Assembly: GCA_041650455.1 (NCBI GenBank)
Contig: JBAZLE010000001.1
Coordinates: 157-64,156, forward strand
Length of the DNA: 64,000 nt
Source of the DNA: Thermoplasmatota archaeon
GTDB lineage: Archaea > Thermoplasmatota > E2 > DHVEG-1
Direction: 5' to 3'
Shown here: piece by piece, positions 1-64,000 of the stretch
Position numbering within the stretch: the first letter of the stretch is position 1
Layout of the letters: every line of letters starts with the position of its first letter
The notes under the pieces: model-generated
The model's database searches: none
Told to the model about the DNA's origin: nothing
The model's input: the letters and a program-made list of their open reading frames with translations, nothing else
Program-made: the position numbers and the translations under genes

Positions 1-1273
1 TGAAAATCCTGATGTTTCCACGAGCGGAGAAGTTACGCGTCACTTTATTATACCAGATACTGGCAGACATCTGGTGAGTATTGATGCAACGACGGATTGC
101 GTTTGGAATTGAAAGATATCGACTCGCCGTTCGTGTGATACCTTGTAAGATTTCCCCTTGGGACATTTGCTTCGGTAGGTAGACGACGTGTCCCACATCA
201 TATTTAGACCAATCTTTAGTGAGGATACGTCCCTGGCCTTCGAATTCCTCATAGATATTCGTTCCAGGGTACGGTGTGAGGATGTTGAATTGTGCGCAAT
301 CAAGGTCCCATTGGCAGGCTGTCTGGTAGGTTTTGTCGAAGACCTCTGGCGTGTCAGTGTCAAAGCCAAACATGAACAAACCTGTGACCATCATCCCGTG
401 ATCTCTGACTTTTTTTATGGCAGTTGGATAGTCCTTGACCTTGTTTGTTCCTTTTTTCATACTGTCGATTGTTTCTTGTGAGAGGGATTCGATGCCGACG
501 AACCATCGGACGCATCCTGCATCGGCCGCGATTCGAAGGAGGTCATCGTCCTTGGCAAGCCTATTAATGTTCCCATAACATTCGAACTGTTTCCCAAGTG
601 GCTTCATTGCATTGAAAAAGTTCTTCGAGTAGGTCGGGTTAATCGTAAGGGAGGAGTCAATAAAATGGAGCAACTTGTTAGGGAGCGTGGTTATCTCATC
701 GACAACTGCATTAATCTTTCTGGGGCGGAAATGGACACCTTCGACGACGTGTTGGCAGCAGAACCAGCAGTGGGTTGGACATCCGCGGGTGGCTTGAATG
801 GAGGCAGGGCCATAGGCTCGCAGGCCGATGCGTCGTGGTGCTGGTATCTCATCACCGATGGGCAGGCGATCTCCTTGATAGTAGGGTTTCAGGGTACTTT
901 GCTGGAGGTCCTTGAGTAGTAGTCCCCAGACTAGTTCCGCTTCACCAATGACTACGGCATCTGCATGGATTTTTGCCTCTTCGGGTAGAGCGGAGGGATG
1001 CCATCCACCGAGGACGACAGGTACTCCTCTTGCACGGAAGGTGTCTGCGATGGTGTATCCACGGTTTGCTGTGCAGGTCATAAGGCTAAGACCGACGAGG
1101 TCGTAGGGGCGTGTGAAGTCGATAGTCTGGATTTTTTCGTTTAGGATGGTGACGTTGTGTTCAGGTGGGGTAAGGGCTGCGATTTGCTCTAAACTGAGGG
1201 AGCGAAACAAGCTGAATCGATAATGAAAGGTTTGTTTTGCTCCTTCATGGGGCTCGATGAGTAGAATGTTCAT
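1..1273 (-). CDS. B12-binding radical SAM protein; C-terminus runs past the window start, partial
   Basis: Manual translation of the minus strand from ATG (rc of 1271-1273) gives MNILLIEPHEGAK..., a B12-binding-like N-domain (LVGLSLMTCTANRG...VVLGGWHPS) and a radical-SAM CxxxCxxC motif (GCPTHCWFC). There is no stop before position 1, so the ORF is absent from the complete-ORF track. Confidence 0.7.
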   Translation of the reverse strand, partial: MNILLIEPHEGAKQTFHYRFSLFRSLSLEQIAALTPPEHNVTILNEKIQTIDFTRPYDLVGLSLMTCTANRGYTIADTFRARGVPVVLGGWHPSALPEEAKIHADAVVIGEAELVWGLLLKDLQQSTLKPYYQGDRLPIGDEIPAPRRIGLRAYGPASIQATRGCPTHCWFCCQHVVEGVHFRPRKINAVVDEITTLPNKLLHFIDSSLTINPTYSKNFFNAMKPLGKQFECYGNINRLAKDDDLLRIAADAGCVRWFVGIESLSQETIDSMKKGTNKVKDYPTAIKKVRDHGMMVTGLFMFGFDTDTPEVFDKTYQTACQWDLDCAQFNILTPYPGTNIYEEFEGQGRILTKDWSKYDVGHVVYLPKQMSQGEILQGITRTASRYLSIPNAIRRCINTHQMSASIWYNKVTRNFSARGNIRIF

Positions 1274-1446
1274 ACTCTGCTCCACCATTGTTAGGTTGGG
1301 GTTAATTATTTTTTTTATGTAGGATAGTTTGAATGTGCAGTTTGTACCTAATGGATGATATATAGGAGGTCTGGTTCAAAAAGTTTTGTTAAATGAGTCT
1401 TTTCGAACAGAGTGTAACTTCTCAGACGTATGAGAAGGAAAAGTTA

Positions 1447-1564
1447 TGCAGGGGAAGGGATTTGAACCCTCGGACTCCTGCGAGACAGGATGTCTCATCA
1501 CACGAACCTTTCTTGTGTTTTGATCTTAAGTCCTGCGCCGTTGGCCATGCTTGGCTACCCCTGC
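1447..1564 (-). tRNA. tRNA-Leu(UAA) with a ~33-nt intron at the canonical 37/38 position
   Basis: The minus strand reads GCAGGGG-TA-GCC...GGC-G-CAGGA-CTTAAG[intron]A-TCCTG, then a long variable arm TCTCGCAGGAGTCC, a T-arm GAGGGTTCAAATCCCTT, and CCCCTGC-A. The acceptor stem is 7 bp, the fold is class II, and the anticodon is TAA. Confidence 0.75.
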
Positions 1565-1584
1565 AGACACATCAAAGAAAGAAG

Positions 1585-1656
1585 TGCGGACGCCGGGATT
1601 CGAACCCGGGCAAGAGGCTTGGAGGGCCTCAATCATAACCACTAGATCACATCCGC
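1585..1656 (-). tRNA. tRNA-Gly(UCC)
   Basis: The minus strand reads GCGGATG-TG-ATC..GAT-T-GAGGC-CCTCCAA-GCCTC-TTGC-CCGGGTTCGAATCCCGG-CGTCCGC-A. The cloverleaf is canonical with a GTTCGAATC T-loop and anticodon TCC. Position 33 is C, which is unusual. No CCA is encoded. Confidence 0.7.
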
Positions 1657-1830
1657 ATTCTCTTACTGATTCTCTTCCTTTGTCCGTTGGTGTGTGGTAG
1701 ACATAAACTTACTATTCATAATCTTTTTTATCAAACATCCTTCTGTTGAGAAAACCAAAACACAAATAGATATGCAAAGGAGAAGATTTAAATCAGAAGA
1801 GAAGATATCTGTTGCAATAGGAGGTGTAGT

Positions 1831-2016
1831 ATGGCATACAACTACGAAGGATGGACGTTATACACTCGAAACGTAACCCTGAAGGGTGGACGAAAACAAA
1901 CGATCTATTACTTCAGCAAACGGTCACCAAAAAGCGGGACCGCCTGCGAGTTACCAACAGGCTATACTGTTGGCGTGAATAAGAGAACCAGTCTACCGTA
2001 CTTGAAAAAGAAGTAA
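1831..2016 (+). CDS. Small basic hypothetical protein (61 aa)
   Basis: ORF MAYNYEGWTLYTRNVTLKGGRKQTIYYFSKRSPKSGTACELPTGYTVGVNKRTSLPYLKKK. A GGAGGT Shine-Dalgarno sits 5 nt upstream of the ATG, and the ORF lies in an otherwise empty intergenic stretch after the tRNAs. Confidence 0.45.
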   Translation: MAYNYEGWTLYTRNVTLKGGRKQTIYYFSKRSPKSGTACELPTGYTVGVNKRTSLPYLKKK

Positions 2017-2097
2017 TATCCTTGGTTCTTCTTCTTTCTTTTTTTCATCAGAGAAACATTTATAAGTACTATCAATGTTCAATGACCAGTGAGTAGT

Positions 2098-2289
2098 ATG
2101 GATGACGATATTATTGATCCTGAAGACGTCAGTTGTATGAATCTGAAGGAAAAAAAAGTCATCAGTTCCAATGAGGAACTCATGTTATTCATGCACCGTT
2201 TTAATCTTGATTGGGAGACGGTTGAAGCCATGCCTGCGTTTGAAGAGCACTGTAAAGAGTTATTCCGTCGAGAAAAACACGATAAATAA
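2098..2289 (+). CDS. Small acidic hypothetical protein (~63 aa)
   Basis: ORF MDDDIIDPEDV...KELFRREKHDK directly upstream of the aminotransferase. No recognisable domain. Confidence 0.3.
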   Translation: MDDDIIDPEDVSCMNLKEKKVISSNEELMLFMHRFNLDWETVEAMPAFEEHCKELFRREKHDK

Positions 2290-2375
2290 TGCTATGGTTA
2301 TTGGTTTTTTTCTATTTGTATCTTTTGACGAAATACATATAAAACAGAGGTCGATGTTGCTGCTGAGGTAAGTTC

Positions 2376-3599
2376 ATGGTAAAGTTCGATCATTTATTCT
2401 CAGATAGAGCAGGAAAGATGCGAAAATCTGAAATCCGTGAATTACTGAAAGTCACGCAGGATCCTGAGATTATTTCCTTCGCAGGTGGCTTACCAAATCC
2501 GCAATCATTTCCCATTCAAGATTTGAAGCTCATGGTTCAAACTGTGTTAAACAATCAGGGGAAAGTCGCCCTTCAGTACGGGGCGACACAAGGCGTCATG
2601 GAGCTTCGCGAGGCCATCGCGGAACGCTCGCATAAAGAAGGGATGACGTCAGGAGTCTCTGCGGAGAACATCATGATTACCAGTGGGTCCCAGCAAGCAC
2701 TTGATGCTGTTGGAAAAGTGTTTCTCAATCCTGGGGATGTCGCCTTGGTTGGCCTCCCATCCTATCTTGGTGGAATCAATGCGTTCCGCAGCTACGAAGC
2801 GAACCTCATCGGAGTCCCGTTAGATAAAGAGGGGATACAAATAGACCTCCTTGAAGAAAAAATACAGGAGCTCCTCAAACAGGACATGCCCGTGAAGTTC
2901 ATCTATGCCATTCCAACCTTTCAAAATCCCGCAGGCACGGTCATGCCGGAGTCTCGACGCAAACAACTTATCGACATCGCTCATGAATACAACCTTATCA
3001 TCATCGAGGATGACCCCTATAGCAAACTTCGGTACGATATAGGACCTGTAAAACCAATTAAAGCATTTGACGATGAAGGCAGAGTTATTTACCTCTCCAC
3101 GTTTTCAAAGATCCTTGCCCCAGGCTTCCGAATCGCCTGGGTTATCGCGGCTGACGAGATCATGCGGAAACTTGCTTTGTGCAAACAAGCACAGGATCTC
3201 TGCACCGCACCATTCTCCCAATACATCGCCCATGAGTTTATGAAAAGCGGCTCCTTAGACCTCCATATCATGAAAATCTGCGAAATGTACAAACCAAAAC
3301 GAGACATCATGATGGATTGTATGAAGAAATATTTCCCTGAAGGATACATCTGCAACAAGCCATATGGTGGGATGTTCGCCTGGGTGACTCTCCCCAAGCA
3401 GATCGACACCGAAGCGATGTTCCTTGACGCGTTCAAAGAAAAAGTCGCTTACGTCCATGGGAAAGCATTCTGCGTTGATGGAGGCGGAGGAAGCTCGATG
3501 CGACTGAACTTTTCCTATTCCACCAACGAACAGCTTGATACGGGGATGAAACGGCTGGGGACCGTCATTGAACGGAACATGAAGGTACTATGCCGGTAG
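2376..3599 (+). CDS. PLP-dependent aminotransferase, class I/II (aromatic/2-aminoadipate aminotransferase-like)
   Basis: 407 aa. N-terminus KSEIRELLKVT..ISFAGGLPNP, then SGSQQALD, IYAIPTFQNPAG, LSTFSKILAPGFRIAW (the PLP lysine region) and a YSTNEQL C-terminus are typical of the fold-type I family. Confidence 0.85.
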   Translation: MVKFDHLFSDRAGKMRKSEIRELLKVTQDPEIISFAGGLPNPQSFPIQDLKLMVQTVLNNQGKVALQYGATQGVMELREAIAERSHKEGMTSGVSAENIMITSGSQQALDAVGKVFLNPGDVALVGLPSYLGGINAFRSYEANLIGVPLDKEGIQIDLLEEKIQELLKQDMPVKFIYAIPTFQNPAGTVMPESRRKQLIDIAHEYNLIIIEDDPYSKLRYDIGPVKPIKAFDDEGRVIYLSTFSKILAPGFRIAWVIAADEIMRKLALCKQAQDLCTAPFSQYIAHEFMKSGSLDLHIMKICEMYKPKRDIMMDCMKKYFPEGYICNKPYGGMFAWVTLPKQIDTEAMFLDAFKEKVAYVHGKAFCVDGGGGSSMRLNFSYSTNEQLDTGMKRLGTVIERNMKVLCR

Positions 3600-5152
3600 G
3601 AAGAACACTCCTGATCACCAGCATTCTCCTCCTCAGCCTCTTCTCAGGATGTACGTTTCTTCACCAGACACACTTCACGCTGCTTTCTCTGGTTGTTGAC
3701 GATGACCAAGGATTTCCTCGGATGGTAGTGCAGTTCAACACCTCTGATACTTCGCATCTTCTCCTTACCGATCCAGCACATACTGTCCTTTTCTCAGGAA
3801 CCTATTATGCAGGAATTCATAATGAAAGCATGTATTTTTCTGGGTATCGCACGACGATTCCAGCGGGAATGTACCAGTTAACCGCGAAGGACTCATCACA
3901 ACACACGATTTTTGAAGAGGAGGTATCGTTCAATGGTGCGAATCTCTCGGTTACCTCGCTTTCTATTGACGGATGGAATGGCATCGCAGGTTCTCCAAGT
4001 ATCGCCTTCCACCTTAGCCTTACGAACACTGGTGATCTCCCCGCATATCCTTCTCGGTTGACGATCCTACAAGGATCCTTAGCCGAAGAGGTGTTGCTCC
4101 TTCCCGAGGTGATCCTTCCATCCACCACACAGTCTCTCACCTGTTTTGCCCCGCTCCTTGCTCCAACTGCTGAGGATACCCCACTGACGATATCTTTGTT
4201 TGACAGTACTGGAATGATTCTATCGCAAACGAATTTTTCCTTGGTGAAAAAAACTCCGGTCGGCTCTTGGGAGTACACCTGGTATTATTTCGGCTCCCAT
4301 ACGTTGAAAATTCCCCAAGTCGATTGGTTCCCTGATTATTACCGAGGCTTGGAACGATTTGATTTTGTTGATTACGCTGCCTATGTGTTTGATCCCTATG
4401 ATGATTCCTATCTCGAATTCCTCGTCGATCGCATCCTATTGCTCAAGGAAGTAAGATCAGATGTGGAGAAAATAAATTTTGTCGCCTCCTTTGTTCAAAG
4501 TATCGAATATAAAAACGATGATCCGGAGAACGACTCCTACGAGTATCCACGGTATCCGTTAGAAACCCTCCACGATAAACAAGGGGACTGTGAGGATAAA
4601 GCCATCCTGACCGCCGCCCTGCTGCAGAGCCTCGGGTATAATGTGTCACTCCTCCGACTTCCCCACCATATGGCGGTCGGGGTCCATCTCAATCAGACAA
4701 TACCACCGTATTCCTATTATGTTGATCAATATTATTTTTTAGAAACAACCACCCTGCATATGACCGTTGGAAAAATCCCCCTGGAATATGAAGGTCTGAC
4801 CAACATCAGCGTCTATCCACTCACCCCACGACCACTTCTTGTGCATCGCTGGAAGGACGCGACACGCTATAAAGTGAGCACTGGAGCAGATTATGTGACG
4901 GTGCGGATGATAGTTGAAAACTTTGGCACTGAGCCGACCAGCAGCATCGAGATCCGCGGTGCATTTTATGACAATTCAAACCAGATTTATCATCAACAGA
5001 CAACGATTGTTTCCTCCCTTTCTGCCGGTGAGAAACGGGTAGTGGAGCTCTCCGTTGATGTTCCCGTGGAAATCTCCACGACTCTGAAAACCCAATTGTT
5101 CATCGATGCTATCATGGTTCATCAACGAGAATCAACCTCGCAGTTCCCCTGA
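3590..5152 (+). CDS. Secreted/lipoprotein transglutaminase-like cysteine protease superfamily protein
   Basis: Signal peptide with a lipobox-like LFSGC. Transglutaminase-core-like motif DKQGDCEDKAILTAALLQSLGYNV. The start overlaps the aminotransferase stop by 10 nt. Confidence 0.7.
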   Translation: MPVGRTLLITSILLLSLFSGCTFLHQTHFTLLSLVVDDDQGFPRMVVQFNTSDTSHLLLTDPAHTVLFSGTYYAGIHNESMYFSGYRTTIPAGMYQLTAKDSSQHTIFEEEVSFNGANLSVTSLSIDGWNGIAGSPSIAFHLSLTNTGDLPAYPSRLTILQGSLAEEVLLLPEVILPSTTQSLTCFAPLLAPTAEDTPLTISLFDSTGMILSQTNFSLVKKTPVGSWEYTWYYFGSHTLKIPQVDWFPDYYRGLERFDFVDYAAYVFDPYDDSYLEFLVDRILLLKEVRSDVEKINFVASFVQSIEYKNDDPENDSYEYPRYPLETLHDKQGDCEDKAILTAALLQSLGYNVSLLRLPHHMAVGVHLNQTIPPYSYYVDQYYFLETTTLHMTVGKIPLEYEGLTNISVYPLTPRPLLVHRWKDATRYKVSTGADYVTVRMIVENFGTEPTSSIEIRGAFYDNSNQIYHQQTTIVSSLSAGEKRVVELSVDVPVEISTTLKTQLFIDAIMVHQRESTSQFP

Positions 5153-5259
5153 AGAATCCTTCCTCTCTTCATACAAAGGCAACCTTTTCTGGAAGCCGGT
5201 AATGAATTAGATCGGACGGGGACAAAGTTTATAACCCTAAGAACGTACATGCTTTTTTT

Positions 5260-5566
5260 GCTGGGCGTAGGTGGACGGTTGACGGTGACCTTTCCGGTTG
5301 CTGAGGAAAGTCCTCTCTCACTCTGAATCAGGATCCTGCGCAAGCAGGTAAGGCGAGAGTCTTAGCAGAGGAACAGAAACGACACAGCCCTTGGATTATG
5401 CGATGATTCACCTGGTGATGAGGTCTCCTTGGGATTTGGTGAAACGGCCAATCTGCTCCTGGAGCAAGCCCAAACATCGGGATCAGTTATTCAGACTGCT
5501 CGTAGGTAGGGCGCATCAGACAAATACCGTTAAAACAGAAAGAGGCTTACGGCCTACACCCAGCAC
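5260..5566 (+). ncRNA. rnpB: RNase P RNA (archaeal rnpB, ~307 nt)
   Basis: Noncoding stretch with a CR-I GAGGAAAGTCC motif and a CR-V-like ACAGAAAGAGGCTTA motif. A GGAGCAAGCCCAAACATCGGG segment resembles the archaeal type-A consensus. P1 forms between 5260-5271 (GCTGGGCGTAGG) and 5553-5564 (CCTACACCCAGC). P4 shows compensatory covariation (5' CCTCT with 3' AGAGG, versus the usual CCGGG/CCCGG). A TATA-like TTTATAA lies ~27 nt upstream. Confidence 0.75.
5539..5566 (+). repeat. rnpB 3'-terminal 28-nt segment (attL-like copy 1 of a direct repeat family)
   Basis: AAAGAGGCTTACGGCCTACACCCAGCAC. It is identical over 28 nt to 9117..9144, and diverged copies lie at 9757 and 10923. Confidence 0.8.
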
Positions 5567-5717
5567 TTATGTTCGAATAGAAATGGATTTCTGGATTTGA
5601 GTCGTAATAATTCTATTGCATCCAAAAACGTTCGGTAAAAGATTGGTTCTGGGCTATTCCTCAGATATCATTTCGACAAGTTCAGAGATATTCTTGCTTC
5701 AATTCTAAATCTTACGG

Positions 5718-6572
5718 CTACCATGGTGGTTGAAAAACATCTACTTTTACAAGGACAGCTGCTCCTAAAAAAAATGATCCTAATTTAATTCCAGTAAAAC
5801 CAAACGCCCCTGTATAACATTTCCAGTAAAATGCCATTACAGGAAATTCAATATGACCCCATAATGAACCGTTGATTGTGTCTATTCCATTTACACCTAC
5901 AGTATATATCCAACCAGTTGACGGATAAGCACCATAACCAGGATAATTATAAAATTCATCACCAAAAGTTAAAAGACTCAAAAAATTTAGCATAGACGCA
6001 GGCGTAAAATTTTTCATTATCCAAAGAAAAAAGGTTCCCATATATAGGAGAAAAAATTCAATTCTCGAAGTGAAGAACTTCTCGAATATAATCCTGAAAG
6101 CTGAAATTACGGTCTTAGCAACCCGACAATCTTCTGCTTCTCCAGTAATCAAACAAAAAAAATTATGACAAACAGAAATCTCCGAGTTATGTATTTTATT
6201 TACAATGTTTGTTGATTTTCCATTACCAACTACTAATCTCTGTGCCCGCTCAACACTCATACCCCTCGGCAACAACCCATACTTGTCCAACTCCACCACA
6301 GCATCCTTGAACAACGGGACTGCTTCCTCCCGTGTTGATGTCTGGTTCAATCTGGCTCTGAACTCCACCAGATACTGCTCCAGGTTCTGGTATTGTTCTC
6401 TGGTGAGTTTCACCGTGGTATCCCCGTATCCTTTGATGCCGCAGGGTTGTGTGGTGACTTCCACCAGGTCATCATCAGTGGATGCTTTCGCAGTGTTGAA
6501 GTTGATAGCTGGTGCTATGGTCACACCAACGAACAAGAGAATGATTCCAATCGCCAAACATTTCCGTTTCAT
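5718..6572 (-). CDS. Secreted hypothetical protein, paralog family A (signal peptide MKRKCLAIGIILLFVG...)
   Basis: The track ORF 5718..6800 was trimmed to the internal Met preceding a classic signal peptide. It shares GLLP(R/K)GMS(V/I)xRAQRLV and GW(I/V)(Y/W)T(V/I)G(V/M)NG...PPW blocks with the CDS at 8072..8938. The region is AT-rich. Confidence 0.6.
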   Translation of the reverse strand: MKRKCLAIGIILLFVGVTIAPAINFNTAKASTDDDLVEVTTQPCGIKGYGDTTVKLTREQYQNLEQYLVEFRARLNQTSTREEAVPLFKDAVVELDKYGLLPRGMSVERAQRLVVGNGKSTNIVNKIHNSEISVCHNFFCLITGEAEDCRVAKTVISAFRIIFEKFFTSRIEFFLLYMGTFFLWIMKNFTPASMLNFLSLLTFGDEFYNYPGYGAYPSTGWIYTVGVNGIDTINGSLWGHIEFPVMAFYWKCYTGAFGFTGIKLGSFFLGAAVLVKVDVFQPPW

Positions 6573-7284
6573 TGATTTATCTCCATATCCTTGATGTTCA
6601 ATCCGATTGATGGATATATCGGCCAGCATCCCAAAACAACTAAAAGAATAAAAAAAAGATAAGCAATAGTAGAAAACAGTATGTACCAAGGTGTTATCAA
6701 TAGTAATAATAATGGAAGTTGTAAAACAAACAAATACAACTCCTCTAGAATCATAGCAGGAATGCCAAACAAAAAAAACATTAAAAATAAACTTCCACAC
6801 AGAATAGGATAAGGAAACTCTGTATTTTCATTTTCACAATCACACTCAGAATCTTTCAACTGAGTTATTTCTGCATTGAGTATTGTATTCTTTTCAATAA
6901 CTGTTGATATCTCCTTCAGCATCCCCTGATTATCGATTTGATACTTACCAAGGATAGATTGCATTCTTGATGTGCTGATAAACCTTGAAAGCATCAATCC
7001 AAGAAGATACATCTGTCTAAGCTGATTCTTCATTAACACAGGAATCTCCGATGGTGGGAATATCCCTCTGCTTATCTGGGATTTAAGAATAATTCTCTGA
7101 ATATCCTTATTATTTGCAATATCAACGATGGTCTGGAATAACAACTCTCTCTGGTTGATTCTCTCTTTGATAGTGCTCTGTTGTGAGGTCTGGACTGTTT
7201 GGTATCCCACCACAGTGCTCAACGAACCCATCACAGAAGAACCACAGCACAGAGACTTACACCAATTAATGGACGTTTATCCAT
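6569..7284 (-). pseudogene. Secreted hypothetical protein, paralog family B, with a 1-nt frameshift inside the signal peptide
   Basis: The ATG at rc 7282-7284 gives MDKRPLIGVSLCAVVLL*. After a -1 shift the other frame continues (V)MGSLSTVVGYQT..., which matches the LLVLGSLSNVVGYQT leader of 7581..8081. Inserting one G restores VVLLVMGSLS. The C-terminal half is multi-TM. Confidence 0.5.
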
Positions 7285-7370
7285 GTCTTTCCTAGCCCTT
7301 TACCGCATTTTATAACACTGTTATCCTATATAAAGAATATTCCATCCCTGATAGGTAACAACATTTGCTC

Positions 7371-7448
7371 TTACCAGCCAAAGTAATTCTTTATTATAAA
7401 TCCGATGAGAAGACCGATGAAAAAACCAAAGATCGCCCCCCATATCAT
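7371..7448 (-). CDS. Tiny hydrophobic peptide (25 aa, MIWGAIFGFFIGLLIGFIIKNYFGW)
   Basis: An AGGAGG Shine-Dalgarno sits ~11 nt upstream of the ATG. The product is a single predicted TM helix. It lies between the paralog genes of the island. Confidence 0.25.
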   Translation of the reverse strand: MIWGAIFGFFIGLLIGFIIKNYFGW

Positions 7449-7492
7449 ACTTTTTCATTCCTCCTTATGATATGATATTTCATGTCATATAT

Positions 7493-7564
7493 TTAAATGT
7501 TATTCATAACACAGGTTCCAACGAACAAGAGAATGATTCCAACCGCCAACCGTTTCCTTTTCAT
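7493..7564 (-). pseudogene. Remnant 5' stub of a family-A gene (MKRKRLAVGIILLFVGTCVMNNI*)
   Basis: The 23-codon ORF is nearly identical at protein and DNA level to the signal peptide of 5718..6572 (MKRKCLAIGIILLFVG) and then terminates. This is a signature of deletion or rearrangement within a tandem gene array. Confidence 0.5.
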
Positions 7565-7580
7565 TTGAATATTCCTTCTG

Positions 7581-8081
7581 TTATGCTCTGTTTATTATTG
7601 GAGAGCAGATTATGAATATTTTATGCCTGTATACTAATTCATTATCATAATCAACACTTACTGATAAAGGAAATATACCAATATGACCTGGCGTCATGAG
7701 TGTTGGATTGCAATGAAAGTTTGTTGCATGGGATTTGTCTGGTTCTAATATTAAATTGAATTCCCATGTATAATATTCATTTGACACTCGAGGAGTAGGA
7801 AATTGAGATAATGTAATAATCACATCTAAGTCATTGATGGTATTTATTCCATTATTTGTGATATGAATAGTTGCATTGAAATCAGAGTTTTCTATGTATA
7901 TTCTTGGGAATCTTTGTTTGTATGTAATTATGTCTATTGTAATGTTAGATGTAGCTTCTGGTGTTGGTATAGTCTGATACCCAACGACATTACTCAATGA
8001 ACCTAGCACAAGAAGAACCACAGTACAGAAACAGACTCCAATTATGAGATACTTCTTTTTCATGGCATTTCCTAGGTCCAT
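7581..8081 (-). CDS. Small secreted hypothetical protein, paralog family B (166 aa, beta-rich)
   Basis: Signal peptide MKKKYLIIGVCFCTVVLLVLGSLSNVVGYQT, which it shares with 6569..7284. AT-rich. Confidence 0.55.
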   Translation of the reverse strand: MDLGNAMKKKYLIIGVCFCTVVLLVLGSLSNVVGYQTIPTPEATSNITIDIITYKQRFPRIYIENSDFNATIHITNNGINTINDLDVIITLSQFPTPRVSNEYYTWEFNLILEPDKSHATNFHCNPTLMTPGHIGIFPLSVSVDYDNELVYRHKIFIICSPIINRA

Positions 8082-8938
8082 GGAGGACTGTATGTAAAGT
8101 TGACTTCTCTAGCAAATCCTATATAGAAACGATTTGAATCATAATCCATTGATGAGAGAAAACAAAAAGGTTGAACGCCAACGAAACCTTTGATTCCTAC
8201 AGGATCCCAAGCATCAGTGTAACTATAATTATTATACACATATTTTCTATACCTTGTAAAAAGACCCCCGTAGAATGTTCCATTCCACTTTTGTACTCCG
8301 TTCATTCCAATCGTCCAAACCCATCCTGAAGAGGAAAAGTTCCACTCTTTAGTGACATTTCCATTCTCATAGGCTATAGCTCGACTTCCAGCAAACGCAA
8401 AGGGGCCAAACTTCAAGGGGCTGAAATAACGTATTGCATAAAACCATAGAAGAAAATTTAATTCTTCTTGAAGACTACTGTTGGTTAAAAGATAATAGAT
8501 AATCGGGATATCTAATATAGTAGGAAACGGCCTAAAAATAAAGTGATTCGTCATCCCAACAACAAGACAATTAGTATTCCCCATATCGTTCCCATCACTC
8601 TCTTGAGATGGATGTAAATATTCATTTTTTAAAAAACCCATAGTAACCAATCGTTGTGCCCGCTGGATGCTCATACCCTTTGGTAACAATCCTTGTTCGT
8701 GTAATGTTACGATTGCTTCGTTGATACAAACAAGAGCTTTCTGTTTCGTTGTGACTTTTTCTAATTTTACTTTTAAATCATTGAATATGTTCTCTACATT
8801 ACTATACTGAATATTTGTATTTATCCTAGGGTGTGATGTTTGTTTCCAACTTGTTGTTGAAGAAATAGGAAAAACCGCGGTAAGTATCACCAGCATACAA
8901 ATAAGGATACAAAATAGTCCTTTCTTGATAATTTTCAT
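8072..8938 (-). CDS. Secreted hypothetical protein, paralog family A
   Basis: The track ORF 8072..9094 was trimmed to the internal Met MKIIKKGLFCILICMLVILTA, which has a GGAGG Shine-Dalgarno 6 nt upstream. It shares conserved blocks with 5718..6572. Confidence 0.6.
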   Translation of the reverse strand: MKIIKKGLFCILICMLVILTAVFPISSTTSWKQTSHPRINTNIQYSNVENIFNDLKVKLEKVTTKQKALVCINEAIVTLHEQGLLPKGMSIQRAQRLVTMGFLKNEYLHPSQESDGNDMGNTNCLVVGMTNHFIFRPFPTILDIPIIYYLLTNSSLQEELNFLLWFYAIRYFSPLKFGPFAFAGSRAIAYENGNVTKEWNFSSSGWVWTIGMNGVQKWNGTFYGGLFTRYRKYVYNNYSYTDAWDPVGIKGFVGVQPFCFLSSMDYDSNRFYIGFAREVNFTYSPPWT

Positions 8939-9116
8939 TCCTCCGTACCATTTTAATAACAGTCTTCTCATATATATAATATATTCTTTAGTAGGAAAAC
9001 AGTGATATTGTTTTATAGAGACATTTAAAGAAAAAAAAGAATGGGATTTCTCCCATAAAATCTCGCTAACGTATTCTGTTCTGAGATGTGCCATATTTTT
9101 GTGTCTCTCGGAGGCG

Positions 9117-9144
9117 AAAGAGGCTTACGGCCTACACCCAGCAC
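9117..9144 (+). repeat. Direct repeat copy 2: exact duplicate of the rnpB 3' end (attR-like)
   Basis: AAAGAGGCTTACGGCCTACACCCAGCAC, a 28/28 match to 5539..5566. It lies between the secreted-protein cluster and the RelE gene. Confidence 0.8.
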
Positions 9145-9152
9145 CTAATAAA

Positions 9153-9407
9153 TTACAATTTTTTATAGACATTTTTCCGATGATCAACGAATAGTATTGA
9201 AATTCTTTTTGTTTTTTCATCGATATCAGCGATGACCCGATAATCTCCCACGCGTAGTTTGAATTCATCTCTAGAAGTCAATTTTTCAAAATAATGAAAT
9301 GGATTTTCTTTCGTGGAATGAATTTTTTCAAAAATTCTTTTTCTGGTTTTCTTTTCTAATTTACCTAGATCTTGTAACGTTACATCATCATAAATGACTG
9401 AATACAT
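9153..9407 (-). CDS. relE: Type II toxin, RelE/ParE family
   Basis: 84 aa. The C-terminal KLRVGDYRVIADIDEKTKRISILFVDHRKNVYK fits the RelE/ParE signature (YR(v/i)iY...i.il.v.HRk.vY). Confidence 0.8.
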   Translation of the reverse strand: MYSVIYDDVTLQDLGKLEKKTRKRIFEKIHSTKENPFHYFEKLTSRDEFKLRVGDYRVIADIDEKTKRISILFVDHRKNVYKKL

Positions 9408-9410
9408 TCA

Positions 9411-9650
9411 TTAAAGCCCTAGTCGATATTTGGCTTCCTCCTCGCTGACGAAATGCCCTTTTTTAATTCGTTCTCTTGCCGCTTCTATAGCTTTGATTGT
9501 TTCTTTGCTAAGTTTTGGTTCTTTTTTTAAGTTCTTTACGATGAAAATAAGCTTTTTGATAACCTCATCATAGCTTTCATTTTTGTATTCTCGGAATTGA
9601 TCGATTTGTGATTTTGTATCACTTTGAATCTTAATGGTTGTCGTGCTCAT
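9411..9650 (-). CDS. Putative cognate antitoxin (RelB/ParD-like)
   Basis: ~80 aa, immediately upstream of the toxin with a 4-nt gap. C-terminus is EEEAKYRLGL. The start was trimmed to MSTTT. Confidence 0.55.
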   Translation of the reverse strand: MSTTTIKIQSDTKSQIDQFREYKNESYDEVIKKLIFIVKNLKKEPKLSKETIKAIEAARERIKKGHFVSEEEAKYRLGL

Positions 9651-9756
9651 AATATACCAAAATATACCTATGTATACCATAGTATAAATAATTTCCTATC
9701 AACTTATTTCTTCTGTCATATAAATTTTTTAGAAAATCGTATTTTCTCCTGTTATA

Positions 9757-9784
9757 AAGAGGCTTACAGTCTACACATAGCACC
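9757..9784 (+). repeat. Direct repeat copy 3: diverged rnpB 3'-end duplicate
   Basis: AAAGAGGCTTACAGTCTACACATAGCAC, 24/28 identical to the rnpB 3' end. It shares an extra 5' flank, TTTTCTCCTG(T/C)T, with copy 4. Confidence 0.7.
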
Positions 9785-9796
9785 TATGAATAATCA

Positions 9797-10750
9797 TTAA
9801 TATTTTTTCATTATTGTGAAAAAGCTATCATATGTTTTTTTTCCTTGTTCTAACATAAACTGGTAATAACTTTTTTTTATTTTTCTTCGTAAACCTTTGA
9901 CTATCGCATTAGAGTATGCCCTACGGTTTTTTGCATAGATAATAATAGGGAAATATCCATGATCCATGAGGATCTTATTCATAATCAATCTACCTGTTCT
10001 TCCATTAGCATCTAAAAAAGGATGAATATATTCATAATTAAGGTGAAAATCGCAAGCTAATTGAAATGGGTATTTTATTTTTTTATTATCTTTATAATAT
10101 CGAAGAAGAGTATCTAGTTCTTTTTCTACTTGTTCAGGTGAAACAGTAGGTTGATTATTTACGATATTTTCTACTGTTTTAAATCCTTTAGGATAGTGAT
10201 CTCCTCCAGACATTGTCAGATTCTCGGTAAGAATATAATACAATCTTTTAATTGAAGAGATATTAAATTTAAAACCACTTTTTAAGTATTTTAACGCTTC
10301 AATTGAATTATACACTTCTTTAACTTCATTTGTATTTTTATACCTTGAATTACCAGTTTCAATAATTCTTTTTACTTCTTTGGCAGGAATTTTTGAACCT
10401 TCAATATTGTTAGAATTAAAAATGAATTCTTTAGCAAATTCAACAAGAACAACATCTCTAATATCTTTTATTTCAAAAAAATTGCTAATTTCAATAGATT
10501 TTAATTCCATATATTCTAACAAATGTTTGTTATACACAATATCTAACCTATCTAGAAATTTTTTTCGTATCTTGAATTCTTTTTCAGTTATATTATTAAA
10601 ATTTTTTTTAAGATAATCCTTAGCATTTACTGTAGAAATATTCTTTCCAATATGTTCTTTAATTCTGAAATTTTTTCCCATAAAAGAAAATTTTTTTACG
10701 AACGATATATATTCAGTATCATTAATCTTCTTTATTTCTATATATGACAT
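9797..10750 (-). CDS. fic: Fic/Doc family protein (putative AMPylator)
   Basis: 317 aa with a canonical Fic motif HPFLDANGRTGR. The gene is extremely AT-rich (~25% GC), consistent with horizontal acquisition. Confidence 0.85.
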   Translation of the reverse strand: MSYIEIKKINDTEYISFVKKFSFMGKNFRIKEHIGKNISTVNAKDYLKKNFNNITEKEFKIRKKFLDRLDIVYNKHLLEYMELKSIEISNFFEIKDIRDVVLVEFAKEFIFNSNNIEGSKIPAKEVKRIIETGNSRYKNTNEVKEVYNSIEALKYLKSGFKFNISSIKRLYYILTENLTMSGGDHYPKGFKTVENIVNNQPTVSPEQVEKELDTLLRYYKDNKKIKYPFQLACDFHLNYEYIHPFLDANGRTGRLIMNKILMDHGYFPIIIYAKNRRAYSNAIVKGLRRKIKKSYYQFMLEQGKKTYDSFFTIMKKY

Positions 10751-10922
10751 TAGAAAATAGTATGCTCACGGGGTTTATATATTTTTACAAATTGGGCAGC
10801 AAAAAATACCACTTTTTTTACCAATACGGCACAAATCATCCATACGTCTGTTAAACAAATTATAGATTTCCAGTAATTCTGTCAAGGATTTTTTCAAAAA
10901 AATTGTGTTTTTCTCCTGCTTT

Positions 10923-10951
10923 AAAGAGCTTTCCTATCTCCACGCAGCAAC
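10923..10951 (+). repeat. Direct repeat copy 4: degenerate rnpB 3'-end duplicate
   Basis: AAAGAGCTTTCCTATCTCCACGCAGCAAC preceded by TGTGTTTTTCTCCTGCTTT. Repeat plus flank align to copy 3 plus its flank (GTATTTTCTCCTGTTATAAAGAGGCTTACAGTCTACACATAGCAC). Confidence 0.55.
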
Positions 10952-10979
10952 CCCTTCATTTTGTTCAATCTCTCTCTTT

Positions 10980-11480
10980 TTAGATCCTTCTGCGTTTCCT
11001 TGCAGTCAGGACAAGCGTTTTAATTTCTGGTGGTAATTGTTCATCTTGCCATTTTCGTTCGATTTCTGTGGATTCCCCTGCGTTTTTTACGGCTTTTACC
11101 GCATACCATGCTGCTCCTAATGCATGGTCAGCCATATGGGCTGTTGCGACCGCGTGTCCAACAGAACGAGCCACAGCACTTGCTGTCTGGTTTGAAGATT
11201 TTCGAGCAACCGCATGAGCAGCTACTGCTGCATTTCGTGCATCACCCACGGAAGCCTGCCCGTGTTTCCACGCATTCGCCAGCTTTAATGCGTTTTTTAA
11301 TCGCTCGTCTATGTTGTCCCCAAAGAGCGGTAAGACATGCTTCGCACAGTCGCAAGCCCATGTCATCAACTGATGGTGCTGTTCCTTTTTTAAGGGTCCA
11401 CCCCGATGCTCTACAATAAATCGTTTGTCTCGCATTTTGTCTTTCTCCGTAATATTCTGTGAAGTTATTTGTGTTTTCAA
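10980..11480 (-). CDS. Hypothetical Ala-rich all-helical protein (possibly immunity-protein-like)
   Basis: 166 aa. The A-rich periodic helices GDARNAAVAAHAVARKS...AVARSVGHAVATAHMADHALGAAWYAVKAV suggest a possible immunity-protein-like role. The likely true start is the internal MRDKRF. GC content is higher than that of the neighbouring island genes. Confidence 0.5.
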   Translation of the reverse strand: MKTQITSQNITEKDKMRDKRFIVEHRGGPLKKEQHHQLMTWACDCAKHVLPLFGDNIDERLKNALKLANAWKHGQASVGDARNAAVAAHAVARKSSNQTASAVARSVGHAVATAHMADHALGAAWYAVKAVKNAGESTEIERKWQDEQLPPEIKTLVLTARKRRRI

Positions 11481-11867
11481 TCACTGCTCTTGCTTTATGT
11501 GTCTTAGTAATAAATCGAAAGATGATAGGAAACGTGGTCGTTTTCTTTTTTTCTTTCACCATTAGAAAAACATTCTTTGGAACTCGTTTTAAAAAGACGA
11601 CAGTGATGCCTCTTTTATGAAGAAAAGTTATGGTTTGAACCTAGCATCAAATGAAAATCTTTCCGTTCAAGAGATGTGCCCCTAAATCATCGACGATACT
11701 ATACAGTTCATTACATCATCAAAAATCTCTTAATAGAACACATTCATCTCAAAAGAGGTGTTAGAATTTTTTATCAATGAAACCCTTATTTTTTTTATAA
11801 CATCTCAAAAATTTATTTAGCTACACAATATAGGAGATTCAAATAAAAAAAAATTATTTCATGACAT

Positions 11868-14201
11868 CTATTCATCTATTTCTAGCCTTGGAAAGGTTAT
11901 TTCGAGATAACGCTCCTTCCCATTCGGACAATTACAGGAAAACCACAGATTTCCGTTCATGCTTTGATGTCTCATCTCGGAAGCATCATCAGCGACAAAA
12001 CCCACTTGTTCATACAGAGGATCTGTACTGAATGGAAACATCTTAAACATGAGAGAAATCTCTGGGTATACACTATGCAGAATCAAAGAAAGAACACGAC
12101 CAGTCGCACCATGCATTAACAGACGAACGAACAACTCAGTAATATGTGGGTATCTCTGGAACAGCATGGAGTACCATATCATCATTCTTTCTGCTGCATT
12201 TCGTGAGATGGTTTGTGTCAGACTTAGATTGTATACATTCTCGTTTTGGCTGTTTACCCGAAAACGGGCGTTCATCCCCATCAGGAGCGGTTCATGGTAA
12301 ATAAGGTTCACCATCCCGTACCGATTTCCAGCGATGAACGCGGTGAAATTCATCACTCCATTCGTATCGCATAATACCTCTGGGGACACAGAGAAGTTCA
12401 CTTGTTCATTTTCACTAAGAGGTCCCGTCATGTTGTACCAATGACCGCTTAAATAGAGATGGAAATCATCCGTCGTATCACTTGTTCGTTGCCGTTTCAC
12501 ACTAAACAACGAGACATCATACTCAGCAGCATCCAAAAAATTCAATACCCCCTGTAAAAACCACGCATTCGTGTCGTCTGGAACCGTGTAAAAACCATGA
12601 ATCGTCTCATACGATGATCCAAAAATATGAGAAAAGACTTGGGATTCACTCCCAGAAAGTACGCTGTATTGGGAGCGAGTTGTCCAGTCGCAACAGCTGA
12701 CGTTCATTACCACTCTTCCGGTCCCAGAGGTACATCGAGCAGTCATGGTGAAATTGTAGGTCTGACTAGGAACAGCAATAGAAATCGTCCCCATAGGAAA
12801 CGACTGGTACGGTTGCCCGCTCCGCCCATCCTCCTGGATAGAGGTATTATCCGGATATTTCTCGGGAAATGTAAGATTCGTAGGTCCAGAGACGTGCATC
12901 CCTGGGCGGGTCCACTGAACGTTGCCGGAGTGATCGTTCCCAAATCCAAGGATGTTTTCATGTGCAGAACCTGGAGGTGATTCCATACGTGCATCAAAAA
13001 ATAGCTCCATAGGGGCTGTACCAATCAGTTGAAGCGTGATGTCTGGAGATAATATTTTCATATCGGTGAGCTGTGTTTCATTATCCTGCAGAAAGATTGG
13101 AAACGAATACCAATTCTCAGCATCAGGATTAAAAGATGTCGGGACCATCCATGAATGACGATATTCCGGCGCCCAATGGCCACCCGCGCCATTGTTCTCC
13201 CAGCTCGCTGTGATAATGCCTGTGGAAGAAATATTGTAAATCACCACTCTGTCTAACTCATGCCGATAGTGCCAATCCATTTGCGGATAGGGCGAGGAAA
13301 ACGCGATTTCATGTCCAAATGTTCTGATCGGGTTCGTCAGTCCGGTGCTCTGGTTACTCACGTACCAGTCAAGCCAATGGTTATGACCATGGATCCACAG
13401 TGTAATCTGCGGGTTGTTCTGAAACAAGCTCGCCCACCAGTCCATATCCTGCTTCCCACGATATGGCTTCAAGCTTTTCTCCTTTGTGGTGTCCTCGATA
13501 GCCTGATGACAAAGGATCACGGTCGTTGTCGTTGGGTACTGGTTCGTCATATATTCGATCCATTCATATTCAACAGGGTGCGTCCACGTCACATATCCAA
13601 GTTCTGGGACAACCAGAAAGAGTATCCCCTCGTACATCATCGCATATACCGGAGCGTTCATACTGAGTTCGTCAATCAATGTTTTCGTAAGATTATGTGG
13701 GTCTCCGCTGTTCATCTGATAATCAGTCACATCATGGTTACCCACCACATAATAAAAAGGCAGATTCAGATGAGAAATCAAATATGCTTTCAAATTATTC
13801 CTATACTGATTAACAATCCAAGGAAGTCCTTCCCCATGCACCTGCGCGGTGTTATGGTTCACGATATCACCCAGATGCACCACAAAATCAAGCCTATTAG
13901 TCGCATCAACCAGATCCTTTCCAAGTTGATCCAGATGATCAGCGATATCATAAAAAGGATTTTGATATTTGGCGCCAATATGTGTATCAGAAAATGCTGC
14001 AAAGCTCAAATAACTATTTTGTAAAGCGATTCTCTCTCTTCTATCAATTTTCGATGTATCCTCAGAGAGCAACACTGATCTATCATTCATTATTATTCCA
14101 CTGGCTGTTCCCTTCGAATTGATATTTGGTATTATCATGATTAAAATAGAACAAAAAAGGAATCCCGTACAAATTACGACACTCACTATTTTCTTTTTCA
14201 T
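11868..14201 (-). CDS. Secreted calcineurin-like metallophosphoesterase with a large C-terminal extension (777 aa)
   Basis: Signal/TM N-terminus. Metallophosphatase motifs GDIVNHN, VVGNHD and IHGHNHW are present. The C-terminal ~350 aa have no recognised domain. Confidence 0.8.
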   Translation of the reverse strand: MKKKIVSVVICTGFLFCSILIMIIPNINSKGTASGIIMNDRSVLLSEDTSKIDRRERIALQNSYLSFAAFSDTHIGAKYQNPFYDIADHLDQLGKDLVDATNRLDFVVHLGDIVNHNTAQVHGEGLPWIVNQYRNNLKAYLISHLNLPFYYVVGNHDVTDYQMNSGDPHNLTKTLIDELSMNAPVYAMMYEGILFLVVPELGYVTWTHPVEYEWIEYMTNQYPTTTTVILCHQAIEDTTKEKSLKPYRGKQDMDWWASLFQNNPQITLWIHGHNHWLDWYVSNQSTGLTNPIRTFGHEIAFSSPYPQMDWHYRHELDRVVIYNISSTGIITASWENNGAGGHWAPEYRHSWMVPTSFNPDAENWYSFPIFLQDNETQLTDMKILSPDITLQLIGTAPMELFFDARMESPPGSAHENILGFGNDHSGNVQWTRPGMHVSGPTNLTFPEKYPDNTSIQEDGRSGQPYQSFPMGTISIAVPSQTYNFTMTARCTSGTGRVVMNVSCCDWTTRSQYSVLSGSESQVFSHIFGSSYETIHGFYTVPDDTNAWFLQGVLNFLDAAEYDVSLFSVKRQRTSDTTDDFHLYLSGHWYNMTGPLSENEQVNFSVSPEVLCDTNGVMNFTAFIAGNRYGMVNLIYHEPLLMGMNARFRVNSQNENVYNLSLTQTISRNAAERMMIWYSMLFQRYPHITELFVRLLMHGATGRVLSLILHSVYPEISLMFKMFPFSTDPLYEQVGFVADDASEMRHQSMNGNLWFSCNCPNGKERYLEITFPRLEIDE

Positions 14202-14579
14202 AGACTCAAAACTTAACCATGATTATTATAATATATTTGTTATTTATCAGTTTATATCATTTATTGCTAACTACGAGAAAATCAACATTTTTAGTAGTTT
14301 TTCAGTTTTTCATCTAGATCTTTCATCTTCTCTTGATGTCAAAAGTTGTGGTTTTTCCCTCTTACACCAGATTTGTCGCCTAAACCTGTCACTGCTAGGC
14401 AAAACAATATAAAGGGAAGAGACGTATATCTCTATATTAAGGGAATAGAGATAAAAATTTCACATTTTTGTTAACCCAAACGTATGAGATTTTTTATTTT
14501 TGTTCTTTCACACCGATTTTCAGCGTGAACGCTGGAGCTGTAAAAAAATCTGGAAAGAAAGATACGGGATGGATTTGAT

Positions 14580-15515
14580 TTGACGAGAAAAAATAAACAA
14601 CAGATAGAAGAAATTCTTTGTTGTCCTGAATGCGGGAGCGGACATCTCCGAAAGGACTATTCTCGAGCGGAGTTAGTCTGTTCTGGTTGTGGACTTGTTG
14701 TTGATGAAGATATCATTGACCATGGTCCGGAATGGCGTGCCTTTGATAATGAACAACGGGAGAAGCGATCTCGAACCGGGTCTCCAATGACCTACACCAT
14801 GCACGATAAAGGACTGTCTACGACTATCGGATGGACAAACAGGGATGCGTACGGGAGAGCTATTCCGACAAAAAACCGGGCTCAATTGTATCGACTACGG
14901 AAATGGCAACGGCGCGTCCGCATCAGTGATGCAACCGAGAGGAACCTCGCAGTTGCTCTCTCAGGAATCGACAGACTCGCCTCAGGTATGGGTCTTCCAA
15001 GATCTGTACGAGAGACTGCTGCAATGATTTATCGAAAAGCAGCGATGAAAAATCTCGTTCGAGGAAGAAGCATCCAAGGGGTGACTGCTGCCTCGTTATA
15101 CGCCGCATGCCGACAATGTCATGTCCCTCGGACGTTAGATGAAATTAGTGTAATTGCGCAAATATCACGAAAAGAGATTGGGAGAAACTATCGGTATGTC
15201 TCTCGTGAGCTTGCATTAAAATTAATGCCGACCACACCAAAAGATTATATCTCACGGTTCTGCAGTGAATTAAAACTTAGCAATAACGTTCAAGCAAAGA
15301 CACTGGAGATATTAGCACATGCGATACATCAGGAGCTTACCAGCGGACGAGGACCGACAGGACTTGCTGCCGCCTCCTTGTACATCTCCTCTGTTCTCTG
15401 TGGTGAACGCAGGACACAACGAGAAGTTGCAGAGATTGCGGGAGTCACTGAGGTGACCATTCGCAATCGATACAAAGAACTCGCACAAAAACTCGATATT
15501 CATCTTGTGATGTAA
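14580..15515 (+). CDS. tfb: Transcription initiation factor IIB (TFB)
   Basis: N-terminal Zn-ribbon CPECGS...CSGCG followed by two cyclin-like repeats. There is no in-frame ATG, so the apparent start is TTG. Confidence 0.9.
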
Positions 15516-15709
15516 CCATGCGATATTCATGAGAATAACAGGAGTAAATAACCAGCTTTGTGAAAAACTATATAAAGGAGAGGAGGTTATAGCGGACCAA
15601 AAGGAATAGAAATAAGAGTTTCCTAGTTTCGTTCATTCGACTACATGAAATCTTTTTGTTTTTGTTCTTTGTAAAAATTCAGATACAATCTGAGGAAAAC
15701 GTGAATAAC

Positions 15710-15901
15710 ATGAAAGGAACAGTAAAATGGTATAATACAAGAAAAGGATATGGATTTATCCTCTGCGATGATGGAAAAGAAGTCTTCGTTCATCGGACCG
15801 CAGTCCCTATGGAATCATCTCTGAATGAGGGAGATGCCGTTGAATTTGAGATTGAAACATCGGATCGAGGACCACAAGCAAAAAACGTAAAGAAGGCGTA
15901 A
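15710..15901 (+). CDS. Cold-shock protein (CspA family)
   Basis: MKGTVKWYNTRKGYGFILCDDGKEVFVHRTAV, with RNP1/RNP2-like motifs. The track start was trimmed to this ATG. Confidence 0.85.
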   Translation: MKGTVKWYNTRKGYGFILCDDGKEVFVHRTAVPMESSLNEGDAVEFEIETSDRGPQAKNVKKA

Positions 15902-15934
15902 TATTCTCACAGCACACAACAGAATTGAGTACAC

Positions 15935-15954
15935 TTTTTTTTTTAAAAAAAAAA
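15935..15954 (+). terminator. Oligo-T tract (T10 then A10) downstream of csp
   Basis: TTTTTTTTTTAAAAAAAAAA immediately after the csp stop. Archaeal termination typically occurs at oligo-T. Confidence 0.4.
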
Positions 15955-16025
15955 TGAAGAGAAAAAACGATTTGTTATGACTGAGACTCAAAAAACTCTA
16001 CAAGAGAATCATAAGGTGAAAAAGA

Positions 16026-17213
16026 ATGAAATGTGAACAACTGAACATACAAGAAAAACTCCTGGTAAAACTCCAGGAACAAGAATTTGAGGAACTGACG
16101 CTCATCCAAGAACGCTGTATACCGGAAATCCTCCAGGGAAAAGACGTTGTCGGCCAGGCAGAGACCGGGTCGGGAAAGACACTCGCGTTCTGTCTTCCTA
16201 TCCTCCATAAGATTATACCCGGACGAGGACTGCAAGCCCTTGTTCTGACTCCCACAAGAGAACTGTGTGTACAGGTAACAGAGGTCTTTAGGGATTTTGG
16301 GAAACCCCTTGGAGTACGCACCACAAGTGTGTACGGGGGGGTGAGCATTGGGCCACAGATACGGGACGTCCGCACCTCGGAGGTTGTGATAGGGACACCT
16401 GGGAGGATGCTTGATCATCTCCGCAGAGGAACTCTTGATTTACGGAATATCAGGATTCTTGTCCTTGATGAAACCGATAAAATGTTCGAGATGGGGTTTG
16501 TCGATGATGTCGAAGACATCATCCGCTACATTCCTCAGCAACGACAGGTACTGATGTTTAGTGCGACGATCTCTGAGGAGGTTCATCGTCTCGCCAGAAG
16601 ACATCTGAAAAGTCCCGTCATCGTCAAGACCCAATCGTATGTCGATCATCGGAAATTGAAACAGGTGTATTATGACATTTACGAGCAGAATCAAAAATTC
16701 TCCCTTCTCGTTCATTTGCTCAACAGAAACACCGATGGATTATCCATTGTGTTCTGTGGAACTCGCAGAGAATCTGATGCTGTCTCAAAGAATCTTGCAC
16801 GTCAAGGGATCCGCGCCTCAGCAATCCATGGGGGAATGAAACAACAAAAACGATCAAGCTCCCTCGATGCCTTGAAAAGCCAAAAAACAAAGGTGCTGGT
16901 GGCAACAGATGTCGCAGCACGGGGGCTTGATATCAAAAACGTCACCCACATCTACAATTACGATGTACCAAAAACCCCAACTGAGTACGTCCACCGAATT
17001 GGTAGAACCGCCCGTGCCGGAGCAAATGGCGCAGCGATCACCCTGCTTACCGAGCGGGACCATGACAACTTCCGAAGAGTGCAGAGCAATGATGATTTCC
17101 AGATCGAACGGGCAGAAATCCCTGATTTTCGCAAGATTCCCTTTCAACGACAGTTTGAACATAGACACCAGTCATTTAGAGGACCATCTCGCCACTCATT
17201 CGGACGGTACTAG
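16026..17213 (+). CDS. DEAD-box ATP-dependent RNA helicase (motif II variant DETD)
   Basis: Q-motif, AETGSGKTLAF, PTRELC, VLDETDKM, SAT and HRIGRTARAG motifs are present. Confidence 0.9.
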   Translation: MKCEQLNIQEKLLVKLQEQEFEELTLIQERCIPEILQGKDVVGQAETGSGKTLAFCLPILHKIIPGRGLQALVLTPTRELCVQVTEVFRDFGKPLGVRTTSVYGGVSIGPQIRDVRTSEVVIGTPGRMLDHLRRGTLDLRNIRILVLDETDKMFEMGFVDDVEDIIRYIPQQRQVLMFSATISEEVHRLARRHLKSPVIVKTQSYVDHRKLKQVYYDIYEQNQKFSLLVHLLNRNTDGLSIVFCGTRRESDAVSKNLARQGIRASAIHGGMKQQKRSSSLDALKSQKTKVLVATDVAARGLDIKNVTHIYNYDVPKTPTEYVHRIGRTARAGANGAAITLLTERDHDNFRRVQSNDDFQIERAEIPDFRKIPFQRQFEHRHQSFRGPSRHSFGRY

Positions 17214-17908
17214 AAAACGATTGACATCAACAATGGGAACAATGCCAGCGTAAAAAATCGATTACTCCCATGCAGCACCCACGATCCTATAATATTTTGT
17301 GATTTTCGTGCGATTTCTAAGGTCAGAATTCCTTGTACTATCGTTCCGATAATGAACATCGTCGTAAGATTTTGTGGATGCATTAGGATAAAACTCATTA
17401 GTGACGTCATATAGGCTATTTTTGTATTGGTCTTTTGGGATAGGAAGATAAAGAGTATTCCTCTGAAAAAGAATTCTTCGGTAAAAGCCTCGAAGAAACT
17501 GATTACCCCAGATAGCAGGTCAGCCTCCCAAGTTATTCCGTTCAAGTACTGTATCAATCCTGTTACAATAACCATTACTGGTATGTATAAGATACACAAA
17601 AAAATGCTTTTTTTCAATCCCTTTTTTTGCAGGCCATATGCTGAATAACGAATCAATGAGAAATCGTGTTTAATAAGGAGGAAGATACCCAACGGAAGGA
17701 TGACAAAAAGAAGCGCTTTCACAGCTATATACGTATATGCATCAAGAAAATTACTTGTTAGCAATGGCCAATAGAACAATACACATAATAACATAATAAC
17801 TATGATGCCCCCAATTTCACTTAGGGCATCTTTCTTATACTTCGCGCTATAAACCAGGGGTAAAATCATTGGAAGAAGCATAGGCCAGAGAAACAGATTG
17901 ATCTCCAT
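17210..17908 (-). CDS. CPBP family intramembrane metalloprotease (CAAX protease/Abi)
   Basis: Multi-TM protein with EEFFFRGILF (the EExxxR motif) and a downstream FxxxH-type motif. Confidence 0.75.
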   Translation of the reverse strand: MEINLFLWPMLLPMILPLVYSAKYKKDALSEIGGIIVIMLLCVLFYWPLLTSNFLDAYTYIAVKALLFVILPLGIFLLIKHDFSLIRYSAYGLQKKGLKKSIFLCILYIPVMVIVTGLIQYLNGITWEADLLSGVISFFEAFTEEFFFRGILFIFLSQKTNTKIAYMTSLMSFILMHPQNLTTMFIIGTIVQGILTLEIARKSQNIIGSWVLHGSNRFFTLALFPLLMSIVF

Positions 17909-18015
17909 CGAACTTCACCTTTGATACGTTGTATCGTTTGCTTTATTAATAAATTTACAACGATTTCCAATCAAAAAACCTTTTAAGAACGTGCTTCTTC
18001 TCGGTGTTCGCATAT

Positions 18016-19791
18016 ATGAGAATCGCAATAGTACTAAAAGACCGATGCACATCGAAGCGATGTGCGCAGGAATGTATCAAGTTCTGCCCGAGAGTGCGCG
18101 CTGGTGATGAAACCGTAATAATGGGGGAGGACGGCAAACCAATTATTTCTGAGGAGTTGTGTGTCGGCTGCGGTATCTGTGTCAATAAATGCCCGTTCGA
18201 AGCAATCAAAATCATCGGACTTGCTGAGGAACTCAAAGAAGACCTTGTCCATCAATTCGGGAAAAACGGATTCCGACTGTATCGACTGCCGATTCCGAAA
18301 AAAGGAAGCTGTGTTGGTATCCTCGGACAGAACGGGATAGGAAAGACCACAGCGATAAAGATCCTTGCTGGGCAAATACTTCCAAACCTGGGGGACTATC
18401 GTAAAAAGAAACCCTCCTGGGATGCTGTGCTTGACTACTATTCTGGTATGGAACTGTTTGAGCATTTCAAGGCTCTTTCAGAAAAAGACATGGCCTGTGT
18501 GCTCAAACCACAGTATGTTGATCAACTCCCGCGAATATTCAAAGGAACAATACGAGACGTCCTGAAAGGATCTGATACCGCGGATAATTTTGATGCGGTT
18601 GTCACGAAACTTGGATTAACTAATCTCCTCGATAAAGAAATCGAAAAAGGAACAATCTCTGGAGGGGAACTACAGCTTGTTTCGATTGCTGCGGCTCTTA
18701 TTAAAGACGTTGACTTATACTTTTTTGATGAGCCAACCTCCTATCTAGATATCTATCAACGATTAAAAGTCGCTCGCATCATCCAAGAGCTTTCCAAGCA
18801 CAAAAAAGTTATCGTAGTGGAGCATGATTTAGCGGTTTTAGATTTCCTCTGTGAAAACGTCCATATCATGTACGGAACCGAGGGTGCGTACGGGGTCGTG
18901 ACGTTGCCTCGTGCGGTACGTCATGCGATCAACACCTATCTTTCAGGATATCTGAAAGAGGAAAACATCCGTTTTGGGACGAAAATCGAGTTTTTCGCAA
19001 GCCCCCCGAAACCACAACAAGGCCTCCGTGTACTTGTCTCCTATGCCAACCTGGTGAAAGAATTTGAGGATTTCAGTCTACATGTTGAACAAGGGGTTAT
19101 CCGACAAGGGGAACTGGTTGGGATTGTCGGTCCGAATGCGATTGGGAAGACTACGTTTGTGAAAATGCTTGCTGGCGCGATTCAACCAACCCGCGGCGCC
19201 ATCGAGTATGATTTGAAAATCAGTTACAAACCCCAGTACATTACCCCTGATTTTGAGGGGACTGTCCATGAATATTTTGCGACATTCGCGCCTCAACTCT
19301 TCACCTCCCCGTTTTTACAAGCCGAGGTCCATGATGCGCTTCATTTAAAATACCTGCAAGACCGTGACCTCATGACCTTGTCTGGTGGTGAGCTCCAACG
19401 AGTCTCCATCGCAGCATCCATCGTAAAAGACGCGGATATCTATCTTATTGACGAACCATCAGCGTACCTGGATAGTCAACAGCGGATGATTGTCTCAAGA
19501 ATGTTACGCCGACTCATCGAGAAATCAGGGAAATCCGCGATGATTGTCGACCATGACGTGTATTTCATTGATATGGTCAGTGATGCGTTAATTGTCTTCG
19601 ATGGGAAACCAGGGAAAGAGGGACGAGCACAAGGCCCCTTCAGCCTTCATGAGGGCATGAACCGGTTCTTACGAAATGTTGACATCACCTTCCGTCGTGA
19701 TGAGGAAACCAAACGACCCCGGGTGAACAAACCAGATTCGTATATGGAGCGTCAGCAAAAACAAAGCGGAGAGTACTACTACAAATTTTAA
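18016..19791 (+). CDS. abcE1: ABCE1 / RNase L inhibitor-like ribosome recycling ATPase
   Basis: N-terminal 4Fe-4S ferredoxin domain (CVGCGICVNKCP) followed by twin ABC cassettes (GQNGIGKTT, GPNAIGKTT, LSGGELQ x2). Trimmed to MRIAIV. Confidence 0.9.
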   Translation: MRIAIVLKDRCTSKRCAQECIKFCPRVRAGDETVIMGEDGKPIISEELCVGCGICVNKCPFEAIKIIGLAEELKEDLVHQFGKNGFRLYRLPIPKKGSCVGILGQNGIGKTTAIKILAGQILPNLGDYRKKKPSWDAVLDYYSGMELFEHFKALSEKDMACVLKPQYVDQLPRIFKGTIRDVLKGSDTADNFDAVVTKLGLTNLLDKEIEKGTISGGELQLVSIAAALIKDVDLYFFDEPTSYLDIYQRLKVARIIQELSKHKKVIVVEHDLAVLDFLCENVHIMYGTEGAYGVVTLPRAVRHAINTYLSGYLKEENIRFGTKIEFFASPPKPQQGLRVLVSYANLVKEFEDFSLHVEQGVIRQGELVGIVGPNAIGKTTFVKMLAGAIQPTRGAIEYDLKISYKPQYITPDFEGTVHEYFATFAPQLFTSPFLQAEVHDALHLKYLQDRDLMTLSGGELQRVSIAASIVKDADIYLIDEPSAYLDSQQRMIVSRMLRRLIEKSGKSAMIVDHDVYFIDMVSDALIVFDGKPGKEGRAQGPFSLHEGMNRFLRNVDITFRRDEETKRPRVNKPDSYMERQQKQSGEYYYKF

Positions 19792-19809
19792 TAAACATAA
19801 TAAAGGCGC

Positions 19810-20538
19810 ATGTGTTTTCTTCTGACAATGACGACCATTTTCACCTGGGGTCTTCTTGTCTTTCTATCGTTTCTCCCTCCGTTGATCTATACGATCTGGA
19901 TTCGAAACACGGAACGATGCCATCGTCAACAATGGTTCTCCATTTTTCTGTGTTTCCTCTGGGGTGCCACGATTGCTGTCATCGCTGCGTTGGTTTTAGA
20001 AATCGTTTTAGAACTTCCTTTGCGGTATTCGTTTTCCTCTGGGGGTCTGTCACCGTTCCTTCTCAGCGTCGTGATCGCGCCAATCGTCGAGGAGTTTACC
20101 AAGCCCCTTGCCTTGGATCTTCGGTCAGTGAAGAACAATCTGACCGAGTTGGAAGACGGGTTGATTTATGGGGCTGTGGCGGGGTTAGGATTTTCCGCGA
20201 CAGAAAACCTTCTCTATGGGTACAGCTTTTTATCTGAAGGTTTCATCACTTTTTTGGTGCTCATGGCGATGCGGAGTTTCGGCGGGTGTTTGCTTCATGC
20301 ATCTGCCACAGCATTAACCGGATATGGTTTTGGGAAGACTGTGATGAAACAATCATCGTTCTTGGGTGTCCTGCCGTATTTCCTCCTAGCTATTTTCCTT
20401 CATGGGCTCTATAACTTTCTTGTCTCCTATGAATTCATCGGAGTGCTCTCTGGTCTGGTCCTTGCGTTTCTTTGTGTTCTTCTCGCGATTACTATGATTC
20501 GAAAGAAAATCCAGGTTTTGGATAAAAAGAATTGTTAA
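19810..20538 (+). CDS. PrsW-family intramembrane protease-like protein
   Basis: Multi-TM protein with EEFTKPL (EExxK), FSATENLLYG (FxxxE) and HGLYNF (HxxxY) motifs. Confidence 0.7.
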   Translation: MCFLLTMTTIFTWGLLVFLSFLPPLIYTIWIRNTERCHRQQWFSIFLCFLWGATIAVIAALVLEIVLELPLRYSFSSGGLSPFLLSVVIAPIVEEFTKPLALDLRSVKNNLTELEDGLIYGAVAGLGFSATENLLYGYSFLSEGFITFLVLMAMRSFGGCLLHASATALTGYGFGKTVMKQSSFLGVLPYFLLAIFLHGLYNFLVSYEFIGVLSGLVLAFLCVLLAITMIRKKIQVLDKKNC

Positions 20539-20564
20539 ATAAAGGAAAAAGAGACGCTCTGTTT

Positions 20565-21599
20565 TTACCGGGGCGGTACTTCAAAACTCCAGGTGAGCAC
20601 ATCGCCGTTTGAAAGGACATATTTATCAGCACCAATGGTTGGAAGCTCGCCGTTTACATAGTACTGCCAGTATTTTCCCTCTGTTCCTCCAACGGCGTTG
20701 CAAATGGTATTAATCAATGTGGAATCAAACTGTTCATAGTAGGTAGCCTCAACAGAAAAACCGTTTTTCTCTGAGCATCGAACGAGGAGGGAATAGGCGG
20801 TGTCTCCCTGATAGGCAACCAGGTGATCCAGAATGGTCCAATCATCACCGATGATTTCCACACGAACACTGGTCAGATCTGATTTTTCTATCCATATTTC
20901 ACTCTTGTCGGGAACCTGGAAAGCAGTACCAGTGAATGAAAGGGTGATAAGACCAAGGACGAGCAGGACTGCAGGGAGCTTGTGATAAGTTTTTAGCTTG
21001 AATAGTTGTATGTGCAGGTCTTCTTTCTTCCTTGCCATATAAAGAATGATGGGTAGTCCGATTGCACAAAAGGTGACAATTCCAGAAATCAAGTGGTACA
21101 CCATAAATGGCACTCCAGCGGAATACACCAGAAGCAGTGAGGAAGCATCATGGGGATACAACAGGTACCACCATCCCATATTCGTCCAGATGTCGTAGAG
21201 GAGAACAAATCCAACACCTAATCCCGCTGCAAGACCCACGCTTCTCAGACGAAACTGTCCGAAGCTTTTCCAGAGTCGTTCTCTGTTGAATAGGTTGATG
21301 AGACCGATGATGGCAAACCCAGAGTACGTAAATAAAATAATTCTGTTCATGTGATCTCCGACAAAAATTGGATTGCCAATGAGGAGGTCACTTCCAATCA
21401 TGCTAAGGAGAGGAACCATGAGTGCTAGGGGCGATCGTATGAGCATGACCGCTAGAAACGTCACCACCATAATGATCTCAAAGTTCGGGAATGGTTGAAC
21501 TCCCTTGCCAAACAGGACGTATCGTCCGATGGTCCCAAAAAGGATTAACCCTATACATAGTATCAGCTGCTGTCGATTTCCCTGATTTTTTCTGTTCAT
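20565..21599 (-). CDS. Polytopic membrane protein with a C-terminal DUF4430-like soluble domain
   Basis: N-terminal 7+ TM helices. The C-terminus ...KYWQYYVNGE..GADKYVLSNGD resembles the DUF4430 fold (transcobalamin-like). Confidence 0.55.
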   Translation of the reverse strand: MNRKNQGNRQQLILCIGLILFGTIGRYVLFGKGVQPFPNFEIIMVVTFLAVMLIRSPLALMVPLLSMIGSDLLIGNPIFVGDHMNRIILFTYSGFAIIGLINLFNRERLWKSFGQFRLRSVGLAAGLGVGFVLLYDIWTNMGWWYLLYPHDASSLLLVYSAGVPFMVYHLISGIVTFCAIGLPIILYMARKKEDLHIQLFKLKTYHKLPAVLLVLGLITLSFTGTAFQVPDKSEIWIEKSDLTSVRVEIIGDDWTILDHLVAYQGDTAYSLLVRCSEKNGFSVEATYYEQFDSTLINTICNAVGGTEGKYWQYYVNGELPTIGADKYVLSNGDVLTWSFEVPPR

Positions 21600-21656
21600 T
21601 ATAAGACACTCCCTTTTTGTATGAAATACAAAGCCACGTATAAGAGTTTTGTTTTT

Positions 21657-22937
21657 CTACAGAACGTTTCCTTTGACTGTTCGGCAGGCTGCGACGAGTT
21701 TTTCTTTGATTTTTTCGTTACATTCGACTTCTACGGTTATCACTGATTCATAGGTGATATGAAGGACCTTTGTTTTTTCATAGAGCTGAGAGAGGAATCG
21801 TTGTGATGGTTCTTCTGGAGGGAGTTGGAATGTTATTTTCACCATATGTGGTAAGGAATCATAAATGGTTTTGAGCAATTCTTCGATGTTTTCCTCTTCT
21901 TTGACGGAAAGAGGTATGATGGTATGATCCTCAAGGATGCCTGTGTCCTCAAGGTATTCTTGGAGGGTCCGCAGAGATGCAGGGGCGAGCAGATCGATTT
22001 TGTTTAAGGCGATAATGATGGGTGCGCCAACCCCGATATTCCGTAATTCGTTTATGGACACCCGGAGTTTTTTTTCCACCATTTCTTTTGCTTCGCTGCC
22101 GTCCACGACTAACACGACGACATCGGCGAGCTCTATTTCCTCAAGGGTTGAATGGAAAGCATCGATGATGCAGGCAGGGAGGTTTTCGATAAACCCTACC
22201 GTGTCGGTGAGGAGAATGGGGATTTGGTTTTCTTTGTTTTTTTTCGCAATACTTCGAGTTGTTGTTGAAAGGGTTGAAAACAGTTCTGATTCGACTTTAA
22301 CTTTTTCCCCTGCCAGGATGTTCATCAGGCTGCTTTTTCCTGCGTTTGTGTACCCAGCAAGGGAGACTGCATAAAATCCGCTTTGAGATCTGGTTTGTCG
22401 TTGGAGCTCCCTGTTTTCTCTGATTTTTTGAAGGTCTTCTCGAATTTTTTTTGTCTGTCTTTTGATCATTTCATAGTAGTCATCGACTTGGTATTCTCCC
22501 CCGGCCATGAGCCCAGGATGCTCTCCTGCTTTTGCTCGGTGGATGAGTTCTCGAACGTAGGGTCGTTCGTACTGGAGTTGTGCGAGTTTGACTTGAAGAC
22601 GTGCCTCTCGTCGTTCTGCATGCTCTTCAAAGATGGCCAGGATGAGTCTGATGCGGTCATAGACGGTGGTGTGTAATTTTTTTTCCAGGGAAAACCATTG
22701 CGATGGTTTGAGTTCGCCGTTGACGATGGTGAGATCCATGGTCTCTTCGGCATCCTGCAGGTAGTCGTTTATTTCCTTTACTTTTCCGCTGCCGATATAG
22801 TAGTTGACGTCAGGGGTCGTTCGGTGTTGGATGAACGTTTTTCGAATGATGTATCCGAGGGTTTCCGCGAGTTGGGTGATCTCAGAAACAGGGTCGTTGA
22901 GTGAGATAAGGATTGCTTTTTTTTGTGTGTTGTCCAT
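21657..22937 (-). CDS. hflX: GTPase HflX
   Basis: HflX N-domain followed by G1 GYTNAGKSSL, G3 DTVGF and G4 NKID. Confidence 0.85.
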   Translation of the reverse strand: MDNTQKKAILISLNDPVSEITQLAETLGYIIRKTFIQHRTTPDVNYYIGSGKVKEINDYLQDAEETMDLTIVNGELKPSQWFSLEKKLHTTVYDRIRLILAIFEEHAERREARLQVKLAQLQYERPYVRELIHRAKAGEHPGLMAGGEYQVDDYYEMIKRQTKKIREDLQKIRENRELQRQTRSQSGFYAVSLAGYTNAGKSSLMNILAGEKVKVESELFSTLSTTTRSIAKKNKENQIPILLTDTVGFIENLPACIIDAFHSTLEEIELADVVVLVVDGSEAKEMVEKKLRVSINELRNIGVGAPIIIALNKIDLLAPASLRTLQEYLEDTGILEDHTIIPLSVKEEENIEELLKTIYDSLPHMVKITFQLPPEEPSQRFLSQLYEKTKVLHITYESVITVEVECNEKIKEKLVAACRTVKGNVL

Positions 22938-23096
22938 TGTTTTCTAGGAAGAATAACGGTGCGTTCTACTTTAATTTTTGGCAGATTTGGAGGAATGGCA
23001 CACCCATGCTCTTTTTAGAGAGAAGAATGAAAAAGTGACGGTTTTTTCGGGAAGATTTAAATATATGCTATGCTATAACATAACATTGATGAAGTT

Positions 23097-23285
23097 ATGG
23101 AGATCATCGCCTGTCCGTTATGCGGAAGTAAAAACACGCATTCCATGATTTCCGCACCAACCCGCCTTCCCTATTTTGCACGAGGATATACCTGCGACGA
23201 TTGCCAGTTCAAAGGCGTCCCCCTCATCTTTTCCTCAGAAAAGATCTACAAAAAATTCCTTCAGGTCCTCAAAGTCATCAGATAA
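23097..23285 (+). CDS. Small zinc-ribbon protein (62 aa)
   Basis: CPLCGS...CDDCQF forms a four-Cys ribbon. Confidence 0.4.
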   Translation: MEIIACPLCGSKNTHSMISAPTRLPYFARGYTCDDCQFKGVPLIFSSEKIYKKFLQVLKVIR

Positions 23286-23524
23286 CCCCATAAAATAGGA
23301 GACGATAAACCCCTGCAACAAAGACAATCACTCAATCATGTAACAAATGTAATAAAAAAACGTAGAAAATTTTATATACGAAGGTAACTTCTCTATTATC
23401 CGAGAAAAGGAGGAAGGGTCTTATTCTTCATAAAATCCCCTTAATGTTTTCCCTTTCCTCCCTAAAATCTTCATGAGAACCGATCCCTATGAATTTTTAT
23501 TGAACCCAAAGGGATATTTCATCC

Positions 23525-24160
23525 TCACTTTTCTCTAAACCATCGCAGGGTGACAAAGAACCGTTGCACTGCCGTGATATTGCCAACAACCGCAAAATAC
23601 ACCAACACCAACTCAATCACTGTGACATCCCAAGGAAATTGGTATCCAAATCGAAGCACAACATGCTGTATCATCGGAAAAACGATGAGCAGCACCAGTC
23701 GATCCGCACGCCCCAACAGCCCTGCATACTGCCGTTTATGCCCGATTGCTTGCGCCTGCGTCCCCATATAACTGGTCAACAACACTCCGATGATAGCAAG
23801 CAAACCGACCGCAGGACGACACCAGGTGCTCAGCGCAAGTGCACCGACCATGAAGACATCCGCGTACCGATCGAGCACATGATCCAGGTAATCACCACGA
23901 GCAGATGCCGTATGCGTCAGCTTCGCAACCTTTCCATCAATCGCATCAAATAATCCGTTCAACAACACAAAAAGAGCGGCGAACACTAAAAAGAAATTCT
24001 GTACCTCAGACGCAGGGTTCGACAGATAAAAAAACACTCCTGCAACGAACGAGAAAAGAAGCGCACACCAACTCAGAAGATCCGGGCTTATTCTGGTAAA
24101 CCGTTTTGCGAAAAAGGTCAGCAACGGATCCGCTCTCTCCCGTGTCCTATCCAATACCAT
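23525..24160 (-). CDS. CDP-alcohol phosphatidyltransferase family protein
   Basis: DGKVAKLTHTASARGDYLDHVLDRYAD matches D-G-x2-A-R-x8-G-x3-D-x3-D. Multi-TM. Confidence 0.8.
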   Translation of the reverse strand: MVLDRTRERADPLLTFFAKRFTRISPDLLSWCALLFSFVAGVFFYLSNPASEVQNFFLVFAALFVLLNGLFDAIDGKVAKLTHTASARGDYLDHVLDRYADVFMVGALALSTWCRPAVGLLAIIGVLLTSYMGTQAQAIGHKRQYAGLLGRADRLVLLIVFPMIQHVVLRFGYQFPWDVTVIELVLVYFAVVGNITAVQRFFVTLRWFREK

Positions 24161-24168
24161 ATTTGCTC

Positions 24169-24723
24169 CTATGAAAAGTCCTTCTTCAGGATCTCCTCTG
24201 ACCAGTCAATCTGACCAATCCTATATGTTTTTGTGGGTTGAAATTCTTTTTCTCCTATCTCTCGAATCACTGATACAACATCAGCAACGGTTTTTTTCGT
24301 TGTATCAATCTCAAAAATATTTTCAGACGGATGCTGTTCGACAGCTTCACACAGAATGATATCCATAATTTCTGCCTGAATATTTTCCTTGATTTTTTCA
24401 TCATTCCATTGTTTGTTCCGCAGTCGCTTCTTCAATTCATCCGGATGACATCGGAGAAGAATCACTTTTTGCATTGTCTGAAGAAGATGCGCGATATGGC
24501 CTTCAAAAAAAACAAGTGAGTCTGAGGGGATATTTTTCTGAATAGCGTTGTCCAACATCTCAATATCAATCAGCTGCGAACCTCTTTTCTGATCAATCCC
24601 CGCAATACAGTGATTTTCTTTCGCATAGGTGAACAATGAAATAACGGCGTACCCCTGTGTTTCTAACGCTGTCGCAACCGAGGTTTTACCAGTTCCTGGG
24701 GTACCGGTCAGTGCCACCCGCAT
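24169..24723 (-). CDS. P-loop kinase, Fap7/adenylate kinase 6-like
   Basis: MRVALTGTPGTGKTS Walker A motif. The ~180 aa size is typical of archaeal AK6/Fap7. Confidence 0.6.
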   Translation of the reverse strand: MRVALTGTPGTGKTSVATALETQGYAVISLFTYAKENHCIAGIDQKRGSQLIDIEMLDNAIQKNIPSDSLVFFEGHIAHLLQTMQKVILLRCHPDELKKRLRNKQWNDEKIKENIQAEIMDIILCEAVEQHPSENIFEIDTTKKTVADVVSVIREIGEKEFQPTKTYRIGQIDWSEEILKKDFS

Positions 24724-24724
24724 C

Positions 24725-26020
24725 TTAGATCAACTGAGTATAGTCGTATCCACGGAACCCTTTTGTGAAACAATAGTGGAGCTCCTGGAAATCCTTACGG
24801 AATTCTTTCACATCATCTCGAATCTTCTTTGGGTTTTCTTTCTTCAGGAGTGCGCGAGCATAAAAGATTGCGACCTCCTCCATTTCTTTGTCTTTCATCC
24901 CCAGACGAGTCAGCTCCGGTGTCCCCAACCGAAGGCCCGAGGGGTTCAGCGGGTCGACATCACCAGGGATCATATTCATGTTCGTCACAATCCCTGCCTC
25001 CTCCAACAGCTTCGATGCTTCCTTTCCTTTCCCCGGCCCGATTTCCACAAGAACCTGATGAGATTTCGTAAAACCAAGTTTCTCCCCAAAAACCTTGAAC
25101 CCTTGTTCAAAGAGAGCCTGTGCGAGTCGTTTCGCATTCTTAATGGTCTGATCTGCGTACGCTTCTCCAAACTCGAGATGCTCCGCAAACGCAATTCCTT
25201 TCGCTGCGACATGATGTAAATGATACGAGGAGGTGACCCCGGGAAACACCCCGAAACCGATTTTTCTGAAGAATGCTTTCTGCTCTTCTGTCTCTGCTTT
25301 GTTATCGGATAGAATCATCCCACCCTGCGGGCCAGGCAAGGTCTTATGGGTGCTTCCATTCATCACATCCGCCCCTTCACGAAGTGGATCCTGGAAACGT
25401 TTCCCTGCGATTAAGCCAAGCACGTGAGCCGCATCATAGACAACGTACGCACCGACCTCATGCGCTGCCTCAGCGATTGCTTTCAAGGGAGTCGGAAACA
25501 GAAACACGGATTGGCCGCATAACGCAAGTTTTGGTTTCACCTGGCGGATCAATTTCACTGCCCCGTCCACATCAATTACCATCTCCTCATTACTAAACGG
25601 GAAGGAAACAAGATTGATGCCCCGGACACCTGCGGCACCATATTTTCCAAACGAGATATGCGCACCATTCGCGGTATCAAGAACCGTTGCAGTCTCCCCC
25701 GGTTTGATGAGCGCTTTCAACACAGCCATGTTCGCGACGGTCCCGGAGGTCGGTCGCACATCAGCATACCGACACGAGAATAGTTTTTTCGCAAGCTCCA
25801 TGGTCTTTTCTTCTACACGGTCAAAGAACTTACATCCCTCATAATACCGATTCCCCGGGGTTCCCTCAGCGTATCTCCCATGGAAATCGGTTATCAGCAT
25901 TTCACGACATAACGGGGAAAGGACATTTTCACTTGCGATCATCGGAAGAGAATTGGCGAAAAACTCATTGTTTTGCATGGCTTGTTTCCTGATATATTCC
26001 ACTTCATCATACCATTTCAT
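24725..26020 (-). CDS. glyA: Serine hydroxymethyltransferase
   Basis: Hallmark GSTHKTLPGPQGGMI PLP-lysine region, and full-length similarity to the SHMT family. Confidence 0.9.
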   Translation of the reverse strand: MKWYDEVEYIRKQAMQNNEFFANSLPMIASENVLSPLCREMLITDFHGRYAEGTPGNRYYEGCKFFDRVEEKTMELAKKLFSCRYADVRPTSGTVANMAVLKALIKPGETATVLDTANGAHISFGKYGAAGVRGINLVSFPFSNEEMVIDVDGAVKLIRQVKPKLALCGQSVFLFPTPLKAIAEAAHEVGAYVVYDAAHVLGLIAGKRFQDPLREGADVMNGSTHKTLPGPQGGMILSDNKAETEEQKAFFRKIGFGVFPGVTSSYHLHHVAAKGIAFAEHLEFGEAYADQTIKNAKRLAQALFEQGFKVFGEKLGFTKSHQVLVEIGPGKGKEASKLLEEAGIVTNMNMIPGDVDPLNPSGLRLGTPELTRLGMKDKEMEEVAIFYARALLKKENPKKIRDDVKEFRKDFQELHYCFTKGFRGYDYTQLI

Positions 26021-26092
26021 AGAATCAACCCAAAGCTGTATCTTTGACTTCGATAAAAAGGTAATGGAAAGAATCTCCCAGAATACGGCATC

Positions 26093-26626
26093 CTATTTTT
26101 TCTTTTCTTCACGCATTTTAAACAACGAAGGGAGATGAATCGTATATGTCCCGTCCTTTTGGATCACTATTGGTTCTTTCTCCAACAGTCCTTTGAGATC
26201 GATATGGTATTTTCCTGGCTGTTCCACCCCGATGGTCTCAGGGGTATCCGAATGGTCCACCTCTGCTTTGATTTTATCAATAATCGCTTTCCGTTGGTCC
26301 TCCGTGATGGGCTCTCCGATGCTGAGTTCCTTTTCTGGTTTCTTCTGTTCAATTTGGTCTTCGATCATCTTGCGAAGGTCTTTTGGTTTGAGGGTGATCC
26401 ATGCTTCGGTCCCTTTCAAGGTATCCTTTTGCTGTTCCACTGCCAGTTCCATGATCCTGGTGGTGATGTCTTTTCCGATTTCTTTACTCATCACGTCCCG
26501 TTCTACTTCACTTAACGGCTGTTTTGTAAAAAAAAACCGATTCCCTCCGCACCCCGGGCATCCTTTCAAGAGCTGTGAGGATCCTTCTTCGAACACGTGT
26601 CCACATTTCAGACATTGATGTGGCAT
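26093..26626 (-). CDS. Zn-ribbon-containing protein (DUF2072-like) conserved in archaea
   Basis: CLKCGH...CPGCGG at the N-terminus, followed by a charged helical region. Confidence 0.6.
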   Translation of the reverse strand: MPHQCLKCGHVFEEGSSQLLKGCPGCGGNRFFFTKQPLSEVERDVMSKEIGKDITTRIMELAVEQQKDTLKGTEAWITLKPKDLRKMIEDQIEQKKPEKELSIGEPITEDQRKAIIDKIKAEVDHSDTPETIGVEQPGKYHIDLKGLLEKEPIVIQKDGTYTIHLPSLFKMREEKKK

Positions 26627-27003
26627 TAACCTACTCCCTTCCCAGGAATGATGGTCGTCTCGATCATGTCATTGTCTTTGTGAACCATTCTTAGGAGATG
26701 TGCTGGTCCAATCACTGTCATCCGCGGTTTTTTTGAAACGCCGAACACCCGTTGGAAAAACCCGACTTTTTCAGTCTCATATCCACCAATCTCAATACCA
26801 ATAAAGGTGTCATGATTAATCTCCTTCATGGTATGTTCAATCAGCTGTGCTTGTTCCGACGGGGTCAGACCATGTTCCAGAACAAGGATTCTCCCTTCCT
26901 TTACTTCGTTCAGAATATACTGGAGTTTATCCGAGGGGGAGAAATGCTCCAGTTTCTGACGGGAAATGAGATGAAATGCAATACCGGTCTCTTTTTTTGT
27001 CAT
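26626..27003 (-). CDS. Conserved archaeal hypothetical protein (DUF2073-like)
   Basis: 125 aa. It overlaps the downstream gene by 1 nt and follows the GTPase after a 5-nt gap. Confidence 0.55.
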   Translation of the reverse strand: MTKKETGIAFHLISRQKLEHFSPSDKLQYILNEVKEGRILVLEHGLTPSEQAQLIEHTMKEINHDTFIGIEIGGYETEKVGFFQRVFGVSKKPRMTVIGPAHLLRMVHKDNDMIETTIIPGKGVG

Positions 27004-27008
27004 CAGGG

Positions 27009-27674
27009 CTACCTCCTCTTTTTATGTCGTTTTTTCCCAAACTCTTTCACCATCATCGTATAGAGATTCTCCGTATTATAGCCTGTCAGCGCGCTAATCG
27101 GGATGACCGGATGTTGGGGAAAGGCGGATTTTAATGTCGCAGGGCTTGCGTTTTCCGCATCGATTTTATTGGCTGCGATGAGAATTGGTAAATTTCGAGC
27201 TTCCAGGTTCCCAATGATGGTGACATTCACCTGCGTGAAGGGATCTTGGGTCGCATCCATGACTAAGACGACTCCATCAATGTCCTCTAACCATTTGATC
27301 GCCTCGATAACCCCCTCGGTTGCCTCTTTTGCGCGCATACGAGAATCATCCTTTGTCATCCCATACATGTTCATGAATTCCTTGTAATCGATTTTCGTCG
27401 CGATCCCAGGCGTATCCACAAGGTCCATGGTCAATGAGGAGCCACCGTTATCAATCCTGATGTTGTTTTTCCATTTCGCTCGCCGTGTCTCATGAGGAAC
27501 CTCCGAGACACTTCCCATGATATCCCCTGTCCAATCCCGGAGAATTCGATTTGCTAACGTCGTTTTACCAACATTTGGTGGACCGTAGATCCCAATCTTC
27601 GCGTGATTCTTCCCAAAAATCTTATGAATCATTTTTGAAAATCTACTTTCTCTAAATCTCTCGAGTAATCCCAT
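27009..27674 (-). CDS. Small GTP-binding protein (archaeal GTPase, Era/Ras-like G domain)
   Basis: GIYGPPNVGKTTL (G1), DTPG (G3), NKID (G4). Confidence 0.75.
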   Translation of the reverse strand: MGLLERFRESRFSKMIHKIFGKNHAKIGIYGPPNVGKTTLANRILRDWTGDIMGSVSEVPHETRRAKWKNNIRIDNGGSSLTMDLVDTPGIATKIDYKEFMNMYGMTKDDSRMRAKEATEGVIEAIKWLEDIDGVVLVMDATQDPFTQVNVTIIGNLEARNLPILIAANKIDAENASPATLKSAFPQHPVIPISALTGYNTENLYTMMVKEFGKKRHKKRR

Positions 27675-27799
27675 CCCTTTCTGTCTCCAAGTTGTTTTCT
27701 AAATTTGATGAATAGTATATGAATAATAGTTTATTAGTTTAGCGGCTCATGTCCGATTCACGTGTTCAAACCGCAATAAAATAATGACCCTAAAATACT

Positions 27800-27853
27800 C
27801 ATGCAAGGTAACTTAGCTGGAAAAACTCCATTTCGACTAAGTTGCCTTGCATG
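27800..27853. promoter_or_regulatory. Perfect 17-bp inverted repeat with a 20-nt spacer in the divergent intergenic region
   Basis: CATGCAAGGTAACTTAG-n20-CTAAGTTGCCTTGCATG, located between the GTPase operon (minus) and the coiled-coil gene (plus). Confidence 0.5.
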
Positions 27854-27928
27854 TAAAAATAATAACCCTTAAATAGCATCAACATTATTCGCATGTCAGA
27901 GTATTAATTATTTGGGACGGCATGAGTT

Positions 27929-28885
27929 ATGACTGAAGAAAAAGTAGGTGGTATAAGCGTGAAAGGAGTAAAAGACTCATTAATTGAACAATTACAGGAA
28001 GCGTCCACAGAACTTGGTTCTGTGAAAAGTTCATTTTCTAAAGGGATGGAGGATCTGGCAAAAATCCAAAGCATGCTCAGTTTAGAGGGATTAAACAAAA
28101 TGGATTCGGTGATGCGATCGTTTGAGGATCGCCTCTCTGAAGCAGAACGACGTCGTGACGAAGCAACCGAAGGTGCTCGACGCTACAGCATGGAGCTTGA
28201 GAAAGAAAAAGAACGACTGATAAAGCTCTGGGATGCGTATAAGAACCAAGAGGAATCATTGGCTGCGCAGGAGAAACGAGTCACCGAACTTGAAGAGAAG
28301 TTACGAGATACCGAGCAGATGCACATGCAATTTGAACGAGATGCGACCACACGGATTCAGACACTGACACAAAAGGTTGATGAACGGGCGCAACAACTCC
28401 AACAGATGGACGATCTGAAGCAGCAAGTGATGAGGTTCGACACAATACGAACTCAGATGGAAACAAGTGTTGATCGGATGCGCGGAGAGATTACCACAAA
28501 AGATGAAATTATCTGCGGGTTAGAACGACAAGTCGAGGAACTACGCGGATTCGAACAGTTCGCTGAGTTCAAACCGAAATTTGAAGCAGTATCCATGGAA
28601 TATGAGAAAGAAAAAGAACGACTCACCAAACTCTTTCGGTTATATGAGGAAACAGACGGGGAGAACAAAAAACTCAAAGAGGAACTCCACGGTTGGCAAA
28701 GCTGGTTTAACCAAAACGAGGAGCTCTTCACCAAACTGTTTTCTTCTGTCGAACATTTAAAACACCATACCGCAACTGTTCCTACCACAGAGGTCGCTCA
28801 AGAAGACATGGAACTCCCAACCTCTGGAGAACAAAAACCTGAACCTGTGGAAAAACCAAAGCGCAGACTCCGCTTCAGAAAATAA
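27929..28885 (+). CDS. Coiled-coil protein with an internal duplication
   Basis: E/K/R/Q-rich heptad-like sequence. There are two copies of (M/S)(E/M)(L/Y)EKEKERL(I/T)KL(W/F)..Y(K/E) blocks with ~25 nt of DNA identity. Confidence 0.6.
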   Translation: MTEEKVGGISVKGVKDSLIEQLQEASTELGSVKSSFSKGMEDLAKIQSMLSLEGLNKMDSVMRSFEDRLSEAERRRDEATEGARRYSMELEKEKERLIKLWDAYKNQEESLAAQEKRVTELEEKLRDTEQMHMQFERDATTRIQTLTQKVDERAQQLQQMDDLKQQVMRFDTIRTQMETSVDRMRGEITTKDEIICGLERQVEELRGFEQFAEFKPKFEAVSMEYEKEKERLTKLFRLYEETDGENKKLKEELHGWQSWFNQNEELFTKLFSSVEHLKHHTATVPTTEVAQEDMELPTSGEQKPEPVEKPKRRLRFRK

Positions 28886-28910
28886 TCACCCCCTCATTTT
28901 TTTTCTTTTT

Positions 28911-31016
28911 TTATTCTAATTTCGTCGTGCTGATTCCACTGTCATCTTCTAGAATTGATATTGTATTTTCCGTGAAATGTTTTATGTCTTCGACATGGGT
29001 GATGAGGAAGATCTGTCTAAATTTCGAAGAATAATTATTCAGCGCTTTGATGATATTTTGTTTCCGTATTTGATCCTGAGAACCAAAGATTTCATCAAGG
29101 ATGATGAATTGAAAGATACTCCCTGCGCGTTCGGTAATGATCTCAGAAATCGCCAGTCGAATGCAGAGGTTTGCAAGGTCTTCTTCTCCACCAGAAAAAC
29201 GTTCTATGGTGTATGGTGCTCCCCGATCATACACTAATAGATTATAATCTTCATCTAGCTCTATTTGTGAGTATTTTCCCTCTGTTAGTTCATTAAAAAG
29301 TTCTGAGGCATGAGATGAGAGTGTCGGTCGTATCTGGGAGATGAGGTATGTACGGTAGGAATCCATTACTTCGATTAGCATACTGAGTTTTTGTACGTCG
29401 TCTGTTTCGCTATGAAGTTTTTTAAGGAGCCTTTGTTGTTCTTCAATGTTTTTTTCTAATGTTTTTATTTGTTGCCCGATCAGGTTTTTTTTTCCTTCTT
29501 TTTCTTTTAACTCTACCATGACTTCCTGATGTTTCTCTTTAATGCCATCAAGTTTGGATAACATATGCTGATAAATTTCATATGCAGTGGTCACACGGTT
29601 TCGTATCTGCTGATACTGTTTTTCGTCAAAGTCGACAATACCAATGGTTATCAGTTCTTTCTTTTTGTTTTCTAACTGTTGTTTTTCTCGCTGAATCTCT
29701 TCAGAGCTATGAAGAAGAAAACTTTGGAGTTTCTCCCGTTCGACGACTTGATTTTGTAGAAAGCTCTTCTTTTTCTGCAACGCTTGTTTTTCTTTAGAGA
29801 GTTTTTCGTATTCTAATTGCAGTTTTTTTGCTTCTTCGTCAAATCGTTGTGCGTCATGATTCTTTTTTGTGAGTTCCTTACCATAATTCATAAGAAGTGT
29901 CTGATGTTGCTGTCCAAGTACACGTTCACAGGTTGGGCATTTTGCTTGTGGCCCTATTGTTTCAATTTGGTGCTTTTTTGTTGTGATTTCTTTCATCTCC
30001 TCCTTGAGACGATAGAGGAGCGTTTTGTTGTGTTCTTGTTTTTTTACAATCGATTGAATGAAGATTGTATTTTTCTCCTGATTCTGTTCATACGAATGTA
30101 AATCTTTTTCCAGATTCTTAAATACAGGGAGTTTTTCTTTCTGTTTTTCCAAGATTTCTTGTCGTTCTTTGATTGCTTTTTCCAATGCTGTTATATCCGT
30201 TTGAAGACGTTGTTTTTTTTCAAATCTGCTTTTCTTTTCCTCGAGTTGCCCAGCGGTTTTGTAGAGTTCCTCGTACGAGAGTTTTTTTGTTTCGCAGTCT
30301 TTTTTTGTTTTAACATGTTCCTCATCAATTCTTTGAAGATGTTTTTTACTCTCTTGTATGTGTTGCATGAGTTCTGTTTGTTTTTTTTGCTGATTTTTGA
30401 TTTCGATTTCGTAGACATTCTTTTTGTTTTGGCCTTGTTCATCAACAAGATTCTCTTCGAGTTTTTTAACAAGTGTGTTCTTGTCTTTTGTATCTGTTCT
30501 AATCTCACTGATGATTTCATCGACTGCACTGATTCCAAGCATACGCAGAATAAGTTGTCTACGTTCACTTGGGTTCATAGAGGATAACGTGTTCAGTTCC
30601 TTTTGTTTAGCAAAAATCGATGTGTAGAACGATTTCCAGTCCATCCCTAGTGTTTTCTGCATAAACTTGCTAAGAGTTTCTGCGCCGCTTGCTGCAAGCT
30701 TTCCGTTGACAGTCGCACTGCCTGATGCTTGAAGGTTTTTTCCACTCATCTCTCGAACGACATGGTAGATGTCATCATCGAAGATGAAATCAAGTTCAGT
30801 CTGGCAAGGCTCAGATGGTGCTGCCCCTTCTCGTTTAATTTGGTTCGTCGCTGTCCGGGCTGCGACAGGACCATAAAGTGTCCATGCCACTGCTTCAAAC
30901 AAGGTTGATTTCCCAACACCATTCAATCCAACAACGCCTGTGACCCCATCAGGAAACTCAATGGTGCTGTCTTTAAATTTACGGAAGTTTTTCAGCCGAA
31001 TTGATTTTAGGATCAT
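28911..31016 (-). CDS. rad50: Rad50/SbcC-family DNA repair ATPase (short form, 701 aa)
   Basis: Walker A GLNGVGKST, zinc-hook CPTCERVLG within a coiled coil, and C-terminal signature and D-loop FSGGEEDLANL...ILDEIFGSQD. Confidence 0.85.
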   Translation of the reverse strand: MILKSIRLKNFRKFKDSTIEFPDGVTGVVGLNGVGKSTLFEAVAWTLYGPVAARTATNQIKREGAAPSEPCQTELDFIFDDDIYHVVREMSGKNLQASGSATVNGKLAASGAETLSKFMQKTLGMDWKSFYTSIFAKQKELNTLSSMNPSERRQLILRMLGISAVDEIISEIRTDTKDKNTLVKKLEENLVDEQGQNKKNVYEIEIKNQQKKQTELMQHIQESKKHLQRIDEEHVKTKKDCETKKLSYEELYKTAGQLEEKKSRFEKKQRLQTDITALEKAIKERQEILEKQKEKLPVFKNLEKDLHSYEQNQEKNTIFIQSIVKKQEHNKTLLYRLKEEMKEITTKKHQIETIGPQAKCPTCERVLGQQHQTLLMNYGKELTKKNHDAQRFDEEAKKLQLEYEKLSKEKQALQKKKSFLQNQVVEREKLQSFLLHSSEEIQREKQQLENKKKELITIGIVDFDEKQYQQIRNRVTTAYEIYQHMLSKLDGIKEKHQEVMVELKEKEGKKNLIGQQIKTLEKNIEEQQRLLKKLHSETDDVQKLSMLIEVMDSYRTYLISQIRPTLSSHASELFNELTEGKYSQIELDEDYNLLVYDRGAPYTIERFSGGEEDLANLCIRLAISEIITERAGSIFQFIILDEIFGSQDQIRKQNIIKALNNYSSKFRQIFLITHVEDIKHFTENTISILEDDSGISTTKLE

Positions 31017-32149
31017 GGTTTTTTCTCTTGTTCTTCGTGTTTATGGATGTATTGTAGCCCAAGACTGAGCAACATTTTTTTTTCAGCGTACTGTTGGGTG
31101 GTGAGAAATTTTTCAAATTCGTCAGCAAGTGATTTAAGCTTATAGCTCTCGTTTAGTGATGTTACATCGTTTTTAAGAGAAGTGGTTTTTATCTCAAAAT
31201 GCACAGCAGTTTTTGCAAGATTTCGTATTTGATGATAATCAATACCTCGTTGGAGGTGGATTGGGATATTCTCGAGGCGGATTCGTATGATTTTATCGCT
31301 TGGATCAATCGTCTGGATGATTTCTTTTACCTTCTGGATGATTTGATCAATGCGGAGGGTCGAGCAGTCGAGCGGGGGTGGGTCAATCATTATCCGAGTT
31401 TTCAGAGGGATGAACCGATGTTTCAGTGGTTGCTTTAGGTCAATTTGAAGCACTCCTTTCTGAACGTTTGCCTCTGTGAAACTAAAATGCTCTGTTGATC
31501 CAACGTAAAAGACGTTCTCCTGCAGTTTTGTATACTGATGATAGTGACCAAGTGCAATGTAGTCAAACTCCTCTTTTAGGTTTTTTACTGGGATGAAAAG
31601 TTCGTTGAACTCATTCATTTTAAATTCCTTAATATCTGCGACCGCACCATGGGCAAGCAAGAGATTGAAATCAGCGTTTTTCTCTATCTTAATTTTTTTG
31701 AAATTCGATTCAAATTCCTTTGGACTTTGACAGTGAGGGATTGCATGAATCAGAACTGTTTTATCCTTTATTTTCAAAGAAATGGCTTCATAGCGATTCC
31801 TATGGATAGGATACACCTGATTGAGATGTTCAAAAATGTTGAAAATATTCCCTGTTTCTTTGAGTTTTGGTGTTTCATGGTTTCCAGAGATTACCACGAA
31901 AGGAATATTTTCTACTGACAGACGAAGGATTTGTTGTAATGCAACGGTGATCGCACGGTTCGACGGTCGAACGGAGTCAAAAAGATCCCCTGCGTGTAGC
32001 ACAACATCCGGTTTCGTTTGTAAGGCGTAATCGACGCATTGGGTAAAGGTATTATAGACATCCATTTCCCGTTGATTCACACCTTCCTCTGTTGTCTTTC
32101 TGTAGGCAGAATAACCAAGATGAGTATCAGCACAATGCAAAATCCTCAT
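31013..32149 (-). CDS. mre11: Mre11 nuclease
   Basis: MRILHCADTHLG, GDLFD and GNHE phosphoesterase motifs. The stop overlaps the rad50 start by 4 nt. Confidence 0.9.
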   Translation of the reverse strand: MRILHCADTHLGYSAYRKTTEEGVNQREMDVYNTFTQCVDYALQTKPDVVLHAGDLFDSVRPSNRAITVALQQILRLSVENIPFVVISGNHETPKLKETGNIFNIFEHLNQVYPIHRNRYEAISLKIKDKTVLIHAIPHCQSPKEFESNFKKIKIEKNADFNLLLAHGAVADIKEFKMNEFNELFIPVKNLKEEFDYIALGHYHQYTKLQENVFYVGSTEHFSFTEANVQKGVLQIDLKQPLKHRFIPLKTRIMIDPPPLDCSTLRIDQIIQKVKEIIQTIDPSDKIIRIRLENIPIHLQRGIDYHQIRNLAKTAVHFEIKTTSLKNDVTSLNESYKLKSLADEFEKFLTTQQYAEKKMLLSLGLQYIHKHEEQEKKP

Positions 32150-33534
32150 AGGTCCCTTCTTCGTGAACGTTTCAAGGAAATAACGTCACAGGCAAGTGTA
32201 AGCGCATCAAGTGTTGGGGCTATCGGTGGTGCATAGGCGGTCTCAAGTTTTCGGAAGTCATCGATCGTTAGTTTTCCAAGAACTGCACAGGCCAGAGTGT
32301 TAATTCGTTGAGCGGCATTACTCCCAACTGCTTGAGCAGAAATTATTTGTCCAGTTTCGTCATACGCAGAGACTTTAATGACGATTGATTTTTTTCCCGG
32401 AAAATACTCAGGCAGAGAATACCCTTTGTATTTACCGTTTACAACCAGCGTGTTTGTAAGGTTCTCTTTCACAGGGCCAACCGCTGCTATCTCTATATCA
32501 AAAAATTCTGATGTCCTTGTTAGTAAAACACCAGACGGTAATTGATAGGTGCCACCCGCAGCATTAATTCCAGCTGCAATCCCTTGTCTAACAACAATAC
32601 TCCCAAGTCCAATACCAACTGATTCACCGGTAATATAATCAATGTATTCAGTACAATCGCCTACTGCGTAGACGTTTTTAACGGATGTTTCTGATTTCTC
32701 ATTGACCTGTACACCACCAGTCTTTCCTATCTTACATCCGATAGTTTTCGCAAGGGATGTCTCTGATATTGTCCCAGTTGCAATCACAAGCAAATCGGTT
32801 TCTATTTTTTTTTCTTCACCTGTCGCAACATCCTTTATGATTAAGGACTTGATGGTTCCCTGATGATCCTCACATCGAACCGCGAGATGATTCGGATGAA
32901 CAGAGATTTTCTCTTGTAAACTCTGTAGTACCGGTTCGCTCATATCATCATCAAGAGTGTTGGCAAGAATGGTAGGAAGCGCCTCGACGACAGTCATCTT
33001 CATTCCTTTTTTATACAACGTATCTGCCATCTCAAGTCCAATGAGTCCTGCACCGACGATGGTTGCTTTTCTATCTTTTTTTATCTGAGCAAGAATCGCC
33101 TGACCATCTTTGATTGTTCGTAGAACATGGATTCCTTTCAGTAACTGCCCATTTTTCTGGATGTTTTGAATCGGGGGAATCCATGGATACGCTCCTGTCG
33201 CAAGAATAAGACTGTCAAATTCCTTTTCTATTTGTTCAGTACCTTTTTTTGCTATCACACGTCGCTTGTGAATATCGACACCTTCAACGGAGGTTTCAAG
33301 ATGGAGGTCTATGTGTTCTTTTTTGAACCAGTCTTCTGAAAATTCAATAAGATCGGGGAATGCTGGTACTGTTCCTGCTATCGCGTACGGTAATCCACAT
33401 TTCGAATATTGTGGGTATGATCCTTTTTCAAAAATTGTTATCGACGCTTTTCTATCTGTTTTCCGTGCGAATTGTCCGCTGGTTCCACCACCTGCGCCAC
33501 AGCCGATGATAATAATTTGTCGTGCGTTGGTCAC
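32146..33534 (-). CDS. Pyridine nucleotide-disulfide oxidoreductase, NADH oxidase/CoA-disulfide reductase family
   Basis: FAD motif IIIIGCGAGG, redox-active SKCGLPY, and NAD motif IVGAGLIGLE. The stop overlaps the mre11 start by 4 nt. Confidence 0.8.
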   Translation of the reverse strand: MTNARQIIIIGCGAGGGTSGQFARKTDRKASITIFEKGSYPQYSKCGLPYAIAGTVPAFPDLIEFSEDWFKKEHIDLHLETSVEGVDIHKRRVIAKKGTEQIEKEFDSLILATGAYPWIPPIQNIQKNGQLLKGIHVLRTIKDGQAILAQIKKDRKATIVGAGLIGLEMADTLYKKGMKMTVVEALPTILANTLDDDMSEPVLQSLQEKISVHPNHLAVRCEDHQGTIKSLIIKDVATGEEKKIETDLLVIATGTISETSLAKTIGCKIGKTGGVQVNEKSETSVKNVYAVGDCTEYIDYITGESVGIGLGSIVVRQGIAAGINAAGGTYQLPSGVLLTRTSEFFDIEIAAVGPVKENLTNTLVVNGKYKGYSLPEYFPGKKSIVIKVSAYDETGQIISAQAVGSNAAQRINTLACAVLGKLTIDDFRKLETAYAPPIAPTLDALTLACDVISLKRSRRRDL

Positions 33535-33847
33535 TCAAAAACCCCATTCAACTAACTGAGATGTTTTTTTAAACGTTTTTGAAGAAAAAATATTTTGAAA
33601 ACCAAACTTTGCAGTTAATCTTAAAAACCTTTGAACTATATATTGATATTCGAAAATAGGTTTGGATGTAGGTGCGCTTTTGAATACTATAAAATCATTT
33701 AATAGTAAAAACGATGAAAAAGATATCAATACGATAGTAGATGATCTCCTTCGTAGGGCAAGGTCCCAAAAGTACAGGAAAAAATCCTTCCATAATCATT
33801 TTTCATCACAAAAAACACCTCTAAGATGTTTAACCTCTGATGTAACA

Positions 33848-36800
33848 ATGATTTTCATGTTTATGGTCTCAGTCTTTGTTTTATTCGTCCCAATCCTATC
33901 TCTCTCTATTGTCTCTACCCCAGCTGAGATTAACCAGCATGAAATCTCTATATCGTTCACTCCTGAAACTGTTCATAGTAATGACACGATGCTCATAGAA
34001 GTTCGCGTACCTATCTATCTTGACATTTATTCGATTGTTGCTGATATGGGCGGCATCGAACTTGTCGTCTTGTCCTATGTGGAGAATAATTCATATCTCG
34101 AGGTATGGCAAGCAACTTGGATGCTTCCTGGTGTTGGTAATGGTTCTTATCTTTCTTTTATCACTTTAGTGAATAAAACAGATGCCTGTTTTAAAGTAAA
34201 CAAAACATGGACTGTCATATCAGATGAACGAATCGAAAAAGGATTTCTTATAGATAATAGTACTAGGGAGACGTATCTTCAAATAAACCACACAAACATC
34301 TCAAACCAACGCAATAAAAATGTCGGGGTCATATCATCCAATATTAGCGATAAAAATCAAACGCATGCGCTCTTGTTAACGGACACTTTTTTTGAAAACC
34401 TCTCTCAATCAGAGAATATCACAACCAATGTTCCAACAAATCTAGGTGAAGCGGATTGGTCGATAACCGAGACTGCGCTTGGTAATTCCCACAAACGAGT
34501 GCGTATCAGCAGTGACGTTCATTATACAAATGTTACTGCATTTACCACGATAGACAATCGGCCAAGGAATTCAATTCATCTCTACCATATGATCAATGGT
34601 TCAAGAACAGAAATAGATTTTTCTTCTTTTGATTTAGATAACGATGGCTTTGTAGATAGAATCGAATGGATTGTTCCTCATTTATCAGAACAAACCTATG
34701 AAATTATCATCGAAATAACCAAAGCGGAACACCTTGATGCCGCTAGAGTCTTTCTTTCAGATATCTACGCTGAGGTAAAGCAAGCAGATGATGTCTGGTC
34801 AGAATCAATTCACAACGAAGAGTTTGTCCGAGTAACGTTTGAAAAAGCATTAGATGCAGGTAATGATATTACTATTGTTGCACGAAGTGCTGGGGTGTCC
34901 CGTATCGAGGTGTATGCAAAGGGCAGTCAAAAGCTTATCACCACTTTTCAGAACGTCACCACAGAAAATAAGTATCAGGTTTTTTTAACAAGCTTAACTG
35001 AAACGCAAACCACCTTTGACCTTAAGGTCTGCGGAGATACCGTTGAATATGATTATATCGTCGACCCCACGGGTTGGATCTCACCGACGGGGCATGCTGA
35101 TCCAAGCAACCAATGGAGTAATGAACTAAGGGCGTATGATGGAAATACTGGTACGTATGCATCTCAGACAGGAGCAATCGGGTGGCGAGGGTTTATTGAA
35201 TTCACCTTGACCAATCCGATATACTGCGACCGTGTACGGGTTTTTTCTGATTTTGGTTATGGTGTTGTTGATCTTGTTGACATCGATGTTTACAATAGCA
35301 CAACCTGGGTGGATAAGTATAATGGCACTATTTCGGATGCAACCTGGACAGAGATAAGTTTTCCTGCTGAAACCAATGTGACAAAAGGTAGATTTCGTTA
35401 TCATTTTTTAGCAGGTGGATGGATTTTTTGGCTCTATGAATTTGAGTTCTGGCAAGGTCAACAATTAACATTACCAAATGGCACAACTCTGAATGTGACA
35501 TCGATTGATGAAACAACTGCGATTTTACGAGGAAATGTTAGTGATGACGGTGGAGAGCCTTGTGAATATCGATTCCAATATGGGACCGATACCACCTATG
35601 GGATTAACACAACATGGGGTGGGAGTAGAGTGAGTGGGTCTGAATTTGGAACGATGATTCATAATCTTAACCTTAGTCAAACCTATCAGTTCAGAGTACA
35701 GATTCGTAATAGTATCGGCACCGTAAATGGTTCAAATAATAGTTTTACCACCGCAGTTCCACCGCTTGGATGGATTTCTCCAACCAGCCATTATGATTCA
35801 AATTCTAAATGGGAAAACGAGGAAAACAGCTATGATGATGATACCGGTAGCTTTGCGCGTTCTTATCATAGCGTGAATGACCCTAATGGACAATGGAGCT
35901 CTTTCCTTTACCTGAATCACAGCACTTTAGTATGTGATAAGGTTCGTTTTTATGCAAAGGGACCAACAGGGGATAGTATTCAGATTGATCAAGTCGATCT
36001 TGATGTATACAAAGGTGGGATTTGGGTTGACGTCTACCAAGGTGTGTTTTTAGATAAACAGTGGGTGGAAAAAAATTTCGTCCAGGGGAATGTGACGACA
36101 GCACGGATAAGGTTCCGCGTCAATACAAACAATGGTGGCTTATATTATGAGCTCTATGAGTTTGATTTCAATAAATCAAGACCTGTCCCAATCATCTCTA
36201 ATGCAGGTCCAACTAATGGAAGCTGGGGGGTAAATCTTCGGCCGCAGATGAACATCACCGTGGCTAACCCTGATGGAGCCAACATGACGATCTATTGGTA
36301 TAGTAACAGTAGCGGCTCTTGGCAACTTTTTGGCCTTAATACTTCCGTTGTGAATGGAACTTATCATCAATGGAACAATAACTTTAGTAACAACAATACT
36401 AAATATTGGTGGAAAGTGCTAGTCACAGACGGAACGGATTCGAATTCTTCTTCGTATTATTTTTCAACACCAGATACTATTAAACCTAGCTCAAATGTCG
36501 TAGCAATCTCACCATACTGGAAGAAAACTAGTCCGTTGGCGATAACAGCCACCGCTACAGATGCTGGATGGAGCGGATTGAAAAATGTGACTTTGTTTTA
36601 TCGATTTAGTGGGAATAATGTTTCTTGGGGTGGATGGAAGTTAGTAAGTGTAGACTCCACTTCGCCTTGGTCCTGGAATTTTGCGTTTTCAAACGGAAGT
36701 GGATTTTATCAGTTTTATAGTATCGCTTGCGATTATGCAACCAATGAGGAATCTTTTACAGGAATTGCTGATTCCTGGTGTGGATACGATAATGTAGCAC

Positions 36801-38656
36801 CAACATCATCTGTTTTTGTAATCTCTCCATACTGGACGAACGTCGGAACCACGATTAACGCAACAGCTAGTGATGCTACTAGTGGCGTACGGAACATCAC
36901 GTTGTATTATCGATTCAGCCCTAACAATGTATCCTGGGGTGACTGGATGAGTGTAGGTATTGATTTAATCCAACCCTGGGTTTGGAATTTTGGTTTTTCT
37001 AATGGAAGCGGACATTACCAATTTTATAGTAGAGCAAGGGATACTGCAACAAATTCGGAATCCATTCCCGTGGTTCCTGATGCCTGGTGTGGATATGATA
37101 CAACTATTCCAAGTTCCTTCGTTAACCCAATATCCCCCTACTGGAGAAACACTAATGTAACAATTCATGCAAGCATGGACATCATAGGACCTAGTGGTCT
37201 AAAGAATGTCACCTTATTTTATTATCATTCTATAGATAACATGACTTGGTCCGGGCCCTGGAAATATAGCAGCGATGAGGATCCATGGGCTGTGTGCAGT
37301 TGGGATTTTACATTTCCTAATCAAACAGGATATTACAGGTTCTATTCCGGTGCCGCAGATAACAGCAGCAACACAGAAAACCCTCCTGTCGTCAACGACA
37401 CCAGATGTGGATTTGATAATCAATCTCCAATATGTGCGATTGCCTATAATCGGTCGGCATCGTATTTGAAAAGCAATGATTCCCTACAAATTCTTGTTTT
37501 CTTTACCGAGCCACTCTCTGGTGTAAATGAATCGAATGTCATTATAAGTATTGCGACAATGGGTGACGGGTCCCTTACGAATGTCACCATGAGTCAAATC
37601 AATGACACCTTTTGGTATTATAATTGGACTATTCCTGCTGGCTCAGATGAAGATGGACCTTTTACCGTACAGATTTATGCAAATGATCGGGCATCAAATA
37701 ACCTTTCCCCATATCCAACCAGTGATTCGACAAGACGAATAGACAATACTGCGCCGATGATTTCTGCAGTTTCTGTAGATAATATAACTCTCGAATCCGT
37801 CGTCATCAACTGGATAACAGATGAAAATACAACGAGTAGTGTCGAATATGGGACTACTATCGCATTTGGACTCTGGTTCAATGACTCTGATTTTCTGATG
37901 TCTCATACGTGTCTATTAATGAATTTATCTTCAGGTAGTACGTATCACTTTCGTATATTCTCGTATGACCTGGCAGGGAATTTTTATGCATCATCTGGAA
38001 GCACCTTTGTGACAAGTAGTCAATCGACGTCAAATAAAAGACCACTGACGAACACCCTAATTCAAAATAGCCCTCCTACAAATCCAACAATCGAAGGCCC
38101 ATCTCATGGTGACATCCATGTTGAATATAGCTTCACGGTCCGGTCAGGAGATGCAGATTTCGATTCCATTCGATATACTTTCAATTGGGGAGATAGCAGT
38201 ATAGAATCAAGTGGATTTTCACCAAGCAATGTCTATTGTGTTAGAAATCACAGTTGGTCAAGAGCAGGAAAATATTCAATAAAGGTTTCAGCAAGTGATA
38301 ACAACACAACCTCTTCGTCTGAAAAAACAATCTGGATCGATGCGCTTGCTGTTGTTGGTTTAGGATATCTTTTAGACACGAACAGCGACGAAATATTCGA
38401 TGTATTCCATAACAATATGACCGGATTGGAAACTTTAGTCGAAATGAAAGATGAGGGAATCTATCTTATAGATTCTGATGGTGACAAACAATGGGATTAC
38501 AAATATTGCGTATCTACCGATATGCTTTCGATGATAGTTCGACAATCCATAAATACTGAAACAAGACAATTTCCCTTTTTGTTGATTGGACTGTTCTTCT
38601 GCCTGGTCATCTTATTCTCACTCCTGTATTTCCATAGGCGGGCTCTAAAAAAATAA
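33848..38656 (+). CDS. Giant secreted, heavily N-glycosylated cell-surface protein with a C-terminal membrane anchor (~1600 aa)
   Basis: The signal peptide is at the internal Met (MIFMFMVSVFVLFVPILSLS), so the track ORF 33662 was trimmed. Dozens of N-x-S/T sequons, a duplicated ~135-aa GWISPT domain, FN3-like and PKD-like segments, and 3 tandem 105-aa repeats are present. The C-terminus FPFLLIGLFFCLVILFSLLYFHRRALKK is a TM helix plus basic tail. Confidence 0.75.
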   Translation: MIFMFMVSVFVLFVPILSLSIVSTPAEINQHEISISFTPETVHSNDTMLIEVRVPIYLDIYSIVADMGGIELVVLSYVENNSYLEVWQATWMLPGVGNGSYLSFITLVNKTDACFKVNKTWTVISDERIEKGFLIDNSTRETYLQINHTNISNQRNKNVGVISSNISDKNQTHALLLTDTFFENLSQSENITTNVPTNLGEADWSITETALGNSHKRVRISSDVHYTNVTAFTTIDNRPRNSIHLYHMINGSRTEIDFSSFDLDNDGFVDRIEWIVPHLSEQTYEIIIEITKAEHLDAARVFLSDIYAEVKQADDVWSESIHNEEFVRVTFEKALDAGNDITIVARSAGVSRIEVYAKGSQKLITTFQNVTTENKYQVFLTSLTETQTTFDLKVCGDTVEYDYIVDPTGWISPTGHADPSNQWSNELRAYDGNTGTYASQTGAIGWRGFIEFTLTNPIYCDRVRVFSDFGYGVVDLVDIDVYNSTTWVDKYNGTISDATWTEISFPAETNVTKGRFRYHFLAGGWIFWLYEFEFWQGQQLTLPNGTTLNVTSIDETTAILRGNVSDDGGEPCEYRFQYGTDTTYGINTTWGGSRVSGSEFGTMIHNLNLSQTYQFRVQIRNSIGTVNGSNNSFTTAVPPLGWISPTSHYDSNSKWENEENSYDDDTGSFARSYHSVNDPNGQWSSFLYLNHSTLVCDKVRFYAKGPTGDSIQIDQVDLDVYKGGIWVDVYQGVFLDKQWVEKNFVQGNVTTARIRFRVNTNNGGLYYELYEFDFNKSRPVPIISNAGPTNGSWGVNLRPQMNITVANPDGANMTIYWYSNSSGSWQLFGLNTSVVNGTYHQWNNNFSNNNTKYWWKVLVTDGTDSNSSSYYFSTPDTIKPSSNVVAISPYWKKTSPLAITATATDAGWSGLKNVTLFYRFSGNNVSWGGWKLVSVDSTSPWSWNFAFSNGSGFYQFYSIACDYATNEESFTGIADSWCGYDNVAPTSSVFVISPYWTNVGTTINATASDATSGVRNITLYYRFSPNNVSWGDWMSVGIDLIQPWVWNFGFSNGSGHYQFYSRARDTATNSESIPVVPDAWCGYDTTIPSSFVNPISPYWRNTNVTIHASMDIIGPSGLKNVTLFYYHSIDNMTWSGPWKYSSDEDPWAVCSWDFTFPNQTGYYRFYSGAADNSSNTENPPVVNDTRCGFDNQSPICAIAYNRSASYLKSNDSLQILVFFTEPLSGVNESNVIISIATMGDGSLTNVTMSQINDTFWYYNWTIPAGSDEDGPFTVQIYANDRASNNLSPYPTSDSTRRIDNTAPMISAVSVDNITLESVVINWITDENTTSSVEYGTTIAFGLWFNDSDFLMSHTCLLMNLSSGSTYHFRIFSYDLAGNFYASSGSTFVTSSQSTSNKRPLTNTLIQNSPPTNPTIEGPSHGDIHVEYSFTVRSGDADFDSIRYTFNWGDSSIESSGFSPSNVYCVRNHSWSRAGKYSIKVSASDNNTTSSSEKTIWIDALAVVGLGYLLDTNSDEIFDVFHNNMTGLETLVEMKDEGIYLIDSDGDKQWDYKYCVSTDMLSMIVRQSINTETRQFPFLLIGLFFCLVILFSLLYFHRRALKK
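36473..37414 (+). repeat. Three tandem in-frame ~315-nt (105-aa) coding repeats within the surface protein
   Basis: Units start at 36473, 36788 and 37097. They share the blocks ISPYW..NVTL(F/Y)YR(F)S.NNVSWG.W......PW.WNF.FSNGSG.YQFYS.A.D.ATN.ES......D.WCGYD. Confidence 0.7.
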
Positions 38657-38747
38657 CAGGGTATCGCCTCGTTCATAGACTCAGTTCTTTGCTAAGAATT
38701 CGAATTTCATGCTTCTGTGATATTTGTCTTGTGGTAGGTTCTTGTTC

Positions 38748-40382
38748 TCAATTTAATAAATCTATCAAGGAGAGTGCAGCTTGGATGTTCTTTGACGCAG
38801 AGATGCTTTCGATGATTCTTTCTATTAGAATTACTACGGATTGTGACCAGCGGAAAAATTTTAGTGTTAATACTGCGTGTTGCATCCTTTGTAGGGACAT
38901 CTCGTAGTTATCCTCCCAAAGGGTCCCAATGATTCCTTGTGAAGCGTTTGGTGCGTACAACCAAAGAAGTTCTGTAAGAAACGCCTGTTCCTGCATGTTC
39001 TTATCAAGCTCTGTGAGGAACGAAGTGATGTTGATACCACTGTGAATCATCAAAAGGGCGAGTGCTTCATTGGCTTCATTTTCGAACAGAAATACTGTTT
39101 CTACACCCTGGCACAGGGCTGTTATATTTCCATGACCATATTTCTGAAGCAGCTCGAGAGATACTGCAGCTGCCTCTCCGGTCTCGTAGGGGTCGTAGAA
39201 ATCGTTATCACAGATATGTACTGGGACATAAATCGAAGAGCACGCATGGTTTGCAGCAAACCACCCACTGCTTAACATGTCTGGATGGTCTTTTGGTATT
39301 TTAAATACCATCGCAGCCTCGTACAGGTAACGATCCTCACACAGGGGGCGAAGTCCATCAAGCTCTGCGGTATGCATCCGTGACCAGCGGATCATGTCCT
39401 GTACGGTGATAGTACCAATCGCAGGTTGTATCTTTTCGAGAAGCTCCTGTTCCCATGCATACACTGATGTACACATCGAAATCTTTGCGGTATTTTCCTC
39501 TATTTCCAACAGTTCTACACGAAATGGTCCGATAGTTGCTTGTTCCCCTACTGAGAGGGTGACTTGGGTGTCTTGCTCTTTATAAGTAAACAGGAATGCA
39601 GGGGCTACTGTTAGGGTAATCGTAGAAGGCGTTATTTGTTTGATTCGCACCCCACAGACAGACCCAAGACGGACAGTAGCGCCACGTCGAACCACTGTTT
39701 CTTTCTGTGCATCAAATGACGATGCAATCGGCAGCGATCTGATGAGCTGGGTTCGCCAAAGGTCTTTTGGGTAATTGGACATGACGAGAACTTCAGAGAT
39801 ATTTTTTATCGTGTACCGTAGTGCATCTGCTTCGATGACGACTGCTTTCTGAGGGCCAACCAAAAACAGATTCTCTGAGACGCCGGTGGCATGAAGCCGA
39901 TCTGTTGCTTCCTTGGTAAGTAAGAGGACTGCGTCGTCTTCGTTATCTGCGGTTTGGCAGGCGTACCTGATCCAATCAAAGTCATCCCATGCGTTCTTTG
40001 TTGGGTTAATCCAGTGTGAAAGCGTGTCTGCATCACCAAAGGCAAGTCCAGCATCAGTCAGTACCATCCCTGCTTTGACGATATTGGGGGGTGTGTCTCC
40101 CTGTGTTGCGACACCAAGAAACGTATGGGTGACAGTAAACTCCCAGGGTCTTCCGGTCCAGGGATGATGATAGGTGTAAAGTATCCCTTTTGGCACTCTG
40201 CAAAGGACTTGTAAGCCTTCGCGACTCGGGTCTCTGACTTTTAAAAAAAGACTGTAGTCGCCAGCAGTTGCCTCAGAGGGTATCACGATATCCTTGCAGC
40301 TTTTTCCAGCAGGGAGCGTGAGTAGAGAACAGAACAGAATGGATAGGAAAAGAATCGAAAGTACTTTCTGTTTTTCCCTCAT
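38748..40382 (-). CDS. Secreted hypothetical protein (544 aa); possible Ntn-hydrolase-like fold, which is speculative
   Basis: Signal peptide ending ..LPAGKSC. No confident domain assignment. Confidence 0.55.
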   Translation of the reverse strand: MREKQKVLSILFLSILFCSLLTLPAGKSCKDIVIPSEATAGDYSLFLKVRDPSREGLQVLCRVPKGILYTYHHPWTGRPWEFTVTHTFLGVATQGDTPPNIVKAGMVLTDAGLAFGDADTLSHWINPTKNAWDDFDWIRYACQTADNEDDAVLLLTKEATDRLHATGVSENLFLVGPQKAVVIEADALRYTIKNISEVLVMSNYPKDLWRTQLIRSLPIASSFDAQKETVVRRGATVRLGSVCGVRIKQITPSTITLTVAPAFLFTYKEQDTQVTLSVGEQATIGPFRVELLEIEENTAKISMCTSVYAWEQELLEKIQPAIGTITVQDMIRWSRMHTAELDGLRPLCEDRYLYEAAMVFKIPKDHPDMLSSGWFAANHACSSIYVPVHICDNDFYDPYETGEAAAVSLELLQKYGHGNITALCQGVETVFLFENEANEALALLMIHSGINITSFLTELDKNMQEQAFLTELLWLYAPNASQGIIGTLWEDNYEMSLQRMQHAVLTLKFFRWSQSVVILIERIIESISASKNIQAALSLIDLLN

Positions 40383-40436
40383 ATAGGATTAAAATATAAA
40401 ACCAGAATATATAAACGTATGCTCCAAGAAACGGAC

Positions 40437-41327
40437 TTATTCAGCAGATTCTTCTTTCTTTTTCTTTGCTGTTTTCTTCGTGGTCGTTTTCTTCTTGGTG
40501 GAAGATTTTGCTTTTGTTTTCTTCTTTGGTGTCTCTTCCTTTTCCAAGTCCTCAGCGGTCAGTTCTTCTTCAATCGGTTCTTCTTTTTCTTCTGAGGTTG
40601 CCTCTTTTTCTGGTTGTTCTTCGGTCAGTTCTTCTTCCGAGGGAACTTCTGATTCTTCCGAGCTTGGTTCTTTTGGTTGTTCCTCTGGTTTCTCTACTGG
40701 TTCTGTTGGTTTTTCGTCTTCGATGATTACGGTCGGGAGGCGAATGATTTCTGTTTTATTGACCTCGATACGTTTCACGGGGTAGTAAATCTTACAGTGT
40801 TTGTAGATTTCGCTGCCGGTTTTTCCATCCAGGCAGTCTTTGATAAAGGAATTGAGTGTTTTCGCTTTTCCTTCTTTGGTGATGACCTCATTCATGACGT
40901 CCCTGATGAGTTTCTTTTGTGAGCTTTGAATTCGTTTCTCGGCGATCGCGAAGGGTTTTACTCGCAGGAGCGCGCCGTCCCTGGTCTCCACGTCGAAGAC
41001 CCCGTCAACACGGGACTTTCTCCGTCTGATCATCCGTCGGAGGTAATCTGAGGTGAGCAGATGACCTTTCAGTTGGGTATGTGCCGTGTTCTGTTCGATT
41101 TTATCGATGGAAAAGAGCAGTTTAATATGAGATTTCCGAAAATCATTGGTGATGTCTTGAAGGGACACTTCGGTGACTCTGCCAATGAGGCTTTCTGGTG
41201 TCTCTGCTAACGTCTCAGCGACCGGGACATTATTGAATAAGGATGGTGCGAGTATCGTGTACCAGTTTTTTGCTTTCCATCGGTCTTTGACTTTTCTGGT
41301 TGTCGTGCGTGCACGTGCTTTGGCCAT
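40437..41327 (-). CDS. rps3ae: Ribosomal protein S3Ae (eS1) with a ~100-aa highly charged E/K/P-rich C-terminal extension
   Basis: MAKARARTTTRKVKDRWKAKNWYTILAP... is a canonical S3Ae N-terminus. The tail is EDEKPTEPVEKPEEQPKEP...KKKTKAKSSTKKKTTTKKTAKKKKEESAE. Confidence 0.85.
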   Translation of the reverse strand: MAKARARTTTRKVKDRWKAKNWYTILAPSLFNNVPVAETLAETPESLIGRVTEVSLQDITNDFRKSHIKLLFSIDKIEQNTAHTQLKGHLLTSDYLRRMIRRRKSRVDGVFDVETRDGALLRVKPFAIAEKRIQSSQKKLIRDVMNEVITKEGKAKTLNSFIKDCLDGKTGSEIYKHCKIYYPVKRIEVNKTEIIRLPTVIIEDEKPTEPVEKPEEQPKEPSSEESEVPSEEELTEEQPEKEATSEEKEEPIEEELTAEDLEKEETPKKKTKAKSSTKKKTTTKKTAKKKKEESAE

Positions 41328-41535
41328 ATCTATCACTTATAATGATCGTCATTTTTATTATTAAGGGATTTTTGCAGTAATAGAGTTCTTATACTTAAAT
41401 GCTACGAGGGGGTCAGTAGTTCCGAAAGTAGGGAGGGACGACTGAAAAATCTGACGAAAAAAGTCGGTGGAGAATTCACGGAAATGTAACGGAGTCATAC
41501 CTTCGAGACGTTCAAGCGTATATGAAGAACCGCTG

Positions 41536-42333
41536 TTAAAAGGCATCAATGATCTTGAGATTTCGTTCTTTTGCTTTTTTTTGCAGCTCCTCCCGGAGTT
41601 CCTTGTAATAGCTTTTCTCTTCCAACAGATGAAGAGAAAACATATGCAGTATATCTCGGTTCTGCTGGAGTTTTTTCTCTACATTCTCCCAGATTCCTGG
41701 TCTCAGACGTAGCATATCTATCCAGAGTTCTTGGGCGCCGAGATTCTTGATTGTATCAAGGATTCTTGGGATTTCTGCCTTGGGTATTGTGGGGTACACC
41801 GGGCCAAAGAACACCGCTGTCCGCAGACCTGCCTCGGAACATTTTTTTAACGCGGCGAGCCGGTCTTGGATAGGGGATGCCCATGGTTCCAGAAGCCTTC
41901 GTTCTGCATCATGAATCGTTCCGATGCTGAACATGACCTGTGCATCAGAAAACCGTGACAACAGATCGATATCCCGGGTCACCAAGGCTGATTTTGTTTG
42001 GATGTGTGCCGGGAAATCATATCGGAGGAGTTGCTCTAAACAAAACCGAGTCAGCTGGTATCGCTGCTCCAGTGGCTGGTATGGGTCGGTGACCGTTGAT
42101 ATCCCCACCACGCCTGGTTTCTTGGTTTTTACCTCTTTTGCTAACACCAAGGGGATGTTTTTTTTCACTTCAATAAGTTGCCCCCAATCCTGCCGGGGTA
42201 TCCGGAGCACATTTGGTGCATAGCAATACGCGCAGTTATGCATGCATCCCCGGTAGGGATTCAACGAGTAATCAAGCCCAGGTAACGTTGAACGGGATAA
42301 CGCGGTTTTACACAGCACCTCTTGTGTTTTCAT
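41536..42333 (-). CDS. Radical SAM protein, SPL/DNA-repair-photolyase-like (COG1533-type)
   Basis: LNPYRGCMHNCAYCYA has a CxxxCxxC motif, in a ~265-aa protein. Confidence 0.7.
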   Translation of the reverse strand: MKTQEVLCKTALSRSTLPGLDYSLNPYRGCMHNCAYCYAPNVLRIPRQDWGQLIEVKKNIPLVLAKEVKTKKPGVVGISTVTDPYQPLEQRYQLTRFCLEQLLRYDFPAHIQTKSALVTRDIDLLSRFSDAQVMFSIGTIHDAERRLLEPWASPIQDRLAALKKCSEAGLRTAVFFGPVYPTIPKAEIPRILDTIKNLGAQELWIDMLRLRPGIWENVEKKLQQNRDILHMFSLHLLEEKSYYKELREELQKKAKERNLKIIDAF

Positions 42334-42334
42334 C

Positions 42335-43627
42335 TTATCTCACCATAAAATCTTCTAATTTCCTCTGGTATAGCTGGTTCTTCAGCACTGCGCTGTTCCG
42401 TATCCATCGTTGCACCGGGATATCCATGATTTCGGAAACGTAGATGAGTGATTCCTGGACAGTGTTGAATTTTTTCGGTGGTTGGGTCAACGCATGCCGC
42501 ACGCTTTCCCGAACGTTCCATACACCAATTGGCATGATATACCCCGGATGTGCCTCTCGGAGGATCACCACCCCTGCCTGGCGTCGTTCTTTGTTGAGGA
42601 GCTCGTTAACCGCGAGTCGCGCCGCATAATAGCACCCACCGATCTCCGCATACGTCGTCCGGCCCTCATAGAACTCATAGCTGTTGAAAATGGAAATCCC
42701 GGTCCCATACTGGTTCCAGGTCGTGTTCGGATACCATGCTTCAATGAGCTCATACTGCCATTCCGAGGGCGTCATCAGAATGATCCATCGATTATCAAAT
42801 TGATTCAGGTAGTACGCGCGGACCTCGTTGATGAAGGGATAGGTTTTTGTTTTTTTCATCAGCTCCGCACCAAGGGTTGAATCCACTGCGGTGATACTCC
42901 ATCGAGTTGGCACAAAGCGTCGGTTCTTTTTGATGCCAAATGCTCCGACACTAAACGCGCGTTGTATCTTTGAGATGAACACCCCATTTTTATAGATGTC
43001 AAGGATGGCATCCCGTGCTTTCAGGTCTGTGTCATAGTAGGCTTTTTCGATGTGTTGCTCGTATTTCGGGTTTGTGATATCCAAGGTTCTGAGTGGAGCA
43101 GATGGCCCATGTGGTTGGATTTCATCATAGAACGCTATCTTCCCGTAGGGTTTTTTTTCAAACACGGCGTCTGCGAACACTGCGTTCTTCGAAAGGGCTA
43201 GCTCCCTGGTGAATTCCACAATTCGGTGGGGGCTTTCAACGTTGGTGACATCCACGGTGAATTTTCCTCTGACGAGCTGACTACGGAAGTCCACGATGTC
43301 ATCGAGTGTTTTATGCAGCCATCGCTCTGGCGTATCGATTTCTGAGGTATCTCCCATGACTGGGGGGATCATCGGGCCTATTGCTACCTTTGGATATCCG
43401 ATCCTTCCAATAAAGACGCTTGGTGGTGATGCTCCCTCGAGTCGTAAACTGTTCAGTAACGGTTTTGTCTTTACTTTGGCATGATACCGGACAATCACTG
43501 GGCATCGGTTTTTGCCGCATAAAAACTTCGTTCCTCTGCAGAGAGCGCAGAGGCTTGTTGATTCCTTTTTCTGAGTAGGAAAAATTCTCTTCTGATTCTT
43601 TGTGACGTTTTGCACCAGATCCCCCAT
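42335..43627 (-). CDS. nreA: NreA-like archaeal DNA repair protein (DUF650/DUF651)
   Basis: N-terminal CALCRGTKFLCGKNRCP motif, ~430 aa. The gene is immediately upstream of the radical SAM gene. Confidence 0.65.
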   Translation of the reverse strand: MGDLVQNVTKNQKRIFPTQKKESTSLCALCRGTKFLCGKNRCPVIVRYHAKVKTKPLLNSLRLEGASPPSVFIGRIGYPKVAIGPMIPPVMGDTSEIDTPERWLHKTLDDIVDFRSQLVRGKFTVDVTNVESPHRIVEFTRELALSKNAVFADAVFEKKPYGKIAFYDEIQPHGPSAPLRTLDITNPKYEQHIEKAYYDTDLKARDAILDIYKNGVFISKIQRAFSVGAFGIKKNRRFVPTRWSITAVDSTLGAELMKKTKTYPFINEVRAYYLNQFDNRWIILMTPSEWQYELIEAWYPNTTWNQYGTGISIFNSYEFYEGRTTYAEIGGCYYAARLAVNELLNKERRQAGVVILREAHPGYIMPIGVWNVRESVRHALTQPPKKFNTVQESLIYVSEIMDIPVQRWIRNSAVLKNQLYQRKLEDFMVR

Positions 43628-43710
43628 GGTTCAAACACTCTTTTATACCTTTATTGGAGAGCAGTGAAAGTATATATTTATTTATCTTTCAGAGACGGGT
43701 CACGGATTTT

Positions 43711-44304
43711 TCATACGATTCGTCTCACCCAACAGATGGTATATTTCCCGATAGTAAACTTTTTATCGACAATCCATCCATCCCTCATATAGAAATGGAA
43801 CGCTGGTCTACTGGTATTTGTTACGCCAGTCACCCCTCCGTACCCATTCGTTTTGGCATAGTCATATAAAAAATTTAACATCGAACGGCCATATCCTTTC
43901 TGCTGATACTGTGCTTTGGTTCCATAGAAGATAAGCTCAAGGCATTTTTTGTCGTATACTGGTTTATTTTTGTTGTACGCCCAGAGCTGTTGAATACCTT
44001 TTAACTTTAAGGTCCTCAGCAGGGAAAACCCAAAGGGAATGGTCCTTACAAAACTTGGTTTGCTATCAGAATCAATACAGATTCCAACGCAGACAAGATG
44101 ATCGTCTTTTTTGATGCCAAATATTTTTATCGAACCTGTTTTTTTGTATAATTTGATTAAACTTCGGATGATTGTTTCTGTATGTTTAGGGTTTTCGATC
44201 AGTGCTGGTATCTGAGGGGAGTCATGAAATGCAGTAATGATAATCTCCATATATTCAGGTTCATTTTGTTCATTTAGCTCTCTGATTTTTTGCTCATGGG
44301 ACAT
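43711..44304 (-). CDS. GNAT family N-acetyltransferase
   Basis: QQKGYGRSML acetyl-CoA-binding (Q/RxxGxG/A) motif. Confidence 0.65.
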   Translation of the reverse strand: MSHEQKIRELNEQNEPEYMEIIITAFHDSPQIPALIENPKHTETIIRSLIKLYKKTGSIKIFGIKKDDHLVCVGICIDSDSKPSFVRTIPFGFSLLRTLKLKGIQQLWAYNKNKPVYDKKCLELIFYGTKAQYQQKGYGRSMLNFLYDYAKTNGYGGVTGVTNTSRPAFHFYMRDGWIVDKKFTIGKYTICWVRRIV

Positions 44305-44332
44305 CTATTCAACCCCTTTTACAATGAAGTTT

Positions 44333-45205
44333 TTATTTTTTTTCTCCTACCGCACCGATATAGCGATGAGTGACTGCAATATACTCTTTTGACGAATAAT
44401 GCTGTTGGAGGAGCTCACCAGTTCGTGTGATGATTTTTTCTTTCCGATTTTCATCGATGAGTTGTATAATTCCTGCTGCGACACCTGATTTTATCAATTG
44501 TTCCATGACGGGTTCTGTTCTGTCGAATGGGAAGATCTCCCTTCCTTTCCAGGCATCAATGATCTTAAAACCGTTCATTCTCATCCTGTGAATCAGGGTT
44601 CCTGTCGTGAGATAAAACTGTGGTTTTATATAAGAGATCAACGCAGTCGGTTCTTCTGATACTGCTATAAGAAAACAGAACACAAACTCCCAGTTCGACA
44701 ATATGCTATTATCAATGATTCCTATTTTTCCATGGACACTGAGGGTTCTTTGAGCCTCAAAAAGAATCTGTGGTGGAAGATACCCTAGGCCCCATGCACA
44801 GGTAATACAATCATAACTCTGTGAGGGTTGGTTTTTTAGAAAATGATACGCATCATCATGGACAAAACGGCAGGTATCGCCGTATTTTTTTTGTGCCACA
44901 GCAATCATTTGGTCCGATGAGTCAACACCAGTAACGACACCCTCTGTGAGCTCAGAAAGTTTTTGTGTCACAAAACCTGTGCCACATGTCAGGTCAAGGC
45001 ATTTCCCCTGTTTTGGGGGTTCTACTCTTTTTAGCAGGTCCTCAGAAAGGGAGGCCATATATGTTGTCCAAAACGTATCATAGAAAGAGGCGACCTCATT
45101 GTAGCCAGTTTGTACGAGCTTGCTTGAATCATTTCTCTGGTTCAGACAAAGATCAAAGGCTCGCAGACCTAGTTTGAACCACTGTCGATGAAGAATTCCT
45201 CTCAC
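44333..45205 (-). CDS. Class I SAM-dependent methyltransferase
   Basis: Motif I CLDLTCGTGF, with an acidic motif II downstream. Confidence 0.7.
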   Translation of the reverse strand: MRGILHRQWFKLGLRAFDLCLNQRNDSSKLVQTGYNEVASFYDTFWTTYMASLSEDLLKRVEPPKQGKCLDLTCGTGFVTQKLSELTEGVVTGVDSSDQMIAVAQKKYGDTCRFVHDDAYHFLKNQPSQSYDCITCAWGLGYLPPQILFEAQRTLSVHGKIGIIDNSILSNWEFVFCFLIAVSEEPTALISYIKPQFYLTTGTLIHRMRMNGFKIIDAWKGREIFPFDRTEPVMEQLIKSGVAAGIIQLIDENRKEKIITRTGELLQQHYSSKEYIAVTHRYIGAVGEKK

Positions 45206-45270
45206 CCATTTCCATGTTGATGTAATGATAAGAAAAATATCCCAGGTTGTTATTAAGCTTTAGGATGATG

Positions 45271-45699
45271 TTAAGGGATTTTTATTTTTCTTCGTAACGT
45301 CTCAAGCCACGAGGGTATTCCTTCGACGGTCCGACACATGCATCGTTGAGCGAATATCTGCCGGTATCTCATGTCGCATTCCACACGATTCTCAAGATTT
45401 TTTTTAATGGAGGCACCAAGTCGTCCACCACGCCAGTCCCAATCGGTGAGTAAGATGATTTTCGTATATTTCTGGGCTATGGTGTCACAAAAATTAGACA
45501 CGGACTGTCCTTTGTTAAACCGGATAATCTCACCGGTCATCTCAAGTCTGCGTAATGCAGCGATATCCTTTTCTCCCTCTACGATGATGGGAACTGTTGT
45601 ATTCTCCTCACGTAGTTCAACGAGTGTTTCTTCTAATTCTTGGACTGTTTGTTCATCATCCATGGAAAACCGTCCCCAGTTTTGCATGCACCGCTTCAA
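45271..45699 (-). CDS. Small Toprim domain protein
   Basis: IIVEGEKD (catalytic Glu) and LTDWDWRG (DxD) motifs. Confidence 0.6.
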   Translation of the reverse strand: MKRCMQNWGRFSMDDEQTVQELEETLVELREENTTVPIIVEGEKDIAALRRLEMTGEIIRFNKGQSVSNFCDTIAQKYTKIILLTDWDWRGGRLGASIKKNLENRVECDMRYRQIFAQRCMCRTVEGIPSWLETLRRKIKIP

Positions 45700-45976
45700 G
45701 AGAGATGTTCTTCAGGCATACGGTTTTTTCCCTGGTCTTCTCACCACTGACCAGCAGCACCTGTTTTCCTTCCAGGTGAAAAAACTGTGCGATGGTTTTG
45801 ACCACTTCACTGTTTGCTTTATTCTCCTTTGCTTCAGCCTTGACCTTGATTTCTAGAGACTTTCGCCAGGGATTATATTGTACTGGAAAAGACGTGTGCG
45901 TCGACCCTGGAACCACATGCAAGCATAGAAGAACGCCTTGCTTTGATGCTTTCACTGCATCCGTATATGAAGTCAT
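45656..45976 (-). CDS. DUF167 (YggU/UPF0235) family protein
   Basis: ..HVVPGS....KAEAKENKANSEVVKTIAQFF......LVSGEKTREKTVCL fits the DUF167 pattern. Confidence 0.65.
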   Translation of the reverse strand: MTSYTDAVKASKQGVLLCLHVVPGSTHTSFPVQYNPWRKSLEIKVKAEAKENKANSEVVKTIAQFFHLEGKQVLLVSGEKTREKTVCLKNISLEAVHAKLGTVFHG

Positions 45977-45995
45977 ACTCTCGACGGAACACCAA

Positions 45996-46355
45996 TTACG
46001 ATTGTGTCAATTTCAGGATGGCCTCTGCAAGGTCCCCGTTCGTCTCCTGTAACGCCTTTCGCACCTCTGCCTCGGATTTGCCTGTTTGTTCCATGATCAA
46101 CTGAATATCCTCTTTTTGTGTGTCTTGGGGCTCTTGACCTCTGTTTTTCACGGTTGGGTTCCCGATGATTTGGAACGTCTTCTGACCCTGCGCCTCCATC
46201 ACCGTCACCTCCGCGGAGTCAAAGATATATTCCTTTGTGTCTGTTTCAATAATTACCTTCTCTACATTATCGATGTTCTTGACATTGATCCCGAAACGTT
46301 TCATCATCTGAGCAAGTTGCCTGCTATTCATCTTCCCTGGCATCATAGGTAACAA
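45996..46355 (-). CDS. nac: Nascent polypeptide-associated complex protein (NAC alpha) with a C-terminal UBA-like domain
   Basis: NAC domain (KMNSRQLAQMMKRFGINV...FQIIG) followed by EAEVRKALQETNGDLAEAILKL. Confidence 0.85.
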   Translation of the reverse strand: MLPMMPGKMNSRQLAQMMKRFGINVKNIDNVEKVIIETDTKEYIFDSAEVTVMEAQGQKTFQIIGNPTVKNRGQEPQDTQKEDIQLIMEQTGKSEAEVRKALQETNGDLAEAILKLTQS

Positions 46356-46410
46356 ATCCTGGTATGGTTCCGAAGCATATATAGCGTTCTATTCGTTTAA
46401 CATTTTTGGT

Positions 46411-47862
46411 ATGATATCAGAAGCAGAAATGAAAGTGCTGGATCGGAACGCTGAGTACTTTGGAGTACCAACGTTGCATCTCATGGAGAATGCAGGCAGA
46501 GGTGTCGCTGAGTTTGTCAGAAACACCATCAAAGACACAAAAAAAACCATCCTTCTCCTGTGTGGAACCGGAAACAACGGAGGGGATGGGTTTGTCGCAG
46601 CGCGGTATCTCACGCAATATTACAAGGTGACTATCTTTCTTGCTGGAGCGGAGGTCAAAACGGAAAATGCCAAGGAGAATTTCCATAAACTCCAAACCTA
46701 CGAAGTAAAAATCTACAACTCCTTACAAGACCTAGACCGACTTCTGACAGAACACGAAGTCCTCATCGACGCGCTCCTTGGGACCGGGCTTTCCGGTGAG
46801 CTGAAAGACCCCTATTCCACGATGGTAAAAAAAATCAAACAAACACCGAAAAAAATCATCCTCTCTGTTGATGTCCCGACCGGTCTGGGTTCCACACAAG
46901 CAATCAAACCTGATTACACGCTTACATTTCATGAGAAAAAAGAAGGGATGAATGAAACGAACAGCGGAAAAATCACGATCGTTGACATCGGTATCCCTCA
47001 AGAGGCGCTCGCCTATGTCGGACCCGGGGAGCTTTCCGTGTTCTATCCACGTCATGCGCAAAAATCACACAAAGGCGATAACGGGATCGTCCTGGTGATC
47101 GGTGGCGGACCGTATATTGGAGCACCCGCGCTCAGTGGTCTTGCTGCACTACGAACCGGTGTCGATCTGGTCTATATTGCAACACCACAACGTTCCTGGG
47201 AATCTGTCGCTGCGTTTTCACCAAATTTCATTGTCAAAGATCTCACACATGATCTGCTTACGAAAGAAGACATCCCGATTATCGAAGAACTTCTTGGAAA
47301 ATGCACCGGAGTCATTCTTGGCCCCGGGCTTGGCACTGCCTCAGAAACAGAAGAAGCCATTCTCCCGTTACTTCAATGTATCATCGCGGAAAAAAAACCC
47401 TTAGTCCTGGATGCAGATGCCATCAAACCCGTCGGAGAAAACCTTTCACTCATTAAAAATTCACCAACTGTCGTCACTCCCCATGTCGGTGAATTCAAAA
47501 AACTCACAGGAATCGCACTGTCACAGGACCTTGACACGCGGATTGCGGTCGTGAAAGAATGGGCCAAAAAACTCGGGATAACGATTTTCTTAAAAGGATA
47601 CATTGATATCCTCAGCGACGGAGAACACATCAAACAAAATAAAGTCCATAATGAAGCGATGACCGTTGGCGGGACCGGAGACGTCCTGGCAGGCATCATT
47701 GGAGCGTTACTCTCAAAAGGAGTACGACCGTTTGAGGCTGTCAGGATCGCCGCATTCCTCAACGGAGAAGCAGGTAACGAGACATTTCAAAAAAAATCCT
47801 ATGGGTTGCTTGCCACCGATATCATCGATGAAATCCCGACTATCCTGAAAAAATATCTCTAA
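46411..47862 (+). CDS. nnr: Bifunctional NAD(P)H-hydrate repair enzyme Nnr (epimerase plus dehydratase)
   Basis: YjeF-N CGTGNNGGDG motif followed by a carbohydrate-kinase-like C-domain (GGGPYIGAP, GTGDVLAG). Confidence 0.85.
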   Translation: MISEAEMKVLDRNAEYFGVPTLHLMENAGRGVAEFVRNTIKDTKKTILLLCGTGNNGGDGFVAARYLTQYYKVTIFLAGAEVKTENAKENFHKLQTYEVKIYNSLQDLDRLLTEHEVLIDALLGTGLSGELKDPYSTMVKKIKQTPKKIILSVDVPTGLGSTQAIKPDYTLTFHEKKEGMNETNSGKITIVDIGIPQEALAYVGPGELSVFYPRHAQKSHKGDNGIVLVIGGGPYIGAPALSGLAALRTGVDLVYIATPQRSWESVAAFSPNFIVKDLTHDLLTKEDIPIIEELLGKCTGVILGPGLGTASETEEAILPLLQCIIAEKKPLVLDADAIKPVGENLSLIKNSPTVVTPHVGEFKKLTGIALSQDLDTRIAVVKEWAKKLGITIFLKGYIDILSDGEHIKQNKVHNEAMTVGGTGDVLAGIIGALLSKGVRPFEAVRIAAFLNGEAGNETFQKKSYGLLATDIIDEIPTILKKYL

Positions 47863-47899
47863 CCTTCTTTTAACACCATTTTTTCGAAGAAGTATCTCT

Positions 47900-48190
47900 C
47901 TATTCCCAGATTGCTTTGACTTCCTGGTGTTTCACAAGCTCTCCAGCAACTTGATACAACACCCATGCGAGAAAGGCGGGTTCTTGTTTCATCTCCTCAG
48001 AGAGTACTGTAGCGATCTTCTGTTTCATCTCTTGTTCTAGTTTATCAGGATTTTTCGGCCACTCTGCATACTGATATTTTTTCATCCATTCTGCAGTGTG
48101 GTTGATCACTTCGGTCTTTCTATCCGCGATCTTCCGTACTGCTTTCTCAGTTTTTTTCACAAACATTCCCGACGATTTCTTTTCCCACAT
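47900..48190 (-). CDS. Hypothetical protein (96 aa)
   Basis: Isolated ORF with reasonable composition and no recognisable motif. Confidence 0.35.
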   Translation of the reverse strand: MWEKKSSGMFVKKTEKAVRKIADRKTEVINHTAEWMKKYQYAEWPKNPDKLEQEMKQKIATVLSEEMKQEPAFLAWVLYQVAGELVKHQEVKAIWE

Positions 48191-48314
48191 GATTCCATCC
48201 TTACCACAGATATCGCTCTGAGCGATAAAAGCCTTTATGTTATGTTAAAAAAACGTTTAAGAACTCTTTTGTAATCAGCGGTTTAGATGAAGTATTTCCC
48301 AATATAGGTGACCT

Positions 48315-49064
48315 ATGCAGCCAAACCTTCAACCACTCATCGATGAGCCCGCGCTTCTGCTCAAAGAAAAAAACTTGCTTGTCATTGCAGATCTTCACAT
48401 TGGTATCGAAAGCGAATTACGGGAAAAGGGACTGCAAGTGCCCTCCCAGACAAAGTTAATGGAAGAACGATTGATTTCCCTTGTTACAAAACACACCATA
48501 CAGGATATTATTTTTCTTGGAGATATTAAACATACGATTCCTTCTTCGACTCGTGAAGAACGGACGGATGTGAAAAACTTTCTGGGTGTTATGAAATCGT
48601 ATGGTACCCTTCACATTCTCCCAGGGAATCATGATGGGAATATTAATCGGTTCCTCGCACCCGGTATTCAACTTCATCCCTCTGATGGGTTTGTTTTTGA
48701 GGGAATCGGCTTTACCCATGGTCACCGTAAACCCTCTCCTGACGTTATGCACTGCGATCAAGTGGTCATCGGTCATTCTCATCCATTGGTATTATTAATA
48801 GATCGTCTTGGTTATCGGACGTTTGAACAATGTTGGTTGAGAGGTTCTCCGCTTCCTCATATTCTCCAAGAGAAATATCCTGAGTCACCAACGTCCCAAA
48901 TTCTTCTCATGCCCGCGTTTAACCCGTTATGTGGCGGAACCGCGGTGAATCAAGATTCCTTGCTGGGGCCGTTTAGTTCCCTTATTGATGTGGACAATGC
49001 TGAGTTGTATCTGCTGGATGGTTCGTCACTGGGGAAAGTCAAAGACATCAGAGAATCAAGTTAA
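48315..49064 (+). CDS. Metallophosphoesterase (ICC/MJ0037-like)
   Basis: LVIADLHIG, GDIKH, GNHD and GHSH motifs. Confidence 0.75.
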   Translation: MQPNLQPLIDEPALLLKEKNLLVIADLHIGIESELREKGLQVPSQTKLMEERLISLVTKHTIQDIIFLGDIKHTIPSSTREERTDVKNFLGVMKSYGTLHILPGNHDGNINRFLAPGIQLHPSDGFVFEGIGFTHGHRKPSPDVMHCDQVVIGHSHPLVLLIDRLGYRTFEQCWLRGSPLPHILQEKYPESPTSQILLMPAFNPLCGGTAVNQDSLLGPFSSLIDVDNAELYLLDGSSLGKVKDIRESS

Positions 49065-49113
49065 TCTTAAATATACCATATGATATACGAAACCGACTTA
49101 TTACAACCTACCG

Positions 49114-49296
49114 ATGTCTATGGAACTGAATCTCTCTGAAAAAGTCAGCAGCCTACTGCAGGCAATATTTCTCCTTATTCTACCTTGGATTGTCCTCATT
49201 ATCGGACTTGTGGTATCAATTGAGAATGTCTGGTTTTACCTGTTATGTGTCACTTGGTTTGGTTGTGGTCTTATCTTTTTTGAAACCTTGAATTAG
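49114..49296 (+). CDS. Small membrane protein (60 aa)
   Basis: Two predicted TM helices. Weak support. Confidence 0.3.
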   Translation: MSMELNLSEKVSSLLQAIFLLILPWIVLIIGLVVSIENVWFYLLCVTWFGCGLIFFETLN

Positions 49297-49496
49297 CATA
49301 GTTGGATGTTACTCGTTTTTTATTCAATCTAAAATGATTCTCTCTCATATGCTGACGTGTATTCAAAGGAAAATAAGGAGGGGGATGCATTAAAAGTGGG
49401 AATTTTTTCTTTTTCATCGATTCCCTCTGGAAAACGCCGATAGTTATATATATTTGAATTAATATACTAATACAGTTAATTGAAAAGGAGGAATAC

Positions 49497-50921
49497 ATGA
49501 AGAAAATATTATGCGTAGCAATTTGTATGCTGATGTGCGTTACCACCGGAGTGGTAGCTGGGACCGAAACACAAGATGCAAATCCTGACCCGCAAGTTCT
49601 TGTACAGAGCACAACCCCGAACCGAGATATGTGGGATGTCCAATTTAACTACCCGGTGGGTGTCGACACAGGTTCTCTCTATCTGGGTGGTTGCGGATTT
49701 GACGGGACGTACTTCTATGCCCCTGAGTGGAATTCTGCAACTATTTATCGATTTGATATAGACGGTACCTATCTTGATTCGTTTACCATCTCTGGAGTGT
49801 CTAGTCTAAGAGATCTCACCTATGATGGGACCTATTTTTATGGTGGTAATGCCGCTGGCTTGTTTTTATGGCAAATGGATTTCACGGCTCACACGCTTGT
49901 TTCCACCATTTCACTTCCTGTGGCAGCTCGATCCTGTGCCTATGATGCGGATAATGATGGTTTTTGGGTGAATGTCTGGAGTACTGATTTGATATTATAC
50001 AGTCGAGCGGGTGTGGAACTGGATAGAATCACCGCTCCCGAGAGTCTGTACGGATCTGAATGGGATGGTTGGACGAAAATTGATGGATACGAGGGCCCGT
50101 TCCTCTGGGTGTTCACCGGAACTTCTACTGGTGTGGATGGTATCGTAAAAGCATATGATATTCCAACCAAGGCGTTAACCACGACTTCCCATAATGTCGC
50201 TCAAGAACTCGGTGCTGGTATCGCAGGTGGGTTATTCGCTACTGAGCTATTTGAGACAGGGACTTTCACGTTAGGTGGTATCTGCCAAGGGTCTACCAAC
50301 GACTATATGTTTGGATATGAATTATGCACGACGAATGCACCCCCTGAGACTCCTGGTGCACCAACTGGACCAGCAAGCGGTACCATTGGCGTCTCCTACT
50401 CATTTAGCGCAACCACCACTGACCCTGAGGGAGAAAACGTCGCGTACATGTTCGACTGGGGCGATGGAACATTCAGCGATTGGACCGCATATGTTGCATC
50501 TGGTGCAGCTGGCTCAGCATCTCATTCCTACCCACTACCCGGGGATTACGTTATTAAAGCAAAAGCAAAGGATATCAACGGTGGAGAAAGCGACTGGTCT
50601 GATGGCCACACCATTACTATCCTTGACGCACCCCTTCCTAGGGTTGAATGGATTAAAGGCGGGTTATTCAAGGTGTCCGCATCCGTCACAAATATGGGTG
50701 GCGTCGCGGCAACGAATGTTCCTTGGACTATCTCACTGGCCGGTGGTGCCTTCATTGGAAAAGAAACCACGGGAACCATCGCAAGTATTGACCCAGGCGT
50801 TCGTGAGACCATCAAATCAAAATTCATCCTTGGATTCGGAGCAACAGTTATCACTGTCACGTTCGGAGACGATACGAAGACACAGGATGCACAGATTCTC
50901 CTCTTCTTCATTAAAATATAA
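49497..50921 (+). CDS. Secreted PKD-domain protein
   Basis: Signal peptide MKKILCVAICMLMCVTTGVVAG. PKD motif YMFDWGDGTFSDW. AAGGAGG Shine-Dalgarno upstream. Confidence 0.7.
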   Translation: MKKILCVAICMLMCVTTGVVAGTETQDANPDPQVLVQSTTPNRDMWDVQFNYPVGVDTGSLYLGGCGFDGTYFYAPEWNSATIYRFDIDGTYLDSFTISGVSSLRDLTYDGTYFYGGNAAGLFLWQMDFTAHTLVSTISLPVAARSCAYDADNDGFWVNVWSTDLILYSRAGVELDRITAPESLYGSEWDGWTKIDGYEGPFLWVFTGTSTGVDGIVKAYDIPTKALTTTSHNVAQELGAGIAGGLFATELFETGTFTLGGICQGSTNDYMFGYELCTTNAPPETPGAPTGPASGTIGVSYSFSATTTDPEGENVAYMFDWGDGTFSDWTAYVASGAAGSASHSYPLPGDYVIKAKAKDINGGESDWSDGHTITILDAPLPRVEWIKGGLFKVSASVTNMGGVAATNVPWTISLAGGAFIGKETTGTIASIDPGVRETIKSKFILGFGATVITVTFGDDTKTQDAQILLFFIKI

Positions 50922-50955
50922 GTATAGAGTGAACGAGAGGAACTCTAGCACCTTC

Positions 50956-50995
50956 GAAGGGATTAGTCCCTTCCTCTTTTTTTCTTTTTATTTTC
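50956..50995 (+). terminator. Hairpin plus T-rich tract downstream of the PKD gene
   Basis: GAAGGGA-TTAG-TCCCTTC (7-bp stem) followed by CTCTTTTTTTCTTTTTATTTT. Confidence 0.4.
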
Positions 50996-51310
50996 AATTC
51001 ATCAGATGAGAGATTATCCAGACGGAGTATAGAGAATTTGAAACCTTTAAGTTGATGCAAGACGATGGAGGTCAGGCACTTGAATGATTGAGGGTGGCGG
51101 TCTGGTGATAGGAACGATGTTGTGCTTCTTCTCTCACGTTTTCACGAATGCAAAGGAACGATGTCAAAGATTAACAATGTAAATGAGGGAATGGTAACTA
51201 CAATGGTTTTGGAGGAGGAAAAGAGGATACCAAAGGGATTGATGTCACCGATGAAGAAAACCTAAAATGATTTAAATCACCTACCGTATTCAGTTTTCCT
51301 GTTGATCGGG

Positions 51311-52936
51311 ATGGTTAATTATATTATCGTCACAGGCGGAGTCATTTCTGGGTTAGGAAAAGGAATCACAACCGCATCGATTGGAAAGATTCTAAAGAAT
51401 CACGGATATAAGGTCACCGCGATTAAAATCGACCCCTACATCAACTTTGATGCAGGAACCCTCCGACCAACGGAACACGGCGAGGTCTGGGTCACCGAAG
51501 ATGGTGGGGAAATCGACCAGGATCTTGGCCACTACGAACGCTTTTTGGACATCAACATTCCCAAGTGCAACAACATCACCACCGGTCAAGTCTACAGCGC
51601 GGTCATCGAAAAGGAACGAAACGCCAAATACCGTGGGAAAACCGTCCAACCAATCCCGCATGTTACCGATGAAATCAAACGACGGATTCGCGCACCAGGC
51701 GAAGAAACAAAAGTTGATTTCGTCCTCGTCGAAATCGGTGGAACGGTCGGTGACTACGAAAATGTCTTGTTCCTCGAGGCAGTCCGTCAGATGAAGCATG
51801 AGGGAGAAAAAGTCATATACATCCACGTCACGTATGTCCCAGTCCTCAAATCAGTTGGTGAGGCAAAAACCAAACCAACCCAACATTCCGTCAAACTCCT
51901 CCGTGAGATTGGTATCCAACCTGATTTCATCATTACCCGTTCTGAAAAACCACTCGATGATGTACGGAAGGAAAAAATCGCTTTGTTCTGTAACGTCTCC
52001 GGGGAAGACGTCATTTCAGATTCAAATATCGATAATGTCTACGGGGTTCCCTTGTTATTCGAGGAGCAAGACCTCTGTAAAAAAATTCTCAGAAAACTAG
52101 GATTACGGAAAGAAGAACATGATTTCAACACATGGAAAAATTACATCGCGAAAATCCGGAAATTAGACAAAAAGGTAAAAATCGGCATCGTCGGGAAATA
52201 TTTTGATATTGGAGCATTCAAGTTATCTGATTCGTATATCTCCGTTATCGAGGCAATCAAGCATGCCTCATGGAATAACAATGTCAAACCCGAGATCGAA
52301 TGGATCGACTCAAAAATCTTCGAAAAAAAGGTACGGAAGATCGTCAATCTGAAGAAATTCGATGCAATCATTGTCCCTGGTGGGTTTGGTCTCTCTGGTG
52401 TGGATGGGAAGATTGCAACCATTAAATATGCTCGAGAGAACAACATCCCCTATCTTGGGTTATGCCTTGGTATGCAACTAGCGGTGGTAGAATATGCACG
52501 AAACGTCTGCGGGTTGAAAGATGCGAATACCACAGAGGTGGAAAAAAACACATCACATCCCGTAATTGATTTCATCCCTGATCAAGTCAAAATCGTCACA
52601 GAATCAAGGTATGGTGCAACCATGCGACTTGGTGCGTATCCAGCGATTCTCTCTGAAGGATCCGTCATCCGAAAATTATATAACGATACACATAAGGTCT
52701 ATGAACGTCACCGACATCGCTTCGAAGTCAATCCTAAATATATAGAAATACTTGAGAACAAAGGCTTGGTGTTCTCTGGGCGTTCCCCTGATGGGATCCT
52801 TATGGAGTTTATGGAGTTACCCAGTCATCCCTATTTTATCGCAACCCAGGCACACCCCGAGTTCAAATCGCGACCGATGAAACCTGCACCTCTCTTCGAT
52901 GGGCTGATCAAAGCAGCCAAGAAAAAGAAAGAATAA
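51311..52936 (+). CDS. pyrG: CTP synthase
   Basis: Full-length match: YIIVTGGVISGLGKG, glutamine amidotransferase LGLCLGMQ, and the H..E triad region. Confidence 0.95.
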   Translation: MVNYIIVTGGVISGLGKGITTASIGKILKNHGYKVTAIKIDPYINFDAGTLRPTEHGEVWVTEDGGEIDQDLGHYERFLDINIPKCNNITTGQVYSAVIEKERNAKYRGKTVQPIPHVTDEIKRRIRAPGEETKVDFVLVEIGGTVGDYENVLFLEAVRQMKHEGEKVIYIHVTYVPVLKSVGEAKTKPTQHSVKLLREIGIQPDFIITRSEKPLDDVRKEKIALFCNVSGEDVISDSNIDNVYGVPLLFEEQDLCKKILRKLGLRKEEHDFNTWKNYIAKIRKLDKKVKIGIVGKYFDIGAFKLSDSYISVIEAIKHASWNNNVKPEIEWIDSKIFEKKVRKIVNLKKFDAIIVPGGFGLSGVDGKIATIKYARENNIPYLGLCLGMQLAVVEYARNVCGLKDANTTEVEKNTSHPVIDFIPDQVKIVTESRYGATMRLGAYPAILSEGSVIRKLYNDTHKVYERHRHRFEVNPKYIEILENKGLVFSGRSPDGILMEFMELPSHPYFIATQAHPEFKSRPMKPAPLFDGLIKAAKKKKE

Positions 52937-52941
52937 CACCC

Positions 52942-53964
52942 TTACATTGTCTTCGGCTCAAAAATCGTTTTATGCAGCACCAGGTTACTTGCGAAAAACC
53001 ATATCGGAGGGATGAAGGCAACGAGGATGATGTACATATTCAACGAGCTTAACATAAGGGGGGTAGTCGCATACATGAAAATAACAATGATCCCAATCCA
53101 TCTCCTGATACGTGCCCGGTCGAAGGTTTTAATCGAAAACATTTTATGAATAGAAAAAAACGTAGCAATCGCAAGCAACACCAGTACTATTATCTGCCAG
53201 AGGTTGTACGATAATCCCAAAACAACAAAGGGGAGGAAAATCAAGCCGATCCGTAGGATTTCTATCAGATATCCTGTCGTTTTAAACGAGAGAGGTAAAG
53301 CAATAACGCCCGCCTGTATCTTTGCCCCGAGGCGTATCGCAACTGTGTTCGCACTCCCTGCTTTATCATGGTCGATATCCTTAACGGCACCATTTATCAT
53401 ATTCATGAAAAGAACCTGTATCCCTCCTATTAAGGCGACAATATAGGTTAACCCTGTCGGAGTACCGATTGTCCATGCTCCAAAGAGAATCAGGAAAAAA
53501 ATAGCACCGGCAAGCACAAGATCCATTCCCGGGTATTTCTTGCTCAGCACATCATAAAGAGTTGCTAAGAAATACGCGATAAGAAGAATGGAGGCAAGTA
53601 CAAGAAAAGTAAAAAACTCAGAGAAAAAAACAAAAGATAGGAGGAACGAACCAATCATACAAACAATTGCAAAAAGTACTGCACGCGTTCGGGTAAGACT
53701 TCCTCGGACTAACGGTCGAGCGAGCAGTTCTTTGGAGAGCTTATCGAGTCGAACGTCGATGACATCGTTAATCACAAATCCGTAAATATGGGCGAGACAT
53801 CCGATGATGAATAAAATACATAACTGCCAAAGAGGTAACGAGCCCACATCCCCCATAGACAACGCACCGAGAACAGGAGCAACAGCGGTAAGGCCCATGT
53901 TGAACAGACGTGTTATCTCAATGTAATCACGGAGCATTAACACAGAAGTAAACCAGAGCCCCAT
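52942..53964 (-). CDS. UbiA family prenyltransferase (DGGGP synthase-like)
   Basis: Polytopic membrane protein with NDVIDVRLD (NDxxDxxxD) and a second Asp-rich motif. Confidence 0.75.
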   Translation of the reverse strand: MGLWFTSVLMLRDYIEITRLFNMGLTAVAPVLGALSMGDVGSLPLWQLCILFIIGCLAHIYGFVINDVIDVRLDKLSKELLARPLVRGSLTRTRAVLFAIVCMIGSFLLSFVFFSEFFTFLVLASILLIAYFLATLYDVLSKKYPGMDLVLAGAIFFLILFGAWTIGTPTGLTYIVALIGGIQVLFMNMINGAVKDIDHDKAGSANTVAIRLGAKIQAGVIALPLSFKTTGYLIEILRIGLIFLPFVVLGLSYNLWQIIVLVLLAIATFFSIHKMFSIKTFDRARIRRWIGIIVIFMYATTPLMLSSLNMYIILVAFIPPIWFFASNLVLHKTIFEPKTM

Positions 53965-54022
53965 AAAAAACCATCGGTGTCCTACCTATAGCTTTTTATA
54001 CCGATGTCTATTTTTTTCTTCT

Positions 54023-55039
54023 GTGCTAGAAAAACTTCGCTCGTTCGCAGACATCGGTCGGACGCAAGGGATTACCACATCGGCGTCCGTTGCGATAGTT
54101 GGTGCCTTAACCTCAACAATCTCCGTGGAATGGTACCATATCGTTTATTTAACGATCCTTTCGATTTTCGCCCACATGGTCTTAAACACCTATATTGCGT
54201 TAGGCGATGTCGAACTTGACGCACAAACGTATGTCCCATCCAGAAACCCGGTTATTAGTGGTCTTCTAACGAAAAGAGAAGCAATACTGTTTTTCTATAC
54301 TGGGACTATCGTTTGTCTACTGTTAATTGCACTTCTTTTATTCTCAATTGATTCTCTCTTTGTTCTCCTGTGCTTTCTATGCTCCATTCCTGCCTTTGGA
54401 TCTCTCATCTGGTATGGTTGGAAAGGGAAAAAAGTCATCATCTCTTATGATTTTACATTTTCAATTTCATATACCTTTTTTGTACTCTTCGGAGTATTCG
54501 CGGTAGGAGGGATGCCAACAACATATACCTGGATTTTCATTGGGGCTGTCATCTTTGCAGCTACCGCGTTTGCTCAATGGGAAAACGGTCTGAAGGACGT
54601 TGATGCAGACCGCAGTGTCGGAGTCAAGAGCTTTGCTGTTGTCACTGGTGTGAGAAACAATCAAAAACTTCATTTTACACACCCATACTTCCTCTATGGA
54701 TGTAGTTTAAAAATCGGATTCCTTCTCTGCGTTTTTCTCGGATATTGGTACTCGCGGGACATCAATTATCTGCTCTTCTTTTTAGTGTACGGAATTCCAT
54801 CCCAGATCTACATTATGTATCGATTTTTAGTAAAACAAAAACCACAAGACCACCGACGAACAATTCTTCTTGATGTGACCTTTACTGCAATCCTTGCGTA
54901 CTCAACCATCTACGGGTACACCGGAATCGTGCCTATTGTCTTACTGATTATCTACCTCATTGGGGGATACCTGATTGGATCTTTGATACAATCAAATTGT
55001 GAATTTAAATTTGGAAGATTCTCTGTTTTACGGAAATAA
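54023..55039 (+). CDS. Second UbiA family prenyltransferase (divergent paralog)
   Basis: Polytopic protein with ALGDVELD and ENGLKDVDADRS Asp-rich motifs. Confidence 0.7.
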   Translation: MLEKLRSFADIGRTQGITTSASVAIVGALTSTISVEWYHIVYLTILSIFAHMVLNTYIALGDVELDAQTYVPSRNPVISGLLTKREAILFFYTGTIVCLLLIALLLFSIDSLFVLLCFLCSIPAFGSLIWYGWKGKKVIISYDFTFSISYTFFVLFGVFAVGGMPTTYTWIFIGAVIFAATAFAQWENGLKDVDADRSVGVKSFAVVTGVRNNQKLHFTHPYFLYGCSLKIGFLLCVFLGYWYSRDINYLLFFLVYGIPSQIYIMYRFLVKQKPQDHRRTILLDVTFTAILAYSTIYGYTGIVPIVLLIIYLIGGYLIGSLIQSNCEFKFGRFSVLRK

Positions 55040-55057
55040 AAAAAAACAGACCCTTAT

Positions 55058-57255
<2,198 letters not shown>

Positions 57256-57330
57256 ACAAACACATCTGAGAATCAATCTGTTTAGGAGGTATTTTCCATA
57301 CGTCTTTAAACGTTTCTGATATAGGCTAGT

Positions 57331-60300
57331 TTACTTCTGTTTTCCAGGTTTTAGGATGATCGCATGACCTGATCGTCCATCTAACTTGACGTGTAACGGC
57401 GCGGGGAGATGCACATGATCCACATAATTCAATTTTCTCATCACACGCTGTTTCTCGAGCCATTCGCAATCGATAAAACAACTGTCTGAGTTCAAAGGGA
57501 TATCAATATAACCAATCCCATGGCTGATCATGTTCTGGAAGAAGTGGGTTCCTTGTGATGGTTTAATGTTGAAATTCTCAAGAGCAGTTTCAATGATAAC
57601 CCGTGCACCGGAGATTTGTCCCCAGCGGACGGGAATCCCCAGCCATCGATCCTGTGTACCCCATCTGCCAGGTCCCATGAGAACATAGGGAGAGGCAGAT
57701 GCAAGGAGCGTTTTGTTAATCTTCCCAATTTCTTCAGCAATTTCGACGGTTTTTGAAGAATCGAAACGATCAGAGGGAACATACACAATATCTTGGATCG
57801 TATGAATCAATCCATTGCCTAATGCTCGATTGGAGCGGATGAAGATTTCTTTTTTTGCTATATTACTGTCCCACCCGATATCAAGCGGTTCTATGGAAAC
57901 GACAAATGGTCGAATCTGGAGGATCGCAAAGGTGGGCGAGGTGCGGGTTTGTGGATCGATATTCACTGCAAATTCAAATTCTACGGGACAGCCCATCCCT
58001 TTCTGACCAAGCAGTAACAGGTCTTTTAGGATCGGTGCGAGGGGAAATGCATCATATTTCAGTATTCCTGCAAACGTGATTAAGGGGGGTCCTGTTTCCG
58101 CTAAACCATCCCGAATGACACCATCGTTTCGATCATAGCTACTTGCCACAAGGTCAAGGGATCCATCGTTTCTAATATCGCTTGTTTGCAGTTTAATGAT
58201 AGGAGTGTTATGAGGGTCTAGAAGCTGGAAGTCTCTATTGTTCATGTTTAACACATACAGCTCTCGCTGTGTATGTTCAAGGACCAACTCTGGTGAGGAA
58301 AAATCAGGAGTGATCCCTGGAAAGCTAGGGCAGAACCGGAACACCTTCTCCCCGCCCACCACTGCTTTTCCAAGGCCCACCGCAATATTTACAATTCCCT
58401 CCTCGGGAGTCTGGTGAGCGATCGGATAGAAATTATAGGATTTTGCAACCCCGGAAAACGTAGGATAATATCTTCCATCGTATTCACTTCCGACAAGCTC
58501 TTGGATGATAACCGCCATTTTTTCCTCTTCGATCTTCAGGGAAAGGGATTCTGCATACGCCTTAGGCTCTCTGAAAAACACAGACGCGTAGACAAGTTTA
58601 ATGGCTTGGCAGAGTTGATTTAACCGCTCTTCATCCTCCTCATGGTTGTTCGGCAATAGATGTGTTGAGTACAACCCTGCAAATGGATGATTTTGATAAT
58701 CCTCTAGCAGGCTTGACGATCGCACAGCAAGTGGCGTTCGGAAATGTTGTAAAATCACGTTTAGTTTTTGTTTTAACTCACCGCAGATATCACATTCGAG
58801 GAACGCATGCGCAATCTCTACATCGGTGCGCTGTTCATTTTTGAAAAAACGATGTAGGTTATGATCTGAGACAAAACGATCGAATTCAAGAGTCCCGATC
58901 ACCACGGTGTTCGGTACTTTGATTTTAACATTTTTATATTTTTCTTCTAATTTGTAATGCGTCAAAAGTGATCGCATGAAGGCAAGACCTCGTCCTTTTC
59001 CTCCCAGGGAATCTCCTCGTAATCGTGTAAAGGAGGAGTCAAACTCAAATTTTTGTTCATTGAAGTCAGTAATAATCCCTTGTTGTTTGCTTTTTCGCGC
59101 CTTGTTAAACACTGAAATGAGATACTCTCTAGCTGCATCCAGATTCGAAAAATCAGATACTTTTTTCGGTCGCAATTCTTTCGCTAAATCAAATTCACAG
59201 CGCGCCATGAGCCAATTGGAGAAATGATTTCGTTCGGAATGATAGATGATGGATTCCATCGGTATTCTCTGGAGTGCTTCTTCAAATTCTCGCATGTTTG
59301 AGGCCCGATCAATCTCTGTCGTCTGCACATGTTGCCTCTCAGACCCTGTCAACATCGGTTTCTTTTTCTGTATTTTATTCTCCTTAGGCAACAAAAACAA
59401 GAAATCACCAAAACCAAGATGGTTCACGAGGAAATGCTGGAAGTCGAGTACCAACGTAGGGGATTTCTTATGTAAAAAATAAGCATCTAATAGATCTGCT
59501 TTTTCTCTGTTAGCCAAATCGGTGGATTGCATCATGATGGGAAGATGAATCGACTCTTGTCGTATCAATCGCACAAACTCAAATCCTGCAGCATGATTCA
59601 CTCGCCCGTCCTTTTTAAACACAACATCTGAGAGAATTCCCAGGATGTAGTCCTTGTATTTTTTATAATAATACATGGCTTCTTCAAATGTCTCCGCAAG
59701 CAGAATCTTTGGTCGTGCCCTGCGACGTAATTGTCGCTGCATCTCATTGAGATCCTCAGAAAGAGATCGTCGAGTCTGCTGGACGACTTCGGTATAGAGC
59801 ATCGGCAGGAACATTGAGTAATGATAGATAGAATCCTCAACCATGATCAGAACACGAACATTCCCATTGACTGTGTCATATCGAACGTTCACACTGTCCT
59901 CGACATATTTGATAATAGCAAGAAACAGGGTAGGGTCTCCAGTCCAAGCGAATATTTTATCAACCCCTTTTTTGACATCCTCGCGGTCCTGGAACTGGTT
60001 GATATCCGCTCGATCCGTAGCAAGTAAAACGATGGGTAACCCAGGATGCAGTTGCTTGATTTTTTTCCCAAACTCAAACGGGTCCATCCCAATGTTTTTT
60101 GCCATGGTGATAATCAAGTCGTATCGATGTTCTTTGAGTTTCTGTATCGCGTTTTTCCCTGAGAACACACGGGTCACTCGCGGAGGTTGGCTGAGCAGAA
60201 GATGCTGATATTGTCCGATGACGAGTTCTGCGATTAATCCTTCTTCCTCGATGGTAAAGGCATCATACAAGCTTGAGACAATAAGGATGTCTTTGACTCG

Positions 60301-60402
60301 AAACGGCATGAGAGCATGGTAGATCTGCGTGCCTAGGTCGTAGGTTCCTTCAAAATCGTCTTGTATCCGTGTACTGTGAAACCCTGTCTTTTCTACTTTC
60401 AT
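57331..60402 (-). CDS. Large multidomain protein: two receiver (REC)-like domains plus a PEP synthase/PPDK N-terminal (ATP-grasp, PPDK_N) domain
   Basis: The C-terminal half has GGKGRGLAFM and VRSSSLLEDYQNHPFAGLYSTHL, which are the PPDK_N signatures. The N-terminal ~330 aa consist of two CheY-like alpha/beta units (KDILIVSS...DLII, VRVLIMVEDS...). No phosphohistidine or PEP-utilizer domain is present. Confidence 0.7.
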   Translation of the reverse strand: MKVEKTGFHSTRIQDDFEGTYDLGTQIYHALMPFRVKDILIVSSLYDAFTIEEEGLIAELVIGQYQHLLLSQPPRVTRVFSGKNAIQKLKEHRYDLIITMAKNIGMDPFEFGKKIKQLHPGLPIVLLATDRADINQFQDREDVKKGVDKIFAWTGDPTLFLAIIKYVEDSVNVRYDTVNGNVRVLIMVEDSIYHYSMFLPMLYTEVVQQTRRSLSEDLNEMQRQLRRRARPKILLAETFEEAMYYYKKYKDYILGILSDVVFKKDGRVNHAAGFEFVRLIRQESIHLPIMMQSTDLANREKADLLDAYFLHKKSPTLVLDFQHFLVNHLGFGDFLFLLPKENKIQKKKPMLTGSERQHVQTTEIDRASNMREFEEALQRIPMESIIYHSERNHFSNWLMARCEFDLAKELRPKKVSDFSNLDAAREYLISVFNKARKSKQQGIITDFNEQKFEFDSSFTRLRGDSLGGKGRGLAFMRSLLTHYKLEEKYKNVKIKVPNTVVIGTLEFDRFVSDHNLHRFFKNEQRTDVEIAHAFLECDICGELKQKLNVILQHFRTPLAVRSSSLLEDYQNHPFAGLYSTHLLPNNHEEDEERLNQLCQAIKLVYASVFFREPKAYAESLSLKIEEEKMAVIIQELVGSEYDGRYYPTFSGVAKSYNFYPIAHQTPEEGIVNIAVGLGKAVVGGEKVFRFCPSFPGITPDFSSPELVLEHTQRELYVLNMNNRDFQLLDPHNTPIIKLQTSDIRNDGSLDLVASSYDRNDGVIRDGLAETGPPLITFAGILKYDAFPLAPILKDLLLLGQKGMGCPVEFEFAVNIDPQTRTSPTFAILQIRPFVVSIEPLDIGWDSNIAKKEIFIRSNRALGNGLIHTIQDIVYVPSDRFDSSKTVEIAEEIGKINKTLLASASPYVLMGPGRWGTQDRWLGIPVRWGQISGARVIIETALENFNIKPSQGTHFFQNMISHGIGYIDIPLNSDSCFIDCEWLEKQRVMRKLNYVDHVHLPAPLHVKLDGRSGHAIILKPGKQK

Positions 60403-60599
60403 GTCGTCACATCAGAACGATAGATTTCCTACAATCAAACACCTAACACTATTAGAATTTTTTTATGGACATGGAATGGTCCTTTTTTATCTATCGGTAC
60501 CAAAAATTTTATTATGCTTCAACAGTTTGCAGGTTCCACTTCCGGAGATTGCAATTCTGATAATCTACACAATTTAAAATAAAAAAGGTTGCGACGTCT

Positions 60600-61088
60600 A
60601 TGACTATAAAAATCATTGTCACAGGTGGGACATTCGATAAAGAATACGATCCGTTAACCGGTCAATTATATTTCAAAGGAACCCATGTCATCGAGATGCT
60701 TCGACTTGGGAGATCGCGGATACCTGCTCAAATACAAAAAATAATGATGATGGATAGCCTTAGTATGACCGAAACCGACAGAAGACAAATCCTTGCTGAG
60801 TGTCAGAAGTCCACACAGGATAAAATCCTGATCACCCATGGGACGGATACCATGGTGGAGACCGCAAAACTCCTCGGTCAGCATATCAAAGATAAGACAA
60901 TCATTTTGACCGGTGCGATGATCCCCTATGCATTTGGCAGCTCTGATGGTCTCTTTAACTTAGGGAGTGCGTTAGCGTTTGTCCAAACACTCCCCGCTGG
61001 AGTGTACATCTCTATGAATGGGAAATACTTTCATTGGGATAACGTTCGAAAGAATAAGGAAGTCGGATTATTCGAACCAATCAAATAA
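60600..61088 (+). CDS. Short asparaginase N-domain protein (162 aa)
   Basis: IIVTGGTFDK and ILITHGTDTM, the asparaginase/glutaminase N-terminal threonine motifs. No C-terminal domain is present. Confidence 0.65.
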   Translation: MTIKIIVTGGTFDKEYDPLTGQLYFKGTHVIEMLRLGRSRIPAQIQKIMMMDSLSMTETDRRQILAECQKSTQDKILITHGTDTMVETAKLLGQHIKDKTIILTGAMIPYAFGSSDGLFNLGSALAFVQTLPAGVYISMNGKYFHWDNVRKNKEVGLFEPIK

Positions 61089-61207
61089 CCCTCGTGATGG
61101 TTTTTCCACCTTGATTTCTTTTCATAATCATCCATCTGTTCGAATCGATGTCTTCGATGGAATCGAAAGATGACAGAAAATAAAAAAAAAGAGTAGAATC
61201 GTGGTAC

Positions 61208-62587
61208 TTACACGATCCCTTGATCCAGCATTGCATCAGCGACTTTAACGAATCCTGCGATATTGGCTCCTTTGATATAATCGACCTTCTCGTTCGATAT
61301 TCTTCCGTATTTCACGCAGGCTTCATGGATGTTCTTCATGATTTGATGAAGGTGCTGGTCGACCTCTTCGGCGGTCCAGTTCATCCGCATGCTGTTCTGT
61401 GACATCTCAAGACCTGAGACGGCGACACCACCGGCATTCGCTGCTTTCCCTGGAGCATACATCATTTTCTCTGTGGCAAACTTTGCGGCATCAGCGGTAC
61501 AACCCATGTTCGAAACCTCCACGACAAGCATACAACCATTTTTTAACAATTGTTTCGCATCCGTCAGGTCCAATTCGTTCTGGGTCGCACAGGGCATAGC
61601 GATATCACATTTCACTTCCCATGGTCTTTTCCCTGCGTAAAAGGGAACTTTAAATTTCTTTGCATAATCCTCGACTCGATCGTTATTTGACGCACGCATC
61701 TCAAGCATATATTCGATTTTCTCTCCTGTAATCCCGTCTTTGTCATAGATGTATCCATCGGGGCCAGAAAGGGTCACAACCTTGCCGCCAAGTTCATTGA
61801 TCTTTAAGGCGCATCCCCAGGCGACGTTCCCGAATCCTGAGAGCGTCACGGTCTTTGCTTTGAAACTCTCGTTTTTCAATTTCAGCATCTCAGACGCAAA
61901 ATAGACAGCTCCATACCCGGTCGCCTCAGGGCGAATCAGACTACCGCCCCAATTTCTCCCCTTTCCAGTGAGCACACCGGTGAACTCATTTCGGAGTTTC
62001 TTATACATTCCGAACAAATATCCGATTTCCCTACCACCAACACCGATATCACCAGCGGGCACATCGGTATTCGGACCGACATGTCGGAATAATTCCATCA
62101 TAAAGGATTGACAAAACCGCATGATTTCCATGTCTGATTTTCCTCGGGCGTTGAAATCAGAGCCACCTTTTCCCCCGCCCATTGGCAGGGAAGTCAAACT
62201 GTTTTTGAAAATCTGTTCGAAACCAAGGAATTTTAAAATGCTTAAATTGACACTCGGATGGAATCGCAGACCGCCCTTATACGGTCCAATCGCGCTGTTA
62301 AACTCAACGCGGTATCCTCTGTTCACCTGGATTTCCCCTTTGTCATCGACCCAAGGGACACGGAACATGATCATACGCTCAGGTTCCACGAGACGTTCGA
62401 GGATTTTTGCTTTTTTATACTTCGGGTTTTTTTCGATAAATGGCATGACGCTTTCAGCGAATTCCTGAACCGCTTGATGAAATTCTTTTTCACCAGGGTT
62501 TTTTTCCATGACTTTTTCCATGAATGTTTTCACGTTTTCATCCATAAGGATAGCCTCCAACTGTTCGTGGTCCGTATCAGCCTCCAT
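61208..62587 (-). CDS. gdhA: Glutamate dehydrogenase
   Basis: GGGKGG glutamate-binding loop, GFGNVAWG NAD(P) motif, ~459 aa. Confidence 0.9.
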   Translation of the reverse strand: MEADTDHEQLEAILMDENVKTFMEKVMEKNPGEKEFHQAVQEFAESVMPFIEKNPKYKKAKILERLVEPERMIMFRVPWVDDKGEIQVNRGYRVEFNSAIGPYKGGLRFHPSVNLSILKFLGFEQIFKNSLTSLPMGGGKGGSDFNARGKSDMEIMRFCQSFMMELFRHVGPNTDVPAGDIGVGGREIGYLFGMYKKLRNEFTGVLTGKGRNWGGSLIRPEATGYGAVYFASEMLKLKNESFKAKTVTLSGFGNVAWGCALKINELGGKVVTLSGPDGYIYDKDGITGEKIEYMLEMRASNNDRVEDYAKKFKVPFYAGKRPWEVKCDIAMPCATQNELDLTDAKQLLKNGCMLVVEVSNMGCTADAAKFATEKMMYAPGKAANAGGVAVSGLEMSQNSMRMNWTAEEVDQHLHQIMKNIHEACVKYGRISNEKVDYIKGANIAGFVKVADAMLDQGIV

Positions 62588-62736
62588 TATTAAAATCTAT
62601 GTATTGGGACGGGAAAAAAACAAGAAAAAATAAGGTGATTTACTGTTATGATGTATGGTTCCAATGTGTTCTTTTTTATCGTAAGGTATTAATAGAGATT
62701 ACAGATTCAAAATTCAACTATCGGGGGACAACTTAC

Positions 62737-63201
62737 ATGAAAACAGCAGATGTCGACAGAATTCTCAAAAAACATGAATATACTAAATCTGCATTAATAC
62801 CCATCCTTCAAGATATCCAAGCAGAACATCGTTGGCTCCCTTGTGAGACCCTCAAGTATGTTTCAGAAAAACTTGACATTCCCCTCATCGATGTCTATAG
62901 CCTCGCTACCTTCTATAAATCATTTAGTCTCAAACCACGAGGAAAACATGTGGTGACAGCGTGTTGTGGAACTGCGTGTCATGTCCGAGGTGGTCCAAAA
63001 GTTCTACAAGAAATACAAAATGAATTACATATTGGTATTGATGAGACCACACCTGATCAGACATTTACTTTAGAAACGGTCCGCTGCCTTGGTGCTTGTG
63101 CACTTGGACCACTTGTAGTTATTGATGGAAAATATCATGGCCAGATGAATACAAAAAAAGTCGCTTCTACATTAAAAAAATACGCGAAGAAAAAGAAATA
63201 A
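62737..63201 (+). CDS. NuoE/HoxE-like 2Fe-2S thioredoxin-like diaphorase subunit
   Basis: CCGTACHVRG...CLGACALGPLVVIDG cluster. Trimmed to the internal Met. Confidence 0.8.
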   Translation: MKTADVDRILKKHEYTKSALIPILQDIQAEHRWLPCETLKYVSEKLDIPLIDVYSLATFYKSFSLKPRGKHVVTACCGTACHVRGGPKVLQEIQNELHIGIDETTPDQTFTLETVRCLGACALGPLVVIDGKYHGQMNTKKVASTLKKYAKKKK

Positions 63202-63246
63202 AGCAGGGTTCAACAGCCTAAAAATTACATCGGTATGTGATAAAAA

Positions 63247-64000
63247 ATGAATAAAATACAAACCGCTTCAGACCTCAAGAATATCAGAGAAACCATAATA
63301 AAAAATACGCGGAAAGGAAAAACTATCGTCACACTGTGCGGTGGAACCGGCTGTCATGCATCAGGTTGTTCAAATGTTATCTCTGCGTTCAAACGGGAAT
63401 TGAAAAAAAATAAACTTCAGAATGCGGTAGATATCAAAGTAACTGGTTGCCATGGATTCTGCGAAAAAGGACCGATTGTAGTGCTTCATCCAAAAGGAAT
63501 TTTCTACAAACAAGTGAAACCCAGGGATGTAAAAGAAATCGTCGAACAGACACTTTTAAAAGGAAAAATCGTCAATCGATTACTTTATATTGATCCATTG
63601 ACTGGAAAAAAAATCACTTTGGAAAAAGACGTACAATTTTATAAAGGGCAAAAACGCATCGTCTTTGCGGATAATGGTTTGCTTGACCCCTATAAAATTG
63701 AGGATTACATTGCAATCGGTGGATATACTGCTGCAGTTAAAGCACTTACTCGCATGTCACCTGAGAAGATTATTGATGAAATAAAGAAATCAGGCTTACG
63801 TGGACGAGGGGGCGCAGGATTCCCTACGGGCGTAAAATGGGAATCATGTCGCAACGCTAAAGGTACAACAAAATATATTATATGCAATGCAGACGAAGGC
63901 GATCCTGGTGCGTACATGGATCGGAGTCTTATTGAAGGAAATCCGTTTAGCATCCTGGAAGGGATGTTGATTGGTGCGTTCTCAATTGGTGCAAATCAAG
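63247..64000 (+). CDS. NuoF/HoxF-like NAD(P)H-binding flavoprotein subunit; C-terminus runs past the window end, partial
   Basis: Starts MNKIQTASDL. An N-terminal thioredoxin-like 2Fe-2S domain (CGGTGCHASGC...CHGFCEKGP) is followed by GLRGRGGAGFPTGVKW, the FMN/NADH-binding motif. The ORF runs off the window. Confidence 0.8.
   Translation, partial: MNKIQTASDLKNIRETIIKNTRKGKTIVTLCGGTGCHASGCSNVISAFKRELKKNKLQNAVDIKVTGCHGFCEKGPIVVLHPKGIFYKQVKPRDVKEIVEQTLLKGKIVNRLLYIDPLTGKKITLEKDVQFYKGQKRIVFADNGLLDPYKIEDYIAIGGYTAAVKALTRMSPEKIIDEIKKSGLRGRGGAGFPTGVKWESCRNAKGTTKYIICNADEGDPGAYMDRSLIEGNPFSILEGMLIGAFSIGANQ

Follow-up and report, generated by a model that had tools for sequence, protein, structure and literature searches.

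The RNase P RNA gene (rnpB) very probably provides, at its 3' end, the attachment site (attB) for small integrative elements that stack there as tandem modules. In the window, the 64-kb stretch of Thermoplasmatota DNA analyzed here, four modules, possibly five, lie between rnpB and the TFB gene (Table 1). All have lost their integrase and are therefore CIME-like islets. Overall, the locus represents a known kind of process, in which integrative elements accrete in tandem at a stable-RNA gene, with integron-like features. Site-specific integration and serial stacking at rnpB had been proposed in a first-pass annotation of this DNA, and both are supported by an empty site and by integrase genes in relatives.

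Repeats and cargo of the window array

A covariance-model search confirmed the putative rnpB annotated at 5260..5566: Rfam model RF00373 matches positions 5263-5561 of the plus strand over its full length (165.7 bits, E 2.5e-47), so that the insert is bordered on one side by an intact gene. Its last 28 nt (AAAGAGGCTTACGGCCTACACCCAGCAC; core copy 1, 5539-5566, an attL-type array junction) recur exactly at 9117-9144, where 100 shuffles give an expectation of 0 matches. The perfect repeat thus stands as first reported, and the exact identity even spans 29 nt (5538-5566 and 9116-9144). When both strands of the 64-kb window were searched with up to 11 mismatches to the 29-mer, copies 1 to 4 were the sole matches, all on the plus strand, in line with the shared orientation already described. 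Core copy 3 has the 24/28 identity given earlier and lies at 9756-9783, one base from the coordinates first assigned (9757..9784). The mutated copy reported from 10923 corresponds to copy 4, which shows 19/29 ungapped identity to the 29-nt core and 76% identity to copy 3 across 41 nt (14 nt of arm and 27 nt of core). An arm+core profile built from 67 sequences outside the window detected copies 1 to 4 at E 7e-9, 3e-9, 4e-17, and 1.5e-8, respectively, and nothing beyond them below E = 1 in the 64 kb. Copy 4 is considered real because this independent profile detects it.

Table 1. Features of the rnpB array and its flanks (window coordinates)
Feature	Position	Strand	Evidence or remark
rnpB (RNase P RNA gene)	5263..5566	+	Rfam RF00373; model match ends at 5561
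Islet 1 (3.55 kb), four predicted secreted/membrane protein genes	5567..9116	-	No Pfam hits for the four proteins
Islet 1 genes	5718-6575, 6569-7234, 7581-8081, 8072-8914	-	First and last are paralogs
Core copy 2	9117..9144	+	Identical to the rnpB terminus (28/28); independent profile E 3.4e-9
Islet 2 cargo: ParE-family toxin and DUF7557 antitoxin	9145..9697	-	Pfam
Arm + core copy 3	9698..9783	+	Profile from sequences outside the window, E 3.7e-17
Islet 3 cargo: Fic-domain protein, 317 aa	9797..10750	-	PF02661, E 7.4e-16
Decayed arm + core copy 4 (core 10923-10950)	10866..10950	+	Independent profile E 1.5e-8
Islet 4, host-like GC: Imm5-like protein and secreted calcineurin-like metallophosphoesterase	10980..14201	-	Pfam
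Fifth, strongly decayed arm + core (core ~14366-14392, 16/28)	14310..14392	+	Alignment A1; outer end of the array
Ancestral chromosomal flank: TFB-upstream region (14399-14579) and TFB gene (14580-15515)	14399..15515	+	Synteny

The repeats are duplicates of the rnpB terminus, as first described, but most displaced copies also carry an element-derived arm of about 55 nt that precedes the core, is not part of rnpB, and contains the motif CTTCTGTC. This arm is conserved among 67 unique sequences. In copy 3, flank alignment locates arm block 1 (TTCTTCTGTC) at 9709-9718 and block 2 (TTTTCTCCTGTTAT) at 9742-9755. Copy 2 is preceded by a diverged arm variant (...TCTCTCGGAGGCG), which islet 1 has in common, along with homologous genes, with a cassette of L005 (9867-12828). 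The core has no dyad symmetry.

The first-pass annotation ended the array at 10955. This boundary has to be moved: a fifth repeat is found at ~14366-14392, the array therefore spans 5567 to ~14392, and the Imm5-like and metallophosphoesterase genes are inserted DNA as well. Alignment A1 places copy 5 opposite copy 4 of L057 and the true rnpB 3' end of L013, and by profile alone it reaches no significance (E ~5). Based on synteny only, copy 5 is a putative remnant repeat directly upstream of the conserved TFB-upstream flank. Perfect cores are confined to the first pair in the window. Since copies 3 to 5 are decaying, the array has probably become immobile in its distal part. The relatives compared are all MAGs or metagenome contigs, so that mis-assembly at repeats is possible; the window array agrees across three independent assemblies (L001, L142, and L143), which reproduce its junctions.

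GC content is 22-38% over 5600-10950 (mostly 31-40% in islet 1, with one patch of 47%), in contrast to 45-50% in the flanks. Together with the Pfam assignments, this corroborates the earlier description of repeats at the boundaries of AT-rich modules (secreted paralogs, RelE/antitoxin, Fic, and an Ala-rich protein). Islet 1 additionally contains a truncated remnant of the 5' end of its first gene at 7518-7565 (repeat family D4). In islet 2, the ParE-family toxin gene (9153-9407; PF05016, E 3e-9) ends with its stop codon 8 nt from core 2 and is accompanied by the DUF7557 antitoxin gene (9411-9650; PF24434, E 2.4e-8). The stop codon of the Fic gene lies 13 nt from core 3, and orthologous single-gene Fic cassettes occupy differing array positions in L057, L078, L087, L095, and L119. 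Islet 4, the oldest module of the array, encodes the Imm5-like protein previously termed Ala-rich (10980-11480; PF21805, E 2.7e-42) and the phosphoesterase (11868-14201; PF00149, E 1.7e-12). Its genes are missing from the empty-site genome L013. The phosphoesterase gene forms an arm-core-bounded cassette in L057 and L127, and the Imm5 gene a separate cassette in L127; a remnant site between the two genes was looked for in the window, and none was found.

Empty site and integrases in relatives

In about 30 relatives, rnpB is syntenic with aminotransferase and transglutaminase-like genes. The comparison suggested by the first-pass annotation, namely an intact rnpB directly before the TFB-side flank, identified L013, in which TFB lies 223 nt downstream of rnpB and the flank is the one found beyond the outermost decayed copy of the window. 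This TFB-upstream flank comes directly after rnpB in L013, after the displaced core furthest from rnpB in L057, and after the aligned remnant position in L012. Site occupancy is graded across L012, L010, L057, L005, and L064, and relatives differ in how many modules they carry and in what order, some of these modules being shared and others not. The genome's own rnpB terminus is duplicated in 7 genome loci and not in 11 others, and the contigs of 9 relatives terminate in or within ~100 nt past the rnpB 3' end. The window matches the expectation that the oldest and most decayed copy lies furthest out, whereas L005 does not: there, copy 3 is perfect and copy 2 has two mismatches.

No integrase was detected in the window by tblastn and profile search of all six frames, as the first-pass annotation had stated. 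It had also pointed to the surroundings of rnpB in relatives, and Phage_integrase-family ORFs are indeed present directly 3' of rnpB in L061, L058, and L023, with a fragment in L057. Further integrase genes occur within elements of L099, L104, and L126. The L061 gene lies inside a perfect pair of 28-bp direct repeats 4.95 kb apart and has homologs in L058 and L023; in L099 and L057, the integrase-bearing elements sit inside arrays. The catalytic residues R-K-H-R-H-Y are kept in all three full-length sequences. Their closest solved structure is XerA (5HXY, E 6e-42), and their best NCBIfam model is archaeal XerA (NF040815), at 97-176 bits against a cut-off of 220. This score, a C-terminal tail of ~80-100 additional aa, and their location in sporadic repeat-bounded elements led us to reject an assignment as XerA, the chromosome-dimer resolvase. 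SSV-type 'suicidal' integrases, with attP inside int, were likewise rejected, as the ORFs of L061, L058, and L099 are full length (355-367 aa) and lie beside the core. The integron-integrase model TIGR02249 yields 30-89 bits versus a cut-off of 265, which rules out an IntI-type enzyme. Two scans of viral contigs, one for the core and one for the arm-core junction, gave 0 hits each, and no excised circle, attP-bearing free element, or circular cassette was found.

A mechanism can be proposed in which the rnpB 3' end is the chromosomal attB for a family of elements in this Thermoplasmatota lineage, with integration presumably catalyzed by the XerA-like tyrosine recombinases that these elements encode. 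The element site would consist of a 28-bp core that matches the rnpB terminus exactly and a one-sided arm of ~55 bp (motifs CTTCTGTC and TTTTCTCCTGTTGC), and the other side of the intact element would carry the integrase gene and further motif copies. In the intact L099 element, the arm-core is followed by 4-5 copies of TTCTGTCTTC and then by the 3' end of the integrase gene. Recombination within the core, with a crossover presumably near TTACG/GCCT, would rebuild rnpB and leave arm and core at the far end. Later integrations could use any available core, thereby stacking modules head to tail, and integrase-less cassettes may be moved in trans.

Cassettes across loci and rival readings

A metagenome scan added 66 contigs. 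Such sites are present in 89 loci, which comprise 72 cassettes. The search pattern of the scan included arm block 2 together with the core's first half, and conservation of these parts in the metagenome set is therefore partly by construction. Mixed site orientation was observed in 0/89 loci. The cargo consists mostly of toxin-antitoxin pairs and defence-type genes, arrays reach up to at least 6 sites per contig, and in most of them no integrase is seen.

A sizeable share of our credence, if less than half, goes to the reading of these arrays as an integron-like platform and not as an accumulation of decayed islands: cargo and ~85-bp arm+core would form cassettes that are captured and shuffled at rnpB-type cores. 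A Xer-like recombinase would do this in trans, supplied either by an integrase-bearing element resident in the same genome or by another genomic locus. The cassettes are short (median, 881 bp; mode, 590-690 bp; most, 0.6-1.3 kb), 115 of the 161 cargo ORFs run in the same direction, and toxin-antitoxin or defence-type cargo prevails, as in chromosomal integrons. In 33 of 63 cassettes, from unrelated gene families, the stop codon lies at most 21 nt from the left core, which is not expected from random gene deletion. The ParE cassette is present in 13 arrays, beside at least 9 different left neighbors, and in the ParE family the cores (0.82-0.94) and arm block 1 (0.81) are far more conserved than third codon positions (0.62). 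Cassettes are 96-98% identical between genomes with 74-76% flanks, the shared segment running exactly from core to core. The sites, in contrast to attC, do not fold into imperfect hairpins, and we excluded such sites because only small local stems form (z = -1.0 to -2.4). Also at odds with a platform are the low integron-integrase scores, the absence of integrases from most arrays, their position inside a repeat-bounded element where present (L061 and L099) instead of at a fixed platform, and the lack of any observed circular cassette. Moreover, toxin-antitoxin genes adjoin the arm in the larger elements L116 and L090, and addiction-biased decay of such elements would also yield remnants with toxin-antitoxin genes only.

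The description of the modules as fossil islets suits the distal part of the window array but not the integrase-less cassettes of the same families, given their apparent recent transfer and att sites that are clearly more conserved than expected under neutrality. The window ParE cassette shares 96.6% nucleotide identity with its L064 copy, while the flanking aminotransferase gene is at 80% and the flanking genes overall at ~74-80%; the window islets are hence not simple fossils. By this measure of sequence identity, integrase-less cassettes have apparently moved between species recently.

A single origin, as a composite island or a segmental duplication of the rnpB 3' end, followed by vertical inheritance with relatives differing by deletions only, appears improbable. 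The Fic, Imm5, and phosphoesterase modules diverge between species about as much as housekeeping genes (70-83% nucleotide identity), which fits old vertical insertions. However, the between-species similarity of the ParE and HigB-like cassettes far exceeds that of their flanks, and module order differs, with ParE followed by Fic in the window and Fic followed by ParE in L057. In addition, L008 and L108 are 98% identical in both flanks and carry unrelated cassettes in the first slot, with breaks at a core end and inside a core, which shows that cassettes turn over inside one species. We give almost no weight to a conserved host motif (a terminator, promoter element, or small-RNA module) spread by local duplication or gene conversion and unlinked to insertion: the minus strand of the arm does carry a TATA-like TTTATAWG upstream of cargo genes, which could give the arm a promoter function, and the spacer preceding the antitoxin gene is conserved too, but in the 64 kb the repeats occur only downstream of rnpB and always co-oriented, Rfam shows no RNA family at the displaced copies, and both the presence or absence of modules with an empty site and the integrases at junctions contradict it.

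Relation to known systems and significance

The preferred reading, integration at rnpB with tandem stacking, has several precedents. Tandem islands at tRNA and tmRNA genes are described as arising through a tyrosine integrase, the target being regenerated and a displaced fragment marking the far end (PMC7192596; PMC4383910). A further RNA-gene target, ssrS, is also reported. As in these Islander/TIGER-type islands, integration in the window array is directed at the 3' part of a stable-RNA gene, which is regenerated and used repeatedly to give tandem arrays. The array has an intact target, a direct repeat at the other end, and sporadic occurrence with an uninterrupted site in a related genome, and its elements contain no integrase. 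It differs in its target, the RNase P RNA gene, and in its units, whose size is far below the 2-200 kb of the islands accepted by those tools and which are mostly without integrase.

The known targets of archaeal integrases are tRNA genes and a few protein-coding or intergenic sites. RNase P and rnpB have 0 occurrences in a review of archaeal tyrosine recombinases, no mention of rnpB as an integration target was found in the TIGER paper (PMC7192596), and literature searches that combined integration terms with rnpB or RNase P RNA returned no report of this gene as an attachment site.

CIMEs (cis-mobilizable elements) have lost their integration genes and kept attL and attR, lie in tandem with related elements at the 3' end of a target, and can potentially be mobilized by the integrase of a neighbor (PMC5704250). 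The window resembles the ICESt1/ICESt3-type CIMEs of Streptococcus thermophilus in lacking an integrase, keeping att sites, and accreting in tandem at a gene 3' end: islet 1 lies between two perfect cores, and islets 2 to 4 are bounded by progressively decayed ones. In contrast to CIMEs, the system is archaeal, with a Xer-like integrase and no conjugation module; its mostly 0.6- to 1.3-kb cassettes have cargo abutting the core, and between-species transfer of integrase-less units is deduced from sequence identity alone.

Integron cassette arrays without an adjacent integrase are known as CALINs (PMC9668308). The 89 rnpB loci resemble chromosomal integrons in their arrays of short, co-oriented one- or two-gene cassettes, each with its own site closely following the ORFs, in their wealth of toxin-antitoxin genes, and in the frequent lack of an adjacent integrase. 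Unlike in integrons, the site is not a folded attC, the integrase is not IntI, and insertion takes place at the end of a host RNA gene, which contributes the core sequence to every cassette site. IMEX at dif, such as the CTX/TLC arrays of Vibrio cholerae, are integrase-less, stand in tandem at a 28-bp site, and use Xer recombinases in trans. The rnpB arrays share the integrase-less tandem stacks at a 28-bp site and the putative dependence on a Xer-family recombinase; their target, however, is not dif, their core has no dyad symmetry, and a Xer-like integrase of their own is encoded by related full elements.

With an att site delimited so sharply, by a core of 28 bp and an arm of 55 bp in which a short motif is repeated, the system is directly testable in vitro, and it might provide a compact site-specific integration tool. 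The arrays may also mark strain-level variation in uncultured sediment archaea. A tentative extension is that MBG-D-like Thermoplasmatota maintain an integron-analogous cassette system, with the rnpB end as fixed insertion site and the ~85-bp arm+core as cassette-borne site, in which Xer-like recombinases would act in trans to capture, shuffle, and exchange integrase-less one- or two-gene cassettes, mostly of toxin-antitoxin or defence type, between species. The small, tightly packed, co-oriented cassettes, the conserved site, and the apparent recent exchange suggest cassette trafficking that has converged on an integron-like architecture via a Xer-type enzyme, and rnpB as a target would extend the rule of stable-RNA genes as landing pads to another universal ribozyme gene.

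The rnpB terminus and its displaced copies in the window

A covariance-model scan of the window identified a complete archaeal RNase P RNA gene (rnpB) at the start of the array, in agreement with the first-pass annotation. The last 28 nt of rnpB (AAAGAGGCTTACGGCCTACACCCAGCAC, hereafter the core) comprise 23 bases within the modelled RNA and 5 past its end. They recur exactly as copy 2 (0 expected in 100 shuffles), and the exact identity to the rnpB end spans 29 nt. When both strands of the whole window were searched with this 29-mer at up to 11 mismatches, four places only were found, all on the forward strand and in order, starting at 5538, 9116, 9755 and 10922. All four co-oriented copies proposed earlier were thus recovered, although the third coordinate pair had been off by one base. 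Taken by itself, copy 4 would be a borderline match. Its similarity to copy 3, however, also extends leftward over approximately 70 nt (families D1 and D6), and a profile built from non-window sequences only detected copy 3 with an E value of 3.7e-17 and copy 4 with 1.5e-8, the rest of the 64 kb giving none with E < 1. Copy 5, a strongly decayed arm and core (the arm is described below), came to light in a four-way alignment of the sequence leading up to the TFB gene; it reaches an E value of only about 5 by profile HMM alone and is retained solely on this synteny alignment.

Features of the rnpB array and its surroundings in the window
Feature	Position	Strand	Remarks
tRNA match	1447-1564	-	Rfam, 40.7 bits over 118 nt
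tRNA-Gly(TCC)	1584-1656		adjoins the tRNA match
RNase P RNA (rnpB)	5263-5561	+	RF00373, 165.7 bits, E 2.5e-47
Core copy 1	5539-5566	+	rnpB's own end
Inserted tract	5567 to ~14392		GC 22-38% at 5600-10950, 45-50% outside
ORF in islet 1	5718-6800	-	360 aa as called mechanically
5' end of first secreted-protein gene	6526-6573		signal-peptide coding
Copy of this 5' end	7518-7565		48 nt, 92% identical
Core copy 2	9117-9144	+	exact
Core copy 3	9756-9783	+	24/28; 5 mismatches to the 29-mer
Core copy 4	10923-10950	+	10 mismatches to the 29-mer
Imm5-phosphoesterase interval	11481-11867		no convincing remnant site
Core copy 5	~14366-14392		16/28 identity

Pfam searches returned the module contents described by the first-pass annotation. 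Islet 1 holds four genes whose products are predicted to be secreted or membrane proteins and lack a Pfam match, the first and last being paralogs; it starts with TTATGTTCG after the rnpB core and ends in ...TCTCTCGGAGGCG before the next core. Next comes a ParE-family toxin paired with a DUF7557 antitoxin, a module that reads CTAATAAATTAC to the right of copy 2, then a Fic protein, and then an Imm5-like protein, which shares islet 4 with a metallophosphoesterase. Assemblies made independently from two further data sets show the same gene order and junctions. The Imm5-like and phosphoesterase genes had been assigned to the flank, which was wrong: alignment with the related loci L013 and L057 places both within the inserted tract. 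Since the TFB flank begins only after copy 5 in the four-way alignment, the array extends to the end of that copy. Alignment of the interval between these two genes to L127, L012 and L008 revealed nothing convincing as a remnant site; islet 4 may represent one insertion or two.

Several further observations were made in the window. The 48-nt copy of the signal-peptide-coding 5' end is not followed by a long ORF and is a truncated paralog remnant, which means that islet 1 is itself in decay. For the 360-aa ORF, the likely start lies at 6575 (MKRKCLAIGIILLFVG..., signal peptide), the 75 codons upstream of it overlapping the 3' end of the neighboring gene. All four mismatches in copy 3 are G/C-to-A/T changes (14% divergence), whereas the ParE cassette outside this copy and its L064 counterpart are only about 3% divergent; in this genome, decay seems to be faster at the site than in its cargo. 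Outside the array, the tRNA match, which ARAGORN does not call, is probably an intron-containing tRNA gene.

Empty and occupied sites in relatives

With the aminotransferase gene located 1.7 kb upstream of rnpB as query, we retrieved 72 loci. The relatives comprise only MAGs and metagenome contigs; nearly all of the 72 loci are from MAGs of uncultured Thermoplasmatota of the SM1-50 / SG8-52-3 kind, and rnpB is syntenic in approximately 30. In L013, TFB follows rnpB at 223 nt, with nothing in between, and precedes a cold-shock gene, matching the intact rnpB-TFB arrangement that had been put forward as the uninserted state. One and the same flank follows the rnpB end in L013, the outermost displaced copy in L057 and copy 5 in the window.

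Other relatives show graded occupancy. L010 carries rnpB-phosphoesterase, L012 rnpB-Imm5-phosphoesterase-TFB, and L064 the ParE module immediately 3' of rnpB. The order in L005 is rnpB, HigB-like toxin-antitoxin (TA) module, secreted proteins, ParE and Imm5, and in L057 it is rnpB, integrase fragment through Fic, ParE, phosphoesterase and TFB, with an arm and core behind each module. Same-orientation duplicates of the locus's own rnpB terminus occur at 7 genome loci and are lacking at 11. Between L008 and L108, both flanks are 98% identical and the first cassettes are unrelated. In addition, the contigs of nine relatives (L003, L006, L007, L011, L025, L027, L031, L043 and L054) stop in the rnpB 3' end or within approximately 100 nt beyond it. 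Such endings are consistent with assembly breaks where a site is repeated and varies between strains, as expected from population-level variation at a repeat.

Attachment site and integrases

Most displaced cores are preceded on their left by the arm, a conserved segment of approximately 55 nt that is not derived from rnpB and has the consensus TGTTTCTTCTGTCTTATAAA-TTCAT-AAAAAATTGT-GTTTTTCTCCTGTTGC, followed by the core. Candidate motifs for integrase binding and crossover are CTTCTGTC, TTCTCCTGT and a central TTACGGCC. In the window, the arm lies before copies 3 and 4 and, in decayed form, before copy 5. A diverged variant, also present in L005, precedes copy 2. The intact element in L099 consists of the arm, the core, four to five direct repeats of TTCTGTCTTC approximately 20 nt apart, and the 3' end of an integrase gene. 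From this layout, the most conserved arm block, CTTCTGTC, is a motif repeated on either side of the core, an arrangement that would suit accessory sites for integrase binding within an attP. The window islets lack the integrase-side repeats.

When L008 and L108 are compared, the left break falls exactly at the rnpB core end and the right break within a core, between ...TTAYG and GCCTACACC. Variants such as GGCGTA occur in left halves of displaced cores only. Together, these patterns suggest strand exchange in mid-core, which is where we would place the crossover.

Two variations on the site were observed. In L008 (13132-13150), L134 and L030 (7268-7287), where the cargo is on the plus strand, arm block 2 recurs in inverted form (CAACAGGAGAAAAA) immediately right of the rnpB core; this suggests a second element subtype, with an attP in which inverted repeats flank the core. 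In L058 (6720-6842), an altered rnpB 3' end lies beside a full integrase-bearing element. It reads ...GGCTTACGGCCT and then GACG, still paired by the covariance model into a shortened P1 helix, followed by a 47-nt insert with a perfect hairpin and by ACACCCAGC..TTATGTTCC, a stretch similar to the rnpB end and right flank of the window. This element may supply a variant ribozyme terminus.

Integrase genes beside rnpB, which the first-pass annotation had suggested looking for, are present in relatives. In L061, a perfect 28-bp pair 4.95 kb apart encloses a gene for a 367-aa protein (Phage_integrase and SAM-like N-terminal domains, E 3e-29) that starts 85 nt past rnpB and is transcribed towards it. 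A 358-aa homolog in the same position in L058 heads a larger element with RadC and other genes, and L057 retains a C-terminal fragment there; further homologs occur in L023, L099, L104 and L126. The catalytic R-K-H-R-H-Y residues are kept in all three aligned full-length integrases. Among solved structures, Thermoplasma XerA (5HXY, E 6e-42) is the closest, and the best NCBIfam model is archaeal XerA, at a score under its cut-off. Judged by Pfam, NCBIfam and PDB sequence matches, the family assignment is clear. In the window itself, six-frame tblastn and profile searches found no integrase relative, as reported before. Scans of viral contigs for the degenerate core and for the arm-core junction gave 0 matches each, and the integrase profile gave only two distant matches (approximately 30% identity); these scans yielded neither a free virus nor a free plasmid form, and no excision product or free element was seen.

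Spread, probable continued use and relation to known systems

Searching metagenome contigs for the arm-core junction yielded 66 contigs, in which conservation of arm block 2 and the first core half is partly owed to the search pattern. Eight metagenome arrays are anchored at rnpB. In all sequence analyzed, sites occur at 89 loci, none in mixed orientation (0/89), with at most six per contig, and the 72 intervals between adjacent sites have a median of 881 bp and a mode of 590-690 bp. Cargo ORFs mostly run opposite to the core strand (115/161), and 33 of 63 cassettes, belonging to unrelated families, have a stop codon no more than 21 nt from the left core. The most frequent cargo families comprise a ParE/RelE toxin (20 copies in 17 loci) with its antitoxin, as well as Fic, nucleotidyltransferase, HigB-like, PIN, HicAB, NYN and YoeB-like proteins. 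Other cargo includes secreted proteins and, in a few cases, longer metabolic segments. Three long cassettes of 2.9-6.1 kb (L116, L090 and L088) have an 85- plus 72-aa (or 83- plus 72-aa) TA-like pair at one end, adjoining the arm in L116 and L090 and the left core in L088, and also hold AbiE-like, ImmA/PIN-like, radical-SAM and methyltransferase genes. Such end placement could explain TA-only cassettes left by decay.

The first-pass annotation regarded the islets as fossils. This holds for the distal window array, which is probably fixed in place, since copies 3, 4 and 5 are progressively degraded and the window lacks an integrase. The cassette families, however, are not inert. The ParE cassette of the window shares 96.6% nucleotide identity with that of L064, from core to core, compared with 80% for the adjacent aminotransferase gene and 74% for the whole left flank. 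Likewise, three genomes share a HigB-like cassette at 97-99% identity with flanks at approximately 76%, and at least nine different left neighbors were counted for the ParE cassette. Within the ParE family, mean pairwise identity is 0.62 at third codon positions, 0.81 in arm block 1, 0.89 in the left core and 0.82-0.94 in the right core. Part of this site conservation could come from gene conversion by rnpB or from the arm acting as a promoter, since it bears a TATA-like box on the cargo strand. On sequence comparison, we favor continued use of the sites, with cassettes mobilized by integrases presumably supplied in trans.

Integrative elements at tRNA and tmRNA genes, including well-documented tandem arrays, use an established mechanism (PMC7192596), and the rnpB arrays share it. 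Units that lack an integrase yet keep both att sites fit the definition of CIMEs, which form by decay and accretion (PMC5704250). The architecture also resembles that of chromosomal integrons, but the defining attC folding and IntI-type integrase are both lacking: DNA folding ruled out an attC-like hairpin at arm-core sites, and integron-integrase models score far under their cut-offs. Neither RNase P nor rnpB appears in the archaeal tyrosine-recombinase review or the TIGER paper (PMC7192596), and the main text of the archaeal integron report (PMC9668308) mentions neither RNase P nor Thermoplasmatota. In a 2026 provirus survey, 13.5% of RNA targets are 'ncRNA', not named in its main text. No relevant paper on rnpB or RNase P RNA as an integration target was found in the literature searched, the partial coverage of which is not proof of novelty. 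Compared with known systems, the rnpB arrays differ in their target gene, the RNase P RNA, in their Xer-like enzyme, and in their very small, tightly packed cassettes with a uniform site.

Follow-up and report, generated by a model that had tools for sequence, protein, structure and literature searches.

A cassette of predicted exported-protein genes inserted at the RNase P RNA gene of a Thermoplasmatota archaeon

A run of short minus-strand genes beside the RNase P RNA gene of an uncultured Thermoplasmatota archaeon raises the question of how these genes came to stand together and what their products do. They lie within a window of 64,000 nucleotides (the whole stretch of DNA analyzed here). 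A sequence-only reading had described four genes for signal-peptide proteins of two paralogous families, A and B, multiplied by tandem duplication and carried as rapidly evolving island cargo. We give a probability of roughly 55% to the reading that this cluster combines modules, in part decayed, of an exported-protein system that is specific to uncultured Thermoplasmatota and present there in multiple copies. Within this explanation, the anatomy and evolution of the locus can be given with considerable confidence; the functional part is tentative.

Table 1. Features at and around the RNase P RNA gene, in positions of the window.
Feature	Position	Strand	Remarks
Archaeal RNase P RNA gene	5263..5561	+	Rfam RF00373, 165.7 bits, model 1-288/288
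Attachment-site core			last 24 nt of the RNase P RNA gene
REP1	5538..5569	+	32-nt repeat: RNase P RNA 3' end + 8 nt, attL-like
Conserved motif ATCTCTGAACTTGTCGAAATGATATCTGAGGAATA 3' of the cluster	5655..5689	-	homology to the closest relative (L053) stops here
A1, family-A predicted exported protein, 284 aa	5718..6572	-	start overlaps B1 stop (ATGA); parts in order: leader, near-invariant N-domain, variable middle, Gly/aromatic beta domain
B1, predicted exported helical protein with C-terminal TM hairpin	6569..7284	-	leader broken by 1-nt deletion
Hydrophobic 25-codon ORF MIWGAIFGFFIGLLIGFIIKNYFGW	7371..7448	-	preceded by GGAGG-like sequence
Leader-only stub MKRKRLAVGIILLFVGTCVMNNI followed by a stop, 23 codons	7493..7564	-	probable remnant of a gene once after B2
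B2, predicted exported beta-rich protein, 160 aa	7581..8063 (alternative start 8081)	-	
A2, divergent family-A member, 288 aa	8072..8938	-	stop 8 nt ahead of B2 start
REP2	9116..9147	+	second RNase P 3'-end copy, 31/32 identical to REP1; A/B cassette boundary
Next cassette	9153..9680	-	ParE toxin 9153..9407 and DUF7557 antitoxin 9411..9680
REP3	9755..9786	+	degenerate copy, 81% identical
Fic-domain cassette	9797..10750	-	
REP4	10909..10949	+	most degenerate copy; probably oldest attR remnant
Imm5-like immunity-type protein	10980..11480	-	flank of array

The A/B cluster is a single 3.5-kb cassette inserted where the RNase P RNA gene ends. It is bounded by direct repeats of the gene's 3' end (REP1 and REP2 in Table 1), which share an exact 28-nucleotide match where none is expected by chance, and it is AT-rich as described earlier, with a GC content of 0.35-0.38 against about 0.43-0.47 in the flanks. 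The cluster forms an array with other small cassettes, carrying ParE with its antitoxin and a Fic gene, which adjoins the Imm5-like gene. The array resembles an integron in that all of its genes face the RNA gene. An integrase inside the island was rejected, as a domain search of the window from 5.5 to 11.9 kb detected none.

Related loci mark this site as a hot spot of integration. Three of them (L092, L162 and L163) have an empty site, in which the RNase P RNA gene and its repeat are followed directly by a metallophosphoesterase gene; L092 also has the transglutaminase-like gene on the upstream side. In three others (L107, L118 and L172), and in L174 on a sequence that does not include the upstream gene, only the Imm5-like gene intervenes, and this gene adjoins RNase P in relatives that have no cassettes. 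The ParE/antitoxin cassette recurs with the same REP boundaries in L021, L079 and L097, and REP-bounded cassette arrays are found across many independent assemblies. At the homologous site, L158 carries a 7.3-kb REP-flanked element that encodes an integrase (PF00589, E=6e-24). Related clusters also travel on integrase-bearing elements, as in L004, where an 8.7-kb integrase element at a tRNA-Ser gene has PQQ, beta-helix and A genes as its cargo. In L002, a trio consisting of a 128-aa gene, B1 and A is inserted at a site that is empty in the window, and the location of the clusters differs between close relatives. The repeats, the empty sites and the homologous clusters on integrase-bearing elements uphold the earlier description of the genes as island cargo. 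A literature search found nothing specific on integration at the RNase P RNA gene in archaea. A viral origin of the families was rejected: the cluster proteins have no PHROG match, no tblastn match in 50,697 phage records and no relative on IMG/VR contigs.

A1 and A2 are paralogues, as proposed from the sequence: they are homologous over 253 aa (BLASTP E=6e-21, 26% identity) and both carry GLLP(K/R)GMSxxRAQRLV and a C-terminal PPW. Family A comprises 1468 clusters at 50% identity and, like the B1 family, occurs in uncultured Thermoplasmatota only, with several copies per genome (for example, seven loci in MAG Prado234). The family alignment shows a near-invariant leader and N-domain followed by a hypervariable C-part, in which the invariant residues are Gly, Trp, Cys and Leu and none is of a catalytic type. 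A TM-grade segment follows the leader in 42 of 50 family members, A1 and A2 having no clear one; in A1, A2 and B2, TM grade is reached only by the N-terminal hydrophobic segments. The predicted structure of A1 is moderately confident (pLDDT 76.9, pTM 0.54). A1, A2 and B1 have no match in Pfam-A; NCBIfam matches of the cluster proteins all fall far under the cut-off, PADLOC and PHROGs give none, and neither PDB sequences nor a comparison of predicted structures with PDB and BFVD yields a match. The proteins are thus as devoid of recognizable domains as first described, and the homology and structure searches assigned neither A nor B1 to a family or fold. The search for related loci in other archaea returned many, all from uncultured Thermoplasmatota. 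No naming or description of families A and B1 was found in the literature search, and a common origin of the two was rejected (hhalign probability 1.9%).

The B1 family (at least 880 matches) has the same layout in its alignment, namely a near-invariant leader and N-domain and a hypervariable C-part, with invariant Cys residues flanking a variable hairpin; the structure model of its ectodomain is poor. Of the four minus-strand genes first described, A1, B2 and A2 exist as open reading frames and are the only ones in the window that look intact; the B1 interval is not a single frame. Its ATG at 7284 runs into a TGA after 17 codons, and an alignment with three homologues places a single-base deletion near 7235 (CTTC-TGTG against CTTCTTGTG). 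B1 may be a pseudogene, may reflect a sequencing error, or may be made as a leaderless product from GTG 7234. B2 has only four full-length relatives, and its only Pfam match is to the Ig-like PF21633 (E=0.009, 16.5 bits against a cut-off of 27.4), so that any Ig/CARDB-like resemblance is sub-threshold. Since B1 and B2 have only the leader peptide in common, and their homologue sets differ, the 'family B' of the sequence-only reading is not a family; the common leader was correctly seen, the paralogy was not.

The stub between them had been taken for a third copy of A. Its leader, however, is of the '...LLFVGTC...' subtype, which in related loci stands at the head of beta-helix or other cargo genes but of no A gene; at the DNA level the stub is most similar to beta-helix gene leaders. 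It probably represents what is left of a lost gene downstream of B2, for which a beta-helix gene is the likeliest candidate. An A or beta-helix gene comes ~15 nucleotides after the B2 orthologue in L050 and L051. The 25-codon open reading frame has no homologue in related loci. With a frameshift in B1 and nothing but a leader left of another gene, the locus may no longer function.

The leaders themselves are hydrophobic N-terminal segments with c-regions such as A-K-A↓S or VVG↓YQ, judged by eye, and the cluster proteins are predicted to have signal peptides on this n/h/c pattern. Inspection by eye also led us to reject a class III (pilin) signal, as no [KR][GA] precedes the hydrophobic stretch in MKRKCLA-IGIILLF... 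and MDKKPLIG-VS..., and a lipobox, the pattern of which is absent from the leaders. Two types of leader peptide are common to unrelated mature proteins, and that of B1 and B2 occurs on dozens of them. The leaders are under constraint (pS 0.5-0.67 versus pN about 0.15) and are conserved well beyond the needs of export alone.

Purifying selection keeps the leader and N-domain of A and B1 nearly invariant (for the A N-domain, pS 0.4-0.7 versus pN 0.06-0.2), and recombination swaps the C-parts between genes. Between A1 and L053, pS is 0.66 in the leader and 0.39 in the N-domain, falls to 0.00-0.02 in the C-part, and gives way to 100% identity over 51 nucleotides 3' of the stop; between B1 and L054 it is 0.33 in the constant and 0.12 in the variable part. 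The constant parts are anciently diverged and the variable parts recently exchanged, with one breakpoint at the constant/variable junction and, in A, the other at the conserved motif immediately downstream of the gene. Recent gene conversion was rejected as an explanation of the constant regions on account of the high synonymous divergence in the N-domain and leaders. The rapid evolution suspected earlier therefore holds for the hypervariable C-parts and not for the leader and N-domain. In most members, the variable C-part contains TM-grade hydrophobic helices or hairpins. A hairpin in the motif 3' of A was rejected, since RNAalifold returned no pairs and the covariation score equals the shuffled mean; the motif is a sequence motif, with no hairpin supported.

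The usual gene order in related loci is (C/B)-(beta-helix)-A, with A last and its gene often overlapping the preceding operon gene start to stop. The operon partners of A are chiefly NosD-like beta-helix proteins, which have a conserved C-terminal tail (...DW.PA.EPYDI), beside B1-like and 'C'-like ones, and further partner genes encode a PQQ propeller, PKD and peptidase M28. In about 30 loci, A genes end the operon and are followed by the conserved non-coding motif and then by unrelated DNA. Because A normally stands last, the locus can be read as the end of one module (A2) joined to a decayed second one (B2, the stub, the frameshifted B1 and A1). As to function, A, B1 and their partners may be exported by the Sec route and remain at the membrane, where A and B1 would be anchored partners of co-encoded, secreted glycan-binding or beta-sandwich cargo. 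Together they could form cell-surface interaction modules, the variable parts of which would have diversified under the pressure of viruses or competitors. For NosD-like proteins, a role in glycan binding or adhesion has been proposed (PMC13452462).

A bolder version, which we consider improbable, is that the thousands of A and B1 variants constitute a recognition or antagonism repertoire, with specificity residing in hypervariable intramembrane hairpins on invariant ectodomains, with a dedicated sequence-specific leader route and cassette-like recombination, and with integrases directed at RNase P RNA and tRNA genes as the means of spread. If true, it would amount to a self/non-self or toxin/immunity system acting at the level of the membrane, without a described counterpart, in an integron-like array.

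Two other accounts of function seem unlikely to us. One is a polymorphic, membrane-active toxin/immunity (archaeocin-like) repertoire, in which the variable C-part of B1 and/or A would be an exported membrane-damaging domain and another variable TM protein would protect through helix-helix contact. Pore-forming colicins with their immunity proteins are comparable, as is the halocin C8 precursor, which may resemble B1 in its signal, N-domain and C-terminal hydrophobic, Cys-bounded peptide. The conserved N-part and the hypervariable C-part replaced by recombination, an arrangement expected of polymorphic toxins, speak for this account, as do the invariant Cys residues around the B1 hairpin, the higher omega of the variable parts (0.6 versus 0.14-0.25), the 7 nonsynonymous and 0 synonymous changes between A1 and L053 (not significant), the conflict-type islands with ParE, Fic and Imm5-like neighbors, and the many orphan or decayed copies. 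However, no toxin or immunity family was matched in Pfam-A, NCBIfam, PADLOC or PHROGs, the cluster proteins contain no C-terminal toxin domain of a known class, and the C-part of A has no invariant residue of catalytic type. Moreover, A is terminal in about 30 loci, with no conserved gene downstream and hence no cognate immunity gene directly after its variable C-terminus. Neighbors do not co-vary either: the B1 variable region is near-identical in L054, where the neighboring A-like gene is very dissimilar, and in L055 the B1 relative next in closeness adjoins a beta-helix gene. Cognate pairing of B1 with A was rejected on these different neighbors.

The other account, no less doubtful, is that these are ordinary lineage-specific envelope proteins, whose variable parts are loosely constrained anchors selected for hydrophobicity only and whose many copies make up a large set of exoenzymes uninvolved in conflict or recognition. 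The mostly hydrophobic helices of the variable segments, their omega below 1 and the typical exoprotein partners (NosD beta-helix, PQQ propeller, PKD and peptidase M28) would fit. Yet the variability in length and indels and the 1468 clusters are extreme for plain anchors, the variable parts have been exchanged recently against an ancient divergence of the constant parts, and the clusters ride on integrative elements at differing positions in close relatives.

Tandem duplication of a B-A unit in place, followed by deletion, was the origin first proposed, and we now regard it as very improbable. Two A genes and two genes with the B leader do lie within one 3.2-kb stretch, and the ~50-nucleotide DNA repeat described earlier is real: positions 6526-6573 (the A1 leader) and 7518-7565 (the stub) match over 48 nucleotides at 92% identity, above the median of ~72% for such leaders in other loci. 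The model nevertheless fails: A1 and A2 share no more than 26% identity, and B1 has nothing in common with B2 except a widespread leader; A1, B1 and B2 each have much closer relatives in other metagenomes than in the window (86% identity for A1, 88% for B1 and 80% for B2), with different neighbors. A chimeric joining of paralogous loci at conserved leaders during metagenome assembly, which would account for the stub, the B1 frameshift and the unusual order of genes, is equally hard to credit: many related contigs do break off inside A leaders or N-domains or at REP, which shows that these repeats break assemblies, but leader copies are only about 72-92% identical in DNA, with short exact runs, and REP-bounded arrays occur in many independent assemblies.

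The exported-module reading, which we prefer, concerns two very large families without a name, domain or fold in abundant, uncultured sediment Thermoplasmatota; the border between their invariant and hypervariable parts is unusually sharp. If the variable membrane hairpins carry specificity, they would represent a new route for archaeal surface diversification or for fighting neighbors. In addition, the RNase P RNA gene emerges as an attachment site at which small cassettes accumulate, with toxin-antitoxin, Fic and exported-protein genes, and the L158-type integrase together with the RNase P 3' site provides an integrase/att pair open to testing in a lineage that lacks genetic tools.

Among known systems, the VARTIG modules of Thermococcales are likewise lineage-specific archaeal secreted/membrane modules in variable islands, with a recombining hypervariable C-terminal region and no assigned function. 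Their organization has been likened to polymorphic toxin systems, and no VARTIG-like module was found outside Thermococcales (Makarova et al. 2021, PMC8416519). Neither our cluster nor those related to it, however, contains a large multi-Ig protein of the arCOG07710 type; here, two unrelated small families combine a near-invariant N-domain with variable hydrophobic hairpins, share leader peptides, have beta-helix partners and occur in several to many copies per genome. The NosD/CASH-type beta-helix surface proteins of archaea and their viruses, proposed to bind or cleave glycans and to mediate adhesion (PMC13452462), are matched by the commonest operon partner of A, a signal-peptide-bearing NosD-like protein; the window keeps only a leader stub, and neither A nor B1 is itself a beta-helix protein. 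Polymorphic toxin systems (CDI/Rhs-type, Imm families) share with the cluster a constant N-part, a recombining C-part, orphan or decayed copies and an island setting, here with an Imm5-like gene 2 kb off. They differ in having a toxin domain and an immunity gene directly downstream, and in swapping among unrelated enzymatic folds, whereas the variable part here stays homologous or hydrophobic. In Neisseria pilE/pilS and Mycoplasma Vsp, a constant 5' part and a conserved 3' DNA element surround an exchanged variable segment, and A likewise has a constant 5' part, a 3' motif and an exchanged variable segment; since the synonymous sites of its constant part are far diverged, that part is not undergoing homogenization.

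The array itself recalls the tandem islands at tRNA/tmRNA genes (Islander-type; PMC4383910) and cis-mobilizable elements: its units are bounded by repeats that copy the 3' end of a stable RNA, these repeats become more degenerate the farther they lie from the gene, empty sites exist in relatives, and the full element of L158 has a tyrosine integrase adjoining the RNA gene. It differs in that the target is the RNase P RNA gene and in that most units are of 0.6-3.6 kb, with one or two genes and no integrase. Compared with integrons, the array has no IntI and no attI, and its repeat is a 29-32-nucleotide copy of an RNA gene end rather than an imperfect-palindrome attC; what it has in common with them is a cargo typical of chromosomal integrons, namely toxin-antitoxin and Fic genes, and small cassettes in the same orientation, each ending at a repeated site.

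The A/B cluster in the window is a decayed instance of a larger system, yet the locus draws attention to two things: a protein system that is uncharacterised, very large and unusual, and a cassette array linked to RNase P. Our analysis bears out the sequence-only reading of the cluster in part. A1 and A2, the two family-A exported-protein genes, are true but distant paralogues as had been proposed (E=6e-21, 26% identity), the region is richer in AT than the flanking DNA, and a 48-nt DNA repeat of 92% identity is shared by the A1 leader and the stub, a leader-only ORF. The proposed 'family B', however, dissolves on comparison, since B1 and B2 are alike in their leader only. B1 had also been described as one gene, but no intact ORF is present: relative to three homologues, one T is missing from CTTCTTGTG near 7235, and a TGA follows in frame after codon 17. 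With the missing base restored, B1 is a normal 238-aa family member that is 88% identical to its homologue P0147 over 98% of the length. The 8-nt spacing of A2 and B2 and the ATGA overlap that joins B1 to A1 make each pair look co-transcribed and coupled, judging from the gene layout.

The same reading had counted the stub as a third A copy and explained the arrangement by tandem duplication of a B-A unit and deletion. The stub leader, however, is of the 'VGTC' subtype, which is found at the start of beta-helix genes and other cargo, and such leaders are its best DNA matches; in B2 orthologues, the next gene, ~15 nt on, is an A or a beta-helix gene. The leader subtype and the neighbours of the B2 orthologues argue for two modules rather than a duplicated B-A unit, such that A2 would close one module, with B2, a deleted gene, the frameshifted B1 and A1 coming after it. 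The gap left by the deleted gene holds a single short hydrophobic ORF, preceded by a GGAGG-like sequence, for which no homologue was found among the related loci.

Coordinates of the features discussed in the window
Feature	Position	Strand	Remark
tRNA match (Rfam)	1447-1564	minus	118 nt
tRNA-Gly(TCC)	1584-1656		
RNase P RNA gene (archaeal)	5263-5561		
REP1	5538-5569		last 24 nt of RNase P RNA gene + 8 nt
3' motif copy	5655-5689	minus	
A1	6572→5718	minus	
B1	7284→6569	minus	frameshifted
Gap between stub and B1		minus	~190 nt; sole ORF of 25 codons, hydrophobic, 7371-7448
Stub	7564→7493	minus	leader-only ORF, 23 codons
B2	8063→7581	minus	
A2	8938→8072	minus	
REP2	9116-9147		repeat of REP1, 31/32 identical
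Third copy of REP1	9755-9786		81%
Fourth copy of REP1	10909-10949		degenerate
20-mer pair with palindrome	27775-27877		

A profile of family A collects 1468 cluster representatives at E<=1e-3 and 691 at E<=1e-30 (counted over 50% identity clusters), and B1 has at least 880 matches (counted over 90% clusters); B2 has four full-length relatives only. The named sources are all Thermoplasmatota/Thermoplasmata MAGs, except for two matches labelled Actinobacteria bacterium and Ignavibacteriaceae bacterium, and a MAG may contain multiple loci (seven in Prado234, five in SMAG_U14648). Contigs of related loci (L031, L040, L042, L046-L048 and many of L057-L174) often end in family-A leaders/N-domains or at the RNase P-end repeat. 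Metagenome assemblies are therefore broken up by these repeats, and copy numbers per genome are probably underestimated. A1 is identical to 'hypothetical protein WC525_00045, Candidatus Thermoplasmatota archaeon', and A1, A2 and B1 indeed lack known domains, with no match in Pfam, NCBIfam, PADLOC or PHROGs. The family-A profile found nothing among PDB sequences, and the AlphaFold2 model of A1 (pLDDT 76.9) matched no fold in PDB or BFVD at E<=1e-3. A common origin of families A and B1 was considered and rejected (hhalign 1.9%), and the two are unrelated.

Both families combine constant and variable parts. Across 50 aligned family-A sequences, conservation is at least 90% in the leader and over residues ~32-116 (DDDLVEVTTQACGIKGYGNTTVKLTREQYQNLEQYLVEFRARLNQTTTREEAVPIFKEAVVELDKYGLLPKGMSVERAQRLV), residues ~117-200 are unalignable and indel-rich, and the last ~85 residues keep a Gly/Trp/aromatic skeleton. 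The B1 family has ~150 invariant residues up to SECDCEN, followed by a hypervariable hydrophobic tail between invariant cysteines; this tail is a helical hairpin in the AlphaFold model (pLDDT above 90), the remainder of B1 being poorly modelled. By hydropathy, the variable part contains TM-grade segments in 42 of the 50 family-A members and in nearly all B1 members, with A1 borderline and A2 without such a segment. Synonymous divergence is high and nonsynonymous divergence low in pairs of family-A N-domains (pS 0.4-0.7, pN 0.06-0.2) and in leaders (pS 0.5-0.67, pN ~0.15): the constant parts, leader peptide included, are kept in protein and not in DNA by long-standing purifying selection. Omega is ~0.6 in the variable parts versus 0.14-0.25 in the constant parts.

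The fast evolution suspected earlier is seen in the C-parts, which are hypervariable and recombine. A1 and its closest relative (L053) form a mosaic, with pS falling from 0.66 in the leader through 0.39 in the N-domain to 0.00-0.02 in the variable and beta parts; identity is 100% over the 51 nt 3' of the stop, and similarity stops within a conserved motif. B1 compared with its counterpart in L054 gives a like pattern (pS 0.33 in the constant part, 0.12 in the variable part). All seven changes in the variable segment between A1 and L053 are nonsynonymous, too few for significance. The closest relatives have differing neighbours: the A1-like gene of L053 comes after a beta-helix gene, and what follows the B1-like gene is a divergent A-like gene in L054 but a beta-helix gene in L055. 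The motif ATCTGAAATTGTC(T)GAAATGATG (~30 nt), directly 3' of the stop in ~30 clusters, coincides with the 3' recombination boundary; an RNA hairpin, looked for in this motif, was unsupported.

Two leader types, MKRKxLAIGIILLFVG... and MDKKPLIGVSxCAVVLLVLGSLSNVVGYQ, recur nearly unchanged on unrelated mature proteins, and hybrid leaders are found too. The proteins under these common leaders include family A, B1, the 'C' type (another exported-protein class in related operons), NosD-like beta-helix proteins and PQQ/PKD/CARDB-like proteins. In 45 species-representative loci, A is almost always the last gene, and the gene directly before it is NosD-like beta-helix in ~24 and B1-type in ~8. NosD-like partners in six loci (L001, L004, L051, L053, L054, L155) share a conserved C-terminal tail, ...NYW...(F/I)DW.PA.EPYDI, a possible docking motif.

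That the cluster is island cargo, as had been claimed, is upheld by RNase P-end repeats, empty sites and integrase-bearing elements in related loci. In the stretch 5263-11500, the 3' end of the RNase P RNA gene serves as an attachment site at which small one-orientation cassettes accumulate, each with a 29-32-nt repeat as its boundary. Three units lie between the repeats (the A/B cluster, a ParE/DUF7557 pair and a Fic gene), and Imm5-like and metallophosphoesterase genes come next; all island genes are oriented toward RNase P, with a repeat immediately 3' of the final gene in each unit. Because REP1 and REP2 are near-identical, the A/B cluster would fit as the most recent arrival. An exact-match scan of contigs placed the 26-nt repeat core at no fewer than 118 metagenome loci, among them empty sites in which metallophosphoesterase follows RNase P (L092, L162, L163) and arrays of two or three repeats beside RNase P (L067, L155). 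The order RNase P, Imm5-like, metallophosphoesterase is common among the loci listed, and many repeat copies are orphans. The ParE cassette appears again with the same 639-nt spacing in L079 and L097, and single A-like or beta-helix genes form repeat-bounded units in L170 and L155. In L158 (1-7488, flipped, RNase P on the plus strand), a 7.3-kb element between two RNase P 3' repeats carries a tyrosine integrase (PF00589, E=6e-24) directly beside RNase P, an IS200-like transposase-type ORF and a secreted protein.

In MAG Prado234 (L021, 4589-5300), a ParE/DUF7557 cassette with ~90% nt identity to that of the window has an A cluster on one side and transketolase genes on the other, with RNase P-end repeats at its boundaries and no RNase P gene in the 10.4 kb covered. 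The Rfam tRNA match beside tRNA-Gly(TCC) in the window, uncalled by ARAGORN, is probably an intron-containing tRNA.

Two further loci show that the clusters are mobile. The first, in L004 (5137-13880), is an 8.7-kb integrative element framed by 62-nt direct repeats from the 3' part of tRNA-Ser(GGA); along with an integrase and a family-A gene, it encodes a PQQ propeller, a NosD beta-helix protein, a P-loop protein and a zinc-finger protein. The second is a 2.5-kb insert in L002 (8668-11240) that holds a 128-aa gene together with B1 and A and has direct copies of the promoter-like 20-mer AAAATAATAACCCTTAA on either side; the same intergenic site is empty in the window (27.7-27.9 kb), where two copies of the 20-mer surround a 55-nt perfect-looking palindrome (CATGCAAGGTAACTTAG...CTAAGTTGCCTTGCATG) in place of the insert.

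The data show the families and their architecture, selection pattern, recombination, operon order and mobility; for the way the system works, we propose as most likely that the proteins are exported through Sec-type leaders whose sequence appears constrained beyond generic need, which points to either a dedicated step of recognition or an anchor that is retained. The invariant ectodomains may touch a conserved partner, the variable hairpins would lodge in the membrane, and at the cell surface A and B1 may go with secreted cargo of the glycan-binding or beta-sandwich kind; NosD-like proteins have been discussed as adhesion or glycan-binding proteins (PMC13452462). The rival reading, a membrane-active toxin/immunity repertoire, agrees with the constant/variable architecture and the conflict-type neighbourhood, although no toxin domain was found, no immunity gene lies downstream and neighbours do not co-vary. 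Variable parts serving as a simple 'relaxed anchor' would leave their recent exchange and the carriage on mobile elements unaccounted for.

The nearest described analogue of the A/B system is VARTIG, a module of hypervariable secreted proteins in Thermococcales; its function is unknown, its organisation is like that of polymorphic toxin systems, and the authors who described it found none in other archaea (PMC8416519). The A/B system differs from VARTIG in its families, size, copy number and place of variability. The window array lacks the defining features of integrons; it resembles the tandem islands known from tRNA and tmRNA genes, with the differences that its target is the RNase P RNA and that its units are integron-sized.

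Follow-up and report, generated by a model that had tools for sequence, protein, structure and literature searches.

Genes for stable RNAs, such as tRNA and tmRNA, are classic landing pads for integrating elements. In archaeal elements at tRNA genes, recombination by a tyrosine integrase takes place in the 3′ portion of the stable RNA gene, and duplicated gene fragments bound the captured DNA; She et al. reportedly described such integrative plasmids and viruses in 2001, along with 'gene capture' by integrases. Cis-mobilizable elements (CIMEs) are integrase-less, att-flanked segments that gather beside an integration site, where the integrase of a related element can mobilise them. Those of streptococci are bacterial, linked to conjugation and a few kilobases or longer, with usually one or two per site. 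Site-specific accretion of streptococcal ICEs and CIMEs has been reviewed (PMC5704250). In Dehalococcoides, several ssrA-specific genomic islands lie in tandem downstream of a structural RNA gene that is present in one copy, each bounded by a 20 bp direct repeat of the gene 3′ end and with a conserved motif upstream of each repeat; about half of these islands lack an integration module, and the integrase adjoins attL on the reverse strand (McMurdie et al. 2011, PMC3146451). A role of rnpB, which encodes RNase P RNA, as an attachment site was not reported in the literature that could be searched, an absence that is not proof, and the rnpB papers followed up use the gene only as a phylogenetic marker.

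The region described here lies in a 64-kb window (the whole stretch of DNA that was analysed) from an uncultured Thermoplasmatota archaeon, and probably belongs to an accretion array of small integrated cassettes, 6-9 kb long, at the 3′ end of a single RNase P RNA gene. This archaeal gene (5263-5561, plus strand), the 3′ end of which serves as the integration target, is full length and matches Rfam RF00373 with 165.7 bits over model positions 1-288 of 288. The Rfam match and a comparison of the repeats identify the intermodule repeat as the final 28 nt of this gene, a link that was not made in an earlier, sequence-only reading of this stretch. The repeats are thus att sites that stem from the RNase P RNA gene, and as copies of its last 28 bases they identify the modules between them as small mobile cassettes piled up where elements integrate.

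All copies of this repeat, referred to as cores, lie on the plus strand. Copy 1 (5539-5566, AAAGAGGCTTACGGCCTACACCCAGCAC) is located at the gene end, and copy 2 (9117-9144) is identical to it at 28/28 positions, followed by copy 3 (9756-9783) at 24/28 and copy 4 (10923-10950) at 19/28. Copy 5 (core ~11621-11648) retains ~19/28 with gaps and copy 6 (core 14365-14392) 16/28, such that core identity drops with distance from the gene. The repeats are genuine and far above chance, with local alignment scores of 59 and 41 for copies 2 and 3 against a shuffle maximum of 26. Copy 4, with only 19/28 identity, is still matched at E 9e-9 by a type A arm+core profile (10872-10949); all such profiles (nhmmer) were built only from sites at other loci. 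Copies 5 and 6 are each marginal by themselves (P ~0.02-0.04), with a profile E of 0.038 and a shuffle P of 0.03 for copy 5 and a shuffle P of 0.02 for copy 6. Copy 5, with its decayed type C arm (11549-11648 together), is recognisable mainly through better-preserved orthologous sites at other loci, and is homologous to the arm and core that bound Imm5 cassettes in L059, L033, L079 and L085. The stretch 14300-14392 is tentatively assigned as a decayed type A arm with core copy 6 from its alignment to orthologous sites in L116 and L115, after which the conserved chromosomal flank GCAAAACAATATAAAGG follows.

Every downstream core is preceded by a conserved "arm" of 45-70 nt, of which there are at least three types. 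A type B-like arm (9058-9116, plus strand) precedes copy 2, and the type B arm+core profile matches 9058-9144 with an E-value of 4e-13. The type A arm before copy 3 (9692-9755, plus strand) contains TTCTGTC, an AT-rich stretch and TTTTCTCCTGTTAT, and is matched together with its core at 9692-9783 (type A profile, E 7e-16); the partly decayed type A arm of copy 4 (10872-10922, plus strand) can be aligned with it. The arm type tracks the left-hand cargo and not the right-hand cargo. Arm conservation spans ~100 distinct sites, and arm orientation is constant whichever way the cargo points.

An empty version of the site is present in the Thermoplasmatales archaeon SM1-50 (L006), where the RNase P RNA gene is directly followed by a phosphoesterase gene 324 nt away. 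The alignment between the window and SM1-50 breaks immediately after ...CCCAGCAC, the same point just after which identity ends between the window RNase P RNA gene and the ~95% identical genes of two relatives, and the block from 5567 to ~11650 is absent at the syntenic SM1-50 site. At the DNA level, the right junction of the window is too diverged from SM1-50 to align informatively; in L017, the DNA returns to the native flank once the last core has ended, with 79 nt sharing 88.6% identity (E 8e-25) with the DNA directly 3′ of the SM1-50 RNase P RNA gene. In one MAG (L005), no RNase P RNA follows the syntenic gene, which made it unusable for comparison. In genomes of this lineage, contigs frequently stop at the RNase P RNA gene, ends for which repeated cores and variable arrays would account. 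Cassette content varies among more than 100 related metagenome loci, and this variation and the SM1-50 empty site agree with the earlier proposal that Fic and RelE modules are accessory; the RelE, Fic and immunity-like genes of the window are all accessory and absent from the syntenic site.

The first module (5567-9057, minus strand; core-to-core interval 5567-9116, 35.9% GC) contains four ORFs on the minus strand (5718-6800, 6569-7234, 7581-8081 and 8072-9094), whose products are predicted to be membrane or secreted proteins; the last ORF probably starts near 8971. None of the four matched a Pfam family, and the paralogue family c66 of this module is also cassette cargo in L123.

Between copies 2 and 3, the second module encodes a toxin-antitoxin pair. 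The toxin (9153-9407, minus strand, 84 aa) belongs to the RelE/ParE superfamily, matching Pfam PF05016 ParE_toxin with an E-value of 3e-9 and 37.7 bits against a cut-off of 23; its closest solved relatives in the PDB are of RelE type (2khe, Rv2866 and aRelE 1wmi), and 8 nt separate its stop codon from core 2. Immediately upstream in the same operon is a small antitoxin-like protein of the uncharacterised DUF7557 family (9411-9650, minus strand, 79 aa; Pfam PF24434, E 3.6e-8). The mechanical ORF extends over 9411-9680, however the true start is likely 9650, giving 79 aa as in most relatives; among 15 homologues mapped in related loci, six have 79 aa and six have 89 aa. These matches support the RelE/ParE toxin with a small upstream antitoxin that had been suggested from the sequence, with the gap from antitoxin stop to toxin start measured as 3 nt and not 4 nt. 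The pair co-occurs in 12 cassettes, and is a putative addiction or stabilisation module. The whole cassette is 93% identical to one in L087, where the match begins exactly at core 2 and ends exactly at core 3 and the DNA outside is unrelated; identity limited in this way by the two cores upholds the idea that one module per repeat reflects independent acquisitions.

The third module carries a gene for a 317 aa Fic protein (9797-10750, minus strand; Pfam Fic, E 7e-16), identified as a class II, FICD-like AMP-transferase. Class II Fic proteins are defined by an N-terminal inhibitory helix with the motif (S/T)xxxE(G/N) in the same chain. The protein aligns to FICD with an E-value of 2e-19, placing its SNNIEG in the same chain opposite the TVAIEG inhibitory motif of FICD. 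Its catalytic motif HPFLDANGRTGR aligns to HPFIDGNGRTSR of FICD and agrees with HxFx(D/E)GNGRxxR, the first G being A in this protein. The motif is thus intact and the ORF has a GC content of 24.5%, both as the sequence-only reading had described. The protein also matches PADLOC PDC-S04 (3e-35) and SoFic (4e-22), and its gene stands alone without a partner gene. This Fic, class II and autoinhibited, is a candidate enzyme for single-gene defence or for AMPylation. Homologues form at least 120 clusters at 61-100% identity, which do not indicate the foreign donor lineages that a BLAST search had been expected to reveal: eight of the nine named clusters are from Thermoplasmatota or Thermoplasmata, and the remaining one, a partial protein, comes from a MAG that carries the label Actinobacteria. 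Distant homologues with 63-70% identity occur in three loci (L125, L127 and L128) without cores and without RNase P RNA, and the Fic family is therefore not tied to the RNase P array system.

Beyond copy 4, the Ala-rich protein that had been thought possibly immunity-protein-like is indeed Imm5-like (10980-11435, minus strand, ~151 aa, within the mechanical ORF 10980-11480), matching Pfam PF21805 Imm5_like with an E-value of 2.7e-42 and 144 bits against a cut-off of 25 over profile positions 3-128 of 129. No cognate polymorphic toxin gene lies beside it, as the Imm5-like gene is the only non-overlapping ORF listed between copies 4 and 5, suggesting an orphan immunity protein. The description of each module as repeat-bounded and very AT-rich holds only in part for this one, since its GC content is 43.7% versus 42.7% for the window and its far-side boundary is only the decayed fifth copy (~11549-11648). 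The Imm5-like gene is a core-bounded cassette in L059, L033, L034 and L085. The next gene encodes a 777 aa calcineurin-like phosphoesterase (11868-14201, minus strand; Pfam Metallophos), the one that comes directly after the RNase P RNA in SM1-50. It is flanked in L116 by a perfect core on one side and a good type A arm and core on the other, and in L115 by a decayed one, and is probably an old, fixed cassette. Compared with known RelE/ParE, class II Fic (FICD, SoFic) and Imm5-like families, the cargo of the window gives family matches above curated cut-offs, and differs in its DUF7557 antitoxin, in a Fic without a partner gene and in an Imm5-like protein without a toxin gene.

Across metagenomes, at least 118 loci carry 209 cores (~200 sites) in arrays of up to six. 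For the 100 core-to-core intervals, the median length is 935 nt and the median GC 0.32, and at least 30% of them hold toxin-antitoxin pairs. A distant XerA-like tyrosine integrase is located beside a core in 16 loci (L040, L095 at 391-1566, L110 at 188-1237 and L083 among them), in eight of these within ~1 kb of the RNase P RNA 3′ end; the family matches Pfam Phage_integrase (5e-12) and has a conserved R..K..HxxR..H..Y pattern. Complete core-bounded integrase elements, in the four loci with both bounding sites visible, measure 4.2, 4.2, 7.3 and 13.5 kb, and one integrase element carries ParB and Cdc6/Orc1 genes and looks plasmid-like. No match to the 24-mer core was found in IMG/VR viral contigs, and no excised circle or attP-type junction was observed.

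We infer both the acting integrases and the position of the crossover. XerA-like integrases, encoded by elements that occupy this site in related genomes, would recombine the core of a circle with the core at the gene end, regenerating the RNase P RNA gene and pushing the earlier core downstream. Repeated rounds would stack cassettes, leaving the oldest and most decayed cores farthest from the gene. No integrase was found in the 64-kb window (tblastn best E 0.36; profile best E 0.069), and mobility there therefore needs an unseen helper. The window modules would be miniature derivatives without an integrase, excised and re-integrated in trans, as they are still moving as units. We read the window as an integron-like accretion array mobilised in trans, which would make it a variant of the process by which islands accrete in tandem at genes for structural RNAs.

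An alternative that we consider unlikely is that full-size elements inserted serially at the RNase P RNA gene and were deleted down to one or two selected genes, leaving immobile remnants. The lack of an integrase in the window and the decay of core identity away from the gene are both consistent with such fossils, as are the c11/c12 genes, found between the RNase P core and an integrase in L053 and L117 yet bounded by cores as a cassette of 0.8-1.0 kb in L108, L109 and L123. This cassette type seems to derive by simple deletion from an element with an integrase, and some cassettes may therefore be fossils. Cassettes shared between genomes (72-93% identity) show divergence that is not clearly below that of their hosts, with RNase P RNA too conserved to serve as a clock, and most cassette copies may be old residents. 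However, four cassette pairs with 93-98% identity have unrelated flanks, the near-identical ones (97-98%) spanning 1.1-1.5 kb between unrelated neighbours, and identity breaks exactly at the cores. Cassettes are also uniformly compact, with 54 of 100 shorter than 1 kb and, in the inspected cassettes that carry ParE, Fic or PIN genes, stop codons no farther than ~10 nt from the core, and strong conservation of the arms in ~100 sites is unexpected for inert remnants.

It is far less probable that the array is an integron or CALIN, in which an IntI integrase acts on attC-bounded cassettes in the form of folded single strands. The architecture is similar, with a fixed chromosomal entry point, compact cassettes that each have their own recombination site, shuffled cassette order between genomes and common toxin-antitoxin and defence-type cargo, and integrons have been reported in Archaea (Ghaly et al. 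2022, PMC9668308), in a paper, however, that mentions neither RNase P nor Thermoplasmata. Here the sites are conserved in sequence and not in structure: neither strand of the arm+core sites before copies 2-5 folds as single-strand DNA better than shuffled controls (z -1.5 to +0.7), giving no sign of attC-like hairpins, and the core is the end of an RNA gene, consistent with double-strand att sites. The array begins at that RNA gene and not at IntI, the cargo occurs in both orientations across arrays and is not co-oriented under a common Pc promoter, and the integrases of this lineage reach 56 bits against the NCBIfam XerA/integron-integrase model, which has a cut-off of 220. Least credible of all, and already largely refuted, is an origin without recombination, as dispersed regulatory, terminator or REP-like elements or slippage duplications of the gene end: the arms, read in gene orientation, do place AT-rich, TATA-like stretches upstream of minus-strand cargo, but they keep their orientation even with plus-strand cargo such as HicBA and c30, integrases directly adjoin the sites, the core is the exact point at which empty sites diverge from filled ones, and cassette-to-cassette identity breaks at the cores.

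The trans-mobilised accretion array that we favour resembles the Dehalococcoides islands in its stacking at an RNA gene, gene-end repeats, extra upstream motif, units without an integration module and, where an integrase is present, its place beside attL on the reverse strand. It differs in its archaeal host, in targeting RNase P RNA instead of tmRNA, and in a tyrosine recombinase where those islands use a serine recombinase. The units are also smaller (median 0.9 kb versus ~12 kb for vcrABC-bearing islands), mostly consist of one gene or one toxin-antitoxin pair, and have arms of 45-70 nt in three or more types. As with CIMEs, integrase-less att-flanked segments accumulate at an integration site, however here as many as six sub-kilobase cassettes line up in one array, and conjugation genes were not seen. 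In contrast to archaeal elements at tRNA genes, those described here target RNase P RNA, their integrase gene stays in one piece on integration, and the captured units are ordered arrays of miniature cassettes.

A broader reading, which we hold to be about evenly balanced between right and wrong, is that uncultured Thermoplasmatota (relatives of SM1-50) possess a convergent, integron-like cassette platform. Arm+core sites of ~75-100 nt may play the part of attC while being ordinary double-strand att sites, and diverse XerA-like integrases, one of them on a plasmid-like element, may service cassettes in trans. The outcome would be a common pool of sub-kilobase cassettes for toxin-antitoxin pairs, defence and secreted proteins, in which cassettes are shuffled. 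The site is a fixed 28 nt, and amplification or searching between cores is therefore a simple way to mine the accessory genes of a sediment lineage that is abundant and uncultured, while the natural pairs of integrase and att site could become genetic tools. If true, this platform would represent a second, mechanistically different route to integron-like cassette arrays, in Archaea.

Rfam detects a complete archaeal RNase P RNA gene on the plus strand at 5263-5561 (165.7 bits), and the repeat described in the sequence-only reading is the final 28 nt of this gene region, AAAGAGGCTTACGGCCTACACCCAGCAC (5539-5566), referred to here as the core. The core recurs at 9117 (28/28), 9756 (24/28), and 10923 (19/28); local alignment scores are 59 for copy 2 and 41 for copy 3, against a shuffle maximum of 26. 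Copy 4 matches poorly when only the core is compared, and reaches E 9e-9 together with its upstream arm, the conserved 45-70 nt preceding a downstream core, using a profile made solely from sites of other loci. Homology to relatives, whose sites at the corresponding positions are better preserved, led to two decayed copies, one to the right of the Imm5-like gene (copy 5, arm and core around 11549-11648; E 0.038 with the profile, P 0.03 against shuffles) and one to the right of a phosphoesterase gene (copy 6, core 14365-14392; 16/28, shuffle P 0.02). Core identity to the gene end drops with distance, at 28, 28, 24, 19, about 19, and 16 of 28.

The surrounding window codes for TFIIB, ABCE1, and further archaeal core genes, and its contig is listed at NCBI under a Candidatus Thermoplasmatota MAG. 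Relatives of the gene upstream of the RNase P RNA occur in three MAGs. In Thermoplasmatales archaeon SM1-50, the RNase P RNA is followed by 324 nt and then by an orthologue of the window phosphoesterase gene (11868-14201); the two RNase P RNAs are about 95% identical, and their alignment breaks down directly after ...CCCAGCAC. This gene order and the position of the break show that the block 5567-~11650 was inserted at the RNase P RNA gene's 3′ end. The 79 nt past the last core of metagenomic locus L017 share 88.6% identity (E 8e-25) with the DNA directly after the SM1-50 RNase P RNA, and represent the expected attR and native flank.

Several observations concern the neighbourhood of the array. 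The calcineurin-like phosphoesterase (777 aa; window 11868-14392 together with copy 6) appears chromosomal in SM1-50, but in L116 (1033-3622, flipped) it lies between a perfect core and a well-kept type A arm with core; it is probably a former cassette that has become fixed. In 'Methanobacteriota archaeon bin_19' (L005, 11563-16100), the gene that elsewhere precedes the RNase P RNA is followed by genes for a multi-HTH protein of 443 aa and a protein with pentapeptide repeats, and by a fragment of an IS240-type transposase, and the RNase P RNA gene is absent from this 19.5-kb locus. At window 1447-1656, a tRNA gene with a 118-nt insert (Rfam tRNA, 40.7 bits; missed by ARAGORN) adjoins tRNA-Gly(TCC), a pair kept in 3/3 related MAGs. 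Very strong negative AT skew (-0.38 to -0.51) occurs at 29500-30500, where GC is also low, and at 40500-41000.

The ORFs named in the sequence-only reading are all present on the minus strand. The proposed RelE/ParE toxin with a small upstream partner is borne out by an 84-aa RelE/ParE-superfamily protein (9153-9407; Pfam PF05016, E 3e-9), whose closest solved structures are RelE-type (2khe, Rv2866, and archaeal RelE 1wmi), and a DUF7557 protein (9411-9680; E 3.6e-8). The gap between antitoxin stop and toxin start is short as described, measuring 3 nt rather than 4. DUF7557 homologues in related loci are 79 aa (6/15) or 89 aa (6/15) long, and the true start may therefore be 9650. The 317-aa Fic protein (9797-10750; 24.5% GC; Fic match E 7e-16) aligns best with human FICD among solved structures (E 2e-19); its catalytic stretch HPFLDANGRTGR, noted earlier as intact, lies over FICD HPFIDGNGRTSR, and SNNIEG over the inhibitory TVAIEG, which makes it a self-inhibited Fic of class II. 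Candidate defence families in PADLOC are matched as well (PDC-S04, 3e-35; SoFic, 4e-22). The Ala-rich protein thought possibly immunity-protein-like (10980-11480) is indeed Imm5-like (E 2.7e-42).

The description of every module as very AT-rich holds for the toxin-antitoxin (29.6% GC) and Fic (25.4%) modules and fails for the Imm5 module (43.7%) against 42.7% for the whole window; module 1 (5567-9116) has 35.9%. The proposed search for donor lineages revealed no evident foreign donor for Fic. Homologues at 61-100% identity form at least 120 clusters, of which 106 have a length of 317 aa; nine clusters bear an organism name, and this is Thermoplasmatota or Thermoplasmata in eight, the other being a partial protein labelled Actinobacteria. 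Remoter Fic homologues are located in other accessory contexts. A Thermoplasmatales MAG with a distant Fic homologue carries a 95-aa Phage_integrase fragment overlapping a tRNA gene (L128, 18625-18966), the signature of a split-integrase (SSV-type) element; archaea of this class thus have another integration system besides.

A search of JGI metagenomes with a degenerate 28-mer identified at least 118 loci with at least 209 cores, mismatches allowed. RNase P RNA gene ends account for 43 of the listed cores; the others are stand-alone fragments, frequently arrayed in groups of three to six, and many matches fall at contig ends (among the matches listed). The core-to-core intervals, at least 100 among the matches listed, have a median length of 935 nt (54 <1 kb, 84 <2 kb), and the 100 listed have a median GC of 0.32. 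Toxin-antitoxin pairs occupy at least 30 of these 100, including ParE with DUF7557 (12), ParE with a 72-aa partner (7), HicB/HicA (7), and PIN with a small partner (4); Fic occurs in five, and further recurrent cargo comprises Imm5-like proteins, a MarR-like regulator with a small partner, several unknowns, and secreted proteins. In seven loci (L007, L034, L038, L051, L098, L109, and L121), the array or integrase begins where 30 nt of the RNase P RNA 3′ end are repeated, 8-10 nt past the stop of a hydrogenase maturation protease (HycI-like) gene (e.g., L098 178-659, flipped), with no RNase P RNA gene nearby; this copy may be a second anchor site or a product of rearrangement between cores.

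All cores away from the RNase P RNA gene are preceded by conserved sequence of few types. Type A consists of TTCTGTC, about 25 AT-rich nt, and TGTTTTTCTCCTGTTGC (48 distinct sites among the matches listed), type B of TTACGTCTTC, a spacer, and TTTT.CAGGAGTGAT (39 distinct sites, likewise among the matches listed), and type C, CACCATCAAGGAC...GAACTCGTCTTAAAGACGAAC..., runs into the core at TTACGG. In the window, profiles assign copy 2 as B-like, copies 3 and 4 as A, and copy 5 as C. Arm orientation is constant whether cargo lies on the minus (ParE, Fic, PIN, Imm5) or plus strand (HicBA, c30), and the arm therefore belongs to the site, not the gene. Arm type tracks the left-hand cargo and bears no relation to the right-hand cargo: among the matches listed, all ParE/72-aa cassettes have type A or A-like arms and all MarR cassettes type B, while Imm5, c92, and c61 cassettes have type C. 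The mobile unit is thus cargo, arm, and core. The window sites fold no better than shuffled sequence on either strand and in this respect are unlike integron attC sites. The hexamer CTCCTG occurs in type A and B arms in opposite orientations, and an inverted repeat flanks the core at L030 5845 and L123 6060 (flipped coordinates), its left half being TTTTTCTCCTGTT and its right half AACAGGAGAAAAA, in what resembles a pair of type A arms pointing towards one another.

There is evidence that the small modules are fossil in origin: in L053 and L117 the c11/c12 pair has the RNase P core on one side and an integrase on the other, but it forms a stand-alone cassette in L108, L109, and L123, which points to internal deletion of integrase-bearing elements. 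Against a purely fossil state, an all-against-all comparison seeking near-identical interiors with unrelated flanks recovered a c37/c51 cassette (L017 and L102; 97.2% over 1536 nt), a Fic cassette (L017 and L079; 97.1% over 1134 nt), and a ParE/72-aa cassette (L075 and L102; 98.4%, left flank unrelated), and cassette types shared across genomes vary between first, second, or later array positions. The window toxin-antitoxin cassette is 93.3% identical to L087 over 608 nt between unrelated flanks, from the first base of core 2 to the last base of core 3, upholding the earlier view that one module per repeat reflects independent acquisitions. Cassettes would arise as miniature derivatives and, we infer, then still be moved in trans.

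A candidate for this activity is absent from the 64-kb window, where no integrase gene of the family recovered from relatives was found. Clustering of all locus ORFs identified this family (340-390 aa; at least 16 loci among the matches listed), which has hits to Pfam Phage_integrase (5e-12) and to integrase families of PHROG and is distantly XerA-like (56 bits vs. a cut-off of 220; PDB 4a8e, 9e-7), with the pattern R..K..HxxR..H..Y kept among members just 18-28% identical. The gene is directly downstream of and convergent with the RNase P RNA 3′ end in L040, L083, L086, L095, and L110, and <1 kb from it in L053, L106, and L117. Where an element has a site at either end, its length is 4.2 kb (L053, L060), 7.3 kb (L110), or 13.5 kb (L032); L095, with additional genes that are ParB-like, a Cdc6/Orc1 fragment, and Shedu-like, has the appearance of an integrated plasmid.

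Among documented systems, the nearest is that of the Dehalococcoides tandem ssrA-specific islands, in which the tmRNA gene end is repeated over 20 bp, every repeat has an additional conserved motif upstream, and only half of the islands contain an integration module (McMurdie et al. 2011, PMC3146451). Accretion and the cis-mobilizable elements of streptococcal ICEs (reviewed in PMC5704250) share their logic with this array, and integrons share its architecture but differ in site type and integrase; the archaeal integron report makes no mention of RNase P or Thermoplasmata (Ghaly et al. 2022, PMC9668308). No description of RNase P RNA or rnpB as an attachment site was found in the literature searched, although reports elsewhere are possible. 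The original observation is confirmed and its interpretation supported in sharper form: the array is best classed with the tandem, site-specific accretion seen at stable-RNA genes, as a variant that differs from known cases in its new target, the RNase P RNA, its archaeal host, and its unusually small, integron-like cassettes with conserved arms.

Follow-up and report, generated by a model that had tools for sequence, protein, structure and literature searches.

A family of receiver-bearing PPDK-type ATP-grasp proteins encoded beside glutamate dehydrogenase in archaea and bacteria

The window analyzed here, a stretch of 64,000 nucleotides from a Thermoplasmatota archaeon, encodes a 1023-aa protein composed of five modules: a pseudo-receiver, a receiver, a DUF5752-like segment, a PPDK-type ATP-grasp domain and a 190-aa C-terminal domain (Table 1). 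We propose, with a probability of roughly 55%, that this protein is a receiver-regulated, ATP-dependent phosphotransfer (dikinase-like) signaling enzyme functionally coupled to glutamate dehydrogenase (GDH). The family to which it belongs is probably an unrecognized controller of GDH, a central enzyme of nitrogen and carbon metabolism. The ORF lies where a preliminary description of this DNA had placed it, and its product is identical to NCBI entry MFA5101567.1, a "PEP/pyruvate-binding domain-containing protein" from a Candidatus Thermoplasmatota archaeon MAG. The same description suggested an ATP-dependent phosphotransfer enzyme under signal control instead of a metabolic PEP synthase, and this fits the catalytic residues of the protein, its scores far under the thresholds of the equivalog models and its conserved receiver pocket.

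Table 1. Features of the 1023-aa protein gene and of its neighbors in the window.
Feature	Residues	Position	Strand	Basis or remark
Whole gene		57331..60402	minus	1023-aa ORF
Module 1, pseudo-receiver	35-180	59863..60300	minus	hhalign, conservation, secondary structure
Module 2, receiver with intact acceptor pocket	181-318	59449..59862	minus	hhalign, conservation, fold matches
D259 codon, candidate phospho-acceptor Asp of module 2	259	59626..59628	minus	hhalign, conservation
DUF5752-like segment	319-462	59017..59448	minus	PF19027
PPDK/PEP-synthase-type ATP-grasp	463-835	57898..59016	minus	PF01326
C-terminal domain	836-1023	57334..57897	minus	AF2 model, conservation
H953 codon, candidate phospho-carrier	953	57544..57546	minus	conservation, predicted structure
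NfnB/GltD-like NADPH-binding subunit		55058..56437	minus	TIGR01316, 634.7 bits
NfnA-like FAD/NAD(P) and [2Fe-2S] subunit		56434..57255	minus	PRK06222, 421 bits
162-aa ORF, asparaginase N-terminal domain only		60600..61088	plus	PF00710, 95.4 bits
Glutamate dehydrogenase, family-I hexameric type, 459 aa		61208..62587	minus	PRK14030, 777 bits
NuoE/HoxE-like [2Fe-2S] subunit		62734..63201	plus	divergent from GDH

The family is very large and highly conserved, yet uncharacterized. It comprises 1,107 clusters (50% identity) at E ≤ 1e-30, with members in at least 597 species genomes, and the surveyed loci come from archaea and more than 15 bacterial phyla. The 1023-aa protein is 58–97% identical to 120 full-length proteins, tractable carriers of the gene include Mariniphaga anaerophila, Marinifilum and isolates of Bacteroidales or Ignavibacteria, and the end-to-end layout is kept in all of the 150 best representatives (33–52% identity, query residues ~25–1020). 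Residue conservation was counted over 349 family members, Pfam domains were scanned in 43 diverse relatives and gene neighborhoods were counted over 83 family loci. No biochemical or genetic data on any family member were found in a literature search, and the proteins carry generic names only. Some are called "histidine kinase" in NCBI, a name that was rejected here, as HisKA/DHp and HATPase_c were absent by Pfam from the 1023-aa protein and the 43 relatives. Nor was a DNA-binding domain found by Pfam in any of these proteins, which makes a role as a transcription factor unlikely.

The ATP-grasp domain retains every ATP/Mg catalytic residue. PPDK_N (PF01326) scores 126.7 bits on residues 464–835 against a cutoff of 27 and was matched in 43/43 relatives; the two signatures singled out in the preliminary description, GGKGRGLAFM and VRSSSLLEDYQNHPFAG, are located at residues 467–476 and 560–576, respectively. 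Essentially invariant are K469 (349/349), R561-S562-S563 (R561 in 349/349), E567-D568, Q634, E810 (348/349), Q829 (349/349) and R831 (345/349). The closest ATP-grasp found by Foldseek is that of HpeI (9goj, E 5.5e-10), and PPDK (1kbl) was also matched. Homologous PPDK-type ATP-grasp domains with the same catalytic residues occur in rifampin phosphotransferase (RPH), HpeHI, PpsAB (phenylphosphate synthase) and PigC/RedH. Similarly to PEP synthase and PPDK, the family has the PF01326 ATP-grasp, the GGKG and RSS...ED...FAG signatures and the Glu, Gln and Arg residues for Mg-ATP, but it is devoid of PEP_mobile and PEP-utilizers_C (43/43 relatives) and adds receivers and an unrelated C-terminal domain. 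The best partial NCBIfam matches are to PEP synthase, PigC and RPH, with equivalogs scoring 21–51 bits against cutoffs of 883–1350. Canonical PEP synthase (at best 51.1 bits vs. a cutoff of 883 for NF004881; 34.1 vs. 739.75 for TIGR01418), RPH (NF041857, 21 vs. 999) and PigC (48.1 vs. 1300) were consequently rejected as identities of the protein.

Absence of both the phosphohistidine swivel domain and the PEP/pyruvate-binding domain had been noticed in the sequence beforehand, and both observations were upheld. PF02896 (PEP-utilizers_C) gave no match in the 1023-aa protein or the 43 relatives, and the swivel domain (PEP_mobile, PF00391, with its GGxTSHAA motif) was found in 0/43 relatives; the isolated C-terminus was without a match even at E ≤ 10. 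The C-terminal domain is nevertheless confidently folded in the AF2 model (pLDDT 93.9, pTM 0.90), with the linker ahead of it (residues 831–850) modeled at lower confidence. It gave no Pfam match, no PDB sequence-profile match and no PDB/BFVD fold match at E ≤ 1e-3, and no likeness to swivel phosphohistidine domains was seen in Pfam, the PDB sequence profile or Foldseek. Its motifs are a GPGRWG loop (910–915), LGIPV (921–925) and PSQGTHFFQN (948–957), and R913, E938 and H953 are kept in 347/349, 348/349 and 347/349 members. H953 is the only near-universally conserved histidine of the family, and the predicted structure puts it where a Gly-containing loop passes into a helix, at the N-terminal end of the latter. 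RPH likewise has a domain C-terminal to the ATP-grasp with a conserved His at a helix N-terminus. Since no likeness to the swivel domain was found, the candidate role of H953 as phospho-carrier is a matter of analogy, not of homology.

At the N-terminus, the two CheY-like modules proposed earlier are borne out by Pfam in the relatives, by hhalign and by fold matches. The Pfam match of the whole protein is a marginal pass (32.3 bits vs. 30.2), the modules scanned alone score 25.1 and 14.4 bits, and 34 of the 43 diverse relatives are matched at E ≤ 0.001. Against canonical receivers hhalign gave probabilities of 95.4% for module 1 and 96.3% for module 2 (E 2e-9 for the latter), and the predicted structure matches PleD-type tandem receivers as well as single receivers with TM scores of 0.75–0.79. 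The receiver assignment is therefore firm despite the marginal Pfam scores. Only module 2 keeps the phospho-acceptor Asp, namely D259, aligned by hhalign to D57 of CheY (and S293 to T87); the corresponding position of module 1 is M100, and Asp is found there in 0/349 members. Module 1 also has S43-S44 in place of the acidic pair and W153 at the position of the Lys; with acidic pocket, acceptor Asp and Lys all missing, it is regarded as a pseudo-receiver. Its last element is a linker helix, in which E168, D169 and D176 are invariant. The pocket of module 2 (E189-D190, D259, S293 and K312) is conserved in 299–343 of the 349 members, with D259 in 338 and K312 in 343. Where D259 is missing (11/349), D190 and K312 are usually missing too, while H953 and the ATP-grasp set are kept, which fits a regulatory rather than a core role of this receiver. 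In addition, Asn replaces D190 in 41/349 members, and phosphorylation of the receiver may therefore not occur throughout the family.

PleD structures were among the top fold matches (E 5e-9 to 1e-7), and the likeness extends to tandem CheY-like folds with one acceptor Asp ahead of an enzymatic output (REC-REC*). In the family, however, the pseudo-receiver precedes the receiver, an ATP-grasp takes the place of the GGDEF output, and module 2 carries an additional helix behind alpha1 (about residues 200–231) as well as a beta-hairpin after the acceptor Asp. Between the receivers and the ATP-grasp lies the DUF5752-like segment which, like the C-terminal domain, was absent from the preliminary description. 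PF19027 scores 30.7 bits on the segment alone and 22.9 bits in the whole protein (cutoff 23), and it is matched at E ≤ 0.001 in 13/43 relatives. The segment has an invariant W397, a near-invariant H388 and a disordered loop at residues 342–356; no PDB sequence match to it was obtained.

In the window, GDH is encoded 805 nt upstream of the 1023-aa gene on the same strand; PDB entries 1bgv and 3sbo were matched with E about 1e-175. This neighbor was not mentioned in the preliminary description. The 162-aa ORF between the two genes was seen only in the window and at two loci (L085 and L086), and in 0/83 other loci, being a lineage-specific insertion outside the conserved gene pair. Directly downstream and co-oriented is the NfnAB-like pair, matched as had been claimed. 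The reported gap of 54 nt holds to the TTG start of the ORF; measured to the ATG at 57255, from which the family profile runs, it is 75 nt. In the relatives the NuoE/HoxE-like gene is followed by genes for a NuoEF-GltD fusion, a Fer2_4 protein and a Glu_synthase-domain protein.

Across the family, GDH is a neighbor in 48/83 loci (about 60%), with a median gap of about 205 nt. It is found at a distance of ≤500 nt at 35 loci, and 31 of the 50 loci with full flanks have it. Unbiased clustering of neighbors returned GDH as the sole widely shared one. The two genes occur in all four relative orientations, and the partner belongs to one of three GDH classes: the family-I 450-aa type, a divergent type of about 400 aa (ELFV_dehydrog, 402 aa and 21% identical in a Bathyarchaeota locus, L002) and the large Bac_GDH (L072). 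Further GDH-adjacent cases are L084 and L091. Secondary neighbors are glutamate, nitrogen and NADPH genes, namely GlnA, Glu_synthase, NuoEF-GltD and NfnAB. The redox link suggested earlier from NfnAB stands only in part: NfnAB remains downstream of the family gene in close Thermoplasmatota relatives, but family-wide an NfnA-like neighbor was present in 4/83 loci and an NfnB/GltD-like one in 10/83. The NfnAB link is lineage-specific; redox and NADPH-recycling genes recur as a secondary theme, and GDH is the main association.

To our knowledge, PPDK, PEP synthase, RPH, HpeHI and every other characterized enzyme with such an ATP-grasp use ATP to phosphorylate a histidine. HpeHI depends on a His carrier, and HpeI has been described as homologous to the RPH ATP-grasp (PMC12167813). 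By analogy with these enzymes, the ATP-grasp domain would phosphorylate H953 at the expense of ATP, and the tethered C-terminal domain carrying this residue may stand in for the canonical swivel domain. From H953 the phosphoryl group would pass to a target, the likeliest being GDH itself, the activity of which would be controlled post-translationally; the alternative target would be a metabolite of the glutamate/2-oxoglutarate node. A protein kinase built on a PPDK-type ATP-grasp would be without precedent known to us, which speaks against the proposal. D259 would provide the regulatory input, with a kinase or a small phosphodonor (acetyl phosphate, for example) as the source of its phosphoryl group, and module 1 would act as an adaptor. 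What the enzyme would tune in the Thermoplasmatota archaeon is the deamination of glutamate, linked through the downstream NfnAB to the recycling of NADPH.

RPH and the small-molecule dikinases resemble the family in the absence of the PEP/pyruvate barrel. They differ from it in three respects: the C-terminal domain of the family is not a swivel domain, two N-terminal receivers and the DUF5752-like segment are present, and the genomic context is GDH and not antibiotics or aromatic catabolism. Enzyme I-Ntr (PtsP) of the PTS, in which a sensory N-terminus gates His phosphotransfer, phosphorylates a protein and reports glutamine/2-oxoglutarate status. The likeness to it is a functional analogy only, within the wider PEP-utilizing superfamily, as the family lacks the GAF sensor, the canonical swivel domain and the TIM barrel of EI-Ntr as well as its use of PEP.

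Several other explanations have to be weighed against a GDH-directed phosphotransfer enzyme. The protein could be a small-molecule dikinase that transfers phosphate from ATP via His~P to a metabolite, for example one related to glutamate or 2-oxoglutarate, for which the DUF5752-like segment or the C-terminal domain would be the binding site, with the receivers only as a gate. The characterized relatives of the ATP-grasp (PEP synthase, PigC, RPH and HpeI) all act on small molecules, the catalytic set and H953 are invariant, and the neighbors are metabolic enzymes of one node. We nevertheless find this unlikely, because the PEP/pyruvate barrel and the RPH-type binding domain are both absent (Pfam, the protein and 43 relatives) and because two receivers in a 1000-aa signaling-type layout are unusual for a pathway enzyme; moreover, we know of no obvious missing phosphorylation step in glutamate catabolism. 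A self-contained His-to-Asp phosphorelay, the counterpart of a hybrid histidine kinase with an ATP-grasp as its driver, would run from the ATP-grasp through H953 to the protein's own D259, and whether the protein binds GDH or other partners would depend on its phospho-state. One polypeptide does hold both a conserved His and a receiver Asp that is likewise conserved, His~P is the natural phosphodonor for receivers in two-component chemistry, and the family is present in archaeal lineages, with no conserved kinase gene found among its neighbors by clustering of the 83 loci. However, the members that have lost D259 retain H953 and the ATP-grasp residues, so the core serves more than D259, and a further 41 members have Asn in place of D190; the histidine kinase name given by NCBI, which would favor such a relay, is without HisKA or HATPase_c support. 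We judge the relay rather improbable.

The C-terminal domain could instead be a ligand sensor. In one such reading the whole protein would be non-catalytic, the ATP-grasp binding ATP, ADP or AMP and the C-terminal domain a ligand such as 2-oxoglutarate or glutamate, and GDH would be bound directly and controlled allosterically without phosphotransfer. Classical control of GDH by adenine and guanine nucleotides in other organisms agrees with this reading, as do the missing likeness to the swivel domain and the conserved R913, E938 and H953, which could form a ligand pocket. It appears highly unlikely, though, given that the Mg/catalytic residues K469, R561, E810, Q829 and R831 are kept in 345–349 of 349 members alongside the binding residues, a level more typical of active enzymes than of sensors. 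Finally, the adjacency to GDH might reflect shared regulation or chance synteny, the enzyme acting in an unrelated process. Indeed, 35/83 loci (~40%) have no GDH of the 400–450-aa types within 10 kb, their neighbors being heterogeneous (malic enzyme, H+-PPase, DUF1015, chemotaxis proteins and histidine kinases), and the pairwise divergences of family proteins and their GDH neighbors are weakly correlated (mirror-tree, Spearman 0.30). Against this, chance adjacency within 10 kb is expected in about 1% of genomes for a single-copy gene, by a rough genome-size estimate made with no control families, vs. 58% observed; the adjacency survives rearrangement into four orientations in archaea and more than 15 bacterial phyla, and at L072 the non-orthologous large GDH substitutes as the partner. 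The lack of any tie to GDH is consequently extremely unlikely.

An old observation may bear on a functional coupling of the family to GDH. Baggio and Morrison (1996, J Bacteriol 178:7212) reportedly found that the activity of GdhA of Bacteroides thetaiotaomicron needs one or more trans-acting factors encoded downstream of gdhA, and the complementing fragment is said to have been about 3 kb, matching the size of the family gene. At several Bacteroidota loci (L029, L043 and L084) the family gene directly follows a family-I gdhA or converges on it. It is possibly the long-sought trans-acting GDH factor of Bacteroides, and we offer this as a lead. The boldest form of the proposal, a hitherto unrecognized class of ATP-grasp-driven, His-dependent protein kinase that has a new phospho-carrier fold instead of the swivel domain, switches GDH covalently on or off upon a receiver signal and is possibly the Bacteroides factor, seems doubtful to us.

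Carbon and nitrogen metabolism meet at GDH, a main catabolic enzyme of those anaerobic peptide-degrading lineages in which the family gene occurs. If the boldest form of the proposal is true, this central enzyme would be under widespread post-translational control in bacteria and archaea. A protein of ~1000 aa that is found in hundreds of species and tracks three classes of GDH suggests that a layer of GDH control has been missed, and H953 and D259 are concrete candidate residues that bear on the old observation that GDH activity in Bacteroides depends on one or more neighboring genes. The PEP-synthase/PPDK dikinase superfamily would in turn gain a swivel-less form, with an unmatched His-bearing domain and two-component-type inputs.

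The gene at 57331..60402 was found on the reverse strand as originally delineated, starts with ATG and encodes a 1023-aa protein, which is identical to a database record from a Candidatus Thermoplasmatota MAG (MFA5101567.1, "PEP/pyruvate-binding domain-containing protein"). What the preliminary description had observed of this protein was confirmed, and its interpretation was supported in part only. The PPDK_N domain (PF01326) covers residues 464-835 (126.7 bits, cutoff 27), with the quoted nucleotide-binding signatures at residues 467-476 and 560-576. The reported lack of swivel and barrel domains also holds: PEP_mobile and PEP-utilizers_C are absent from the whole protein, from its isolated C-terminus (E<=10) and from all 43 diverse relatives. 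The NCBIfam models gave weak and partial N-terminal-domain matches only (PEP synthase, 51 bits with a cutoff of 883; PigC, 48 with 1300; rifampin phosphotransferase, 21 with 999), and therefore the protein is not a canonical PEP synthase, PigC or rifampin phosphotransferase. The window was also searched for a canonical PEP synthase to serve as a reference for the swivel domain, and none was present. The gene is a variant within the dikinase superfamily.

The family is large and widely distributed. With a threshold of E<=1e-3 an exhaustive search returned 4,707 representative clusters, of which 1,107 remained at E<=1e-30, and nearly all of the best 150 matches span query residues ~25-1020 with 33-52% identity. 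At least 597 species genomes carry a member in a species-genome scan. Archaeal carriers include Thermoplasmatota, Bathyarchaeota, Hermod- and Heimdallarchaeota, and bacterial ones include Zixibacteria, Ignavibacteria, Bacteroidota (cultured Mariniphaga and Marinifilum), Acidobacteriota, Gemmatimonadota, Desulfobacterales, Cloacimonadota, Fibrobacterota, Planctomycetota and Actinomycetota. Members are named only "hypothetical", "PEP/pyruvate-binding domain-containing", "DUF5752 family" or "histidine kinase", the last having no domain basis in Pfam among 43 relatives, and a literature search for the family found no paper. Some bacteria have tandem paralogs (e.g., locus L074, 1706-4669 and 6760-10348), and one 1639-aa protein contains two PPDK_N domains. 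In a few members the N-terminus is extended by 170-580 aa without a recognisable domain, and Pfam matched nothing in the N- and C-terminal extensions of longer members, which had been looked at for clues to function.

Two CheY-like modules had been described at the N-terminus; they cover residues 35-180 and 181-318. For the single sequence the Pfam receiver match is marginal, close to failure (the whole protein scores 32.3 bits, cutoff 30.2; scanned separately, the modules score 25.1 and 14.4 bits), whereas the family-level evidence is firm. The Pfam receiver is matched by 34 of 43 relatives at E<=0.001, and profile-profile comparison with canonical receivers (CheY, Spo0F and PhoB, plus two receivers from the loci compared) gave probabilities of 95.4% for module 1 and 96.3% for module 2 (E 2e-9). 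In a fold search, the AlphaFold model of the protein (pLDDT 83.7, pTM 0.69) resembled PleD-type tandem receivers and single receivers with TM 0.75-0.79. The receiver Asp proved to be conserved in one module only: CheY D57 aligns to D259 in module 2 (Asp in 338 of the 349 full-length members) and to M100 in module 1, where Asp never occurs (0/349). In module 1 the acidic pair is replaced by S43/S44 and the Lys by W153 across the 349 members, whereas module 2 keeps E189 (342/349), D190 (299, with Asn in 41), S293 (340) and K312 (343). Module 1 is thus a pseudo-receiver and module 2 a receiver whose acceptor pocket is intact. W153, E168, D169 and D176, located in the pseudo-receiver and linker helix (residues 153-176), are conserved in 344-349 of 349 members, more strictly than D259, a pattern which suggests a functional site or domain interface so far unrecognised.

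The catalytic set of the ATP-grasp domain (K469, R561-S562-S563, E567-D568, Q634, E810, Q829 and R831), whose residues correspond to those that bind ATP and Mg in PPDK and PEP synthase, is kept in 345-349 of 349 members. The closest solved structure to this domain in the fold search was HpeI, which supplies the ATP-grasp of a two-component dikinase and needs a His on its partner subunit for activity (PMC12167813). Residues 319-462 form a DUF5752-like segment, which scores 30.7 bits in isolation and 22.9 bits in the whole protein (cutoff 23); 13 of 43 relatives match. Residues 836-1023 form a separate domain (AlphaFold pLDDT 93.9, pTM 0.90), the last of the protein's five modules, and include positions that rank among its best conserved: G912/R913 (347/349), E938 (348/349) and H953 (347/349). 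H953 is the sole near-universal histidine among the 349 members, and in the models it lies at a helix N-terminus after a PSQG(T/S) loop. The PSQGTHFFQN...GIGY stretch resembles the swivel GGxTSHAAI..RE.GIP, and the order of secondary structure looked alike. A divergent swivel phosphohistidine domain was nevertheless rejected, as the domain had no match in Pfam or in a sequence-profile search of the PDB, and none at E<=1e-3 in PDB and BFVD fold searches (best TM about 0.3); the likeness would be a functional analogy only, not homology. A naturally split, stand-alone C-terminal domain was also discarded, the short matches on long contigs being frameshifted or truncated gene calls. Part of them come from two long contigs (L091, 3690-6603; L092, 5514-6807) whose family gene has been broken up by the gene calls into several short, frameshifted ORFs, probably reflecting assembly indel errors or pseudogenes.

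Glutamate dehydrogenase (GDH) is the partner that stands out in the genomic context. It is found within 10 kb in 48 of 83 family loci (median gap 205 nt; in 35 loci the gap is no more than 500 nt) and in 31 of the 50 loci having at least 2.5 kb of flank on both sides, in all four relative orientations; additional GDH-adjacent loci were met incidentally. For a single-copy gene, chance adjacency within 10 kb would be about 1% by a rough estimate from genome sizes alone. Unbiased clustering of ~1,000 flanking ORFs returned GDH as the sole widely shared neighbour (47 loci), followed by NuoF-like (11 loci) and NuoE-like (7 loci) proteins. Three GDH classes adjoin the family: the family-I type of 450 aa (the one in the window), a divergent one of about 400 aa from a Bathyarchaeota locus (L002), and, from a locus of Victivallales, a large Bac_GDH. 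Pairwise divergences of the family and GDH correlate only weakly, with a Spearman coefficient of 0.30 (mirror-tree), too low to be decisive on co-evolution. The genomic association with GDH, previously unreported, is strong. Several loci from Bacteroidota have the family gene directly downstream of gdhA or convergent with it. Going by the title of Baggio & Morrison (1996), one or more trans-acting genes downstream of gdhA are reportedly required for GdhA activity in B. thetaiotaomicron; the family gene as this factor is a lead only. BT1971 of that organism is a catalase.

The window GDH itself is of the bacterial family-I type (PRK14030, 777 bits; archaeal GdhA model, 204 bits) and, in the sample of this analysis, closest to Ignavibacteria GDHs (70%) and not to the GDHs of other Thermoplasmatota; this suggests that the gene was transferred horizontally or replaced.

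The link to the NfnAB-like pair, taken earlier as a hint of redox-linked regulation, stands locally and fails family-wide. Orthologs at 73-84% identity keep the order GDH, family gene, NfnA-like and NfnB-like on a single strand; in those that lack the asparaginase-like ORF in between, GDH lies about 110-125 nt upstream. Across the family, NfnA occurs in 4/83 loci, too few for a conserved partner, and NfnB/GltD-like in 10/83. A TTTAAA box lies within the 75-nt spacer before NfnA. The asparaginase-like ORF between GDH and the family gene is shared only with the closest relative and was dismissed as a partner (0/83 other loci). Neighbours of secondary rank encode glutamine synthetase, proteins with a Glu_synthase domain, fusions of NuoEF with GltD, aminotransferase, peptidase and NfnAB, all being genes of glutamate, nitrogen and NADPH turnover. 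An anti-phage defence role was rejected, there being no PADLOC match. Divergent from GDH are genes for a NuoE-like protein, a 1053-aa NuoE-NuoF-GltD fusion, Fer2_4/Fer4 and a 526-aa Glu_synthase-domain protein; the module recurs in Thermoplasmatota, Bathyarchaeota and one unrelated metagenome contig (loci L085, 1-4638; L087; L089; L002, 5772-11200) and points to a glutamate synthase that is split and has a link to NADH or ferredoxin. Two divergent UbiA-family prenyltransferase genes come next after NfnAB, as in the closest relative. One of the two tRNA genes spans 118 nt, so an intron is probably present.

Features of the window, with strand and supporting matches
Feature	Position	Strand	Remarks
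tRNA	1447..1564	-	
tRNA	1585..1656	-	
Archaeal RNase P RNA	5263..5561	+	RNaseP_arch, 165.7 bits; window archaeal
1664-aa ORF	33662..38656	+	
544-aa ORF	38748..40382	-	no Pfam match at E<=1e-5
UbiA-family prenyltransferase	52942..53964	-	
UbiA-family prenyltransferase	54023..55039	+	
NfnB/GltD-like	55058..56437	-	
NfnA-like	56434..57255	-	
Family gene	57331..60402	-	1023 aa
Pseudo-receiver and linker helix	59863..60300	-	part of family gene
Asparaginase-like ORF, N-terminal domain only	60600..61088	+	162 aa; PF00710, 95 bits
GDH	61208..62587	-	
NuoE-like and beyond	62734..63201	+	

In their working, the RPH- and HpeHI-type dikinases are nearest to the 1023-aa protein, which adds a response-regulator front end; it falls in none of the dikinase groups, because both the swivel domain and the equivalog scores were tested with negative outcome. 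ATP would phosphorylate a His, as in all characterised relatives, here H953 in the C-terminal domain, which follows a linker modelled with lower confidence (residues 831-850). Alternatively, the phosphoryl group could stay within the protein in a His-to-Asp relay from H953 to D259. D259 is lost in 11 members, usually together with D190 and K312, and all 11 keep H953 and the ATP-grasp set, for which reason the relay as sole function was down-weighted and appears improbable. The same 11 members argue that the ATP-grasp and the His-bearing C-terminal domain make up the core machine and receiver 2 a regulatory input. A non-catalytic sensor is less probable still. A dikinase acting on a small molecule is unlikely, though less so than the relay. 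Least credible of all is that no real tie to GDH exists, given an adjacency in over half of the loci examined.

The preferred reading, with a probability of roughly 0.55, is a phosphotransfer enzyme that depends on ATP, is regulated by its receiver and has a functional tie to GDH. A more specific version, in which it is a protein kinase of a new class with GDH as its substrate, is doubtful, on a par with the small-molecule dikinase. In the preferred reading, receiver 2 would gate the activity and the phosphoryl group would pass from H953 to a target, either a metabolite of the glutamate/2-oxoglutarate node or, most likely, GDH, which would then be under post-translational control.
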